This document shows, piece by piece, positions 1 through 64,000 of a stretch of 64,000 bases of DNA. The stretch is from NCBI GenBank assembly GCA_904063045.1, contig CAJFCJ010000092.1:7833-71832 (forward strand). Direction: 5' to 3'. Source of the DNA: Dimorphilus gyrociliatus. Its lineage: Eukaryota > Animalia > Annelida. The position numbers were made by a program, and so were the translations under genes. Under the pieces are notes generated by a model that was not told the DNA's origin, searched no databases, and saw only the letters and a list, made by a program, of their open reading frames with translations. Each line of letters begins with the position of its first letter. Position 1 is the first letter of the stretch.

Positions 1-698
1 ATAACAAAATAGTACATTTTTCTAGGAATCTTCTTTATTCTTGGTGTGAAAACGACGACATTTTCTTTTTTTGCTAAATAAGACAATTTTTGCTTCAATG
101 ACTCATTTTTTAATTGTTTAAATAATATATGAAATGTAAGTAGAGATAATAGGTCTTTTTTTTGTTTCGTGATATTTCTGCAGGCTTGCATTTATTTAAA
201 TGAAAACAATAATCTACTTTCTTTAGGAGCATTTTCATTGACCCAATTGTTTATCACTATTGATGTCATACGAGTTTTTTGATTACAAGTTAATAATAAA
301 TATCTAAGGCGTATTTTTAGTAATATATTTTTGTTTTTTCTTATCAGCATTTATGGCTTTAAATTGATAAAGTTTTTTTAAGACAATCAGATAAAGGTTG
401 TGACTGTTGTCGGCTGTATAGAAATGTGTTAAAGCACTAATTTTTTTCTATATTTTCACATAATTTTTCTATCACAGACGAAAAAGGATCAAACAGGTAA
501 GTGTTAAAAGTTCCTTTTTGCGACCTAAATTAAATTTTCGTCTCTCTTTTCCTGTGTTTTTCATTCATAAACAATCTTGAATTATTCTTTTATCTATTTC
601 ATGATATACAGTATATATATATAAACAAGAAAAAATCAGCTTTTAATTATTGATAAACTTATCTACTTTTCCCATTGTTTAATAGCCATAAAAAAGAA

Positions 699-3600
699 AT
701 GTCCCACATCAATCCATTTTTGAGTATTTATAAGAATGAAATAAAAGATATTTTGGATTTCAAGCAAAACGATTTATTGAATGAACTTTTACGAAACGGC
801 TGTATTGCATCATCTTTTGAAAATATTTACAATTGCAAAACTGAAATAGTAGGAGATAAGATTCTCAGCCTAAATACGGAAGACTTTTTACGGGTTTTAA
901 GCAGCGTTAATCATCCTCTATCTACCCAACTTCATTATAGGATTGTAACCACTTTTTCTAATTTAATAAATGTAGTTAAGCAGAGAATTAGAGAAAAAAT
1001 TACAAGTATCAACATTCTTCCTTTCTGGAGTGGAAAATCTGTTAATATTAAATTTGAAAATATTCAAGTTCCTTTGAAGGTTTTTGCATCAACAAATAAA
1101 CATTTTGAAGTGGGAAATATTCTACATGAAATCAATATGTTTACAGGATTAGAGAAAAAAGATCGACTTTTGATATTCGGTGAAACCGGAAAAGGGAAAA
1201 CATTTCAATGTTTAAGAATTTTAAATCATTGGTCGTTTAGTCGAATTTGTTTGGATTTTCTATTTCTTCATTTAAAAGTAACAGATTTGTTGCCCACAGA
1301 AACTATTTATGATACTTTGATAAAGCAAAATTTTCCGGAAGATACCCTATATTTTAGGAATGTTTTAAAATATTATCTTGAAGATAACACAAGCGGAAAT
1401 ATAAAAATCATTCTACTTGTTGAAGATTTAGATGAATTGTATAAAACCAGCTTGAATGACTCAGAGATAATTCAAAAGTTGGAAATGTTTCCTCACATTC
1501 TTATCTGTTGGACTCGAACTCATAGAATTGATAGAATGATTCGAAATTTTAATATAACATTGGAAATCCTGGGATTTGCTGATGACGATATTAGAGCTTT
1601 CTTCTTGAAATTCTTTTCCGAAATGGATGATAATAACAGAAAAGAAACGCTCTATCATTATTTGAAAGGAGAAAAGCCAACATTTTTTCAAATGTGCTTT
1701 AATCCTTTTTTTGCAACTTTGTTTGCAGCTATTTGGGAAAATTTGAAAATTATACCAGATAATAAATATTTAGCTATTGAAGAAGCAACAAATATCCTTT
1801 TGAAAAGATGCGGTTTAATCCCTAAGACTAAGGATTATTGCGAAATTATTAAGTACATCGGGAAACAATGCCTAGAATTTATTCTTAATAACAAGCCTAT
1901 GACCTGTAATCATATCATTGAATCAACTAATAATCTTGGAGGACTTGTCTTCCTTAAAACCTTTAATCTGAAGAATCAAATTTTATGTAAAGAATACGAA
2001 TTTCTACATTTTTCTTTTCACGAATATTTTACGGCTAAATACTTGATAGAATTCTTTAAAACTACAAAGGAAGATGGCGAAAAAGAAGATATTTTAGAAT
2101 CTCTTTCCTCGATTAAAAATATAATCAAACTTAAAAATATCTTTGAATTTATTAACGTTCTAGATCGCCAATTATATTTACTGATAACGCAGAACAAAGA
2201 GTCTTTTTCATTCTTTCAAGACGATTCCCATTATCATTTAGTAGAGAAATTAAGATTAAATAATTCAAGCATGGAAGTATCCCACTTGGAGAATTGTAAG
2301 GCTTCGAATGTATTATTTAAATTTATTCTATCGAAATATTCTTCAAAATTTACGACTTTAATTTTAAGAAATGTTTTCTTTGACGATTTCTTCTTTATCA
2401 TGGCATTTACTAATGAACTTGAAAAGTTAAAAATTCTCTTTGATACCAAATTTGAAAAGTATATTTCATATATGGATATTTTTGTCTTTTTATCAAGATT
2501 TAATAATTTTAAAAAATTGACTTTGAAAAATGTTAATCTAATTTTTCCCAAAAACTTTAATCCAAGCAGTGAAATGTCAGTTTGGAAAAAGCTTCATTTA
2601 CAAAAATGTAAATTTTACGAAACTGGCGAAAATTACGGCTATACTGAGATTAGTTCTCCTTTTTCTCCTTTTCAAAGTAAGTTTCTTATTTTTCCAATAA
2701 AGATTTTCATATTATTAGAAAACACATTCAATTTTTCATGAAGGTGGAACAATAGTTGACTTTCAAAGAAGAATATCAAAAGAGAAAACAATAGAATCAT
2801 TAACACTTTTCAACTATTCTCGAGAAGTGAACAATTCTTTAGTATCGTATAAAATGAGCTGTCAAGGATTAACAGAGATTGTTATCTATTGCGATGTAGC
2901 CGAATTAAAAGACTTTCAATTATTTATATCAGCCACTGCCGACAATTTGGTACACCTTAAGAAGCTGAAAATAAAAAATTGTTATCATTCCATTAATGGA
3001 GATGCTATATCTTTAGTTTTGAAACGAAACGAACAACTAGAAACTTTAGAATTACTTGGAATTGTAATCACTGAAAGAAACAATTACGCCTTTATTCGTA
3101 GTCTAGCAGAATTGAAATGTTTAAAGAAATTAAAACTTCCTAAAATAGAATATCAACAGACCGTTTCCAAATATGAAAAAAGGATAAAAATTAGCTTTAC
3201 AATAAAATTTTCACTTACAAAATTTGCGGTAGGTTACACATATTTTTCAAACAATACTGCAAATCAATTTCTACAAGACGTTTTGGAAAATTCCACTGAA
3301 ATTAAGAAATTAAATATACAAAATGAAAGTTGTAATTTCGAAAAGGATTTTTTGGAAAGTTTTATTATAAAGAATAAAAAGTCTTTGGTGAATTTAAAAA
3401 TTTCATCAAAAAATTTGAATTTTCAAGTTGATGAATTTTTTTTTCTAATTTCAAAACATTTAAAAAACAGCCAGAATTTGAAATTAAATTTTCAATGGAA
3501 TAATTACAATTATGAAATATTATTCAAAATATTATTTTCAAAGGCATTCGATTCACTTAGAGTCGTTAGTCATGGCGAATTTCAAAGAGATTTCATTAAT

Positions 3601-5901
3601 CAGCAAATTTGCATTAATCAAATTTCAAATGTTAAAGAATTATATTTGAATGGATGTTGTCTATCTTCAAGCTTTCTAGATATTTTTAATTGTAATTTAA
3701 AGAAAATACCTTTTCTTAAAGTTTTGGATATTTCTAAAAATGATTTCACGAATGATTCATCGTTAAAATTTTTTCGTAATATTAATTTATTGGAAATGAA
3801 TATTGAAATTCTTTTGTTCTATGCTCAAAAGAATGTTACAAACGAAATTCTACTTTGTCTCGTTCAAACTTTAAAAGAGAATAGAAAGTTGAAAATTCTT
3901 AATTCTTCTAGAAATAATTTTGAAAAATCGTTCTTATTTCAAGATGATTTTGTTAATTCTAAAGAATTCAATTTAGAAAGTTCACTGAGAATTTATAATC
4001 ATTATAAATGTCTACTTCTCAATGGAAAATGTAATATTTACAGTGATAAGCCCGAAACGACTCTTATCTTCAATTCTATTGGTTTAAAAATTAACGAATT
4101 ATGCTTAAATAACATTTGTATACCAGTTCAATTTTTAAAGAATATCCTCAAGGATAATCATTATATAAAAGAATTATTTATTAACAATTGCGATATTTCG
4201 CAAGAATCCAGCGAATATTTGGGTAGGTTAATAAGATATCAGAATGACCTCAAATTTATAGCTTTCATTAAAGTGGATTTATCAGCTAGTATCGGAGAAA
4301 ATCTATTTTACAATTATCCTTCAAAGTGTTGCAACTTAATTACATTACGACTCGATGATTGTATTCTTTCAAATGATATGTCTGTCTATTTGGGAAAATT
4401 CTTGGAATATCAGACCGATCTGAATGAATTGTGCTTAACTTCGGCCTCTTTACTATCAGACATTGGCAAAAACATCTTTCTGAGTAATACCTTAAACTTG
4501 AATGGTATAGCACATTTGAATTTAAGTTATTGTAAATTATCTCCTATAGGAGCAGAATGCGTTGGAAATTTTATAGGAAGCTCACCAAACCTAAAAATTT
4601 TAGACCTATCTTCCGTCAATATGTTGGATGATATTGGTAAAATAATTTTTAAAACTTTTTCTCAAGGATGTAATCTACTGGAAATTAATTTAAGTAATTG
4701 CCAATTTTCCTACGACTCATCTATATATGTAGGCCTATTTATTGCGCAACAACTGCGATTGAAGACATTAAATTTGCAATCAGTAAATTTTAGGGAAGGA
4801 ATTGGAAGAAATTTACTTGGAGGAGTTCCATTAGGGTTGTGTGGAATTGAAGTAATAAATTTAAAAAATTCAGTCATTTGCGAAGAAACCGCCTATTATC
4901 TAGGATTGTTACTTTCACATCAAACACAATTGAAATCTCTTAATTTAGAATATAATAATCTTTCAGGAAAGATTGGAATGAATGTCTTTTTATACGAAGG
5001 ACAGCCAAAGAGAGATGTTAATTTTGAAATAAACTTAAAGCAAAGCATCTTTTCTGCAGAGAGCGTACATTGTTTAGGAAAATTTATTGGATTATATAGT
5101 CATATATCGTCCCTGAATTTAAGCCTATTGGATTTATCATGTGGAATAGGTAACCATTTATTTAAAAATATGAATTTCGAACAATCTATAATGGATAATC
5201 TGGATTTGTCTTATTGTAAATTGTCTTTTGATTTCGTTGAAAGTTTTGTTACGTTTTTTGATAGTCTTTCAAAGATTAATGAACTCGACTGGAGTAATGT
5301 AGACTTATCAGATACAACAGGAGTTTCCCTATTTTCCAATCTTACTTCCCGTTCCGTGCGAGTTGTCTACATGAATTGTGATAATTGCGTTATTTGTAGT
5401 AAAATGTCCAAATATTTCGGTGCTTTTATTGAACAATGTAATTTATCTGCCCTATCATTAAGATCGGTAGACTTGTCTGGAGAAAGAGGAAAAACTCTGT
5501 TCGAGGGTATAAGTTCAAAATGTTGCAATATAACTGATCTATTCCTAAGCGAATGTAAGTTTTCCACAGATATGTCGTTCTTTTTAGGACAATTTATAGG
5601 ATATCAAACGAAATTAAGAACATTGGAAATGACTGGAACGGATTTATCTGATGATATAGGAAAGAACATATTTGAAAATATTTCACAAAGATGCTTCAAG
5701 ATAATTTCTCTCAATATAAGCAATTGTAAATTTTCTTCCAATATGACTGACTATCTGACTAAGGCTTTAGATATGAATAGTGAATTATGGGTAGTCAATT
5801 TATCATCAACAGATTTAACATTCAATGGTGGAAAACATGTCATTGAGAAATTATCTTCATCTTTTATAAAAAATGTAGATTTAACTAATTGTACCTTTTA
5901 A
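699..5901 (+). CDS. NACHT-LRR (NLR-like) protein 1, ~1711 aa, exons 699-2676 and 2744-5901
   Basis: Walker A GETGKGKT, Walker B-like ILLVEDLDEL, and winged-helix motif YEFLHFSFHEYFTAKYL. A phase-1 intron (GTAAGT at 2677, AG at 2742-2743) joins ORF 675..2741 in frame to ORF 2827..5901, which has ~57-aa RI-like LRR periodicity. An upstream intron (497-685) probably lies in the 5' UTR, and Met 699 is the first ATG after it. Confidence 0.88.
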
Positions 5902-6073
5902 AAATAGTGTGTATGTATGCATGTACATTTTGTATTATTTCTTACCAGTTTATAGTTGGTTTTAAATTTCAAAAATAAAAGAGAAAATTAGATGATAGAC
6001 CATTTAATGAAACACTCTGTTTTGTATTTTCTTGTATATTCACAGAAAATATTCCAAGAACATTTTTATGTTT

Positions 6074-7351
6074 TCATAATTGACTTTGCGATAGTGTACG
6101 CTTATGAAGTCTTTTGTAATGCATATAATATATTCCGCAATCATTTCCAATGGAATTCTTGTATGAACGTAATAGATAATCTCCATTTTCAGAGCTACCT
6201 TCTCCAAAATGTAATATATTTAATTGTTGTAAATTTAAACAAGATCTTATAAAATTTTTCATCAATTCCATTTCTTCTAATCCAAAGAAATAACCTGCTA
6301 AAGAAAGCGTCTCTAGCGTCTTTGACGATTGATTTAAACTATATAAAATTGATTCCAAGTGGAAACAATATCGATTTGAATATAAAAGAGATACGGCTCT
6401 AAGATTTTGACATTTTCCCAATAACACAGTCTGTCGTTCAAGAATGGTTTCATCCTTCCCTTTATAGTTTTGCGGTAATTGCAGTACTTTTAAGGTTTTG
6501 GCTGAAGAGTATAATCCAGTTAAAATATATTTAAATCCACTAGATTCAATTCCGTTGAATCTAATAATAAAAGTTTCAATATTTTTACAGGAATTTAACA
6601 AATCTCCCAAAGCAATACAGCTTTTTTCAGTAAAGAAAATTCCAGTAAGCTGTAGAGTCTTTAAACTTTGTGAAGATGATTTAAATTGATTTAACAATCC
6701 TTCGGAAATTCGAAAGAATTCTTGACCAAATGTGAACATATTTAATCGAATTTTATCTAGATTTCTACACGATTTAAATAGATATCTCAAAAATTTTATT
6801 TCTTTTTTACTTAGACCTTCGTAACTCAATTCAAAATTTGTTAGTGTTTTAGAAGAGTATTTTAAACCTTCGAATATTGGATATAACTCGCATTTTCCTT
6901 GTGGTGAGCATAGTTTAAATTCTTTCAGTTTTGAACATTTTTTAAGCTGTTTGCACAGATTCGTTACACCAATGCTATCAAGTGTACATCGTTCTATAAT
7001 CAACTCTTTAATAGACGAATATAGGCTTAAATAGTATATATTTTTCAAACTACATAGTTTCAATTCTTCTATGGTGTTATCCTTTAAAATAGCAAGATTT
7101 TCAATATTTGAAAATCTTCCATTATCATTGTTTAATATCAATATTTTCGAATTTTGAAAGAAATAGGAGAAAAACTGCAATTGTCTTTCAGTAAAACAGT
7201 TATTACCTGATTGTTGTTCCAGATATTCAAAGATGATTTTATAAATAGTAAATGGTATTATTAATTTATGCCATTCTTTTAAATTTATTATTGCATTAAG
7301 GTTATCTGCAATTGATTTTAAACACAAATCCTTTAATGTCAAAATATACAT
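6074..7351 (-). CDS. LRR protein with N-terminal Elongin BC-box/Cullin-box-like motif
   Basis: 425-aa single-exon ORF. N-terminal TLKDLCLKSI matches the (S/T)LxxxCxxx(I/V) BC-box and is followed by IPFTIYKIIFEYL. RI-like LxxLxL repeats (e.g. LKEFKL, LKTLQL, LKVLQL, LETLSL). Confidence 0.75.
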   Translation of the reverse strand: MYILTLKDLCLKSIADNLNAIINLKEWHKLIIPFTIYKIIFEYLEQQSGNNCFTERQLQFFSYFFQNSKILILNNDNGRFSNIENLAILKDNTIEELKLCSLKNIYYLSLYSSIKELIIERCTLDSIGVTNLCKQLKKCSKLKEFKLCSPQGKCELYPIFEGLKYSSKTLTNFELSYEGLSKKEIKFLRYLFKSCRNLDKIRLNMFTFGQEFFRISEGLLNQFKSSSQSLKTLQLTGIFFTEKSCIALGDLLNSCKNIETFIIRFNGIESSGFKYILTGLYSSAKTLKVLQLPQNYKGKDETILERQTVLLGKCQNLRAVSLLYSNRYCFHLESILYSLNQSSKTLETLSLAGYFFGLEEMELMKNFIRSCLNLQQLNILHFGEGSSENGDYLLRSYKNSIGNDCGIYYMHYKRLHKRTLSQSQL

Positions 7352-8650
7352 TAGAATTCTTCTATTTTACGAAAAATATTCATCTGTAGAGTAGAGTTTA
7401 TCATAATTCAAACTTATTCCAGTTATAAAATACGGTGTCCACGAGTAGATAGAACAGGTAAATATAAGAGAAAATAATTACTTTTATCTTGTTTTTAGGG
7501 ATGATGAGCATCATTGTATATGAAAATAATAATCTACAATTTCTGTTTTGTGCCTTTTGTTTGTGTGTGTGTGTGGTAATAAACTAATAATAGACTCTGT
7601 ACAATAGAATTGATATGTGCAAGACAATGAAGGCCTATTATACTATTCTAAAATATTTTACTAATGAAATTAATGTAATTATAGTAATAATTAATTAATT
7701 TATTCATTAAATGAAGAAATTGATGGAATTAGCAAAATTATAAAATTATATAAACTGTGTCCGTTTTTGAAGGATTTTCTTTATAAATATAGCAATATTG
7801 ATCATATCTTTCTGTAATTTCTCTTCCTCTCCGGAAACCAGGTGTTTAGTGATTAAATTATAAAATTTACCATTTTTATTTATCTACAAAATAACATAAG
7901 ACAAAGTCATTTTGAAATTTGTAAATAAACAATTACAAACAATTAGGTAAACATTTGAAAAATCAATAAAACCATTGTAAAGAGAGGCGGTTTTTATGAG
8001 CAACATATCTCTTGGAATTTCATAAATATTTTCCATTTTGTAAAATTTTTGGCTATTTCTAAGTTTGTCTAAAAAGATTAGTGAATTTTTATCCAGTAAG
8101 CATCTATTCAATAATTGCATATATGATAAATCTGGAAAGAGAAGAAGTGTTGAAATTTCTAAACTAGCTTTATTCTATGATATTTAATAATAACAATTTG
8201 AATGATTTAGCTCTACAACATCATTAATTTGATTTAATCTGAAAAAGTAAAGATGTAAATATAATTGTTGAATAATTATCATTTATCAAACTCTTTATCT
8301 ATCTTCTTTTACTATTCTCATTGAATAATTTGCGGTAGTCTCGTTGTCTAGGTTGTGTAATAATATTCTTCCTTTAAAGTCACAGAGAAAACCATCAGTT
8401 AAAGGAATTAGAAGAGTAAATAAACCAAATTGATATGAACACCATTTTGTTGTCATTATTGATGGCTGCGAAATACGACAATTGTTGTTGAATAAAATAT
8501 AAAAATTATCACTACAGAAGGCTAATCATCAAATACTTCAGAAAAATTATTAATTAGATTGATTTTCCTCTTTAAATTAACCTTACAAAGTTAATATGAA
8601 ATACGAATATATGGTATGTATTATATTCTTAATATTTTATAGAATAGTTA

Positions 8651-9609
8651 CTATCCTATCTGAATAGGTCTTCTTTCAGTATTTTCTCTTATCCATTCAA
8701 GTTTACTTGCAACTCTGGCGTAAACTCCTGGGTTTCCTGGTTCGGCACAACCTCTTCCCCATGATGCTAATCCAACTACTTCAAATCGACCGTTGTTGTT
8801 GTAAGCTAGAGGACCACCGGAATCTCCTTGACATATATCTCTTCCGGGCGTTGAGGCGCATACCATGCTTTCATCAATGCTTCCTGGATATGATGCGTTA
8901 CATCTGCTGTTTGACCAAATTTCAACGTTAGTATATCTTAATACATGGGGAATGGGACCACCAGAAACAGTGGCTCCCCATCCAGAAGAAGTAGCTATAA
9001 CATTAACGTAATCAGTGAGTCTGGGAGAACAAGCTGCAGCAACATTATCATTTAATTCTAAAGAATTAGCCAATTGAAGGAGTGATATATCATTTGAGTG
9101 TCTTAATGGGTTTGTGTAGCGCTCGTGGTTGATTACTGTTAAGATATTCGACCTCTGTTCATTATTAAGTGGATTGCTTCTATTGTGAGCCCCAGCAACA
9201 ATAATTAAACCATTAAAAGATCCAATGGGAGTACAATGAGCAGCAGAAAGAGCCCAATTACTGTTGATAACAACTGCACCACAAACATGGCTTTCAAACA
9301 CTCTTAAACTCAACTAAATTATTTTAAAAAATGACATTTCTCATGGAGAAATCTTTCTATAGAATAATTATTTTGTGTCTACTTGATAAGGGAATTCATT
9401 TGCTCTCGCTTCCCAACCTCCAACTATTCTGTCAAATTTATCGCTTCTTTGCTCAGGAGCCGGATTCGGGTATTTGCTTCTCCCGCATTCTGCTAAGATA
9501 AAAATGAAAAATATACGAAAAATGAATGAAAAAAAATGATAAAATGATTATTACAGAGCCATTGGGCAGTTGTATATGAAAGAAACAATAAAATTAGTAG
9601 AGCCTTCAT
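8651..9609 (-). CDS. Secreted trypsin-like serine protease (S1A), exons 9609-9555, 9492-9383, 9313-8651
   Basis: The spliced model gives signal peptide MKALLILLFLSYTTA and activation site R-IVGG. Catalytic motifs AAHC, DISLL and GDSGGP are present, with Asp at the S1 pocket (RDICQGDSGG). All introns are GT-AG and in frame. Confidence 0.95.
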
Positions 9610-10045
9610 GTTAAAAATGTTGTTTTGATTCGAAAATAAAAAACTGATTGTTTAATGTCTAACTAAATATTCTTTTAGAGTAGTAACGCAATCTAATCAA
9701 TTATTATCTCGTAAAACTCCTGTTCATTCCCATTTCTATTTTTAGCATTCAAAATGATTGAATTTACGCACGTGTTACTATTTCTCTTTTGCCTATTCTT
9801 TTTAAATAGATGATGATAAAGACAGTTTTCTAATGCTTCTTATATTTCTTATTTAAAGTTAAATAAGTAACTCATTCTAGTTTTAATAGAGTTCTAATAA
9901 AATTATAATCTATTGAACTCTTAACAAAGTAATTGACATTTAACGTTTTTAAATGTTACATTGTTATTTAATATGGAATTTTCTACGTCGAAGGTTAGGT
10001 ATTCAAAGTTTGTCATTCATGTTGGGTGTAACTGAGAAGGAGAAC

Positions 10046-13000
10046 ATGAATTTTTGTTTATTATCTCTTCTATTATCTTCATTTATTGAATTTACAATCA
10101 ATAAAAAAGAATTGAATAAATCAACATTTTCATTTTTCTATAACAATCCCGAAAAGAACTTTAACGAAGGACAAATTGTTGTTTCAACTAAGGGTCTCTT
10201 CCTAAAAAGACCAGAATTTATCTATTACTACGACACTTATGATATATATCTGGGCTATAATCAAAGTAAAGAAAATATGTATGGTTTACATTTGGATTTT
10301 GACGATTGTGATCATTCAACCGAATTCAAACATTTTCTAGTTAAAGAATTAAATTGCGACATTGCTTTTACAAAGTTCTATCCATGCCAAAAAGGAGGTA
10401 AGGTTGAAAATATTGGAGATTTTATTCAATATTCATTCGTCGTTTCTCCATAGTTAGTCAGGTTCCATATCTATCTGTAAGAACTTTTAAACCATGCTGT
10501 GAATAGTAAGTGTTAGAATAGTGAAAGAATACCTACAGTATATTATACTCAATTTTAGTAGATTGGGTGGTTTGTATATGAATCCTCTTTGTATGAAATG
10601 CTTTAAAAGGAATAAATCTTGTAAGATGTTTCTTCATCTCTATAATCAATTTGAATCTATTTATGAATTTTTTAGTTATGTTTGGCTTTCATTCAATTGT
10701 TACTGATACATATTTTCCAATACTTAGAAGAAATGGGTCGAGTTTTAGAGTTTATTTTAATGATAATGATTTCCAAGAAATTTGCCAAAATGTTGAATTT
10801 ATAATTGGTGATAAATTTATTACCCAACAAGAATTATCCTATAAGAGATGCAATTTTATAAACAAAACCTTCATTTTTAATTCTAAATCTACTCTGCAAA
10901 AATCTGTTTGTCAAAGATTTCATTTTAACGGTTTAATTATACCTTTTATACCATATTTTTAAACAATTTATTCAATTTTATACAAGAAAAATAATTTCAT
11001 TATTACAGATATTACATTGAAAAAGACAAAAACAAGTCTTAGGCTTAGTTCAAAGTTGTATGGCAGATTATTACCTAAATTTAAAAGTGTAGTAGATATT
11101 ATGGATATTATGGAGAATATTTGTAAAATGCAATCTAAAACTTTTTCACCAATATCAATCAAAGAGAACCGTTTTAAAAGTGAAGATGGATGCTTAAGCT
11201 ATTTTCACAAAATATTCTCTTTTTCAAGTTTAGTTTTTGGAAAGTGTAATTGGAATATTTCTACTTCTAGTTTTCCTTGTTTACCTACAATAAGCAGATC
11301 TGTTCATTCTTTTGATTTTAAATGCGCAGAGAGGATGTTAGCCAAAGGTAAATATTTAAATAATAAACATTTCTCTTATGCAGTCTTTTTTTGGCTATTT
11401 TCCATAGATTTTACCTTTAGACTATGGAGGAATGATACTCATCAACTTTATAATAAAACAACTGAAGGCAAAGAATTTTCCGGAATCGTTCAAGTTTCAC
11501 TCAACAACATCTTTTATAATGTTAATCCAAAATTTATTAGAGTCAAAGAAGTAAATCTTTTATGCAAATATTTCGGATTCAGTCAAGGAACTCAAATTTT
11601 TGACGAAAAACAAAGATTAATAACAACCGTAAAATCTTTTAATCTTCGTTGTTCAATGAATGCTACTCAACTTGAAATGTGCTTGAAAGACGATTATAAA
11701 AATGATTTGACTAAATCGCAATATTTCTTCGAGTCTTCCGAAAATGTTGGAGGAGACGGTTCTTTACTCAACAGATACAATACGCTAAGCAAGACAACCT
11801 TTGCATTAGGTTATTTTATCATAAATCTATTAATAATTTAAGATTGATTAACTTCTCTTCAAATGCCATTTTAGCCCAAAATGCAACTTCAATTAGATGC
11901 TATTCCTCCAACAGCAAAAGTAGGTTAACATTCAGGGGTCTATTATTAATCGAAAGCCATCTTTTGATAGGTTGCTCTTTTATAAATGGACAAATCGACG
12001 CTATAAATTTTTACGATACTTGCTATTATATGTTTTCTTATGAGAAAGAATTGAATATTTACGAAGTTGAAAGGTTTTGCAACGGGAACAGTTTATCTAT
12101 CGTTGACTTATCATTCATCAGTACACATTATATCATAGGAAATTGGCTAACCCGTATTGGATATAATACACAAATTCCTAGTCGTCAGTATACATTACAT
12201 TAGGTATCATGAAGAGTTAACTACTTTAACTAATTTCTCAGGAAGAGGTATTTTAAAACTACTCAACAACAAAGAGATTTATATTTCATCGCCCAACTTC
12301 TCGTATCCTATTGAATATATGCAAAACAGCGTTTACATCAATACATATTCCTCAGTAAAATCTCTCTGTGAAGATATAATAAACAAATTGCGAAATTATG
12401 ACAAACAAAGAAGGACTGAATGCTTTCATTTAATTTCAAACGACTTTTTAAGATTATCCAGAATAGAGAATACAAAATGCTCAAATAAATATAACACATT
12501 TATTTGTCAGTCAATGTTAGGTATGAAATTTTCTGTTGAATATCGTCCACGGCGTGAGATTTTAGGGATTGTATCTTGAATGAGGGGTTATGAGTATCTT
12601 ACGATAAATGGCATACATTAAGGGCTAGGTTAAAAATGGAATAGTTCTGCCATCCAATGTCCATGGGATTTTTATATCTTCATAAATTTTTTGCTTACAG
12701 TAGTGTAATAATATTTATAAATATGGCAGATATTAACAATAAAAGAACAAAGATAAATGCATGGATTCCTTCTGATTTGAAACAATTCTTTTACTGCTCA
12801 AAGGAAATGTATTATATTAATATAATCTATGTTTGTGATGGAGTTAACGATTGCTTAGATTCGGGTGAAGATGAAAGATATTGCATTAGACAATTTTTTC
12901 AGTGTTCTAATGGCCAATTGATTGCCTATCAGTTTGTATGCAATCACATAAAGGATTGCCTTGATGGTTCCGACGAATATTGCGGTAGCTATATTTATTG

Positions 13001-15759
13001 TTTGTAGTTTAAACTTCTCTTTTGAAAAATCTTTACCTAATCAATAGTTAGGGAAAACTGCACTGGAGGATTCAGGTAAATTGTAATATTGTAATAAACT
13101 GGCAAAAGAAACTATCTATCTTTTAAGATGTTTAAATGGGAAATGCTTGAACCGAGATGAAATATATAATCATAAGAAAAATTGTCATGATAATTCTGAC
13201 GAAGAAAATCAAGATTTTAGTTAGTGCTAATGGGAAATCAAAGGGTGAAAACGTCCATTTTCTCACATAGCCACAAAATCATGGACGTTTTTCCTTGAAT
13301 TCACTATGACTAATAATTAATTCTGACTTCAAAAAATATTCAGAGTACTGTACAGATGTGGTATGTGATTCCGGTTGCACTCTTAAAGACAAAGTTTGTC
13401 ATTATGACACTGTTTGCAAAGATAAATACGACTTATGCAAAAAAGACAATGTGAAAAGTAAGTGATTTCCTTGTCAAGTATCTCTCACAAAAACAAACAT
13501 TTGAAAACTCCAAGTATTCTAACAACTTTAATTCATTTAATAGTATGCGAAAAGTTTGCTAAATTCCAACTCTCAACTAGGACATATGATAAGAAAAAAA
13601 TCTCTTCCTATTGCAAATATAAAATATTGCATAGAATTTATCCAAAATTCAATTTAGAATGTTTGTCAAGTAAATGCTCAATTGGAGAATATCAGTGCTC
13701 ATCGGATGGGAATTGTATATCTGTATTGAAAGTTTGCGATGGTATTTGGAATTGTAGGAGAGGCGACGACGAAGAAAATTGCCATAGTGAGTGGAAAAAT
13801 GAAAAAAACATTTGATAATTATTTTCAATTTTGTTTGTATTGTAGAGAATTATTTTTTAAAAGATCATTTTAAATGCAAAAATCTTGGACAGTTTATCTC
13901 ATTAAAAGACGTTTGTAACAACATAATAGATTGTAGTGATGGCAGCGACGAAATAAGCTGCGATAATGGGCAAACAATTAATAATTGCAAATATTATAGA
14001 TTAAATTTTACTATATTATGCAATAATTCAAAAATTGGAAATGATATTAATAGAACAAGATTTTTAAATTTTATGAAAAATTCTATATTCAAAAGTCTAT
14101 TGTTAATTAAATTTAATTTTCAAAGTTTGAACAATAGAGAAAAAAAATGTGAAAAAAAAAATCTTTTTCTTAAGTTTTCTTTTTTCAATAATAAATTTTT
14201 TCTTTTTTTAATAAATGCTTGAAAAAGATTATTTTTTTTTTTTGAAATATTCAACAAACAGTTATTTATATTTTGTCATTGAATATTAATAATTCAACTT
14301 TTGAACAGTTTAAAATTGAACAATATTTTCCAAATCTTATATTTTTGAACATTTCAAATTTGTATATTGAGAAAATGAATGATTCAACATCTATTATCAA
14401 TCTATCAATGCTTCAAAATTTTTATATCAAAAATATTACTATTAATAGTAATGATAACGTCATCAATTTTTCTGGACTTCCTCAATTACGTAATTTGTTG
14501 ATAAATCGAATAAATAATGAAGTATATTTAAACAGTGAATCATTTGAAAATCTAATAAATCTGGAATATTTATTAATAATGAATTGTCAAATCAAAAATA
14601 TTGAAAAAACTGCATTCAAACATATTTCAAATTTGAAATATTTTCACAGTCAATATTTTAGTATTTGTTGTTTTTTATCACAAATTTTAACTCAACAGAT
14701 TAAATGCTTTCCTACTATAACAAATCATCAAATTTGTAAAATTCTATTCGGTTCCTACGTTCTTAGAGGCTTCGCTTGGCTTTTAGGAATAACTGGCTTC
14801 TGTTTAAATATTCTATCGATTTGTTTAAGAATTACTACTTTTAAAAGACCAACCGCCGTTTTCTATTGCTCTCTGGCGTTTGCTGATCTTGTTGGGGCTA
14901 TTCATATTTTAATGCTGGCTTTTAAAGATAACGAATTTAATGATAATTATATAGAAAACGAGAATTTATGGAAATCTAGTAAAATGTGTCCTATAATTGG
15001 GTTATTTTCGACATTTTCACTTTTATTATCAACCGCAAGTCTGTTGTCTATAAATGTTGAAAAGTATGCTGATATCGACAGTATGGGTGATAGTAAATTC
15101 ACTTTTCAAAAAGTATTTGCTACGTCATTGTTTAGTTATATTTTTTCATTGGCAATGGCTATTTTACCCTTTTTAATCTATAAAGTAGGAAAAAAAAATA
15201 AAAAATGCCTTTTAACGACCCCTACTTTCGTTTTAAATTGTATTATTTAATTACCATTAGGCCTACTATCAACAATTTTCTATTTGCGTAACAATCTATG
15301 TAAATGGCGGAAGATTTGAAGGATGGATTTTTTCATTCTTAACGCATGGTGTTTGGTTATTTTTTATAAATGTTGTATCAACTATCCTTTATGTAAAGCT
15401 ATTTAAAAAAATATTCAAGGTATTACTAAGTGACGGAAAGCAAAGGAAGGTGGAACTTATTAAGCGCATTAAACTCAATATAGCTTTAGTATTAACATTG
15501 AATTTAGTCAGTTCATTGCCAATATTAATTTTGGGTTTTTGTTTTTGTTTCAATATCCATTAAATTAAATATTTCCTTACCCAAAAAAATAGGATTTCTT
15601 TCATTCATCTATAAAATAGATTATAGCGTTGTTCAATACAATTGGATATCAGTTATTGTTCTACCAGTTTATATTATAGTAAACCCATTATTCTATTCAG
15701 GAAAGGAAATATTAAAACTATTAAGAGAGAGGAAAGTTAGAAAGAGAATTGAGAGGTGA
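10046..15759 (+). CDS. GRL101-like GPCR 1: SRCR-like and C-type-lectin-like N-terminus, ~5-6 LDLa repeats, LRRs, 7TM; multi-exon
   Basis: Signal-like MNFCLLSLLLSSF at 10046. LDLa motifs include VCDGVNDCLDSGEDE, VCNHIKDCLDGSDE, VCDGIWNCRRGDDEENC and VCNNIIDCSDGSDE. LRRs are in ORF 14273. The 7TM region has LAFAD, WKSSKMC, EKY and NPLFY, with a stop at 15757-15759. Exact exon borders in the N-terminal half are approximate. Confidence 0.85.
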
Positions 15760-17306
15760 TTAATTCCATTAAAAGCTGAAGTTTATGCACAAAATACTCA
15801 TTGAAATGATTTATTCGTAGACAAATGTTTATTGATGATATAAAACTGGAAACGAATAATAAAAGTAAACATTTGAATTTTAAAGTTTTGATTGAGTCCT
15901 ACATGTATTAATAACATTTTGCTATAGATTTAATTTTTATCAAAGGATTATACACTCATTTTTTAATTGACGATGAAAAAGCAAAAGATTTGAGTGAAAT
16001 TCATGAAAAAATGCAACTAATTTCAAATATTTCAAAAATTTATGTATTTTCATTTTGTTTTTTAACTGCAATGGATTATTGCCATAGGAATTCGTATACA
16101 ATCGCTTTTAATGAAAATAATATACATTTATACGTAAATGAACCAATTATATTTCATATTTTCCTTCTTCATCAGCAAACATGATTTCTCCTTCCAGATG
16201 GGATATTTTTATTTTCCTTATGGCAATATTCAATGTTTTAATGAAGAAAGCAGTAGAAAAAACATCTTGGAATTTTGTTTATACATTAGGAAATTGCTGC
16301 AAAGGGAAACCTTTCATAGGAGAGCAAATCTTCCATTTTTAAAATTACAACATTAATTCTGAAGTAAAATGTAAATAAATTCTAATAAAACAACTAAAAG
16401 CCTTTTTGTCAACTGAAAATAGATCAAGTATAGTCTAAGTGTAGCCAATTACACTCCATGGTTCTATAATAAACTGAAAATGCTAATTTTCAACCTTGTC
16501 CTATAGTTTTCCCTCCTTAAAATTTCATTCATTCATTTATATGAAAATCTTAGAGAAAGTACTAGGAGTGTCGCACCTACTGAAATTACTTGAAAAACAG
16601 AGATTGAAGAAAGTAAATAATACACTCAAATGTTGACAGGTGATGTCCTCTTTTAGTACATTTTTTGGCCTAAAAACAGGTTTTAGTATAAATTTAAATT
16701 AAATGACAAAATTTCTAACTAGGCCTATCAGGACATTTACTGTCGAATCCACAAAGATTTATTGTATCGCAACACCTTCTGTACTGTGTTTTTTTTCTTT
16801 CCATAGATTTTCTCAATTATTAAATTTCATTTCTTTAGTGCTACAGTTTTTTGTTAATATTGAATTTAATTCTCTAATTCCTCTTGTATTGGTTAATGAT
16901 TTTACAAAAGTCTAGTTTAATGAAAGATTTTTTCAAGCGTTAAATTTTTTCAAATGCTTAAGAGACGTCTGTACTGCAATGACGTCACTTCATAATCATA
17001 AACTTTCTTTAAATTGTTCGAATATTTATATTATATTATATTTGTTTCAATGTAAGGGGGGCTAGTTTCAATTTGTTTGGACATTGAAATCACTCATTTC
17101 CTTTGCTAATTATTTTTATGTATAAAAAATATAGAAAAAGAAGAAAAAATATCTTGTCTACTACAAGATTTTGTAAAAGTTAACTAAAGGAAATGAAAAC
17201 GCCATCTCTCCCGTTGAAGTTTATTTTTAGAATAATTTAAATACAAGATTTTAATATTGTTTATATCTTAATTGATTATCCCTCTTACTGACAAACTCAT
17301 GACAGC

Positions 17307-19052
17307 CTACTTTCTCCTATTTTTCCTTGCTTTACAAAAATCAATTAAAGTGTCTGCTGCAAAATCAAATAATTCGACAACTGTTAAAACAGTAGCTCCC
17401 AATGCGAATCCTAAAGCTCCTCCAATATCTGACAATAGCATTGGCCATGTATAGGCTGGTTTTTCAACGATTTCTTCGGTTATTAGTGTTGAAAAGAATA
17501 TATTAATCACAATTAGGTCATCCAAATGGAATTTTCTTGAAGTGAACATATTTTTCAAAGTCTTTTCATAATGTGCTCCAAATCTAGATGATGAGAGCGT
17601 AGCAACAAAATTAGTACTCTGACATTGACTTATACAAGGGCATTGTGTAAATATCTCATTCTTATAATAGGCTATGGCCTCATCCCGAATGCATAGTAAA
17701 TTGTAAGGAGCGCATATAGTCCTATTACCAGTAGCTGTAATAAGGGAATTTCAACCGTCTAAAGAATATTCAATTTCAAATATTGAAGAGAAAAAAAAAA
17801 CAATTACTGATCATTTCCGGTGATATACAATTGCAATTTTGTTCTATATAACGTGAAAAGCAGTTTGAAGAGCATTGACTAAATCGATAATTCTTATCGT
17901 CATTGCAATTTCCATAAGGAGTACCAAGAAATTTGATAACTTTTAAAGCTACGGAGATTAGATATTCGCTGCCATATGATACTTTAATGCCTTTATCTAG
18001 CATTTGTGGAGCTTCTTTGGGATCGTGAATTAATATCTGTGTTTGTTGTTGTTTACGATCATTCTCTCTATTTAAAGAGGGAAATTGAACAGCTTACTCG
18101 AAATCCAGCTGATAATGAATTTGCTATTAAATAATTCTCTCTTCTTGTATCGAGAAAAAGCCTAATACCGCTATTAGAACCTGTTGATCTTGCAACCTGG
18201 TCAAAATCTGTGTGTATAGTAAAGAAAGGGAAAGAGTGAGAGTGAAAGATTTTAAAGATAATTTTTTAAATGTGTACAACTAACTTGAATTAAACTGGAA
18301 ACATAGGCCCATATCTGTTTGAACTAGGCTGAAATTTACTGAACTGCAAAGTTTCTGCTTGAAAAGGCACTATTGAAGAAAAAGATAAGAGAAAGTTATT
18401 GAATGATTAAACACAGTTTTTTAATATACAAATAAAATTGCATCCTTAGCTGTTTGACTGGCATTCTTGTATACTTCTTCCCAATCCCAATACGAATTAT
18501 TCGTTAAATATCTTGAATTTTCAGTTAAATTAAATTCTAATTTTTGCGTTACATCCGCGTGGAACAGGTGAGAATAAATCTTTTCCAAATCTTATAAGAT
18601 GTATGAATAATGAATATAAAAGAATTTCTTAATTTTCTACATTCAAAAATATTGAATTTTTTACTGAATTAACCTGTTTTCATTGCTTTTGAAAGATTTC
18701 CCGGATGAAAATATCGATTTTCGTTGCAGATTGTTACAGTTGGAAAATTAAGTTTTTTATTTGCAGTGTGTTTTGTTTGGGAGACTGTATCGTATTTTAA
18801 GTAGTATATAGTATGATCTTGAACTTGAAATAGCATAAATCCCAGTGCTAAAGATACAAGTAAAAGCCATAGAATTCTCCTTGGTAGTGAAAATCCACTG
18901 TCTGTTGTATATTTGACACCAATCACTGTTATACTTTTAGAGAGACTGTAGAATCGAGCTTTAAATATTTGCTTAAATCCAATCTTTCCCTCCTCAATTT
19001 CTTGATCAATCCTATTAAATTTCTCAACTGTACTAGACTGTTCACTTTTCAT
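17307..19052 (-). CDS. DEG/ENaC (ASIC/FaNaC-superfamily) ion channel subunit, ~7 exons
   Basis: TM1 followed by FPTVTICNEN, CLFKQKLC...TDMGLCFQFN, GIRLFLD...GFRILIHDP, the Cys-rich thumb, and TM2 LLSDIGGALGFALGATVLTVVELFD. GT-AG introns join the pieces in frame. Confidence 0.93.
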
Positions 19053-20012
19053 ACTTCTATTACTGTTGGAAGATACTTAAAAACTTCACAATTCTTTAGT
19101 ATAATACAAAACATCATCAATTACTCAGCATTTTTTAATAATAACTGCTTTAACACGAAATTATGCCGCAAATTCAAATTTTCAACATCCTTTGTCATGA
19201 GAACAATTCAATTTGTTTTAATTGATTAACAATAAAGCACAGAGGTGGCGTGTATTTTTCATTTTGTAATAATAATTTAGCCTATAATTTATTAAACAGT
19301 TTCTGGATTGTAAAAAATTTAAACATTCAAACGTTCTGTTTCTAGGCTTAGAGAATTATTATGAAATTTCCTCCAAAATGATAATTGGATTATAACATTT
19401 TTTAAATGGACAGATGCCAACCTCTCACCTTTGTTCTATTTATTAACATATAATATTTAATTAGCAGAGAGGCCATCTTGGCTTACATTTACACGTATTT
19501 TATCAACAGTTTAAATGAAACAATTAAATTGATATTATTTTCGTTATTAAATCAACAAAACGCTATCTTTGAAGGCGAATACAAGGAATCACAAGAGCCT
19601 CCCTTAGCTACAAAAGCTACATTTGTCGGGGCCGACAGAACATGTTCTCAAGTGAAATAAGGGAAATACCAGTGACCAAAATATCAAATAAGCCATTTTG
19701 TAAGCTACAATGATTTTGACGTATTGTTCTTTTACTTGTCTTGTCAATAGGCGTCTATAGATTAATCTAATAGAACTTTAAACTAATATGTAGGCCTAAG
19801 CTCTTTTGGATAAAGTACGCTGCAATTAAAATGGTAAATTAGTATTTGGATGTTAAGAACACTTTTCAAAGAGTTTTTAAATTGAAATTAATTAAAACTT
19901 CATAATAAAAAGATAATGTAAAAGTTCAAAGTGTATTCTAGTAGAAAGTGTAATATTCCAGTATTATAATGAAGCGTTAGGCCTAAACTCCCAACATACT
20001 TGCGTTACAATT

Positions 20013-20237
20013 CTAATAAGCGAATATAAATATCATTATCAATACAATAAGTTTAGTAAACATAAATAATAATAGAATACAGCAACATGCCACCTTTCTA
20101 TATCTTTTACAGAATGAGGATTTTGATTGGTTTTGCAGTCTTGTTTCGTTTTCTAAATTATGCGTATAGCCAGAATTATTGAATGGTTCCACTAAGACTC
20201 TACTTTCCACAACTTGACACTGTTTAAAAAAAAACAA
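20013..20237 (-). CDS. Possible last exon of a small C-terminally anchored membrane protein
   Basis: ORF with basic stretch KRYRK, CCC and a hydrophobic C-terminal segment. A candidate upstream GTAAG donor lies near 20248, but no convincing start was found. Confidence 0.3.
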   Translation of the reverse strand: MFFFKQCQVVESRVLVEPFNNSGYTHNLENETRLQNQSKSSFCKRYRKVACCCILLLFMFTKLIVLIMIFIFAY

Positions 20238-20713
20238 AGAAAACCTTACTGTTGTTAGGAAATCTTAGTTGGAAGAGTTGTAAGGGAACAGGACAGAAAT
20301 TTATTGATTTTGATTCTTTTCTTTCTTATAGTCATAAACCCATCCTCTGACCCTTATCTGACAGTTTTTCCTTATTAACTGTCTTATTTTAGATACGAAG
20401 ACGTTGAAACACTAAATAGAATATTTTTAAATGTTTTATCTTGTCTTACCTCGCCCATTTCTCTTTCGACATCTCTTATATGCTAATTGGAAAAAGGATA
20501 AATAGTTGTTTCCCACTTTCCCGCTAGGTGTAGTCTAGAGTACATTAACGTAAAATCAATAATTTTCCGATTTTGGCTAGAAAAACTGTATTTATGTATG
20601 TTATTGTCAATATTGATTCAACAAGTTTCTAAAGACAAAAAACTTTGTAAAAAAATCATGATATAATCCATAGTTGAAAATTAATAAGAGTGAAGAATCA
20701 TGGTGTTTTTCTC

Positions 20714-21631
20714 CTAAGTAATATTGGTAGTTGATATAGGAATAATTGTACTTTTAAAAGTGAATGTTTTCTTTATAAGGACTCTGACTTCAGCACAACT
20801 GATGAGTATTACAAATGAATTTAATACAGGTGGGCATATTATGATTATTTCCATAATTATAGAAATTCCATAACTGACAGATTTTAAATTTGAAGATAAT
20901 TTTCTCAAACAAATTATGTAGGCCATCCATAAAAATGCAACTAAGAATAATTGAAATAATGTAATTTTAGCTGATTTCGAAACTGATTGACATTTATTCG
21001 TTTGACTTTCCATTGATCTGGTGTGTTTTCTAGCCACTTTTAATACCAGAAAATAAAATATTAGACAAGGTATTATGGGTGCAAAAGAAAATCCATAAAA
21101 GGTAAAAATAGGTAAGGTTTCTATTGATATTAAACCAAAACATATTGAATTTTTATCAGCTGAAATAATTGGAATAGATGAAATGAAAACAGATAATAAA
21201 TTCACAAATATCAACGCTATCATCCTTATCTTTGTAGTACAGTAATTATAATATTTAAATGGATAGGATATAGAGAGATATCTACTGACGAATAGGCCCA
21301 AAAAATTCAATTGAGATTGAGTGTTCATTGAACCAGGAACGAAAATAATTAAAGCACACATTATGGGTGTCATTTGAATAACATAACCAGCATCCGTACT
21401 GATATTGATAAAGAAAAACCACAATACAAGTAAAATATTATTTACAGAAAGAGGCAGGATGAAATGTCCGAAAGATGACCTCGCAGATTGTGATTTTACA
21501 AAGAAGAAGATAACTGTAGAAGATAAGAAAAACCCGAATATAAGTTGCAAATAAATGATTATTTTTAATAAAACAAGTTCCGAATGGGTAATATCGTAGT
21601 CAATACGAAAACCCATATTTGAAGAATTCAT
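20714..21631 (-). CDS. Intronless orphan class A (rhodopsin-like) GPCR
   Basis: Seven hydrophobic segments. SRYLSISYPFKY sits at the DRY position, followed by TM5 FSFAPIIPCLIFY and KVARKH. The likely start is MNSSNM at 21631; the ORF extends to 21733. Confidence 0.85.
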   Translation of the reverse strand: MNSSNMGFRIDYDITHSELVLLKIIIYLQLIFGFFLSSTVIFFFVKSQSARSSFGHFILPLSVNNILLVLWFFFINISTDAGYVIQMTPIMCALIIFVPGSMNTQSQLNFLGLFVSRYLSISYPFKYYNYCTTKIRMIALIFVNLLSVFISSIPIISADKNSICFGLISIETLPIFTFYGFSFAPIIPCLIFYFLVLKVARKHTRSMESQTNKCQSVSKSAKITLFQLFLVAFLWMAYIICLRKLSSNLKSVSYGISIIMEIIIICPPVLNSFVILISCAEVRVLIKKTFTFKSTIIPISTTNIT

Positions 21632-22357
21632 TATATATTTTCTTGATTTTTCTTTTCCGTTTCTAAATTTCTGTTGCAGTTTCTGTGGGTTTCTCTCTCT
21701 GCAATATGAATAAGAGTAGTAAAGCAAGTTCATCTGGTAACTATAACTAATATTTTATGTAAATTATTTATCGTCACTTTTATCATTAAGCATCCAAGAA
21801 GTAATACAATAATGTGATTGAAGAGAGTGCTTGAAACTAAAAGTTCATTGTTCCATTGTAAACAATACCCTATATAAATATATAAAATATATTGCAATAG
21901 GCCTATAAGACTAGCTAGCAAATTGGGAACACTTTCTAGAATATTACTCTAAATGCAATGCACAACCTAATCCAGCATGCAATTGTACCTTTGAATTATT
22001 CTGCATGTAACAGTGATGTAAACAGCAGCAATCTGTGCTTTTGAAGGTACTATTGTTAATTGTATAATGCTGTCATTTGCTATGAGTATAACATTTGTTT
22101 CTGTATAAGCAAGTAAAATAAAACAAAAGACCCTGCTATATAAATAGATCACTTGATATAAAGTTATAAGTCTTTGAAAGAGTAATTACGATGTTTATTT
22201 ACAATACTGGCAAGTTAAAAACAAGTAAAATGGTGAGAGACAATCATCATTTTATCTGACAAGGAGGACACGGTTTTCAACAGTGTATAATGATCAAATT
22301 TTGGCAAAATAGTCTTGCTAATTATGTATCTTAAAATTCAAATTACGTATAAACTTT

Positions 22358-23399
22358 TTATTTGTTTTTAGTCTTGACAAAACTGTAGAAATTTTCTCCA
22401 TTTTCCTTGATATAATCAACAGTTGCAGTCTGTTTTGTTAGAGTAACGGCGACGAAAGCGTTATAACGATTATACATTTCTAATGTTGCATTCCATTTCT
22501 TTAATTCTTCGAGATGGTCAGGTATTTGAATAGTTGGAATTTGGCCACCTCCACCACTTCCTATATAGTCTACTGGATCAGTGATGGGACCTTTAAGATG
22601 TTGCATAACGTGATCGTGTCCAAAGATGTAGAAATCAACGTTATTTTCAATTAAGATAGGTCTCATATCGTTGATCAATTCAATATGATTACCGTGAAAA
22701 GATGTTGAAAAAATAGGATGATGAGCGGCTACAATATTCCAGTCAGCTTTACTATCTGATAAAGTTGAGTTTAAAAATATCAATTGTTCTTGTTTATTTG
22801 ATGTAAATAGCATAAACTCTGTGTCAACAATTACAAATAAAACTTCCAGACTGTTAACCTTCTTTGTAAAGGAATAAAAGAATTTTGGAATATTCCAAAG
22901 AGGTTCAACTTGACTAAAATCAACTTGATTCTTCCCATTGTCCAAATAATGATCGTGGTTTCCAAGTACAATTTGCCATTCAACCCTTAAAGATTGATAT
23001 GGTTTTATATATACCTGAAATTAATAATGATTAATTCATAGCCAATAATTTTGCAAACTCTTTATACAAACATCTCTCCATTTTGTATCAAATTGAGGAT
23101 CTGTAACATTATATGCTCCAACTGGATAAAAATTATCTCCTAATGTTAGAATAAAATCCAGACTATTTCCATTTGCCCAATTAGCCATACTGTGAGCAAC
23201 TTCTAATTGGCCATTTAATTCGCCAGGTTCTCTATCAACACCCCAATCGCCAATAGTAATGAATTGCAGTACATCTTCACTACAGTAAATGGATTGTAGA
23301 GCAATAACAATTGTTAACAATTTAAAACTGTGAAAAGAGAGAAAAGTTGAGAGAATAAAATTTTGAGCAATGAAAATATTTTCACTCCAACCTGATCAT
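22358..23399 (-). CDS. ACP5: Tartrate-resistant/purple acid phosphatase type 5-like, exons 23399-23392, 23327-23072, 23014-22358
   Basis: Metallophosphoesterase motifs GDWG, GDNFY, GNHD, AHHP and GHDH, with a signal peptide after splicing (MISFKLLTIVIALQSIYC). The first coding exon is 8 nt (ATG ATC AG). Confidence 0.9.
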
Positions 23400-23695
23400 A
23401 TTCTAGATGAAGTAATTATATTATTATACAAGAGAGTATTTATGTTTATTTTTATATAGTTCAAATTATCTATAAATACATTATCTTCTCAGCTGTTCAT
23501 TCCCAGAATATGTCAAATTAACTACTACAAATGAAAAGATTTTTGAGTCATATCATCTTTAACTATAGTGCATAAATATCTGCTCAAATGTTTATTATTA
23601 ATCACCGAAAAGTTAACTATAGGTCTAATATATTATGCCTATTACCTGTCCTGCCAGTTACTACTTTTTCAATTGGTATAAATACGAATTAAAAG

Positions 23696-23851
23696 GATGT
23701 CATAAAAAACGTCGACAAATTAATACTTTCACCCCTAACCCTAAGCTAACCCTCGTGTTTGCCTAACAATTTTCCGTCACACTAACCCTCAGCTTAAATC
23801 TAAATTAAAACGGAAATATGACAAATTTGCTTATAACATTTTTTCGATATC
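23696..23851. repeat. Small MITE-like element with CCCTAA-like core
   Basis: Central acccctaaccctaagctaaccct...ctaaccct motifs, with weak inverted ends (gatgtcataaaaaacgtc vs reverse complement gatatcgaaaaaatgtta). Confidence 0.35.
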
Positions 23852-24912
23852 TAGAGAAAAAAAAAGACTAGAATTCAATTGTTCAAACAAAACTGTCTTT
23901 ATAATGAAGTGTAGACCTCTTAGAAAAACTATTTGTCTACCACAACAGATTGTTTAGGTTGCAATCAAAAAAATTCTCCCATCGTATCCCAATTAACAGT
24001 TTTAAAAATAGATTAAAAAGCTACTCTGAATGTAATATGCAGTATTTCACTTTATATAGAAACACCTTTCTCCCAATGTTAGAAAGAGAATTTTCTTTAG
24101 TTGTGTATATTAGAATGGGAGGCTATGAGAAAAGAGCAAGCTATATATATTTATAGTAAAGAACTGTTAAGAATTTTGCTTAAGGGCTAAATTTTCTTTT
24201 AAATCTAAATGGAAAAAGAGCTGAAAATAGACTTTCTGTCTTTTTGAATAGTCTCGTTTTGTATTATTAAGCTAAAAACCTCTAATGGACACTTTTCTGT
24301 TGGAACAAACATAATATTTCTACAATTTCGATAATATAAATAAAGTAAACAGACAGAAAAGGATATAAAAGGTTGGTAAACAGGATTTTTCAGAATTAAT
24401 ATTGATAGATTATTTTAAGAACAATTTCTTAATTTTTTTAGAAAGTTAAGAGTTGACATTAAATTATTGGGAATAATTATAAAATCAAAAAGTTTTCATT
24501 GTTTTTATGATGTGAAAGGAATGTTCTTTTCTTTAGAAAAATTCAAAACAACAACAACTTGAATATTGTAAATTCAATATAAACAATTTTTTTGGTATAG
24601 AAATCTGATCAATATTACTATAAAAATATTTATTCTAAATTACTTGGCAACGTGTGGTTTATTGACATTTTGAAGTCTGCGACTCAATTTGCGACTGCTC
24701 AATTGCAAGTTAACAATTTATATTTATGTTTAAATGTTCTTTAAAATAGTTTATTTTTACTATTTCAATCAATCATTACTACCAGTTTATACTTTTTGGA
24801 AACCATTCTACAGGTGAGAATTTTTACAAACAAGACAAACATTTCTATTTGAATTCTAAAGTGGATTTTCTATTATCGTTTTAGCGAATTATAATATGAA
24901 ATATTAATAATA

Positions 24913-27900
24913 ATGGATTTTGAAAAATTAAAAAAACTTTCAAGTTTAATAGAAAACTCTTGGACTAATATAATCAATGATAGAAAAAAATATGTTTTGG
25001 AGCAGTTTGAAACTAATCAAATATTTCGGGAATGTAAAACTTCAAGAAATATTAATAATATATTCACACCTGTTCAATTAACGCCTTGTCAAACTTTTAT
25101 AGATAATATAGATTTTAGCAATATTAAAAACTTTCAAGAGATATTCATTGATGGAGGAGAAAGAATTTTAATCTGTGGAGATGCTGGAATAGGTAAAACT
25201 TATCATTCAATGAAAATGCTGTATACATGGGCTTGTGAGGAAAACTTTCTCAATGATTATCTTCTCTTGTATGTCAAACTAGGAGATATAGAGAACAATG
25301 TACAATTTGAAAATGTTCTATTTGCAAATAATTTTAAAACAGGTTCATTATTGAGTGGTGATCTTTTAAAATATTTTCTCACCTATGAACATATGAGTAC
25401 CAGAGTTAAAATTCTATTATTGTTTGATGGAGGCGATGAACTAAAACTTGAACATTCAACATTCAATTTAATGTTACAAAATAAAATACATTTAAACTGT
25501 CCAATAATTGTTTGGTCAAGAAATATAGCGAAAATAACAGAATTTTCATTTACTTATAATTATGTATTAAATATTCAAGGATTCCATCAGCGTCACTTGA
25601 AAAATTATTTCCATAACTTTTTCAAGCAGTCTCCGGCGTCACTCTCTCAGACTAACGGAAATTTTCAATGTTTAATGAATGGCAATGTTGAAAATGTTGA
25701 AAATATTGAAAAATCAGAAAGTTTATTTAAATTTTTAACTACAAAAAAGAAAGAACTATTCAAGTTGTGTAATAATCCATCAATGGCTTGTATAATTGCT
25801 GGTCTATGGCAAGAAAATCAATTGGAAATGACACTAGATGAATATACTATATATGAGAATATAATGCAAATTTTCCTCTCTAAAAGGGGTATACATTATG
25901 AAAGTGAAACTTACAAAGAAATTTTAGATTATTCATCTAAAATTGCTTTTGAAAATTTACTTTATAATAAAAAAATTATAGAGAATCATATTATAGAAAG
26001 ATCAGATTGTATAGGTGGAATTCTGAAACCTTTTAATTCAAGATCAACATGCACAAATCATCTTTATGAATTCACATTTATACATTTCTTATTTAAAGAT
26101 TTTCTAGCAGCAAGATATATTATTGGTCAATATGAATTTTTCAAAAATCATTGCCAAAAGATTCACTCAATAGAGGAGGCTTTTGCTGATTTTAAAAATC
26201 TATTCCTATTAAAATATGCTTTGGATTTGATTCAGGAAACTAATTTGGAGATATTTAATGCTATTGCTAAAGATAGGAAAGAAATTTTTGCAGTATTGGA
26301 AACTGATGAACAAATTATTCAAGTTATTAAAAGTAGAGATTCGCAATTGGTTCAACTTGAAAAGATAACATTAGAATTGACCTTATTTCAAGTTATCCTT
26401 GATCATTATCAATACAACATTACAGATATACATTTTAAATACGTCAATTTAAATCTACCTTCTTTCATGTATCTTTGTAGAAGGTATTTAAAAAACAAGT
26501 TGGAATGTTTAAATCTATTTGGTGGTGTTGAAGATTCAACTCCTATTCAACATCTTTACGATTTAATATCCGATATGAAACATTTACAAGTTTTAAGCAT
26601 TGCCAACATCTATTTTGAAGGCTCTGTATATTCACCATTCTATATAGAAACTTATACTCTACAAGAATTAACCTTAATTAATTGTAATTTGAAAAACTGT
26701 TCATCAAATTTCTTCAATATGAGACTTCAATGCCTGAATAGTTTAAATTTGTCGCATAATCAATTTACAGGTATAATTATAATTAATTTTGTATTATACT
26801 CAATAATATTCTCTATTCATTTGCTGAACAGATGAAAGTCTCAACAGTCTATTTGAAATGTTAGAAAATAGTAGATATTTATTATTTTTAAAGTTGTCAC
26901 AATGTCCTTCCGTTTCGAATAGAATAGATAAAGTTTTAAAATTTTTACAAACTTCTATGAGAATTTCTTCATTGAGCTATTCAGAGAATAGAATTCCTGG
27001 CCAATATGGTTATAAATTATTCAATATCTTGACTGAAAAATTTACCAATATGACTTGTATACAAATCAATAATTGTGCATCGGAATTTGATTCAAATACT
27101 TTTAATCATTTTTTGGAAAGAAATAAAAAACTAAAAGTTTTGGAATTAAAAGGAAATTATCTAAAAGAAAATAACAATCATTCATTTTTAAAAAATCTAA
27201 TGTTATCCAATTCATTGGCTTATCTATCACTTCCAAAAATTGATAATCGGGAGCAGAACAGCCAAAGTAATACTTCAATATTTGGTGATGTTGTATCTTT
27301 ATTAGATTTGCAAGCATTAGATATTGGTGGAAATTCACTTCAAGATGCTTTTATACAAGAATTTTTGATAAAAGTCTTAAAAACTTCAGAGAATTTACAA
27401 TATTTATATTTATATAATTTAGAAACTTTTAAAAAGAAAATAACTTATACATCTCATTATATAAGCAATTTTGATGAAAATTTTCAAGTACAAAATCACA
27501 AGAATAAACAGGAAACTAATATAAACAATCATTTTTTAAATAGAATAGTACAGTCTCTCGAAAGGAAATCTAAATTAACAGAGTTGAATTTGCAGAATAA
27601 TCCTCTTGGAATTGATCCTGGAAAGAGGTTATTTGAATTTATTATTTACAATTGTCAAGAATTGACTATATTATCTTTAAGTGACTGTCAAATTGATCTT
27701 AACATTGGACATCTTGTTGGTGAAGCTATTGGAAAGCAAACTAGACTGGTTCAGTTAAATTTACAGAATAACCCTCTAGGAACGGCAGTTGGGAGTAGTT
27801 TATTTAAATGTATTAAGGAAAATTGTGCACTACTGGAAGAGATATACTTAAGTAATTGCGAATTTGACTCAAATATAGGAAATGTCCTTGGGGAAGCAAT

Positions 27901-29947
27901 TGGAAGACAATTTGGACTCGCAGTACTAGATTTGAGTAAAAATCCGCTAGGAACGGAAGTCGGAAACAGTCTCTTTGCAAATATTAAGGAAAACTGTACG
28001 GAATTAATAGAAATTTACTTGAGCGATTGTCAATTTGATTCCAAGATTGGTAATATTATTGGTGAGGCAATTGGAAGACAATCTAGGCTGATGGAATTGA
28101 ACTTACAAAATAATCCTCTTGGAACAACAGTTGGAAAGAGCATATTTGAAAATATTAGGGACAACTGTACACAATTGACTGTAATAAGTTTGAGCGATTG
28201 TCAATTTGACTCGAATATTGGAGATATTGTTGGTGAAGCAATTGCAAGACAAACTTTGTTGGCTCAATTGTATTTGCAGAATAATCCTCTTGGTTCGGCA
28301 GTTGGACACAGAATATTTAAAAAAATTAAAGAAAACTGTACAGAATTGGTTGTCATCAATTTAAAAGATTGCGAATTCGATTCAAATATTGGTAATATTG
28401 TTGGTGAAGCAATTGGAAGGCAACATGCGCTATCTCAATTGTTCTTGTATAAAAATTCTCTTGGATCAGAGGTTGGAAAGGGGATATTCGAGAATATTAA
28501 AAAAAACCTTACACAATTAACACTAATTTGCTTGAACGATTGTAAATTCAACACACACATTGGTTCAATTGTTGGTGAAGCAATTGGAAAGCAATCTACT
28601 TTAAAAGTGTTGAATTTAGGGAATAATTCTCTTGGAACAGATATTGGCAAATGTTTATTCGAAAATATTAAAGAGAATTGTAAAGATTTGGAAATAGTGG
28701 GTTTAAGAAATTGCGAATTTGATTCAAATATTGGTGTTATTGTTGGCGAAGCAATTGGAAAACAAACTAAATTGGTAGAATTAAATTTACAATTCAATTC
28801 TCTTGGAACAATTGTTGGAAAGAGTATTTTTGAAAATATTAGAGATAATTGCAGACAATTGACTGCAATATGCCTAAGTGATTGCGAATTTGATTCGAAT
28901 ATTGGTACAGTCGTTGGAGAAGCAATTGGAAAACAAAGTAAACTTGCTGAATTGAATTTACAAATTAATCCTATTGGAACATTTGTGGGACATGGATTAT
29001 TCAAAAGTATAAAAGAGAATTGTAGGCAATTGGTAGGAATTTACCTAAGTGATTGCGAATTTGATTCGAATATTGGTACTGTTGTTGGTGAAGCAGTTGG
29101 AAAACAATCTAAACTGAGTAAGTTGAATTTAGAGAGTAATCCTCTTGGACCAATTGTTGGAAAGAGTCTATTCCAGAACATAAGAGACAATTGCACAGAA
29201 TTGACTGTAATATGTCTAAGCGATTGTCAATTTAATTCAGAGACAGGCGTTATAATTGGTGAAGCGATTGGCAAACAGCCAAATTTAAATATGCTATATT
29301 TACAAAATAATCTTCTTGGAACAATAGTTGGAAATAGTATTTTTACAAATATAAAAGATAATTGTCAACAATTGAAACTCTTGTATTTAAGCAATTGCGA
29401 ATTTGATTCGAATATTGGCGTTGTTGTAGGTGAAGCTATTGGAAAGCAATCTAAACTTCACAAATTGAATTTACAGAATAATCCTTTTGGAACAATTGTT
29501 GGAAAGAGTATATTTGAAAACATTAAAGAGAACTGTACAGAATTAAGAATAATATGTCTAAGTAATTGTAAATTCGATTCAAATATTGGTACTATTATTG
29601 GTGAAGCAATTGGAAAACAACCTAAACTCAATGAATTGGTATTATATGAAAATTCCCTTGGCTCAGCAGTTGGAAAAAGTATCTTTGAAAATATTGATAA
29701 TAAATGTAGAGAAATGACTTTAATATGTTTAAGTGATTGCAATTTCGATTCAAATATTGGTATTATTGTCAGTGAAGCAATTGGAAAACAATCCAAGCTC
29801 AATAAATTGTATTTACACAATAATCACTTTGGACCAGCATTTATAGATATGCTATTTCGACATATTAATGAAAGATGCTCCAGATTGAATGTGCTATATT
29901 TAAGTAAAAGTGAAATTGAGTCGGATACTGAATTTGATTTTATATGA
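24913..29947 (+). CDS. NACHT-LRR (NLR-like) protein 2, ~1657 aa, exons 24913-26770 and 26832-29947
   Basis: Walker A GDAGIGKT, Walker B LLLFDGGDEL, CNNP, and WH motif FIHFLFKDFLAARYI. A phase-1 intron at 26771-26831 joins the two ORFs in frame. A 5' UTR intron lies at 24814-24884. Confidence 0.92.
27575..29900 (+). repeat. Coding tandem array of 13 complete plus 1 partial 171-bp (57-aa) RI-type LRR pairs
   Basis: Consensus LxxLNLQNNPLGTxVGKSIFENIKENCxxLxxIxLSDCxFDSNIGxIVGEAIGKQxK. The GEAIG codons recur at 171-bp spacing (27722, 27893...), and unit 14 starts at 29798. Confidence 0.95.
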
Positions 29948-30938
29948 TTTATACATTATCTTCTTTCAAAGATAACATTTAATTGTCTTGTAGATTATCT
30001 ATACAATTCAGTAAAGACTAATGTTAATAAAGACGCCATTTTTATGGTGTTACTTACACTTTTAATAGTTTTACATTGATTACTCTTATTCAATAAATAC
30101 TTTCCTTTAAGAATTTAAGATATCTAGATATTTCATTTACACTTATCAGCATTATTAAAGATAACGATTTCGATAATATTAAGAAATTACGCATTTTAAA
30201 AATGTCAAATTGTGCAATAAGAACAATTGAAATGAAATCAAAATTCAAAACACTTGAATATCTTTACATAAACCAATCGAATATTCATTTATAGAATCAA
30301 GGATTAAATTGAAAGGTCTTGAAATTTTAAAGAGATTTATGGAGATAAATTCCAAATTTGTTGTCGAATATTATTTTGGAGTTTTCGTATTGTAGGCCTA
30401 ATTGGAAATATAATTTCTTTTTACTTGAACGGACGCCATTTTGTATAACAATAATTTTCTGCATAGTGTTATCAGCGCTTCCGCTAACTCATAACAAAAG
30501 TCCTATATCTATAATAAATTGAATTGAATGATAAAAATGATATTATCCTACTTGGTAATCTTTTTAATCAACTTTTATCTGAAAATCATCCATGAAATTG
30601 GTGTTTTCTATCCAATTTCTTTTTCATTTTTTTGCATATTCAAACAAAGAAAAATTAGTTTTTAAAACAGCACTTTTTATTAATAATTAATAATAAAAAT
30701 TAAGTGAATATATTTGAATTTTTAATATAGAAATATTTTCAAGCTTATTTTCTAGACAAGAATCATGTCACATTCTCAGATTGAAGTGTAAAAGTAATGG
30801 AAAAAGTGCTTTCAAACTACAATTTTTGAACAGTTAAACGAAATATAACTCGATTTCTTTTTAAATTTTTAAACAGTGTTCTTTAATCTTTCTGTAAAGA
30901 TATTTTAGAGTCCAGAGACGGATTAGCAGACTAATGGA

Positions 30939-33080
30939 TTATATCAAGCCGACTTCGCACACCTCAACTGGAAAAGTTGGAATGGTATTCTTCAGAATTG
31001 TAATCATTATCTGCCCTATTATATCTTCATTTTTTCTACAATCAAAGTTATATTTCCATTTATTATCGCCCTCTAATTGATTTATTGTAGAAAGAAAGCA
31101 AAACTTTGATTGTTGAGTACCATCTTTCGTTAGAAGAAAGTAAATATTTATAGAGCTTTTATCAATCAGTTGATAGTTTAAAATAACTGAAACCATATGT
31201 TTTATAATGCCAAATACGGTTTTCTTTTGTTTAGTAACTACTAAAGTATATGGATATTCATTAATTGACAAGCATGTAGTTAAATTGTGATCTTTAAGAA
31301 TATCTAAAGCATGTGATTGAGAACAGGAGTAAGAATGTAAAAGATTTATCTTTAAATCACTATTTTTTACATTTTCTAGACTATTGACTCTAAATACAGA
31401 TATTCTCGAATCATCCGTATTACTTACACCAATTTTGATCACGTTATCAGTTAGTGGAGAATTTTCAGTGTAGAGAATATCTACTCCACGAATTCTACCT
31501 TTACCAAATGTTACGCCATATGCGCTTAACGAAATCCAAAAATCTTTCCAAGTATTACAAGGTAAAAAATGTTCACTTGAATTTGCAGTTGCAATTACAT
31601 GACTCAATTTCCCATCGATAAAAATTCTTGTTTCCCACAAGCTTCCATTCGGGATCTTCATTTCAATTTTAATACTAGTTTGTCCAGTTGCATTCAGCAA
31701 TTCAAAAATGAATGAATGGCATTGTTCATTAGCTGAAAAATTGAGTAGTTTAACACCAAAGCTAATGAACGATAAATCAAGAATCTTCGAAGGAATGTAA
31801 TAAATTTGTTGAACAGTTGATTGTATTTCGAATTCTTTAGATGAAGGATATTCTGAAAGAAATTTTCTACATGAATATCTCATCAGAGTGTTGAAAATAT
31901 ACATTACTATGAGAATAAACTTGGAGGTATGCCAAACCAGGATTTCCTCCATTTTCAACATACAACTCTTTAATATATAATCCAAAACCGGTTTCAGTAG
32001 AATGTCCTTCATATTTAAAGCATTTTCTAAGCTTATTTTTCGGAAAATGTAAAATTTGTTGAAAACCTGAATTCCATTGAATTTGTATTTTAGAGAATAA
32101 TGTTAATCCTCCATAATCCCTAAAAAAAACAATAGGAGATTTAATAGCTGATGTTTAGTTTTCTTATTAAAAGAAGGCTTCCTTTTACCTTCCCGAAATG
32201 CATATAATTTCTGGTTGAATTTCAACTGGAAAAGTTAATTCATATCTTATATTGTAACAACTTGATCCATTGCAGTGCATTGAATAGTCACTTGAATAAT
32301 TGATAGGATTATCGTAATTTAACGCATTTTCGCACGGATAACCAACATAGTGTGGGGCTGAACAAGTTGAAATTTCTGCAAAATTTGTGTAATGTAAATC
32401 TTCTTCTTGAGCAGGATCGTCTAGGAGAAGGAAGAGACAAATTAGTTATGAAATGATGAAAATGTTTTCAAGTGAATATTACCACTATAAGCGTATGCTA
32501 TAATACTACCAATTCCCCTCTCCACAGATCCGTAGCCTTCAATTAAAGAAACTTTAATCCAGTTTGTTTGTTCACCAACCCGATCTGGTAGAAGGAAACA
32601 TTTTTGAAATTTATTCGCGTCCAGTTTATGAAGAGAATTTCTTCCATTGCTGTAGAAAATGTTCACTTTCTTTAATAAAAAATTTGCTGTTGCCAATCTT
32701 TGTTCAATACAGATTTCAGCAATATCGAAGGTTTGTTCAAATATAATTTTAATAATGGATTGGGAGCACATCTGATAAGTTGAGCAAAGTGATGCCCAAT
32801 CCCTATGATTATACCATTGCGGTTCCAGAGCATTTTCACACGTATAGTTATTACCATTAAGACTGGCTTTCATATCACTAACGATGCAAGCTCCTCCATT
32901 TTTAATCCTACAAATATTTATCATTTTCCCGCCTGTATGGAAAGTAAACTCTATGTCTTTGCACTTATGTATAGTATAATAAGAAAGTAATAAGGACGAG
33001 TACAAACTGGTTTGAAAGGAGTGAATAGGTCCAATCAGAAAGGAAGATAACCAAATCCAGAGAAAGCAGCTCAGATTCAT
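30939..33080 (-). CDS. Secreted multidomain protein: two discoidin/F5-8-like modules, a farnesoic-acid O-methyltransferase-like (Methyltransf_FA) module and a C-terminal F-lectin-like module
   Basis: Signal peptide at 33080. A repeated CENAL motif occurs in ORF 32442 and in an unlisted exon at ~32420-32180. FLPCNTWKDFWISLSAYGVTFGKG resembles the Methyltransf_FA signature, and the C-terminus is VEVCEVGLI. Splice sites link the two ORFs. Domain names are recognised by eye. Confidence 0.6.
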
Positions 33081-33834
33081 AACAGCAATTTTTTCGGTAA
33101 AGAGATAGGAAAGATTAAGAGAGTGAATAAAACTCGTTGTTTAAATGTGCAAACACCTTAATGGACAGGGTAAAATACTGCAACAAATAAATCCATTAAA
33201 AGTAAATTACATCAGCAGAAGAGGGAACACTGTAAAAACATAAAAGCCTATACACAAGTGGCATTCACAATTTTTTCTTCTTCTCAGAACTCTTCTTTAT
33301 CTATTTAAGAACTATTGTTCAAATATTCAATGAATTCTCACTTATAACTTATTTTTATTCAATTCTCCTCTAATGGAATATATCAATTATTTATCTTTTG
33401 CTCAACTTATATTTCAATTTTGGGGTAAGAGTTCTGAAGTAAACTTTTGATCTTGTTTAAGGCCGTCGATGAACGGGATACAATTGATAAAATCCTATGG
33501 ATTATCCCATTAAGATCCCATAAAGTATTTCTCTTAGGAGGTTTAAATTGTTTGAGTATTTGGGAAGCAATCTAATATCAATAAATGGTGTTTAAACTGT
33601 TAAATATAGGATTTATGATCATATTTATTAAGATATTTATATTCAAACTGGTCACAATTGCGTTTGTATGTCTAATGAACAATAAAAATAATGATATTAT
33701 GCTTTTAAATTATAAAATAATAATTATTCTACTCTATTCAACTCGTTTTTCAACTCTCATAAATTCTCGTAAAAACTTCAACAATTTCGATTATTTTCTA
33801 TATTTTTCTATTTATTATTTTTTAATATTTACAG

Positions 33835-34067
33835 AAGATATTGAAAATTTTACAAATTTTGGCCATTTTGATTCGTTTGGCAACGATATTTCAGAAAGAT
33901 ATAATATAGATGATATACAATGTGGGAAAGTTTGCTACAAAATAGTTGCTTGTCAACTATTTGTTTATAATTTTATCCAGAATCGTTGCTTTCTTAAACA
34001 TACTGCTAATGCACCTTCTCAATGGATTTTGAAGAGCAATTTAATCTTGTATATAAGAGGTAAATAA
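33835..34067 (+). CDS. PAN/apple-domain exon of a small secreted protein (5' model unresolved)
   Basis: HFDSFGNDI...CGKVCYKIVACQLFVYNFIQNRCFLK fits the PAN C-x3-C-x4-C...C pattern. Acceptor CAG at 33832-33834 and possible donor GTAAAT at 34060. Confidence 0.6.
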
Positions 34068-34163
34068 ACACTTTTTACATCAATATTTTCATTCATACTC
34101 GTAAATCGATGACATAAGCTTTACAAACAATAACTCATATATACTATATATATATATATATAT

Positions 34164-34408
34164 GTAGTCGATGGGTGCATCGCCTAAATTTGGCAGCGAG
34201 CCAAATTTCCTTTACGTTACTTTATAATTCGTTAGGTCTATATATTTTAAACCTAACCATATTTCATTATCCTTTATCATTTTCGATACGTTATTACGTA
34301 TTATTACTGTTATATTTACTAGTATATACCTTAAATCTTTAACGCGTTGTATTAGTAAAGTCGGTGGAAATAGCTATAACCTACGTTCGCTACTCATTCA
34401 TCGACTAC
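34164..34408. mobile_element. 245-bp MITE with 10-bp perfect TIRs inside a (TA)n tract
   Basis: GTAGTCGATG at 34164 and its reverse complement CATCGACTAC ending at 34408, flanked on both sides by TA repeats. No coding capacity. Confidence 0.75.
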
Positions 34409-34420
34409 ATATATATATAT

Positions 34421-35438
34421 TATGGTCACCCAGAAAGTTCTCGCCGTTTTGCTGTAGTTTTAAAACGGTACACTGTAGGCCTATATTTTTTCATCATCAA
34501 TAGAAAGTGAATTGATTAATGTACTGTCACTAAAAACTTTCTCAACTTACAATCCCTGGTTCAAAAGTTATTGAGACTTTAGTTGTGGCACAGTATGGAT
34601 GATGGTATAAAGCAGAGAGTAATTATTCAATTTCTTGTATCACAACAAGTTATTGCAATCAATATTCATCAGCAATTGAAAGCTTTTTTTGGTAGTACAC
34701 TTAGTGAAGGTTCAGTAAGAAGGTGGGTTAGAGAATTTAAAGAAGGAAGAACAAATATTCTTGATAAAGACAGACCAGGACGCCCAAGAACAGCCAGTAA
34801 CAATGAAAATATGGACAGAGTTATGGCTCTAATCAGAGATAACATGAGAATAAGCCAGGCTGAGATATCTCAAACATTGAATATAAGCCATTCAGTTGTT
34901 GAAGATTTGATTGCAAGTCTTGGATTAAAAAAGATTGCCTCAAGATGGATTCCCTACCAATTTAATTGGGAACAAAAAGACATAAGGGTGGAAAGGTCTA
35001 CAGAATTCCTAATAAAAGTATGGTGAAGAAGGAGAGAATTCACATATTTGAATAAATTCAGAAATTTACATCAATATTCTAAAGCGATTAAAACAAAGAA
35101 TAAATAGAATCAGGCCTAATAGAGAAGTGATTTTTTTGCAAGACAATGCCAGATCTCATACCAGCCTACAAACAAGCCAATATCTTCAAACAACTGGATG
35201 GGTAATGCTGCCTCATCCAGCCTGCAGCCCAGATCTCGCTCTATCAGACTACTAGCTTTTCTAGAAATTAAAGGACCATCTTTATAGACAAATATTTGAA
35301 AATGATGATGAATTGAAAACAGCAGTAAGGGCATTTTTTAGGTCTGAGCTGCCTGAATACTTTGCCAAAGGAATTGATATGCTTCCAGCCTGGTGGCAAA
35401 CATGCATTGACAAAAATGGGGAATTTGAAGCTAAATAG
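34421..35438 (+). mobile_element. Decayed mariner (DD34D) element
   Basis: HTH region SVRRWVREFKEGRTNILDKDRPGRP, WIPYQF (WVPHEL-like), QDNARSH...CSPDLALSD with 34-residue D-D spacing, and C-terminal WWQTCIDKNGEF. It has internal stops, a deletion spanning the first Asp, and no right TIR was seen. Confidence 0.92.
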
Positions 35439-35531
35439 ACTATCTAAGACATTAATATTTATGAATAAGCATATTTTGTAATTTTTTTAACTGATGGATA
35501 AAACCGGTTATCAAATCATGTAATGTAGATA

Positions 35532-35684
35532 AAAGAAGATTTGTGGAGGGCAGTAGAGGAGGAGTTTCATCAAATTCCAAATTGGTATATTCAAAACTTG
35601 TTTAACAGTTTTCATGAGAGACTCAGACTTTGTATCCTTTTAAACCTGAATAGTGTTTATACTGAGTCAACTGAGGTTAAATGA
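35532..35684 (+). mobile_element. Tc1-like transposase C-terminal relic
   Basis: Translates as KEDLWRAVEEEFHQIPNWYIQNLFNSFHERLRLCI, typical of the Tc1 C-terminal helix pattern. Confidence 0.55.
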
Positions 35685-35952
35685 TGGTTTTATATGTGGT
35701 TATCTATTCAAGGTAGTGAATATAAAAATTAAGGTTATTTTTAGAAATCACATTTTGAAAATAGAGTGGTAACTATTCAATTAATTATTATAATTTACAT
35801 AATTATTTAATTTTATCCTATCATTTAAGATATTTAGTATTTTGAATCTCTAATTCATTTCAAGTAATTCACTGACAACTCAGTTTTAGCAAGCCCGGTA
35901 AACGTCATCTTCTAGTATTAGCCTATTACTAATATGTTGTATTAGTACAGAT

Positions 35953-36703
35953 ATGTTGGTTACGTATAATTTCAGTTTTTTTCTTTTGTGTTTCCTATTT
36001 ATGCTATTTACTCAGAGAATTTCCAAAATGTTCTCAGTTGAAGCTGTTTCCGTGAAAAAATATAATAATATCTGCTTAAAAGTACAATGTGAAATAGGTT
36101 ATGAACCTTTACCTTGCTCTGAAGATACTACTATCCATGGTTGTAGAAAATGTCCGTCAGAAACATTCAACGACCAAAGAGGGAGAAGATTTCTCATAAA
36201 GAAGGGAAAAGATTTATTTTGGGAAACAAAGAGCTGCCGTAAAAGGTTTGATAATTAAAATTCGAATATAAACTGGTACACATATTTATTAAATTTACAA
36301 GACGAAAGTGTTTAGGACAATTTGAAATGGTGTTTAAAAAAGGAAGTTTTAAAAGAAATACAGAGTGTAACTGTTCAAAAGAAGGATATGACTATAGTAC
36401 ATTAGAAGAAAAATGTGTAAAAGTAAAAGTTGCTGAGCAAGGTAAGTAGAAAGATGTAATGAATTATGTTTTTTCTCTTTAATTTCAATTGTATTGAATT
36501 TTTTAGAGGACAGTATGTATATTAACTTAATCTCTATACTAGTTACCTTCATCATTTTGGTACTGGTCGCAGTACTTTTTACAAAAAAAAGAAGTAATAG
36601 TTTGTGCAGCATTCATTCATTCATTAAAGTAAATTTATTAGGTCTAAAGATGATTTTTATTAGACAGAGATCTTTCATCTTCTCAACGTTTCCTTCTAAG
36701 TAA
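35953..36703 (+). CDS. TNF-receptor-like type I membrane protein with short cytoplasmic tail; exons 35953-36245, 36302-36441, 36507 to ~36703
   Basis: Signal peptide; CRD-like CEIGYEPLPCSEDTTIHGCRKCPSETFND and KCLGQF...GSFKRNTECNCSKEGY; TM LISILVTFIILVLVAVLFT. Intron positions and phases (2, 1) match the gene at 39307-42063. The exact tail exons are uncertain. Confidence 0.8.
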
Positions 36704-36900
36704 TCATTATAAAATTCTAATGAAAAAATATTAATAAATACGGCTGTTTTTTCAGAAGAAATAAGGAGGACGGTAGATATTCAATACTATCCACAAACTC
36801 ATACATGATTTCACTATCTAAGAATAGCTAACTAACTCCAATTCTCTCAATTTTATACTAAATTTCAACTTCTTTCCAGACATTAAATACTGTTCACGTC

Positions 36901-38481
36901 TCAGAGGAAAATATTGATTGTANACATTTCAAGAACGTCATCGTCAATCCGCTGAAAGACATGATCATTTGAGACAGTTTCGATATTATGATTATTCCAA
37001 TGTAAATGAATTTGTTCATCATCAAAAGTACTTCCTTCAAATTCTATATATAAATTAGACTCCAGTTGAACTCTCCATTCAAAACGCGATGATTGAACTG
37101 AATTACTGCAATTAGCCATTTCAAGCAATATTCTAAATTTTGTACTATTGTAAGAGTGAACTTTGACACCATCCGTGAAATACAATGAAATTTCCTTCTC
37201 ATTTTCAACCTCATCAACGTTGAAACTTTTAAAGAAGGATGTAGGCCTAAAACACCTGCCAAACTGATTATTCTGTTAAAAAGATAAAAAAGATAATAAT
37301 TTTGATTATTATTATTGAAAGAAAAATATGTAAATATTTACCGGATGTTGCGGAATTATTCTTAAAATTGCGCAATCGTTATCGACTATATCGCCATAAA
37401 CATAAAATTTTAGTAGATCTTCGCTTTCTTGATTAACTATAATATATTCACAGAAACTGTTGAATGAAATTTCTATATAACTCTTATGCCATTTAGCAAT
37501 CTCTACTTTATCATATTTTTCCTTTTCCTTATGATAAACGCAAATATTCTTTCTACTCGAAGACAGAAATGGAATTCTAAGTGAACACATTTGTTTAAAC
37601 CTCTGTCCATCGGGTCTACAAACTATAGATTTAACAAACAGTTTCTTAGTCCTACATCGTCTTTTCAACTTTAAAATTTCGTCGACTGTCCAGATTTTAT
37701 CTGTTAATGAAATCTCTACAGGAGATTCTGTTGCATTTTCAGGAAAACTCATTTCAGCGAAAGGACACTTTAACACCATTGACTTCATCTCATACAAACA
37801 ACGACAGGTAGAACTTTGAAAAAAGTCTTTGTTCAAGTCCATGATAATAATTTCTAAAGATTGCAACGAGGATTTTGGTTGCGCCATAGACATTTTTAAA
37901 GATCCTAGCGATTTGGATGAAATACCGGAAGTAGAAAATTCATACTCAAAATTCAATCCTAAAAAGCTATGCAAACCAGTTCTACTAAGAATGATACTAT
38001 CTACTTTTTCTTTTCCAGTAGATGTTTGCAGGTGGAGAAAAAAGCGTAAATTTTCCTCTTCTTTAGGCAATTCAAATTGACGAATGACTATAACATTTGA
38101 AGTAGGCTTTTTGTTTCTTCCTGTACAAATTGTGAAAGTTAAATGGCCATTGATACTCTTATCCGTTACGATGGCCTTTTTCCTTGTAACGAAAAGGAAA
38201 ACTGCAGATGAATGTTGACATATTTCTCCTGTCTCGTTTTGATATTTTATTGGTTCATCATTTCTGTTAATTCTCTTTACGGCTGATTTTTCTAATTTTC
38301 TTTTTCTAACGTTATTAACCTTAGGACGGGATTTGCAGTTAGGACTAATGACTTTGTAAATATTTGTAGTAATTGATTGATTGTTGTCCATGAAATGTGC
38401 CATTTTCGTATTTTCTCTTTTAATCAATATGCCGAACGGTAATAATAGAAATATTACTAGATAAAAGATGATAGAAAACAT
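36901..38481 (-). CDS. Ectodomain-less paralog: N-terminal TM/signal-anchor + ZU5 + UPA-like, death domain absent or disrupted; exons 38481-37342, 37272-36901
   Basis: Collinear similarity to ORFs 40075..41334 and 39307..39987 (LKCPFAEMSFPENATESPVEISL vs LKCPFAQLSIPDDATNSPVEISL; NNQFGRCFRPTSF vs KNQFHTCFVPQSF), with the same phase-0 intron. An in-frame TAA lies 6 nt before the ATG. There is an ambiguous base N at 36923. Confidence 0.75.
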
Positions 38482-38495
38482 GGATTATGCTAAGG

Positions 38496-38498
<3 letters not shown>

Positions 38499-38526
<28 letters not shown>
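38499..38526. repeat. (AG)n microsatellite, which forms the polypyrimidine tract of an acceptor on the minus strand
   Basis: Perfect AG dinucleotide run, followed on the minus strand by cttatccttag. Confidence 0.9.
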
Positions 38527-38529
<3 letters not shown>

Positions 38530-39306
38530 TTTTAGTTTGTACTCACGTATTAAAAAGGCAGCTTTAAAAAGTTAATACAGCGTGTGCTTTAAAATCGAAA
38601 AATTGTGTTATAGGTTGAATTGCCTTCTTCAACAAGAAATTCAAATGATCCTGGACACTTTTGTCAAAATCTATTTAAATAATAAAAACTTTACTAAGAC
38701 CAAGTAAAATTTTGGCTGTTGACATGTTTTTTTTGGTTCATTAGGCCTAAGTGTTTATCTTGTAAAATTTGCAATTCTTTTTAAGTAGTCATTATTTGGC
38801 AGAGAGTCAGTTTGTTCTTGGTGTTTCCACAGAACAAATTCAAAATGGCTGACCTGAACAAAAATAGCGTCTGTATGTCATATAATAAAACAAAAATTAA
38901 TTTGTTCATTTCTTGATTTTCTCATGTCAAATAGTTACAACTATGTCCATAATTTCCCACATAATGGGTACGATTTCACCCGCATTAATTTTTGGCCTAG
39001 TTCTTGACCTATATTTGTGGATTGTGTTGAAAAAAATTATTCCTACACTTACTAGTTTTTGCGGAAGGTGACTGCCAACCTTTTGATGAGATATTTCGGA
39101 AATCAATAACACTTGAGAGTGGAAAAATGCCTTAAAATTTGTCGACTATTCTCTCAAAAGACGCAAGGTTTTTAGGTGGTTATAAACCTCATTATAATAT
39201 GTTTTAGTGATTATAGAAATGTTTCGAACCGGAAGTTTTATTTAATAAAATGACTCACTAGATGGGGATCAATTCATTTATTTATACTAAAATTTATGTC
39301 TGTCTA

Positions 39307-42063
39307 TTAATCAATAATCAATGAAATAGACTCTGGTGGTTTTACCTGGTAATCATTATCATATAAGGTGAATAATTTCAAGAGTTTCTCTACTTGCGGA
39401 TACATGTTAAACTTTGTAACAAGTTCCCTTTCGCTGTATTCTAAACTGTATATTAAATTTTTTCTCGTAATTTTCTTCCAAAGATAATTTCTAATTTCTT
39501 TTAAACAACTAAATCTCGATAGGCGTAAAGATGGAATTCCTGGAAAACTTTTACAGCAATTAAAGAAATTTCCACCTCCAATAACGCAAACAAACAATTT
39601 AAAAGTCATTTCTGAATATTTATCATGCGCCATTTGAAAAATCATTTTTTCAGTAATATAATTAAAATGAACAGAGTGAAGAGGAGAAGTTTCGTTAAAA
39701 GTCGTATCAGATATATTTGTCCAATTCAGCAAAATTGTCTCGAAATCTTCATTATTTTCCCCTAATTGGAGTGAGAAAGTAACCCGTCTCTCAGGATTAA
39801 ATTTTTCAATGATTTCTTCTAAATTGAAAATTTCAGGACTAACCGAATGAGGATAATTCTTACTTTCTTTCTTTTCTATCTCAAAGTAAACGGTTTTAAT
39901 TTGTTCAATCTGTTGACTTGCATCTTTATCATGAGATACTAATGCAATTTTTCTTTCATTTTCCACATCAACATTAAATTTTTTCATAAACGATTGAGGT
40001 ACGAAGCAAGTATGGAATTGATTTTTCTGAAAATGTCCAATTTATCGTTTTATATTCATAGTTTTAATAAATTTTCATTTCCCTACCTGAATTTGAGGAG
40101 AAATTTTTAAAATCGCCTTATCTTCGTCAACTTTATCACCGTAGACATAGAATTTTATCATATTTCTTCCTTCGTTATTGACGATAATATATTCGTTAAA
40201 GTCAGTAATATGAATTTCTATAAAGCTAGCATCCCAGATCACATTTTCAACTTTTAGCAGACATTTATCATTTTTATGATATACAGAAACACGTTCAGGC
40301 ATTGAAGACAGAAATGGAATCTTTAGCATGCACACTTTGTTAAATCTTTGTTCATCTGCTTTACATATTAGATGTTTAATAAATATTTGATCATCATTTC
40401 CTTTTCTAATATTATCTATATCAGGAATAGCTTCGTCGTCTTTGTAGATTTTCTCATGTAATGAAATCTCTACCGGAGAATTTGTCGCGTCGTCGGGAAT
40501 ACTTAATTGAGCAAATGGACATTTTAAAGTAGTTGATATCTTATCATACCAGAAATGAAAACTAGGATTTTCGAGTAGATCTTTATTCAAATCGATATCA
40601 ATAGTTTTAAAATTATCCACTGACGATTTCAGTAGATTTATTGATAGTTTTAACGAATCTCGTGAGCCATCTGATCCGCTAACATTGTATTTGCGAATAT
40701 TGAAATTGTATTGAAACGTTTCGACTAATGATAGATCAAGGCGAGTTCTATCAATAGAGATTTCTTGTGTATCATATTCTTCATTCGATATTTGCCGATT
40801 GATTGAAAAGACTAAATTTTCAGCAGTACTGGATAATTTAAAACTACGAATGGCTATGATGTTGGATAATTGCATATTTTCTGTACAAACGTTAAATGTT
40901 AATTTTCCCTTAACAGAACCATTTTCCTCAACAGTCAATTCATTTGTAACAAACAGAAGAACTTGAAGATCAAATTTGCTCTTTTCCATTATAAAAGTTT
41001 CTTTAAAATCAAAGAAATGAATTATTGGGATAATGTCATCAGTCTTGGATTGAAGTTTTACACATATACCAATCTTTTTCTGCAGTTCAGAACTAGTTTG
41101 ACAAGTGACAGTAATTTTCTGACAATCTTGTTGAAATTCACTTTTCATGCTAACTGTTAAAAAGTCTTGGTCAAGATATGATTTAACATCGTAAAGAAAA
41201 ATTCCAGACGAATGCCGAAATATGCCGTTATTTTCTGATAAATCAATATTCAGAGTCTTTTTAACAATTTTACTCCCATTGGAAATGTTTGACAATTCTA
41301 TATCTTTCAGCAGAGATTGGCTTTCGCCGATCATCGAGGCTTTAAAAAAGGAACTATGTTTTTAAAAATTATTATAGGAAGATATTCACCTTCTCCTCCT
41401 TCTTCCATCATTGAGGTTTCAAGAGATTTGCATCTGCACAATTTTTTTTTCGCTCTTGCATAATATAAAAACAAGAAAACCATAAAAACCACAAATAATA
41501 TCATGAGAAGTAAAATGATTAAAATTTGATAAAGGTGTGTTGCTGTTGAATTAAAAAGATGAAAAAACGAGTTTGAGCTATAAGAATATGTTCAACTTAC
41601 ACGATTCATTATTGTTGTCTTCCACTTGCAGGCATTTGTTTAGATCTATCCTATATCTGTAATTGCTGTTTGTACAACTGCACAAAGTGTCTTCCTTGGA
41701 ATTTCCCTCTTTGAGGACAGTCTCAAATAATCCATTACAAAGTCGTCTATTTCATCAATTGAACAATGAAATCTATTTACGTTTTACGTGTCTTTATTTT
41801 ACAAACCTTTCACGACATTTTCGAATTAGCCAATAAGATTTGGATAATTCATCAATTAAGATTCTACTTCCTTGTATGTCGTTAAAATATCCGGGTCTAC
41901 ATTCTCTGCACGAATTGCCAATACTGTTATTGTTGCAGGGAGACGGTTCAAAACCTACATCGCAGACTATTTGTTGGCAATTTCCTATTTTTCTTGAATT
42001 GGCTGCGACTGATTGAAATTGAATTCTTACTAAATGTATCCATAGTAAAACAGCCGGAGACAT
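39307..42063 (-). CDS. TNFR-like ectodomain + TM + ZU5/UPA + death-domain-like receptor, 842 aa; exons 42063-41807, 41746-41601, 41542-41390, 41339-40087, 40026-39307
   Basis: Exon lengths 257+146+153+1253+720 = 2529 nt, stop-free with GT-AG introns. It has a signal peptide, CRDs CDVGFEPSPC...CRECRPGYFND and LCNG...GNSKEDTLCSC, and TM ILIILLLMILFVVFMVFLFLYY. The ZU5-like segment is LSIPDDATNSPVEISL...CKADEQRFNKVCMLKIPF...DFNEYIIV, and the death-domain-like end is YLWKKITRKNLIYSLEYSERELVTKF. Confidence 0.85.
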
Positions 42064-42354
42064 TTCAATATAATAATTTAGACATCAAAAATAAGAATTA
42101 ATGTCTGTCTCTTATAACCATTGAATTTATGGTTGATATTGAACAGAAGTAACAATTACTGCGATTCATATGAGTGGTTATAATTCAATTTTTAGGGAGC
42201 ATATATTATTCTCATAAATACTATTGTAATTTATTAATTTGGAATCTCCCTAAATATTTTTGTCTAGTGTTTTTTTTTTATTATTGTGAAAAGCAATACT
42301 TGATTATTCAAATTTAACTTTTAAACCTTTTCCAACATCCTTTAGTAAGTCAGT

Positions 42355-42600
42355 AGGGTTTTCTTTCAGCTCTACTTCCTCATTTATCGTTAAAGCTTCG
42401 TGGCTTACATTTTACGCAAGAGTCCCAAGAGCTATTGGTGATGGTTTATAACCAATTTTGCAACACAACTTCTGTCCAGTTGTGATCATTTTTGTTTTCC
42501 AAACAAAACTTTGTTGCTGATGGTAAATATCTTGATGGTATCTGTAGCGCCATCTGTTATTAAATAAAGTCATAATAAACAAACTACTGGTTATAAACAT
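42355..42600 (-). pseudogene. Pseudogenised TNFR-like first exon
   Basis: KLCCKIGYKPSP [frameshift] NSSWDSCVKCKPRSFNDK*GSR aligns with QIVCDVGFEPSPCNNNSIGNSCRECRPGYFNDIQGSR of the neighbouring gene. Confidence 0.75.
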
Positions 42601-43574
42601 TTACTAAGTATAATATCTCTTTAGATTGCATTTAGTAAAGTAGAGAATTTCCTATGGTTATTATAATCATATATAACAATTCAAAAAACTTATAACCATA
42701 GATTTTATTGATGTAACTCTTTTTTTTATACAACCATATTCGGACGGGAGCCATACGATAATTAGAATTTCACTTAAGAAATGATAAAGGTCATTGAATA
42801 TTAAAAGTATAGATAGAACAAACAAACAAATTTCGTCCATCAGATAAAGTTTTTATTTGCACTTGTATTAGCAGGACCTCAGTACAGTGGATGAATCTGT
42901 TATCAGAATTGGATCATTATCTGAATGAGTTATATCAATAGTTTTTCTCTCCAAAGAATCTGAACCATGCTTCCATTCCCACTTCCTTTCTATGTCATTG
43001 TTTTCAGAAGAGCTTGAGAATTCATTTAGACCATGATTATCATTAGTATTGTAACCAGTATCAGGTTTTATAATTTCTATATCTGAGTCCTTACTATCTG
43101 AGATTTCTGATGGAGTGCCATGGTTTAGGGCACGTTGTTCCATCATTACTATACTGACTTTGCTTTGTTGAGGTTGCCTTATTCTTTTAGCTAGGTTCCC
43201 TTTCCTGCTATCAAATTGCAGACAACAATGTTTTGCTTCAAAATTAAGGTTTGCTCCTACACTTTGTAGGAAATCAAAACCAAATATTATTAAGGTAAAA
43301 TGATTGGATTGAAACAGTGAAGACTTAAATATTTGTAGGTTTGTCTCCAATATCCAATCACCACTTTACAGTTGGTGAAAAGGAATTTGAAAAATCTCTT
43401 TTGGATAAGGTGTTTTGCAATTCCAAAAATTTCCGACAAAATAGAACTTTTTTGAAAGTTCCATTATTGAAATTCGCAAATATAGACACATTACTTATTT
43501 TTTTGTGTACAATCAGTTTATTATTCATGAGTAGTATTCAATATTGTAATTAACACTGAAAGGAAACATCAAAC

Positions 43575-43780
43575 GGATACGACAGAAAACATCCCCAAAT
43601 GCACAGTTTAACCCTAACCCTAACCTAGCCCTTGTCTCTCCTTAACCTTTTTGATTGCTCCTAACCCTTAGATGGAACCTCCTTAATTATAAATCAATAG
43701 CTATTTTACTCCTCTTAACCAGTTTTCAATCCGAAATATTGCTTTCAAAAATCTCATTTGGGTACATTTTCAATCAGCAG
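43575..43780. mobile_element. ~206-bp MITE-like insertion present only in duplication copy A
   Basis: Absent at the orthologous site in copy B (aacatcgaac/acgtggttag at ~62651-62670). Flanked by CAAAC direct repeats (43570-43574, 43781-43785), with subterminal inverted repeats aaaacatccccaaatg / catttgggtacatttt and an internal aaccctaaccctaacc. Confidence 0.75.
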
Positions 43781-43860
43781 CAAACACATGGTTAGATTTA
43801 TAATATCGATTAGTAGCAGAGTGATTTATTCATCCCTCTTCATTGAAAATATATTTCTTT

Positions 43861-44722
43861 TTACATTAAACTACTGTTCTTTCCATTCTATAATATCCCT
43901 AAAAATATAATTATTGCAATTTTATTAAAATATATATAGGACTACTAACTGTATCTCCAAACATGAATATTTTTGTACCATAATAGGCTTTAGCAGCAAT
44001 ATAACCCCAATTTTCATACAACTTTTTAGCTCTTTCATTGTGATGTGCAACTAACAAACATACTTTCTATAAAGAAAGAAGATGAATTTTTAAATAATCA
44101 ACTAAGGAAATCTAACTTTTAATCCTCTGCCTTTTGCTTCTTCATCAGCAGCATTTAAGAGAATTTTCCCGATACCTTTGCCCCTGCACTGGCTATCAAC
44201 AACTAAATGATCAATAATACATTCATCATCCTTCATTGTATATAAATATTCCAACATTCCAGAAGAGAGAATAACTTTAAATACAGATTTGAATGATATA
44301 TCTGCACGATAATTGCCATATTTCATTGGTTTAACACTAGATATTTTTTTGTAAGAAAGTATTATGTTCATTCATTTTAAAGTGAAAAAAAAATGTACAA
44401 ACTGTGGATATTTCATTTGACAAATTCCAACAATTTTTCCATTTTCTTCTGCAACTAATGTATTTGGAATTACTGTCTCAGCAACTCTAAAATCGTGAAT
44501 GAATAATTTTCTGACTTCATCCATCTCTTCTTCTCTGAATGTATATTTCCATTTAAAAGGAAAACCTTGTAAAAATAAATCCACAATTCTCTCAATGTCA
44601 TCATCATTTGCCTGTCTGACTGTAATATTAGGATTATCTATAATCTTATTGGATTTTACTATTTGACAATTTTCATCAATATCCAATTGCACAGTTTTGA
44701 AAAACAATTTAAAAAACCACAT
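43861..44722 (-). CDS. GNAT-family N-acetyltransferase, copy A (4 exons)
   Basis: ITVRQANDDDIERI, VAEENGKIVG, motif A VDSQCRGKGIGKILL, and motif B NERAKKLYENWGY in an unlisted exon. GT-AG introns are in frame, with a stop at 43861-43863. The start could lie further upstream. Confidence 0.88.
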
Positions 44723-45310
44723 TTTGTCTAAAATCTTAATATTTTTGGTGAAAATATCTTTGAAAATGTCTTCTTTAAAAAGTTTGGATACAACTGACTA
44801 CTATTTCAAATTTATAGCCAATAGCAGTTATATGGTACAGTTCGCTTTTTTCAGGTCAACCAAATCAATAGAGCTTGATAGGCCTAGTAATTTTATGACT
44901 AATACTCACGTGCCTACTTAATATTCTATATATCTCGTTTTATAAATTATTTTAGAATATATATTTCTTTGATTTTATACTCTTTTTTTGTATAGTGGAA
45001 GAAAAGGATTAGCAAAGATATGGACAATACAGTTTCTGTTGATTATTTAAACATATTTCTTACATTTTTATCAGAATTCGTAAATTTCAAAAATAGGATA
45101 TCTGGCACTTTTCACGATTTTTTCAGAAAAAACGTATTTTTTGTTATTTAAATAGTAAAATACAAAAACTTAATTAATTGAATATGTTGATTACAAAGTC
45201 ACAATTTGACATGTCGAATTATTGGATTGTAAAATTAATGTTAAGGAAAATAATTTTAATTAATATAGAAAATAGCTGGGTGTTCAAAAATAGGTTACCT
45301 GTACTATATA

Positions 45311-46972
45311 TAGTGGTCGACAAAAAAACCCGGACACCATAAATTTTGATAGGCCAAACATTATAAATCTTTTTCACCAGCAAAAAAGATTTTTTCTTTT
45401 ATTTTTCAGGTATAAAATAGTAGTTTAAAGTTTGATATATACGTGAGTTTCTTTTGAATATCATTTAGATAAGTTTTCACATAAGTGTTTTTGTTTTCTT
45501 ATTATCCATTTTTTGATGATTTTTTTTCTTATTTGGCCATGAGACATTATTACTTGGACGATGGTTTGGGGATTAATATTTTTATTATTTTTGAATATGA
45601 CAACCCTCATTTGCAATACATTTGCTAATCCTACCTCCCATCCCTGCATATAACTTTGGTAGCAAGTCAGGATTTTGACTTATAACCTGGTATGAACATT
45701 TTTTTATTATCCCCCACAGTTCATCCCCAGATTGAAATTGTGCCCCATTGTAAACTAAATTTTTTGTCAGGTGCCACATATTTTCTATAGGGCTCAGGTC
45801 AGGGCTCTTTGCTGGCCAATCAATTGGATTGATACCATTCATTCTAAAGGCCCTCCTAGTTGCTCTTGCTGTGTGGCAGCCTGTGTTATCTTGTTGGAAG
45901 ATGTAATTCCTGCCCATTTTGAGTGATATCTCTTCAATGACAGGAAGAACATCTTCCACAACAAAACAGCTATAATTTTGGGCAGTCAATTTTGTGACTT
46001 ATCCTCCAAACTTCAAATACCCCATCTGAGGTTATTAATCCCCACACCATCACTCCACCTCTTCCCATATTTTTAGTGACTCTAAAATTTTTTTTCACCA
46101 TCTTTTGTCCATGTCCTGAAATCATCAGGCCCACTCAGAGAGAATCTGGCCTCATCTGTGAAAATCACTCTTGACCAGTCCAGATTTTCAGCAATTGTTT
46201 TGAGGCAGTATTCTTTTCTTCTTGCTCAATCCTTAGGTGTGAGATCAACTCTCTGTCTAATCCTTTTATAATTATAATTTTGCCTCTTCATCTCTCTCTG
46301 AATGGTCTTGAGACTCACATAGACCTCTAATTCTGCTAAGACCTTTCCTGCTGTCACCCTTTCCTTATTTCTCTTAAGTCTCTTTACTATTCTTTTTATC
46401 CTCACTATGTCTCTTTCTGTTAGCTTCTTTGTACAACCCCTGTTCTCTTGTTGTGGTGGCTGATATCTCAAAATGTCACTAATGGTAGATGGTGCCATTC
46501 CCAAAGCCCTTGCAGTTGCCCTAATTTTTCCCAATTCTTCGTATTTCTTAAATACTAGATTCCTAACCTCTTTACCCCATGCCATAATTAAGTAAATAGA
46601 ATTTAAAGTTAACTACAGTAATTAAAATAGATCAAAAGTGATTACTTAACTTTGAAAATTAGTTTGGTCAAAAAAAATTTCTGTTTGGGATGTTAATTTG
46701 AATCCAAAACTGGAAACAAAATGGATGTGTGGTTAATAACGTCTCACAGCCAAATATAGAAAAAATTAATTAAAATTAGTAAAAATGTTTTTCCTATTAA
46801 TATTCACAATATGATAATTTTGTCATTTTTTTTCAATATTACAGAAATATAACCCTTTATCAATGTAAATTGCCTAAAAAAACTAATTTCAAACTAAAAA
46901 ACATATTTTTGGGGTGATTTAAAAATTGGCCTATCAAAATTTACAGTGTCCGGGTTTTTTAGTCCACCACTA
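45311..46972 (-). mobile_element. Tc1/Tc3-like DD34E element, full length but with inactivated transposase
   Basis: ~47-bp imperfect TIRs (tagtggtcgacaaaaaaacccggacacc... / ...gtgtccgggttttttagtccaccacta) with TA flanks. HTH, IFTDEARF, and QQDN...SPDLSPIEN with 34-residue spacing. Premature TGA at 46226 plus a frameshift. Confidence 0.93.
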
Positions 46973-47013
46973 TATATATAGTATATAACTCTGTGTGTGT
47001 GTATGTGTGTGTG

Positions 47014-47297
47014 TGTCTTTCAAAAGTTCTGGACTATTAATTATTTTGAATAGTCTTCTGGCATCATCAAATACTTTAAAAGACTTAAATTTATCAATGT
47101 GTCCGCTAACAGATGACTTATTGTTAGAAATTGGGAAAATGCTGGAAGAATTTCCAAGATTTGAAATTGTAGATTTGAGCAGAAATACAGAAATTAGTAT
47201 CAATGGAATATTAAGTGCAATGCATAATTTTGATAGGAAAGAGCAGTACAGTGTATGTAATAGGTATGATTGCAAAATACTAGACATTTTGCTGTAA
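47014..47297 (+). pseudogene. Isolated LRR fragment
   Basis: SSNTLKDLNLSMCPLTD...FEIVDLSRN is RI-like LRR. No start or upstream exon; it begins after (TA)n(TG)n next to the Tc1 end. Confidence 0.5.
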
Positions 47298-47849
47298 TTT
47301 GAAAATGGCCCCAACTTATAATATTGATTACTTTGCAAATATATCTCCAAATCTGTAAACTTTCATTAAGAAAACTTTCATTGGGTTCTGTCAAGCCATT
47401 ACAAAATTATTTTGGTGCGAGCAACAGTAAGTCATGTCTACACATTCCTAAACTTAACCCTTTTACGTTTTAGTATATTTTAACTAGCTTTGAATTTTAA
47501 AAAACAGTTCTTTTTTGTTCCATTTCCATAAAACAATGTCAAAGGTTAGTTGTTATTTGTCAAGCTCAATATTTTATTTAAGTATACAAACTTACATATG
47601 AACTGTGTGGTCCATTTTCATGGGTAAAGGAATAGGATAGGTTTTTTTTGAGATCCTCATAAATACATTTTACACCAAAAGAGGTAGGTTCAAAGGAGAT
47701 TCAGTGTTGGTATAGTAAAGATGTAATTAAATGCTATTTAAAATGAAAATATTGAAAAGTGACTGACTGTACAGTGATCTTTTGGTATTTATTGAAAAAA
47801 CTTGTATCCATAATAAAATTCGGAAGCCAAAGTTTTGGTCTGTCTATCA

Positions 47850-47930
47850 GGGTCAGGATAATTCGCCCCAAGACAGTTCACCCCATTTCAGGGACAGTTT
47901 ACCCTTTTTTTTAGGATAGTTGACCAGCTA
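47850..47930. repeat. Degenerate short tandem subterminal-type repeats (GGACAGTTCACCCC-like)
   Basis: ggataattcgcccc / agacagttcacccc / ggacagtttaccc / ggatagttgacc, followed downstream by aaccctaacc. Confidence 0.5.
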
Positions 47931-48033
47931 ATCTATTATTTACTAACTCTAGGCCTACCAAACCTTTAGTGTAAGTGTAATAAGAGACTTATCAATCAAT
48001 CAGCCTTTGATTTTACAAACCCTAACCAATCAC

Positions 48034-49268
48034 CATCCTCTGTCCTGAACTGTGGACCATCATATACCATTGTCTTGGTCAGATGCCGCATGTTCTCTAT
48101 TGGACTCAGATCAGGGCTCCTTGCTGGCCAATCTATTGGTTTGATGTCATTGCTTTTAAAGGCCCTTTTCATTTTTCTTCCAGTGTGACAGCCAGCATTG
48201 TCTTGCTGGAAGATTTACTGCCTGCCCATTTTTGCCTCAATTTCTTCTATGACAGGCAGAACATCTTCCACAATGAAGGAGCTATAGTTTTCAGCATTCA
48301 ACTTGCTCCTTATCCTCCAGACTTCAAATATGCCATCAGAGGTTATCAACCCCCACACCAATACTCCACCTCTCCCCATATTTTTTTGACCCTGAAGTCC
48401 TTTTTGCTGTTGCTGGTCCAAGTCCCAAAATCGTCAGGTCCACTTAGCAAAAACCTAGCCTCATCAGTAAAAATAACCCTAGACCAATCTAGATTTTCGC
48501 TAATAACTTTGAGGCAGTATGCTTTTCTGCATTTACAGTCTTTGGAGGTGAGATGAGTTCTTTGTCTGACTCTTTTTATTTGAAATTTTGTCTTTTCAGC
48601 TCAATCTGTATTGTTCTTACACTTACATCTACTTCTAATTCCTTTAATATCTTTGCTGCTGTCACTCTTTGCTTGTTATCTTTCAGTTTCTTTATATTTC
48701 TTTTCATCCTGTCGGAAAGCTTCTTCAGACCTCCCCTATTGTCTTGTTCTGGCTGCTTGTACTTCAATATGTTACTAACTGATGATGGTGCCATTCCTAA
48801 AACTCTTGCTGTTACCCTTTATTTCCTTATTTTGCTATATTTCTTGATTACCAAATCCCTTATATCTTGACTCCAAACCATAATTAAAAAAATACAATAT
48901 AAATTATGTACAGTAATTTTTAATATTCAATAACTAATTAAGTTAACTTAAAACAGGAAAAAAGTTGAAAAATTTTTTGTTTGAGACATCTATTTGAATG
49001 TCAAACCAGATGTCAACTCAATGTTCCAATAAACATGTCACGTGGCCAAATAAAGAAAAAAGTTATGAAAATTATTAAAAATTTTTGCTAATAATGTTCA
49101 CAAAATATTATCATTTTCTTAAATTTTTTTCAATATTATGTCAATTTAACTCTTTTTCTACATAAATTTAGACAAAAAATACTAATTTGCAGAGGACAAA
49201 CAATTTTAACTGTTAATTAAAAATTGGCCTATCAAAATTTATGGCATCCATATATACATGTCGTCCAC
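48034..49268 (-). mobile_element. Second, diverged Tc1-like element, 3'-truncated
   Basis: Collinear with 45.7-46.95 kb (MAPSSVSNIL, IFTDEARF, GGGVLVWG, QQDN, WPARSPDLSPIEN) but with many substitutions. One degenerate TIR sharing aaaaattggcctatcaaaattta. Homology stops at ~48034. Confidence 0.88.
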
Positions 49269-49639
49269 TTTATCTGAAACATTGTTATATCACTGTATTC
49301 TTTGAGAATAGAAAAGTGAACAATGTTAATGAAGTTATACTCTCAACTCTAAAATCATCACTCACTGTGCTGTATGTAACAAATTGACCTATTTTTACAT
49401 AATACATTCTTTCTTCTCTCTCTCTTTCTCTCTTTTGTTTATACACATTTATTGATAAAATATGATTTTTTATGAAATGTAATCTATAATGAGATTATTT
49501 CTTTAATAAAATTATGCAGTTTTTACTGATTAGATTAAAAGAGGAAGAAAAAATATATTTTATGTTGTAATATGATCTCTTTTCAGGCCTGATTCTATGC
49601 AATCTCTTTTTTAGACTTTTCGGGATCTCTACATGGGGT

Positions 49640-51050
49640 TGGGTGCGAATGTACCTGGGTGCAAATGTACTGAGTGCGAACATATCAGGTACATGTGCAC
49701 CCTTTTTTTCTTTATTATTTTTATTGATTTTTCATAGAAATAGTTTGGTTAGTGATATATATGTATATATATATAATGATTTGAAAAAGTAAAAATATTT
49801 CATCAATGTGAATTATTATTTAAAAAACTAAAATGTTGTTGAAAAGTGAAGTGGTAGCCATTTCAAAAGTGGAAGTGGTAGAAATAAACTTTCACTTTGA
49901 AAGGCATATACTTAAAAAAGTCAGTTATATTTTCTGAATGAATTGTGAACAAAGTGCTTCTTAATATATTTTACAGAGGTAAATTTCTAAATACTTTTAA
50001 GCAGATTTTTGAAGAGGAATATTTTAATTTAATGTATTTTTCTGTAATAGCAAATTATTTCAATATTTGTCATAAATAAAATTTCAGCCATTTTGAATAT
50101 TTGGAAAGGACATTGATTGAGGTCTCACAATTATTTTTAATAATCAAGTGAATTTGTTCTGATTTTATATCATGGATTTGAAAAGTAATAATTCTACTAA
50201 ATGATGGATACTCTTTTGTTGTTAAACATAAAACACTTACAAGTACAATTTGGGTATTCAGTTTGAGAAGTAAGAAGAAAAAATGTGTAGCTACAATAAG
50301 ACAAAATGGAAGTATATTTATTAAAGGCAATCTGGAACATAATCCTAAAAGAAGAGATAATTTAGAAGTAGATGTTAAAGTAAACACAGATTTGAAAACT
50401 ATTTGCAAAAGTGATAACAAAACATCTGGAAGAAGCATTGCTGAAAATGTTCTTTTATCATATGAACCTAATGCTAAATGTCTTCCTGATATCAATAACT
50501 TAAAAAGAGTGGCAAACTCAAATAGACAAAAATTTAGGCCAGTTGAATCAAAAGTGTATAATTTCAATTTGAACACAACTTTTTTACCTGATGAATTTCT
50601 TCAGAAAGATATTTGTGAAAATGGAGAAAGAATTTTAATTTTTGCAACAACCCACCAGCTGGACCTATTATCAAAATCCCACTAATGGTATATTCATGGC
50701 ACTTTTAAAATTGTCAAAGAACGCTTTTATCAGCTTGTCACTGTTCATTCTTTTGTTAAAAAGAGTGGTGATATGAAGCAAGTACCTCTTGTTTTCATTT
50801 TCTTAACTTCAAAGCATACCAATGCATATACACAAGCTTTTCAGGTGAATATTTCTTATTTTCTCCACAAGAATGTTGATGAAATATAATTGTGTTTGCA
50901 GCATATCAACAGTCTGATAAATGATGAGCATCCCAAAAGAATTACAATGGACTTTGAAAAAGGACTATGGAAAGCATTAATAAAAATATACCCTAATACT
51001 GAGTTTCAAGGTTGTGTGTTTCATTTCACACAAGCAGTTTATAGGAAAAT
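49640..51050 (+). mobile_element. Decayed Mutator-like (MULE, Phantom-like) element with intron-containing transposase
   Basis: ~15-bp subterminal repeats gggtgc(g/a)aatgtac at 49640-49702. FLYWCH-like CVATI...H. WYIHGTFK...FYQLVTVH...VPLVF and MDFEKG...GCVFHFTQAVYRKI. Stop at 50683, catalytic D changed to H, and an in-frame intron at 50845-50901. Confidence 0.85.
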
Positions 51051-51143
51051 ACAGATAACTTATATAGATATAAAACATATTGGACATTGAATAACTTGAA
51101 TTAGAACATTTTTCCACCCAAAGAAAACAGCAAATAATACATA

Positions 51144-51734
51144 TCAGCGAAGTTCAGTTTTCACTTCAATAAAAAATCCTTCTTTTTTAGATGATCCATC
51201 AGTTTTGAAAGTGAATTTTACATCATGAAGAATTGGAATTTGATAGAAATGATCTTTTGAATAATATTTTGTGTCTAACATATTTCTTGTTCCAGGTACA
51301 CCTAAGCAAAATACAAAAAATGCTTGATTGTTGTATTATATTACATTGAAATCATACCATTTGAATTAAATATCTTCGTTTCTCCACAAATTCTTGCAGA
51401 ATCATAATATTGAGAAATTTCTAGGTGATCTTTGTCACATTTTGGAGAATCTTCCACTTGAAATCTACGAAACTTGATGAATATGTTCTTTTTTTTGTAG
51501 AGAGAGAAATTTTGCAATATTTAATAAAGACTTAAAAAAGGTCAGAATCGTTTTAACAAACCACTTGACAGCCTACTGAATACTTTAGGGTTAAAGATGA
51601 GTCTATATTATCTTCATAGGGGCTATCTGATTTTATATTATATATATCATTTTTACAGGGTAGTCTAAAGTTTAACTTTGATGACCCCTTTAGATGGAAA
51701 GTTCTTCTAGGGGTAGGTGTTGTTAATTCCATTT
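51144..51734 (-). CDS. CUB-domain protein (3 exons seen: 51734-51562, ~51487-51358, 51301-51144; 5' end unresolved)
   Basis: Spliced translation ...CKNDIYNIKSDSPYEDNIDSSLTLKYSVGCQV|NIFIKFRRFQVEDSPKCDKDHLEI...RICG...|...VKFTFKTDGSSKKEGFFIEV* carries the CUB hallmark motifs. Confidence 0.8.
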
Positions 51735-52599
51735 CTGAAATATAAAATTTTAAATAATAAAATATATAATCCATATTTCGAATTACGTTTATCATAAATT
51801 CCATTTTCAAGTTTTTCTGAAATGAAAAATTTTGCTTTAGTATACAAATTTTCTAAAATATCTTGATATTTTTCCATACTTAATGATTCAAGAATTTTAA
51901 TCTGATTTTGTAAAAGATTTATAAGGGATTCCTTAAAAATTCTCCTTTCTTCTTTTATCTCTGAACAGAGACAGTCGCTTCTTATCTATTTATGTTAGAA
52001 AATAGAATATTTTATAAAATATAGTGACATTATTTTTACCTCTTTTAATAATCCAAGGAAAACTAATATAAAAACTGCCTTCATTTTCTCTCTTAACAAA
52101 GACAATTTCTACAGTTAGCTAAGTGTTCACTGCAATGGAATAACAAAAAACATTGTTCACTCTGCTTTATAGCATAGTTTTAGTGTTTGATCAGGTGAGA
52201 CCTTAGTTTACTTTGCAACAATTACAGGCTGAATAAACAAAGTTATATTTGGAAAAATCAATTATTCAGTTCTAGTTGAACAATATTCTTTAAATCATAA
52301 TACATGAAATCAAACTTTTGTATTTGGGTGTAGAAGTATCTTCATCATTGAAAATCATAATGTTTAAAGATGATAAGGCAATCTTTAAATGCTGTGTTGA
52401 TAGTTTTCATGGATATGAGCATACAACTTGTAATAAATTTCATGAGATAGAATTTAACTTTATTACAATTCAAAATCTATCACCTATTTTGGAATTTAAA
52501 TTAAGTGAATTGGATTGTTTTTATACAAGGAAAATAATTAACAATTTAACAAAATTTGAAATGATAAGTAAGTCTAGTTTTTTTTTGTTTTTACATTTT

Positions 52600-53140
52600 T
52601 AATCATTTTCTCATAAAATTCACAATCAACAAATTGCCTTTATGAGATTGTCTACTCAGAACCTTTGGCTGCTGTGTTGTTTAAACATAGTCTACTCTTC
52701 CCTTTGATTCTGATATCTTCAAAATAATAAATTTTATGATTTAATTTTTTGGTATTACAGAGACTTTCTGCCAGCAATCTGGCATTAAGTTCTGTCTCCA
52801 TCTCTCCAAAATAGTATTTCAATGATATTTGATATAGGATTCCTATATAGAGTATGAGAAAGTACTCAAGAATGATAAAGTTAGTCAGTTTGAAATTGGA
52901 AATGGAGGAATTAATTGGAAGAGTTGAAAAATACGCCCTACTAAAAATCATCTCTAAAAATGATGTAAATTAACTAAATATTACAGTTTTGCAACCAAAA
53001 TTTCAGGTATAGATTTTATATGATGATAAGTCAACTGAAAAGTATACAATACCAAATAGTCACATTAAAATTTTAGGAAATTTGCTTCAAAATTGTTCTA
53101 ACATAGAAACTTAAAAATTAATAAAAATAACCAAATGGAA
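52600..53140 (-). pseudogene. Possible decayed NLR/LRR-like coding remnant
   Basis: Stop-riddled frame MLEQF*SKFPKIL...SSISNFKLTNF...LLAESLCNTKKL resembles the post-NACHT LRR start of the NLR genes in this window. Confidence 0.3.
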
Positions 53141-53829
53141 CAAGGACTTCTGTATATCTGTGGAAGTGAAATAATAGCAAATCTGCTTTAAACTTGTAAT
53201 ATGCCAGATAATATAATGTTTCTTATTTCTAATAGGCTTATAAGTTTATGTGTAGAGAGGTATGCTATAAGTTTGATTGTCAATGAGAGAAAGACATAGA
53301 AAGATAGATTGAATGGAAAAATAAGACAAAATTTCAAATAATTTGATAATGTTTTTTTTTATTTTTTATAAAATGCCTATTTAGCAATTTGCAGATTTGA
53401 CTTAATGTTTTTTCTATTGTACTGCTCTTGCTGGCAAAATCTATGCGTTTGCAAGTTATAACAATACTGGTTCTACTCGAACCTTTAAACAAATGTTTAA
53501 ATTAAAACGGTTTATTCGCAATAATAATACTTAAGCAAGTAACAATATGAGAGTTCGATAGCAGAGTAGATAGTTTGTAAAAGCAGGTTGCCAAATTACC
53601 AAACTGTCTTCCAATGTTGAGGAGTACTAAATAGTAGTGGAGGTTGTTTCCAGATGATTTTCCCAGGTCCTTGGGTCCAGATGGAAGCTGCATGCCAAAT
53701 GAGAATAGTGAGGATTTATATACTTTGAGGTTTGTCTCTGACATCCAATCATCACTTTACAGTTGCCAAAATGTGTAGTTCATATTTATGTTTAGTAAGA
53801 GGATGTTACAAGGTTCAACATTTAGGAAG

Positions 53830-53893
53830 GTTAATTGAATTATAACTTGGCCACACCCTAGGCAAGTTAATTAAATTATAACTTGGCCAAACC
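53830..53893. repeat. Tandem 36-bp repeat (~1.8 copies)
   Basis: gttaattgaattataacttggccacacc at 53830 and gttaattaaattataacttggccaaacc at 53866. Confidence 0.8.
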
Positions 53894-54089
53894 TTTTTTT
53901 GGTAATTAAAGATGAGCCTTGAAGCTGACTAATCAGACTTATGTTTGGCCAATGTTATAGCATTTTCTTGCGTAGGTTTTAAGATGTACATGTATATGTT
54001 GCATCAAATAATAGAGTTCAAGCATGTAAAATATAACCAAAGTTGTACACTATCTATAATAATTATATTATAAAAAATGTTTACTTTTG

Positions 54090-55210
54090 TAAAGCAAGAA
54101 GTGTTCAAACTTCAAGGAAGACTTTAACCAAGTATGCCAAGCTTATGGTTGGTTTGGTGAAGATATTGTGAGAGCAAATCTTTTGGACTATTTAACTGGT
54201 CCTGCAGGAGATTTGGTGTTAGCTCTTGATGGAGAGCATACTGTAGAGGAAGTATGGAAAGCCCTCATGATGGGTTTGATTTTGATCCAAGGGAGTATCA
54301 AGAGAAATGATATACCTTGAAGCAAATGAATGGAGAAAGTGTGGTTAAGTTTGTTAATACTGTAAAGAAATTGATAAAGAGATTTTCTCTACTTAGACCA
54401 AAGAACCCACAATTGGTTGCAACAATAAAAGAAATGAAACTGATGGAAGTTCATAAAGAGGACTACAAGATAATGTTTTACATTTTGTGAACACCTTACA
54501 TCCTAGATGTCAGACATTGGCAAAATTATATGAAGCTGCTAAGAAAGCAGAAATCTCATTTAAAGCTAACCCAGAGAACACCAATCATAATAGTGTCCAA
54601 GTTGGAAACTAAAAAGAGAAAAGAGGCCAAAAAGACCTAAGTGATAAGGAAAGTTGCTTCTACAGAAAAAACACTGCTAAAGAAAAGTGGTCAAACCAAA
54701 AATTCCAAAAATATGCAATACTTTCAACAAACAGGTATTAAAAAGAAAAATCAACCAGTAAAGTTGGTCCTGAAGGAAGAAACTACACTAAAAAATTAGA
54801 AACATCAGATAATGACAATATGTCAGAAAATGATGAAGGTTCTGTTTTTCAGATAGTCAAGAATCCACTTTAGTAGATTCTTGTAGTGACAGGTCTTTTA
54901 TTTCAAAAATGGTATTAAAACAAATTCAAGGAAAGTCATTCTTCCAAAAACAAATTGTGAAAAAGGCTAGAGATGCTTCAAGTAATACAATAAAGACAAA
55001 AGCCATATAGAATGCCATCTCAGAAACCAGAAGAATGTCAGCAACAAATCACTGAATTGGTTAAAAGCAAAGTTATTCAGCAAAGCAAGAGCAATTAGGC
55101 ATCACCAATTGACTTTGTAAGAAGGAAGGAAGGTAGTCTATAAATGTGTGTAGAGAACAGAAAACTAAACAACATGACAATGAAGAACAAGTACCCACTA
55201 CCAAATCAAT
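54090..55210 (+). mobile_element. Ty3/gypsy LTR-retrotransposon remnant (gag-like, protease, RT start)
   Basis: LVDSCSDRSFI (aspartic protease-like, ~54870) and KPYRMP...SN*ASPIDFVRRKEGSL*MCVENRKLNNMTMKNKYPLP (~55000-55206, RT N-terminus). Many stops. Confidence 0.85.
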
Positions 55211-55299
55211 AAGGGTTGTCAATAGAAGAATTAGAGTTGTTTTTTAGAGAATGATCATAGATACTAGAAAAAAGAAATTTGCATATTATATTTATAGAA

Positions 55300-55700
55300 A
55301 ATTACAAAAACTTACTTTTCAATGTTAGTAAAAGATGATTCTGTTCTTCAAAATATCTTTAACAAACTCACCAAATATGAAACTATCATTTTTCAAGCTC
55401 ATATTATCTAACTTCTTAATCTTGAAACTAGAAATTGTATAAGTATTTCTTTTCTTTTCCTTTAGAAAATATATTGAACAAGAATACTAAAAATAAATTT
55501 AGCAAGGGTCAACTTTACTTTTGAAATTTTAAAATTTTTCAAAATATTTATATCAAGAGAAATTAAATTATCATTCATTACAGAAATTTCTTCACAGATT
55601 TGCTTGATACAGTGAAAATATTGAAAATTGTGGAAAAATTTGTAATCTTGGCATAGATTTTCAAATTGTTTTTTTAAAAATATCTCCCTTTGCAATTTTA
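55300..55700 (-). pseudogene. NLR remnant (winged-helix/HD2 region)
   Basis: QDYKFFHNFQYFHCIKQI resembles the NACHT WH motif of the two intact NLRs (YEFLHFSFHEYFTAKYL). Frameshifted, and it abuts the gypsy remnant. Confidence 0.4.
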
Positions 55701-55795
55701 AAATCTGTTGAACTATTTTTTAAATTTCTACAGTAGACAATAGTATTTAGTAATTTTTAATCTCACTTTGTAATATTTTATCATTTGTCATTTGT

Positions 55796-58700
55796 CTATT
55801 GTGAAAAAAGGAAAAGAATAAGATATATTTTTTGAAAAGATTTTTTATTATCTAACTTTTCAGTTTCCCTTTTCATTTTGGTAGCTTTGAAAGATGTTTG
55901 AATTTCTTTAGCTGAATATAGATACGGATTAAGAATTGCATTTAGTGGTATGATTAATCCAACAATTAGACTATAAGTGTTGTTATTTATGTTAATTTGG
56001 AAAATTATAGAGGCTATGGCTTTAAAATAGAGAACATTTTAAAAGATTTTATATTTGTATTATATTTGTTTAACCAATTTTTCAAACCTAAAGCAGATAT
56101 TGGAGCCCAACACAAAACATTAGATAGTGATAGCATGTATACAAGTTTCGAAATATTCTTTACAGGTGTTCGATATATTTTTGTCTTTTTAACAGAATTC
56201 CTTATCACAAAGAATAGAAGAAAATGTATAATGCTTATTAAAACACTTAGTAGGAACATAAAAATTCCAAAAATGATAAATGAATAAATCCAACCATCAT
56301 TTTTATCACTTCTTATATATATATTTAAACAAATTGTTGATTTTGAATAAAATTCCTGAAGAAAACAGCGAACGTTCATTCATTCAGTTCTCAATATTGT
56401 TTTACCTGGTAAAGTAATAAAGGTAACACTGCTAGTAGTAGTGCTATTACAACTGATAGGCTTGCAAAGCAGATGCTAAATTTTTTGAAATAACTCAGTT
56501 TAAGTGGTTTTGATATTACTTCCAGTCTTTCAATTGACATTAAAAGTATATTAAACATTGAAAGTGTTAATGAAAATGACATTACTAAACCAAGAATTTG
56601 ACACATTAAACCATTCCTCCATTTTTCTTCATTTTCTACATAATTTTCACCAGAAAAATAAATGTCAGCACTGCATATTCCTAAAATATACATTGATGAT
56701 AGAAAATCACTAAATGATATGCAAAAACGATATAATCTAGATGTTTGTTTATCTTTTAATACAATGTGAAAAAGTGCAGCTAAGTTGCCAAAAATACCAA
56801 ATATACAAAAAATCCAACTTATAGCCTTTAAAATTTTTGATGCAATTATATTATCACAAGTTAAATAGGCTGATGGTTTTGGCCTACAATAAACATTTTC
56901 TTGGCCATGAAATTTTGAAATTAGACAACAAATTTGAAATTGGCTACTAATAACAATCTTTATACTTTGAAGACTTTTCACAGAAGTTCCTAAAGATTTC
57001 AATGATAACTTTGAATTATTTAAATATAATTCTTTCAATGATAACAAATGATGGAATCCTTGTTTTTCCATAAATTTTATATTATTCTTAACCATTTTTA
57101 ACACTACCAGTTTTTTTAATGTTGAAAAGTCTTTTTTCATTATTGTTGATATTTTTGAATAAGAAATGTCTAAATAGTATAAATTTTTACAATTGTATTT
57201 TGTTAAAAAGGTTAAAGATTTGAAATTATTCATTGATAAATTGAAATGTTGAAGTAGAACAAAACTTTGTTCAGATATAAAATTTAAATTTTTTAATTTA
57301 TTTTCAGTAATTTTCATATAAACTACATTTTGAATTTGTTGAAATTTCCATAAATTTAAATACCAGTTCTTTTCAATAGTTAACGAAGTCAATTGAAAAG
57401 ATGAAAAAATTTTTTTGTATAAAAAATTTCCTTTTAGATTTATGTTTGTTATTGTGTCTGGAATCTCAATGATTATCTGAGCTTGTTGTTTAACTTGGTT
57501 ATTTGGTTGAGAACAGTGAAAGTGAAATTCGAAGTGTGTGATACAGAATTTATTTCTGAAATTTTTTATCACATCATTATTATTGTGAAATTGGCAGAAC
57601 AATTCATCAGATCCGTGTTCACAATCAATGATGCCATCGCATAGATTCTTCTGCGATAGATATAAATTTTGATATCTGCATTTAAAATATCCTTCAGAAA
57701 TGTAAGAATCTGTTGGAAGAAAATATTTTTTTTTATTGTTTTTTAAATAAAAAATCTACAGTGTAATTATTAAACCGCAATATTTTTCATCATCTCCGTA
57801 GAGGCAATCATTTAAACCATCACAAACGTTTTTAAGCTGAATACAATATCCTTCACTATAACATTTGTATTGATCAGGTGAGCATTGAGTACTTAAACAG
57901 GAAAGACTTGTCCTCTCTACATAGAAACTAGGATTTGCATAAATATTTCTATTTTTGTCTATTTGAAGTGTGCATGACTGATTAGAAATTCTAATTGGAG
58001 AACATAAAGGATTTTGTGAGCAAGATATCTCATCACTACTATCAACACAGTTTGGTATTCCATTACATTCAAGAGATCTTGAAATGCAATTATCTTGGCA
58101 CAGAATTTGTTTTTGAAATGTACAAGCTGCAAGTAAAAACAATTAGGTCATTTAAATTTGTGTAAAGATAACAATAAAGAAGCATATAACCTTTTTTATT
58201 ATCATCTAAAATAGCACTAGAACTTTTGCAAATTTCATCACTTTTGTCAAAACAGTTAACCTGATTATCACAAATATTATCCATTTTAACACACTGCTTG
58301 TTATGGCATTGTAAACTAGATTTTGAAATATTTTTGTTGTTGGTGGAATAGAATTAATTGTTTAAGTTTTTAACCTAGTTTTTTCATTACAATCCTTATA
58401 TTCTGAGTAAAGTGTTGGGTGTAGAGGAGACAAATTAAATTGCGCAATATTTGCTTAACTTATGTTTTTTTTACTTACTACAATACATTTCGTCTGAACC
58501 ATCTAAACAATCTTTAATATAATTACAAACAGAAGTGGTAATAATTTTTTCTCCCGATGTAATACATGAGAATGTATGGATATTTTTAGTAGAGCAATTC
58601 ATTTCATCATCATTTGTTAAACAATCATTAACACCATCACAAACATAAATTGAATGAATACAAATTTTACTCTTATTACAATAGAAAAAATAGTTTGTAC

Positions 58701-61113
58701 AATAAAAATCATCACTTTTGGGAAATTCATTTTTTAATTCAATGGAAGCTGTGAAACAATATATTTTTTAGTTATAGTACTCAGTAATTATCTTCATTTT
58801 TTTTTACCAACAGTCAAAACTATGGCATACATGATAATGCTCTTTATGGATATTTCTTTTATTTACAGTAATATATGAAGCAGAGTCAAAGAAGAGTTTA
58901 AGTCTAAAGCTGATAGTTGAAGAGTAAAGTTTTTTTGCAACATATCCACAATCTCCAATGGAAAGTAAATCAACCCAATAATTCGAAGAAGTTGTTAGAT
59001 GCACTTTTCCATCTCTTTTTGTAAAATGTGTTTCTTTAAAAAAAAAACATCAAAAATGGTGATAATTATCATGTTTTTTAAAAAATTATATCTTTACTAA
59101 ATGCAAAATCACAGTATGGTGAACATCCAGTTGTCAGATTTATATAATGAATAAGAAAATGTAGTAAATACAATCTTTTGTGTGATGGAAAATCAGAAAG
59201 GGTTTGATTTTTTTTAATACAATCTTCTTCCATTTGATCAATATGCATTGGCTTTTTATAAGAGAAAGCTTGATAACAAATATTTCCAGAATGAATTGCA
59301 GTGTTCTCTGGACAATTGATCACTACAATGAAAGTATATGCATATACATTCTTAATTCGAGCAGAGGATTTAGACATTTGGAATTGTTTACCTTTGTTGG
59401 AACATTTAATCCTAGATATTCCACCTATTTTGCTGTACATTCTGATTAAAAATAAATAAATATGAAAAAATATGACCAATGCCTATTATTTATTTTTAAT
59501 ACCCTTTGAAATGTATTTTACAATCACTGATATTTGAGAAAATACTTTCACAATCAATACGTGAAACAAACAATCTATTCACTATATATAGAGGATTTGG
59601 ACGAAAGTACTCATGTTGTAACTCGGTTGGCACTGTTCCAGATATGTAGCCATATTTTTTACATATTACTTGAATTGTTTTATAAGTTAAAATTTCTACA
59701 GCATACCAAATTCCATAATGAATTACATAAACAAAAGCAGAGATTTCAACATTTGATTCCTTTTGAATATCATGAATAATAATATTTTTAGCCCCATCAA
59801 CTCTCTCTTGACAATGGCAATCAGCTGAATAGATTTCATTCCTTTCATTTGGAATTTCTTCAAAAGTACAATTGATTAAGATATTTCTATTGTTTAATAT
59901 GCAACCGCTAAGGTAAAGTGTTTTTACTCTCTTTATCAATAAACGAGGCGTTATGTATGACATGTAGTGTAATTGTGGTCCCATATTTAAATTAAAATAT
60001 TTACAAAGAAATAAACAGTGCACAGCATTTTTTTGCATTTGACTTACAAAATAATAGAATCCATAAAATTTTGAATTTATTGTATAGTGTACATCATTGG
60101 CAATTGACATAACAAAATATCTTGCCAAACTGCTCATATACTTATTTTCTGAATGTTTCATTATGTTAAACTCTTTGAGAAAGGGAATATTTTTTTGGGT
60201 GGATTAAACAATAGAAAGAGAGTGAGATAAAAAAAATACCTTCAAGTTCAAGGTAACTACAAATAATTGAATGTTTTTTCTTAGTAGAATTCAAATTTAC
60301 ATTCAATGTATACTCCTCAATAAATCTTATACTGGCAATGTCATTTTGAATTGGCAATGAAAAATTTACTATAAATTGATGTCTTTTACACAGAGTTTTC
60401 TTTTCTTCTAATGATTGAATGTTGAATACTTTTCTATTCCACTTCAACAATAGTTGAAATGCATTTTTGTGTATTTTCTTTGCAAACAAATCTGTTTGTT
60501 TAAATTTTAATATTTAAAGAAAAAGCAAGAAATGAAATGAAAATTTTTTACATGTTGAATTCTTTTTAAAACATTTCAAAATTATCCTTTCAAAAATCTT
60601 TTCTTTCTCTAGTTCACTTTTTTTTTAAGAGAAGAGAGAAAATAATGAAATTATAAAAAAAATAAAAAAAATATTAACAATTGACAACAAGGATTTTGTA
60701 TCTTAAAAGATGCAGATTCCATTGTTGTGTTATCTAGAAAATATTGAACTTGTGAAAAATCTTGTTCAAATTCAGAATGTTTACAAAGTTTTGATTTTAT
60801 TGATTTAAACCATAAAAAGTTTGATTGATTTATTTGAATAGCAATATCTCTTTCCTGATTTGTTATTTTAGCAAAGATATACGATTTTTTAAATATATCA
60901 TTTTCTTCAATTGTATATAATTGAAACACATATGAAAATAAAGAAAAATACGATGATATATTTCCAACTTTGGACATTAACCCTTTCAAATAGTCTATTT
61001 TGTTGTGTTTTTTTTTCAAATATTCTCCCTATATTCTATTTCTTAGAGAGAAAGTGAGAATGAATGAACAAAAGAGAAACTATACTTACAATAAAAATTA
61101 ATTTGCATGACAT
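55796..61113 (-). CDS. GRL101-like GPCR 2: SRCR-like x2, C-type-lectin-like, ~6 LDLa, LRRs, 7TM; multi-exon paralog of 10046-15759
   Basis: CPENTAIHSGNICYQAF...C (CTL-like); VICKKYGY...IDCESIFSNISDC (SRCR-like). LDLa motifs VCDGVNDC, VCNYIKDCLDGSDE, ICDNQVNCFDKSDE, VCDGLNDCLYGDDE and LCDGIIDCEHGSDE. LRRs; 7TM with FSDF, WRNGLMC, ERL and NPYLY. The 5' end is approximate. Confidence 0.85.
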
Positions 61114-61503
61114 AGTTTTAAATTAATTTCCAATTGCTTTTAGAGTGATAATTGAAAACGTGACTGCTAAATATATATTTTTTGACATAAAGATACTGCA
61201 AAAGACACTTCAGAAGACATTTCAAGAAATTGCTAAGATTTCTTTTTTAATTCTTGAATAGGTGTTTTTTGAACTCTCATAAGTTTTCTCTCATTTGATA
61301 ATTTCCCACAAATAGAAATTAAGTCAGCCTCTGTTTTTAGTTACTCAACAACTAACAAAAAAGTCTCTATTCAATGAGATTAACTTTTGTGTATAAATTA
61401 TTAAATGAAGACTCAAATATTTCAATTTCACATATAGTTATGCCATCACCTGGGTATGGTAAGGAGGTTGTCTTGGATTTTTCTTTAAATAGAGTTTTAA
61501 TCT

Positions 61504-62072
61504 TTGAATGTCATTTTTTGTATTTATAATAGCTGGAGGTCTGACACACGTTATCTATTGTATGATGAAAAGGAACTTGATAAGGTGTTGCAATTCCAAA
61601 AATTTTATAACAAAGAATTGTGGCTTGTTAAAGAAAGTGAGCAAAAATCAAATATTGACAAAGGACACCTTGTGAATTTGATCCATGAACAATTAAATTG
61701 TACAGACCATATTATAAAACTTGGAAATACTTTCAAAGTAAACAGAAAAATGTTGCAATCACAGAAAATATGATGCAGCAATTCTTGGATATTGGAATAA
61801 ATTTGAGTGAAGATGAACTCACAAATGCTCTCAAAATTCAACAACCTGCAATCAACTTCCCGGATGACTTGGACTTGCTTATTTTAAGTGACCAGAGTTT
61901 GAGTGATGTTGATTTATGTAAAGTTCAAACTGTTAGAGATCACATCAAACTTCAAGGCACTATAATGATTGTAAACATAAAAGAAATGACATTTACCAAC
62001 TGTAAAGAAATACTATTAACATGGAAACTAAAATCAAAACTGGTTTGTTTAAACTTGAACCATTCAAAGTAA
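61504..62072 (+). other. Unassigned frameshifted coding-like segment ending in a GTAAGT donor
   Basis: Overlapping ORFs 61504..61773 and 61698..62072 have globular-like composition, with a strong donor at 62069. No family was recognised. Confidence 0.3.
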
Positions 62073-62148
62073 GTAAAAACTAATAATAATACATAAATCA
62101 TAAAAAAACTACTGGACAAAACCAAAGCAAAAAAAAAAACAAAAAAAA

Positions 62149-62520
62149 CCCTAACCCTAACCCTGATGAGTCTTTGTTAAAGGGGAAGACGAAACCAGGG
62201 TAGGTCAGTTGCTCAAAAATATATATTTCACAAAATTTTACATCATGAACCAGTACATTGCTTTGTCTGTCAAACCTGTGCAGTAGGTCCACAGTCTTGC
62301 ATTCCATTTTGGAACTCCTGAAACTCGGTGGAAGTTATTCAACTTTTACCAGAACTCAGATCTTAGTGTCCAGTTCAACTTTTATTAAAACCTAACCCTA
62401 ACCTAACCCTTTACATAGAGTTGGACCACATAATGGACTAACCCTTAAATGCAGCATTACCAGTTCTGTGTATGGTCTAACCCAACCCAACCCAACCCAA
62501 CCCAAACCAAACCTAATCCT
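62149..62520. repeat. Interstitial telomere-like (CCCTAA)n, CCTAA and (CCCAA)n patches
   Basis: ccctaaccctaaccct at 62149-62164, cctaaccctaacctaaccct at ~62391-62410, and (cccaa)n at ~62481-62505. Confidence 0.75.
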
Positions 62521-62534
62521 GAATCTATTTCCTA

Positions 62535-63838
62535 CAAAATAGAATTATTTCGAAATTTCCATAATTCTAATTCGCAAATATAGATAAATTACTAATTTTT
62601 TGTGTACAATCAGTTTATTTTAGTCAATATTGTAATTAACATTGAAAGTTAACATCGAACACGTGGTTAGATTAATAATATCGATTAGCTGCAGAGTGAT
62701 TTATTCATCCCTCTTCATTGAAAATATATTTCTTTTTACATTAAACTACTGTTCTTTCCATTCTATAATATCCCTAAAAATATAATTATTGAAATATTAT
62801 TAAAATATATATAGGACTACTAACTGTATCTCCAAACATGAATATTTTTGTACCATAATAGGCTTTAGCAGCAATATAACCCCAATTTTCATACAACTTT
62901 TTAGCTCTTTCATTGTGATGTGCAACTAACAAACATACTTTCTATAAAGAAAGAAGATGAATTTTTAAATAATCAACTAAGGAAATCTAACTTTTAATCC
63001 TCTGCCTTTTGCTTCTTCATCAGCAGCATTTAAGAGAATTTTCCCGATACCTTTGCCCCTGCACTGGCTATCAACAACTAAATGATCAATAATACATTCA
63101 TCATCCTTCATTGTATATAAATATTCCAACATTCCAGAAGAGAGAATAACTTTAAATACAGATTTGAATGATATATCTGCACGATAATTGCCATATTTCA
63201 TTGGTTTAACACTAGATATTTTTTGTAAGAAAGTATTATGTTCATTCATTTTAAAGTGAAAAAAAAATGTACAAACTGTGGATATTTCATTTGACAAATT
63301 CCAACAATTTTTCCATTTTCTTCTGCAACTAATGTATTTGGAATTACTGTCTCAGCAACTCTAAAATCGTGAATGAATAATTTTCTGACTTCATCCATCT
63401 CTTCTTCTCTGAATGTATATTTCCATTTAAAAGGAAAACCTTGTAAAAATAAATCCACAATTCTCTCAATGTCATCATCATTTGCCTGTCTGACTGTAAT
63501 ATTAGGATTATCTATAATCTTATTGGATTTTACTATTTGACAATTTTCATCAATATCCAATTGCACAGTTTTGAAAAACAATTTAAAAAACCACATTTTG
63601 TCTAAAATCTTAATATTTTTGGTGAAAATATCTTTGAAAATGTCTTCTTTATAAAATTTGGACACAACTGACTACTATTTCAAAGTTATAGCCAATAGCT
63701 GTTATATGGTACAGCTCGCTTTTTTCAGGTCAACCAAATCAATAGAGCTTGATAGGCCTAGTAATTTTATGACTAATACTCACGTGCCTACTTAATATTC
63801 TATATATCTCGTTTTATAAATTATTTTAGAATATATAT
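62535..63838. repeat. Segmental duplication copy B (direct repeat of 43437-44964)
   Basis: Direct sequence match, lacking the 43575-43780 insertion. Confidence 0.95.
62736..63596 (-). CDS. GNAT-family N-acetyltransferase, copy B (4 exons)
   Basis: Shared translated ORF segments are identical to copy A, with the same splice sites. Confidence 0.88.
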
Positions 63839-64000
63839 ATGTGTAAAGCATCTGGTTTGCAGAGTGCTGGAATTCAATATCTTTTTTTATCCCATAGGTC
63901 AGCTAATCTGGTAATTTCAATTTTTTGTTCAGAAAGATGATTGTTAATAATCAACTACATCAATTTTGCAGACACAATGTGAAATACACATCGTTTTTCA

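Follow-up and report, generated by a model that had tools for sequence, protein, structure and literature searches.

The window analyzed here is a stretch of 64,000 nt from contig CAJFCJ010000092.1 of the annelid Dimorphilus gyrociliatus, and positions 35953-42600 of this window contain three genes and one gene remnant that an earlier note described as a full receptor accompanied by separate head-only and tail-only genes. We compared the window with one set of DNA contigs (X1), with two sets of RNA contigs from independent studies (X2 and X3), and with a paralog located outside the window on another contig (locus L001, 8759-11381). The view that the locus holds clustered paralogs of a single receptor family was borne out. 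In a full member of this family, a small TNFR-like ectodomain rich in cysteines would be followed by a membrane anchor, a large cytoplasmic region resembling ZU5 and a helical domain at the C-terminus, and gene (i), on the minus strand (39307-42063), appears to be an intact representative. This gene (DgyrCDS14866, here P0002, 842 aa) is annotated on the contig, is identical to a database protein, and consists of exons 42063-41807, 41746-41601, 41542-41390 (encoding the membrane anchor), 41339-40087 (the large exon) and 40026-39307; all four introns are represented by CT..AC joints in the RNA contigs of X2 and X3. Neither of the two other genes is called in the published annotation of the contig, and their products were not found in the database protein collection.

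Gene (ii) occupies positions 35953-36922 of the plus strand, with exons at 35953-36245, 36302-36441, 36507-36699 and from 36756 onward, and with an alternative third exon composed of 36507-36593 plus 36664-36699; the respective GT..AG joints are present in both X2 and X3. Its product starts with a signal peptide, continues with the part specified by two cysteine-rich exons, includes a strong hydrophobic anchor (19-residue hydropathy maximum of 3.11), and retains 10 of the 10 family cysteines at 32-34% identity to the paralogs. Isoform A (233 aa) terminates at the stop codon 36829-36831 and isoform B (202 aa) at 36806-36808, that is, both observed isoforms end inside the window, 30-65 residues past the anchor, with tails that are unrelated to the family and have the look of read-through. 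The transcript (X2 record 9, 3503 nt) follows the window to 36922 and then runs on through approximately 2.57 kb of sequence that is absent from it; furthermore, an X3 contig ends exactly at the GT donor 36772 with the isoform B frame still open, so that a longer product is possible. A candidate extension, in which a hypothetical splice from 36772 to 36880 would carry the open frame up to the N as a homolog of the family juxtamembrane region, was rejected given that 1138 of 5000 shuffles reached its score. Thus, the earlier characterization of an ectodomain and transmembrane gene with a short tail stands with respect to the cysteines, the anchor, splicing in two RNA runs and the short isoforms, but the 3' part of the gene is unassembled. 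Gene (ii) would then be a separate, convergent paralog, the 3' part of which lies in the assembly break at 36923.

Gene (iii), on the minus strand, has two coding exons, 38456-37342 (large, with the ZU5-like region) and 37272-36924, connected by an RNA joint at 37272/37342; the latter exon runs into the gap. The tail frame is intact, spliced in RNA, and aligns with the paralogs. Past 36924, the frame continues in both RNA and DNA contigs (...DDDVLEM-LANSCNDNMT), and this extension matches NMASVCTAEMI of P0001 and QMAHDKYSEMT of P0002 at the same alignment position. Because the frame crosses the break with family-like residues, the apparent lack of a death domain is an artefact of the gap, and the gene is not devoid of a C-terminus. 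Gene (iii) has accumulated 63 unique changes, vs 31 in the closest paralog, an excess that could reflect relaxed constraint.

Upstream of the tail, the transcripts of gene (iii) depart from the genomic reading. A contig boundary falls exactly at 38456, after the CTAG acceptor of a 5'-leader intron (38457-38546, minus strand, GTGAGT donor) that contains a (GA)n microsatellite and an ATG at 38481, which would add a hydrophobic N-terminus. One X2 joint was dropped at this repeat. An X2 contig (record 11) consists of 389 nt (38068-38456) plus 124 extra nt, the exact length of the exon 38547-38670. Trans-splicing at 38456 was considered and discarded given that the 124-nt exon accounts for the contig exactly and that the genome paper of this species reports no spliced leader (PMC7854359). 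In the spliced mRNA, the first in-frame AUG is at 38403-38401 (MAHFMDNN...), and this putative start would most likely give rise to a cytosolic, tail-only protein. The genomic frame of gene (iii) does include an anchor-like segment of its own, and an X3 contig that ends exactly at 38456 suggests that an additional form is left unspliced there and retains the ATG at 38481; an anchored protein, which may thus exist, would require retention of the leader intron. The notion that genes (ii) and (iii) each possess their own anchor therefore holds for gene (ii) but not for gene (iii) as represented in the RNA contigs, from which the intronic ATG is removed.

The 124-nt leader exon itself (38547-38670, minus strand) is spliced and non-coding, and is a relic of a family exon. 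Its sequence is QKCPGSFEFLVEEGNSTYNTIFRF and then a stop, with the C-x-C motif changed to F-R-F, and is 58.5% identical at the nucleotide level to exon 2 of L001; when protein-level scores were compared with those of 1000 shuffles, the scores of the leader exon against three family peptides were reached by 2/1000, 1/1000 and 0/1000 shuffles, respectively. This significant similarity identifies the exon as a decayed exon 2, that is, the second cysteine-rich module, with stops and without two of the cysteines. Its acceptor is joined, in X2 and X3, to a further upstream leader exon (minus strand, 3' end at 39053-39112; joint 38670/39053 with CT..AC, GTAAGT donor after 39053) that sits in the flank downstream of gene (i); the sequence upstream of 39053 showed no significant similarity to family exon 1. 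Together, the exon 2 relic and the joints 39053/38670 and 38547/38456, which connect gene (iii) with minus-strand sequence flanking gene (i), point to a tandem paralog whose head has decayed rather than to the detached tail of gene (ii). Under this scenario, the ectodomain exons of gene (iii), which lies directly downstream of gene (i), would have decayed into spliced non-coding leaders. What remains of the earlier depiction of a transmembrane, ZU5 and UPA gene devoid of an ectodomain is the tail frame and the lack of a coding ectodomain; the gene also carries the relic of a head, and Pfam confirms neither ZU5 nor UPA above threshold.

These observations bear directly on the proposal that one paralog underwent fission into a two-chain receptor, with a ligand-binding chain encoded by gene (ii) and a signalling chain encoded by gene (iii), each separately anchored. 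In the assembly, the two genes do add up to approximately one receptor and both genomic frames show a hydrophobic stretch; however, gene (iii) possesses its own exon 2 relic together with exons spliced from the flank of gene (i), so the two halves are not complementary, and the RNA contigs place the ATG required for its anchor within an intron. Separate comparison of heads and tails fails to pair gene (ii) with gene (iii): the tail of gene (iii) is 46% identical to that of L001 and 38% identical to that of gene (i), whereas the head identities among the paralogs all fall within 32-37%. Fission is thus highly improbable.

Between genes (ii) and (iii) lies the only N in the window, at 36923 (position 44755 of the contig record), which marks a scaffold break and is a real discontinuity. 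The match of one X1 DNA contig (record 1) to the window ends at 36922, with 1139 nt left over, and three contigs from the different sets (X1 record 2, X2 record 10 and X3 record 15) match from 36924 and carry approximately 590 nt of extra sequence before this position; the 30-nt loose end preceding 36924 has zero occurrences in the window. The sequence missing beyond gene (iii) amounts to approximately 591 nt, in addition to that beyond gene (ii). The X1 DNA contigs at this place measure 2526 and 1699 nt, and the transcript contigs of gene (iii) 1631 nt in X2 and 1632 nt in X3. The genome assembly was built with HaploMerger2 and SSPACE-LongRead (PMC7854359). The adjacency of genes (ii) and (iii) and their relative orientation depend on the scaffold join. 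In the assembly, they are arranged tail-to-tail on opposite strands, but the junction itself is the N, on both sides of which the contigs diverge from the window. This single letter appears to conceal several kb, to which the 3' part of gene (ii) and the end of gene (iii) would belong. It is therefore unsafe to deduce head-only or tail-only genes from this assembly, and since both genes end in the gap, neither "head-only" for gene (ii) nor "no death domain" for gene (iii) can be read from it.

The break also bears on the proposal of an inversion, real or misassembled, that would have broken one paralog into a plus-strand head and a minus-strand tail, both decaying. The convergent layout is what an inverted 3' part of a plus-strand gene is expected to produce, the break coincides exactly with the junction of the two genes, and a fragment of a mariner-like transposase is located 1 kb upstream. 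Against this stand the head relic of gene (iii) and the contiguity of its 5' exons with gene (i), as well as the contigs that flank the break, which enter different unassembled sequences and not each other. Moreover, the frames of both genes are intact despite saturation of synonymous sites, and both genes are expressed, in conflict with the picture of two decaying halves. We consider an inversion improbable.

The remaining component of the cluster, piece (iv) (42331-42600, minus strand), is a degenerate copy of exon 1 of the family, in agreement with its original designation as a TNFR pseudo-exon. Nucleotide alignment and protein-level shuffling (0/1000, 5/1000 and 0/1000 shuffles reaching the score against family exon 1) both support this assignment. 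Still present are the ATG and a leader-like start, as well as the donor site and a portion of the cysteine-rich module, but the copy has suffered deletions and a frameshift and contains an in-frame TGA; a possible exon 2 remnant further downstream was not significant in the shuffle test. Piece (iv) would then be all that is left of a fourth copy.

The copies that make up this family are old. P0001 and P0002 were the sole matches in an exhaustive phmmer search of 1.84 billion representatives, so that the family is, by this measure, an orphan; P0001 is the partial annotation of L001, a further paralog with the full architecture. Synonymous sites are saturated between paralogs (pS 0.63-0.76), yet the frames are open, and dN/dS in the tail is approximately 0.3-0.4; lineage-specific dN/dS values are uninformative because of the saturation. 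Genes (i), (ii) and (iii) are all spliced and transcribed, at similar contig depths, in two independent RNA studies, and the transcription check proposed at the outset thus gave a positive result for each of the three. Taken together, the cluster is best explained by old duplicates, some of them decayed, of an orphan single-pass receptor family (we put the probability at roughly 0.65); that one receptor seems to be divided between a head gene and a tail gene results from the gap and from the decayed head of gene (iii).

The domain composition of the family can be assigned only tentatively. For gene (i), the description as a full TNFR-ZU5-UPA-death domain gene is correct as regards a spliced, five-exon gene for 842 aa, but the domain labels, which are predictions from sequence, all fall below the Pfam thresholds. 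In the heads of gene (i), gene (ii) and L001, Pfam TNFR_c6 (PF00020) gave no match at E-values up to 10, and weak laminin-EGF matches were the only ones obtained. Ten cysteines are common to genes (i) and (ii), and nine of the ten are kept in L001; the Atlas neighbours of the head are TNFR_c6 clusters, with a score of 0.81 and a TM of 0.55-0.61 by query, below the level at which this tool provides more than a lead. The cytoplasmic region yields ZU5 (PF00791) as the top match in three paralogs, in the same homologous stretch (profile positions ~20-90 of 97), at 12.3 bits for gene (i), 16.4 for P0001 and 14.0 for gene (iii), all below the gathering cut-off of 21 bits. Residues 600-750 of P0002 produced no match to UPA (PF17217, PF17809), for which the sole indication comes from the language-model (Atlas) neighbours of the tail, namely ZU5/UPA/Death, FIIND and DTHD1 clusters. 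The C-terminal ~100 residues of the family are predicted to be helical and have Death clusters as Atlas neighbours (0.83); Pfam Death (PF00531) did not match the family C-terminus. An AF2 model of the C-terminal 108 aa (P0002:735-842, two-row alignment) contains five helices at a pLDDT of 46, a value at which matches would be meaningless, so a fold search was left aside; the single-sequence AF2 model of the 419-aa large exon (pLDDT 33) is unusable. Searches of PDB sequences with phmmer and with a three-sequence profile gave nothing relevant.

Such a tail would resemble two related modules, the FIIND of NLRP1 and CARD8 and the ZU5-UPA-death domain supramodule found in UNC5, PIDD1 and ankyrins, in the ZU5 match in the same register across three paralogs, in the Atlas neighbours of the tail and C-terminus, and in the predicted helical C-terminus. 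It differs in scores of 12-16 bits against the required 21, in the lack of UPA, Death or PDB matches, and in the low confidence of the models. In the known ZU5-UPA-death domain families, the tail is not known to be paired with a TNFR-like ectodomain, and our full-text literature search found no paper describing such a combination.

In vertebrates, the TRAIL decoys DcR1 and DcR2 (TNFRSF10C/D) are located beside the signalling receptors DR4 and DR5 and have an ectodomain with an anchor, yet no functional death tail. By analogy, the present cluster also brings together paralogs with cysteine-rich ectodomains, and the observed isoforms of gene (ii) are decoy-shaped; unlike the TRAIL receptors, this family shows no detectable sequence relationship to them and no match to Pfam TNFR_c6, and the short tail of gene (ii) may be an effect of isoform choice or of the gap, given the length of its transcript. 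NRH2 (NRADD), a paralog of p75NTR, has no ectodomain, keeps the cytoplasmic tail and the membrane anchor, and is expressed. Gene (iii) could be compared with it as an expressed paralog that has lost the ligand-binding modules and kept the cytoplasmic tail; it differs from NRADD in that splicing has removed the ATG for the anchor from the RNA contigs, and no test in this analysis indicated homology between the two.

The TRAIL analogy accompanies the proposal of a regulated set in which gene (i) signals, gene (ii) acts as a membrane-bound decoy and gene (iii) as a tail-only modulator or adaptor, a proposal that is compatible with an origin by duplication and decay. It is favored by the similar expression of the three genes, by the ends of both gene (ii) isoforms shortly past the anchor, by the retention in gene (ii) of the signal peptide, all ten cysteines and the anchor in spite of the low identity to the paralogs, and by the persistence of the gene (iii) tail frame under synonymous saturation. 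However, the gene (ii) transcript extends far beyond the stops, the donor at 36772 leaves the frame open, the isoform tails resemble read-through, and both genes are absent from the published annotation. Since the 3' part of gene (ii) and the end of gene (iii) fall in the assembly gap, the decoy and modulator reading is weakened, and we regard it as unlikely. Its more explicit version, a three-component module of a receptor (gene (i)), a decoy (the short isoforms of gene (ii)) and a tail-only ZU5-type protein (gene (iii)), seems quite unlikely, and the same grade applies to its further element, a switch between anchored and soluble forms of gene (iii) that depends on whether the leader intron with its ATG is kept or removed.

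For practical purposes, the value lies in correcting the reading of head-only and tail-only genes; in addition, two genes that are spliced and expressed are missing from the annotation. The biological value is modest, namely, a case in a miniature annelid of duplication and decay within an orphan family of putatively immune-type receptors, in which gene (iii), with former ectodomain exons persisting as spliced non-coding leaders, would represent a clear intermediate step in the loss of a domain. Should the truncated products prove functional, decoy and modulator paralogs would have originated independently in this family, and if the three-component module proves true, a death-receptor-like decoy and modulator logic would have arisen independently in a spiralian orphan family.

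Besides the full-length receptor, gene (i) (minus strand, 39307-42063), the earlier note had described a head gene and a tail gene that together would make up one receptor, and a pseudo-exon. These cluster elements are real in the assembly, and co-expression is supported by contigs of two RNA runs (X2 and X3); the reading of head plus tail as separate modules arises from an assembly break and a paralog with a decayed head. The window is AT-rich (GC ~29%), with introns of 50-70 nt that agree with the published value for Dimorphilus gyrociliatus (PMC7854359); positions on CAJFCJ010000092.1 equal window positions plus 7832. Because the published annotation contains only gene (i) in the cluster, with none called from there to the next gene, of 651 aa, genes (ii) and (iii) are unannotated. 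The product of gene (i) spliced by eye is identical to the database protein P0002 (842 aa, DgyrCDS14866), and all four introns appear as CT..AC joints in X2 and X3, which come from different studies, with none of these joints found in the DNA run X1.

Several other features were observed in and around these genes. Alternative segments of gene (i) with many substitutions and about equal depth (40486-40836 and 41615-41698) occur in DNA and RNA contigs. A gene (iii) variant is also present near 38159 (reverse complement of the loose end, ...CIDGHLTFTL). Such variants represent either alleles that have diverged or additional copies of very recent origin, hidden by the haploid assembly. In run X6 (2024), the sole differences from the window at 41761-41860 are G>A, which suggests a library prepared by bisulfite or enzymatic conversion and not true sequence variants. 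A frame that, in a translation read by eye, resembles the N-terminus of a mariner-type transposase (34583-35026) lies ~1 kb upstream of gene (ii), and one annotated product (~43866-45917) matches both the DDE_3 transposase and GNAT acetyltransferase Pfam families.

The single N in the whole window, at 36923, lies between the head gene (ii) (plus strand, from 35953) and the tail gene (iii) (minus strand, 38456 down to 36924). Scaffolders of the SSPACE-LongRead type leave a single N at joins that cannot be merged. This assembly was haploidised by HaploMerger2 and scaffolded by SSPACE-LongRead (PMC7854359). When contigs of X1, X2 and X3 were matched to 35900-41899, one DNA contig (X1 record 1, 2526 nt) followed the window from 35900 to 36922 and continued for 1139 nt without a match, and another (X1 record 2, 1699 nt) matched from 36924, preceded by 590 unmatched nt. 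The RNA of gene (iii) (X2 record 10, X3 record 15) matches 38032-37342 and 37272-36924 and runs on for 591-592 unmatched nt, and that of gene (ii) (X2 record 9, 3503 nt) covers its exons, then 36756-36922, followed by ~2572 unmatched nt. The 30-nt loose end preceding 36924 is absent from the entire window. The N thus marks a real discontinuity.

The apparent lack of a death domain in gene (iii) is an artefact of this break: read in minus-strand orientation, the sequence of the loose end continues the frame past 36924 (...DDDVLEM-LANSCNDNMT), and the extended frame aligns with the start of the C-terminal domain in the paralogs (NMASVCTAEMI in P0001, QMAHDKYSEMT in P0002). The in-window stop directly after the N comes from the wrong side of the join. 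In gene (ii), whose exons 1-3 are confirmed by GT..AG joints, a signal peptide and all 10 cysteines are retained, as is a strong anchor. A splice in X2 (36699/36756) removes the genomic stop, yielding 233 aa, and an additional splice in X3 (36593/36664) shifts the frame; without further splicing the product is 202 aa. Exactly at 36772, directly before a GT and with this frame still open, the X3 contig stops, as it would at a donor in use. If 36772 were spliced to the acceptor at 36880, the frame would stay open to the N, and the 35 residues encoded there are not significantly similar to the family. The odds that gene (ii) has a tail within the 2.57 kb beyond the break are estimated as slightly better than even.

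Fission of one receptor into two chains is disfavoured, given that gene (iii) has a head relic of its own. One frame of its 124-nt leader exon reads QKCPGSFEFLVEEGNSTYNTIFRF and then a stop, to be compared with the exon-2 peptides of the paralog on CAJFCJ010000035.1 (L001, QRCIGPFQVVLREGNSTDDTICGC), gene (i) (RLCNGLFETVLKEGNSKEDTLCSC) and gene (ii) (RKCLGQFEMVFKKGSFKRNTECNC). When these three peptides were aligned to the 850-nt interval between genes (i) and (iii), equal or higher scores came from 2, 1 and 0 of 1000 shuffles, respectively; the leader exon and L001 exon 2 share 58.5% nucleotide identity. An exon-1 relic was not demonstrable upstream of the leader exon. Gene (iii) also lacks ~60-80 residues close to the start of the large exon, and has 63 unique substitutions versus 31 in L001 (chi-square 10.9). 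Because the exon-2 relic lies in its own leader, gene (iii) is a tandem paralog of gene (i) whose head decayed in place.

RNA contigs of gene (iii) stop or switch exactly at 38456, directly past a CTAG acceptor, and the 124 extra letters of X2 record 11 are the exact length of segment 38547-38670, which has a TAG acceptor on one side, seen as joint 38670/39053 in both X2 and X3, and a GTGAGT donor on the other. The 90-nt leader intron contains a (GA)n repeat, where one X2 joint was dropped; this microsatellite (~50 nt, 38487-38538) is a point at which both DNA and RNA contigs break. The hydrophobic anchor attributed to gene (iii) is present in the genomic frame, but its ATG (38481) falls in the same intron and is dropped from the spliced mRNA, in which a stop closes the upstream frame, no AUG occurs there, and the first in-frame AUG opens MAHFMDNN..., which lacks an anchor: over 19 residues, the hydropathy maximum drops from 2.78 to 1.26. 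The X3 contig terminates exactly at 38456, as a mixture of spliced and unspliced forms would predict, and an anchored form is therefore possible. Within the 382-nt leader intron, ~105 nt (38731-38835) look like a short high-copy repeat, since X1 contig depth is 1470 versus ~110-130 nearby and contigs diverge on either side.

The remaining fragment (iv), the pseudo-exon of the earlier note (42331-42600, minus strand), can be aligned to exon 1 over the whole span between the ATG and the conserved donor, with deletions, a frameshift and a TGA. Its match to the family exon-1 peptides is significant, the scores being reached by 0, 5 and 0 of 1000 shuffles.

The domain names originally given agree with Atlas language-model neighbours for all three parts, but Pfam confirms none above the cut-off: there is no TNFR_c6, UPA or Death match, and the top match, ZU5, covers the equivalent region in each of three paralogs, at one and the same profile register, with 12-16 bits versus a cut-off of 21. 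The Atlas neighbours, at scores that the tool rates as leads only, are TNFR_c6 for the head (0.81), ZU5/UPA/Death, FIIND and DTHD1 for the tail (0.83-0.86) and Death for the C-terminus (0.83). Structure models are of poor quality and PDB sequence searches found nothing. The labels TNFR-like, ZU5-like and helical C-terminal domain are therefore moderately supported; UPA and death domains are unproven.

With the 419-aa large exon as query, phmmer run exhaustively against 1.84 billion representatives matched only P0002 and P0001 (DgyrCDS14392), the latter from the separate contig CAJFCJ010000035.1, and word-indexed searches returned the same two proteins. The P0001 locus (L001, 8759-11381) has the whole architecture (exon 1, 8759-9042; exon 2 from 9113; large exon; last exon), with the open head exons omitted from the annotated protein, which begins partway through the large exon (437 aa). 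Its head is missing the tenth cysteine and its anchor is just ~13 hydrophobic residues long; loss of the head may therefore be under way in this copy too.

Between paralogs, identities are 32-37% in heads and 38-46% in tails; synonymous sites are saturated (pS 0.63-0.76) and pN is 0.33-0.40 in tails and 0.43-0.53 in heads (two head pairs are approximate, one head sequence having been spliced one base off), averages that cannot date the truncations. Long open frames (>1.4 kb in gene (iii), ~0.6 kb in gene (ii)) persist at this saturated divergence, which argues against an inversion that left two neutrally decaying halves, and this alternative is disfavoured. The account that fits best is an orphan receptor cluster shaped by duplication and decay, in which the truncated products might act as decoys or modulators.
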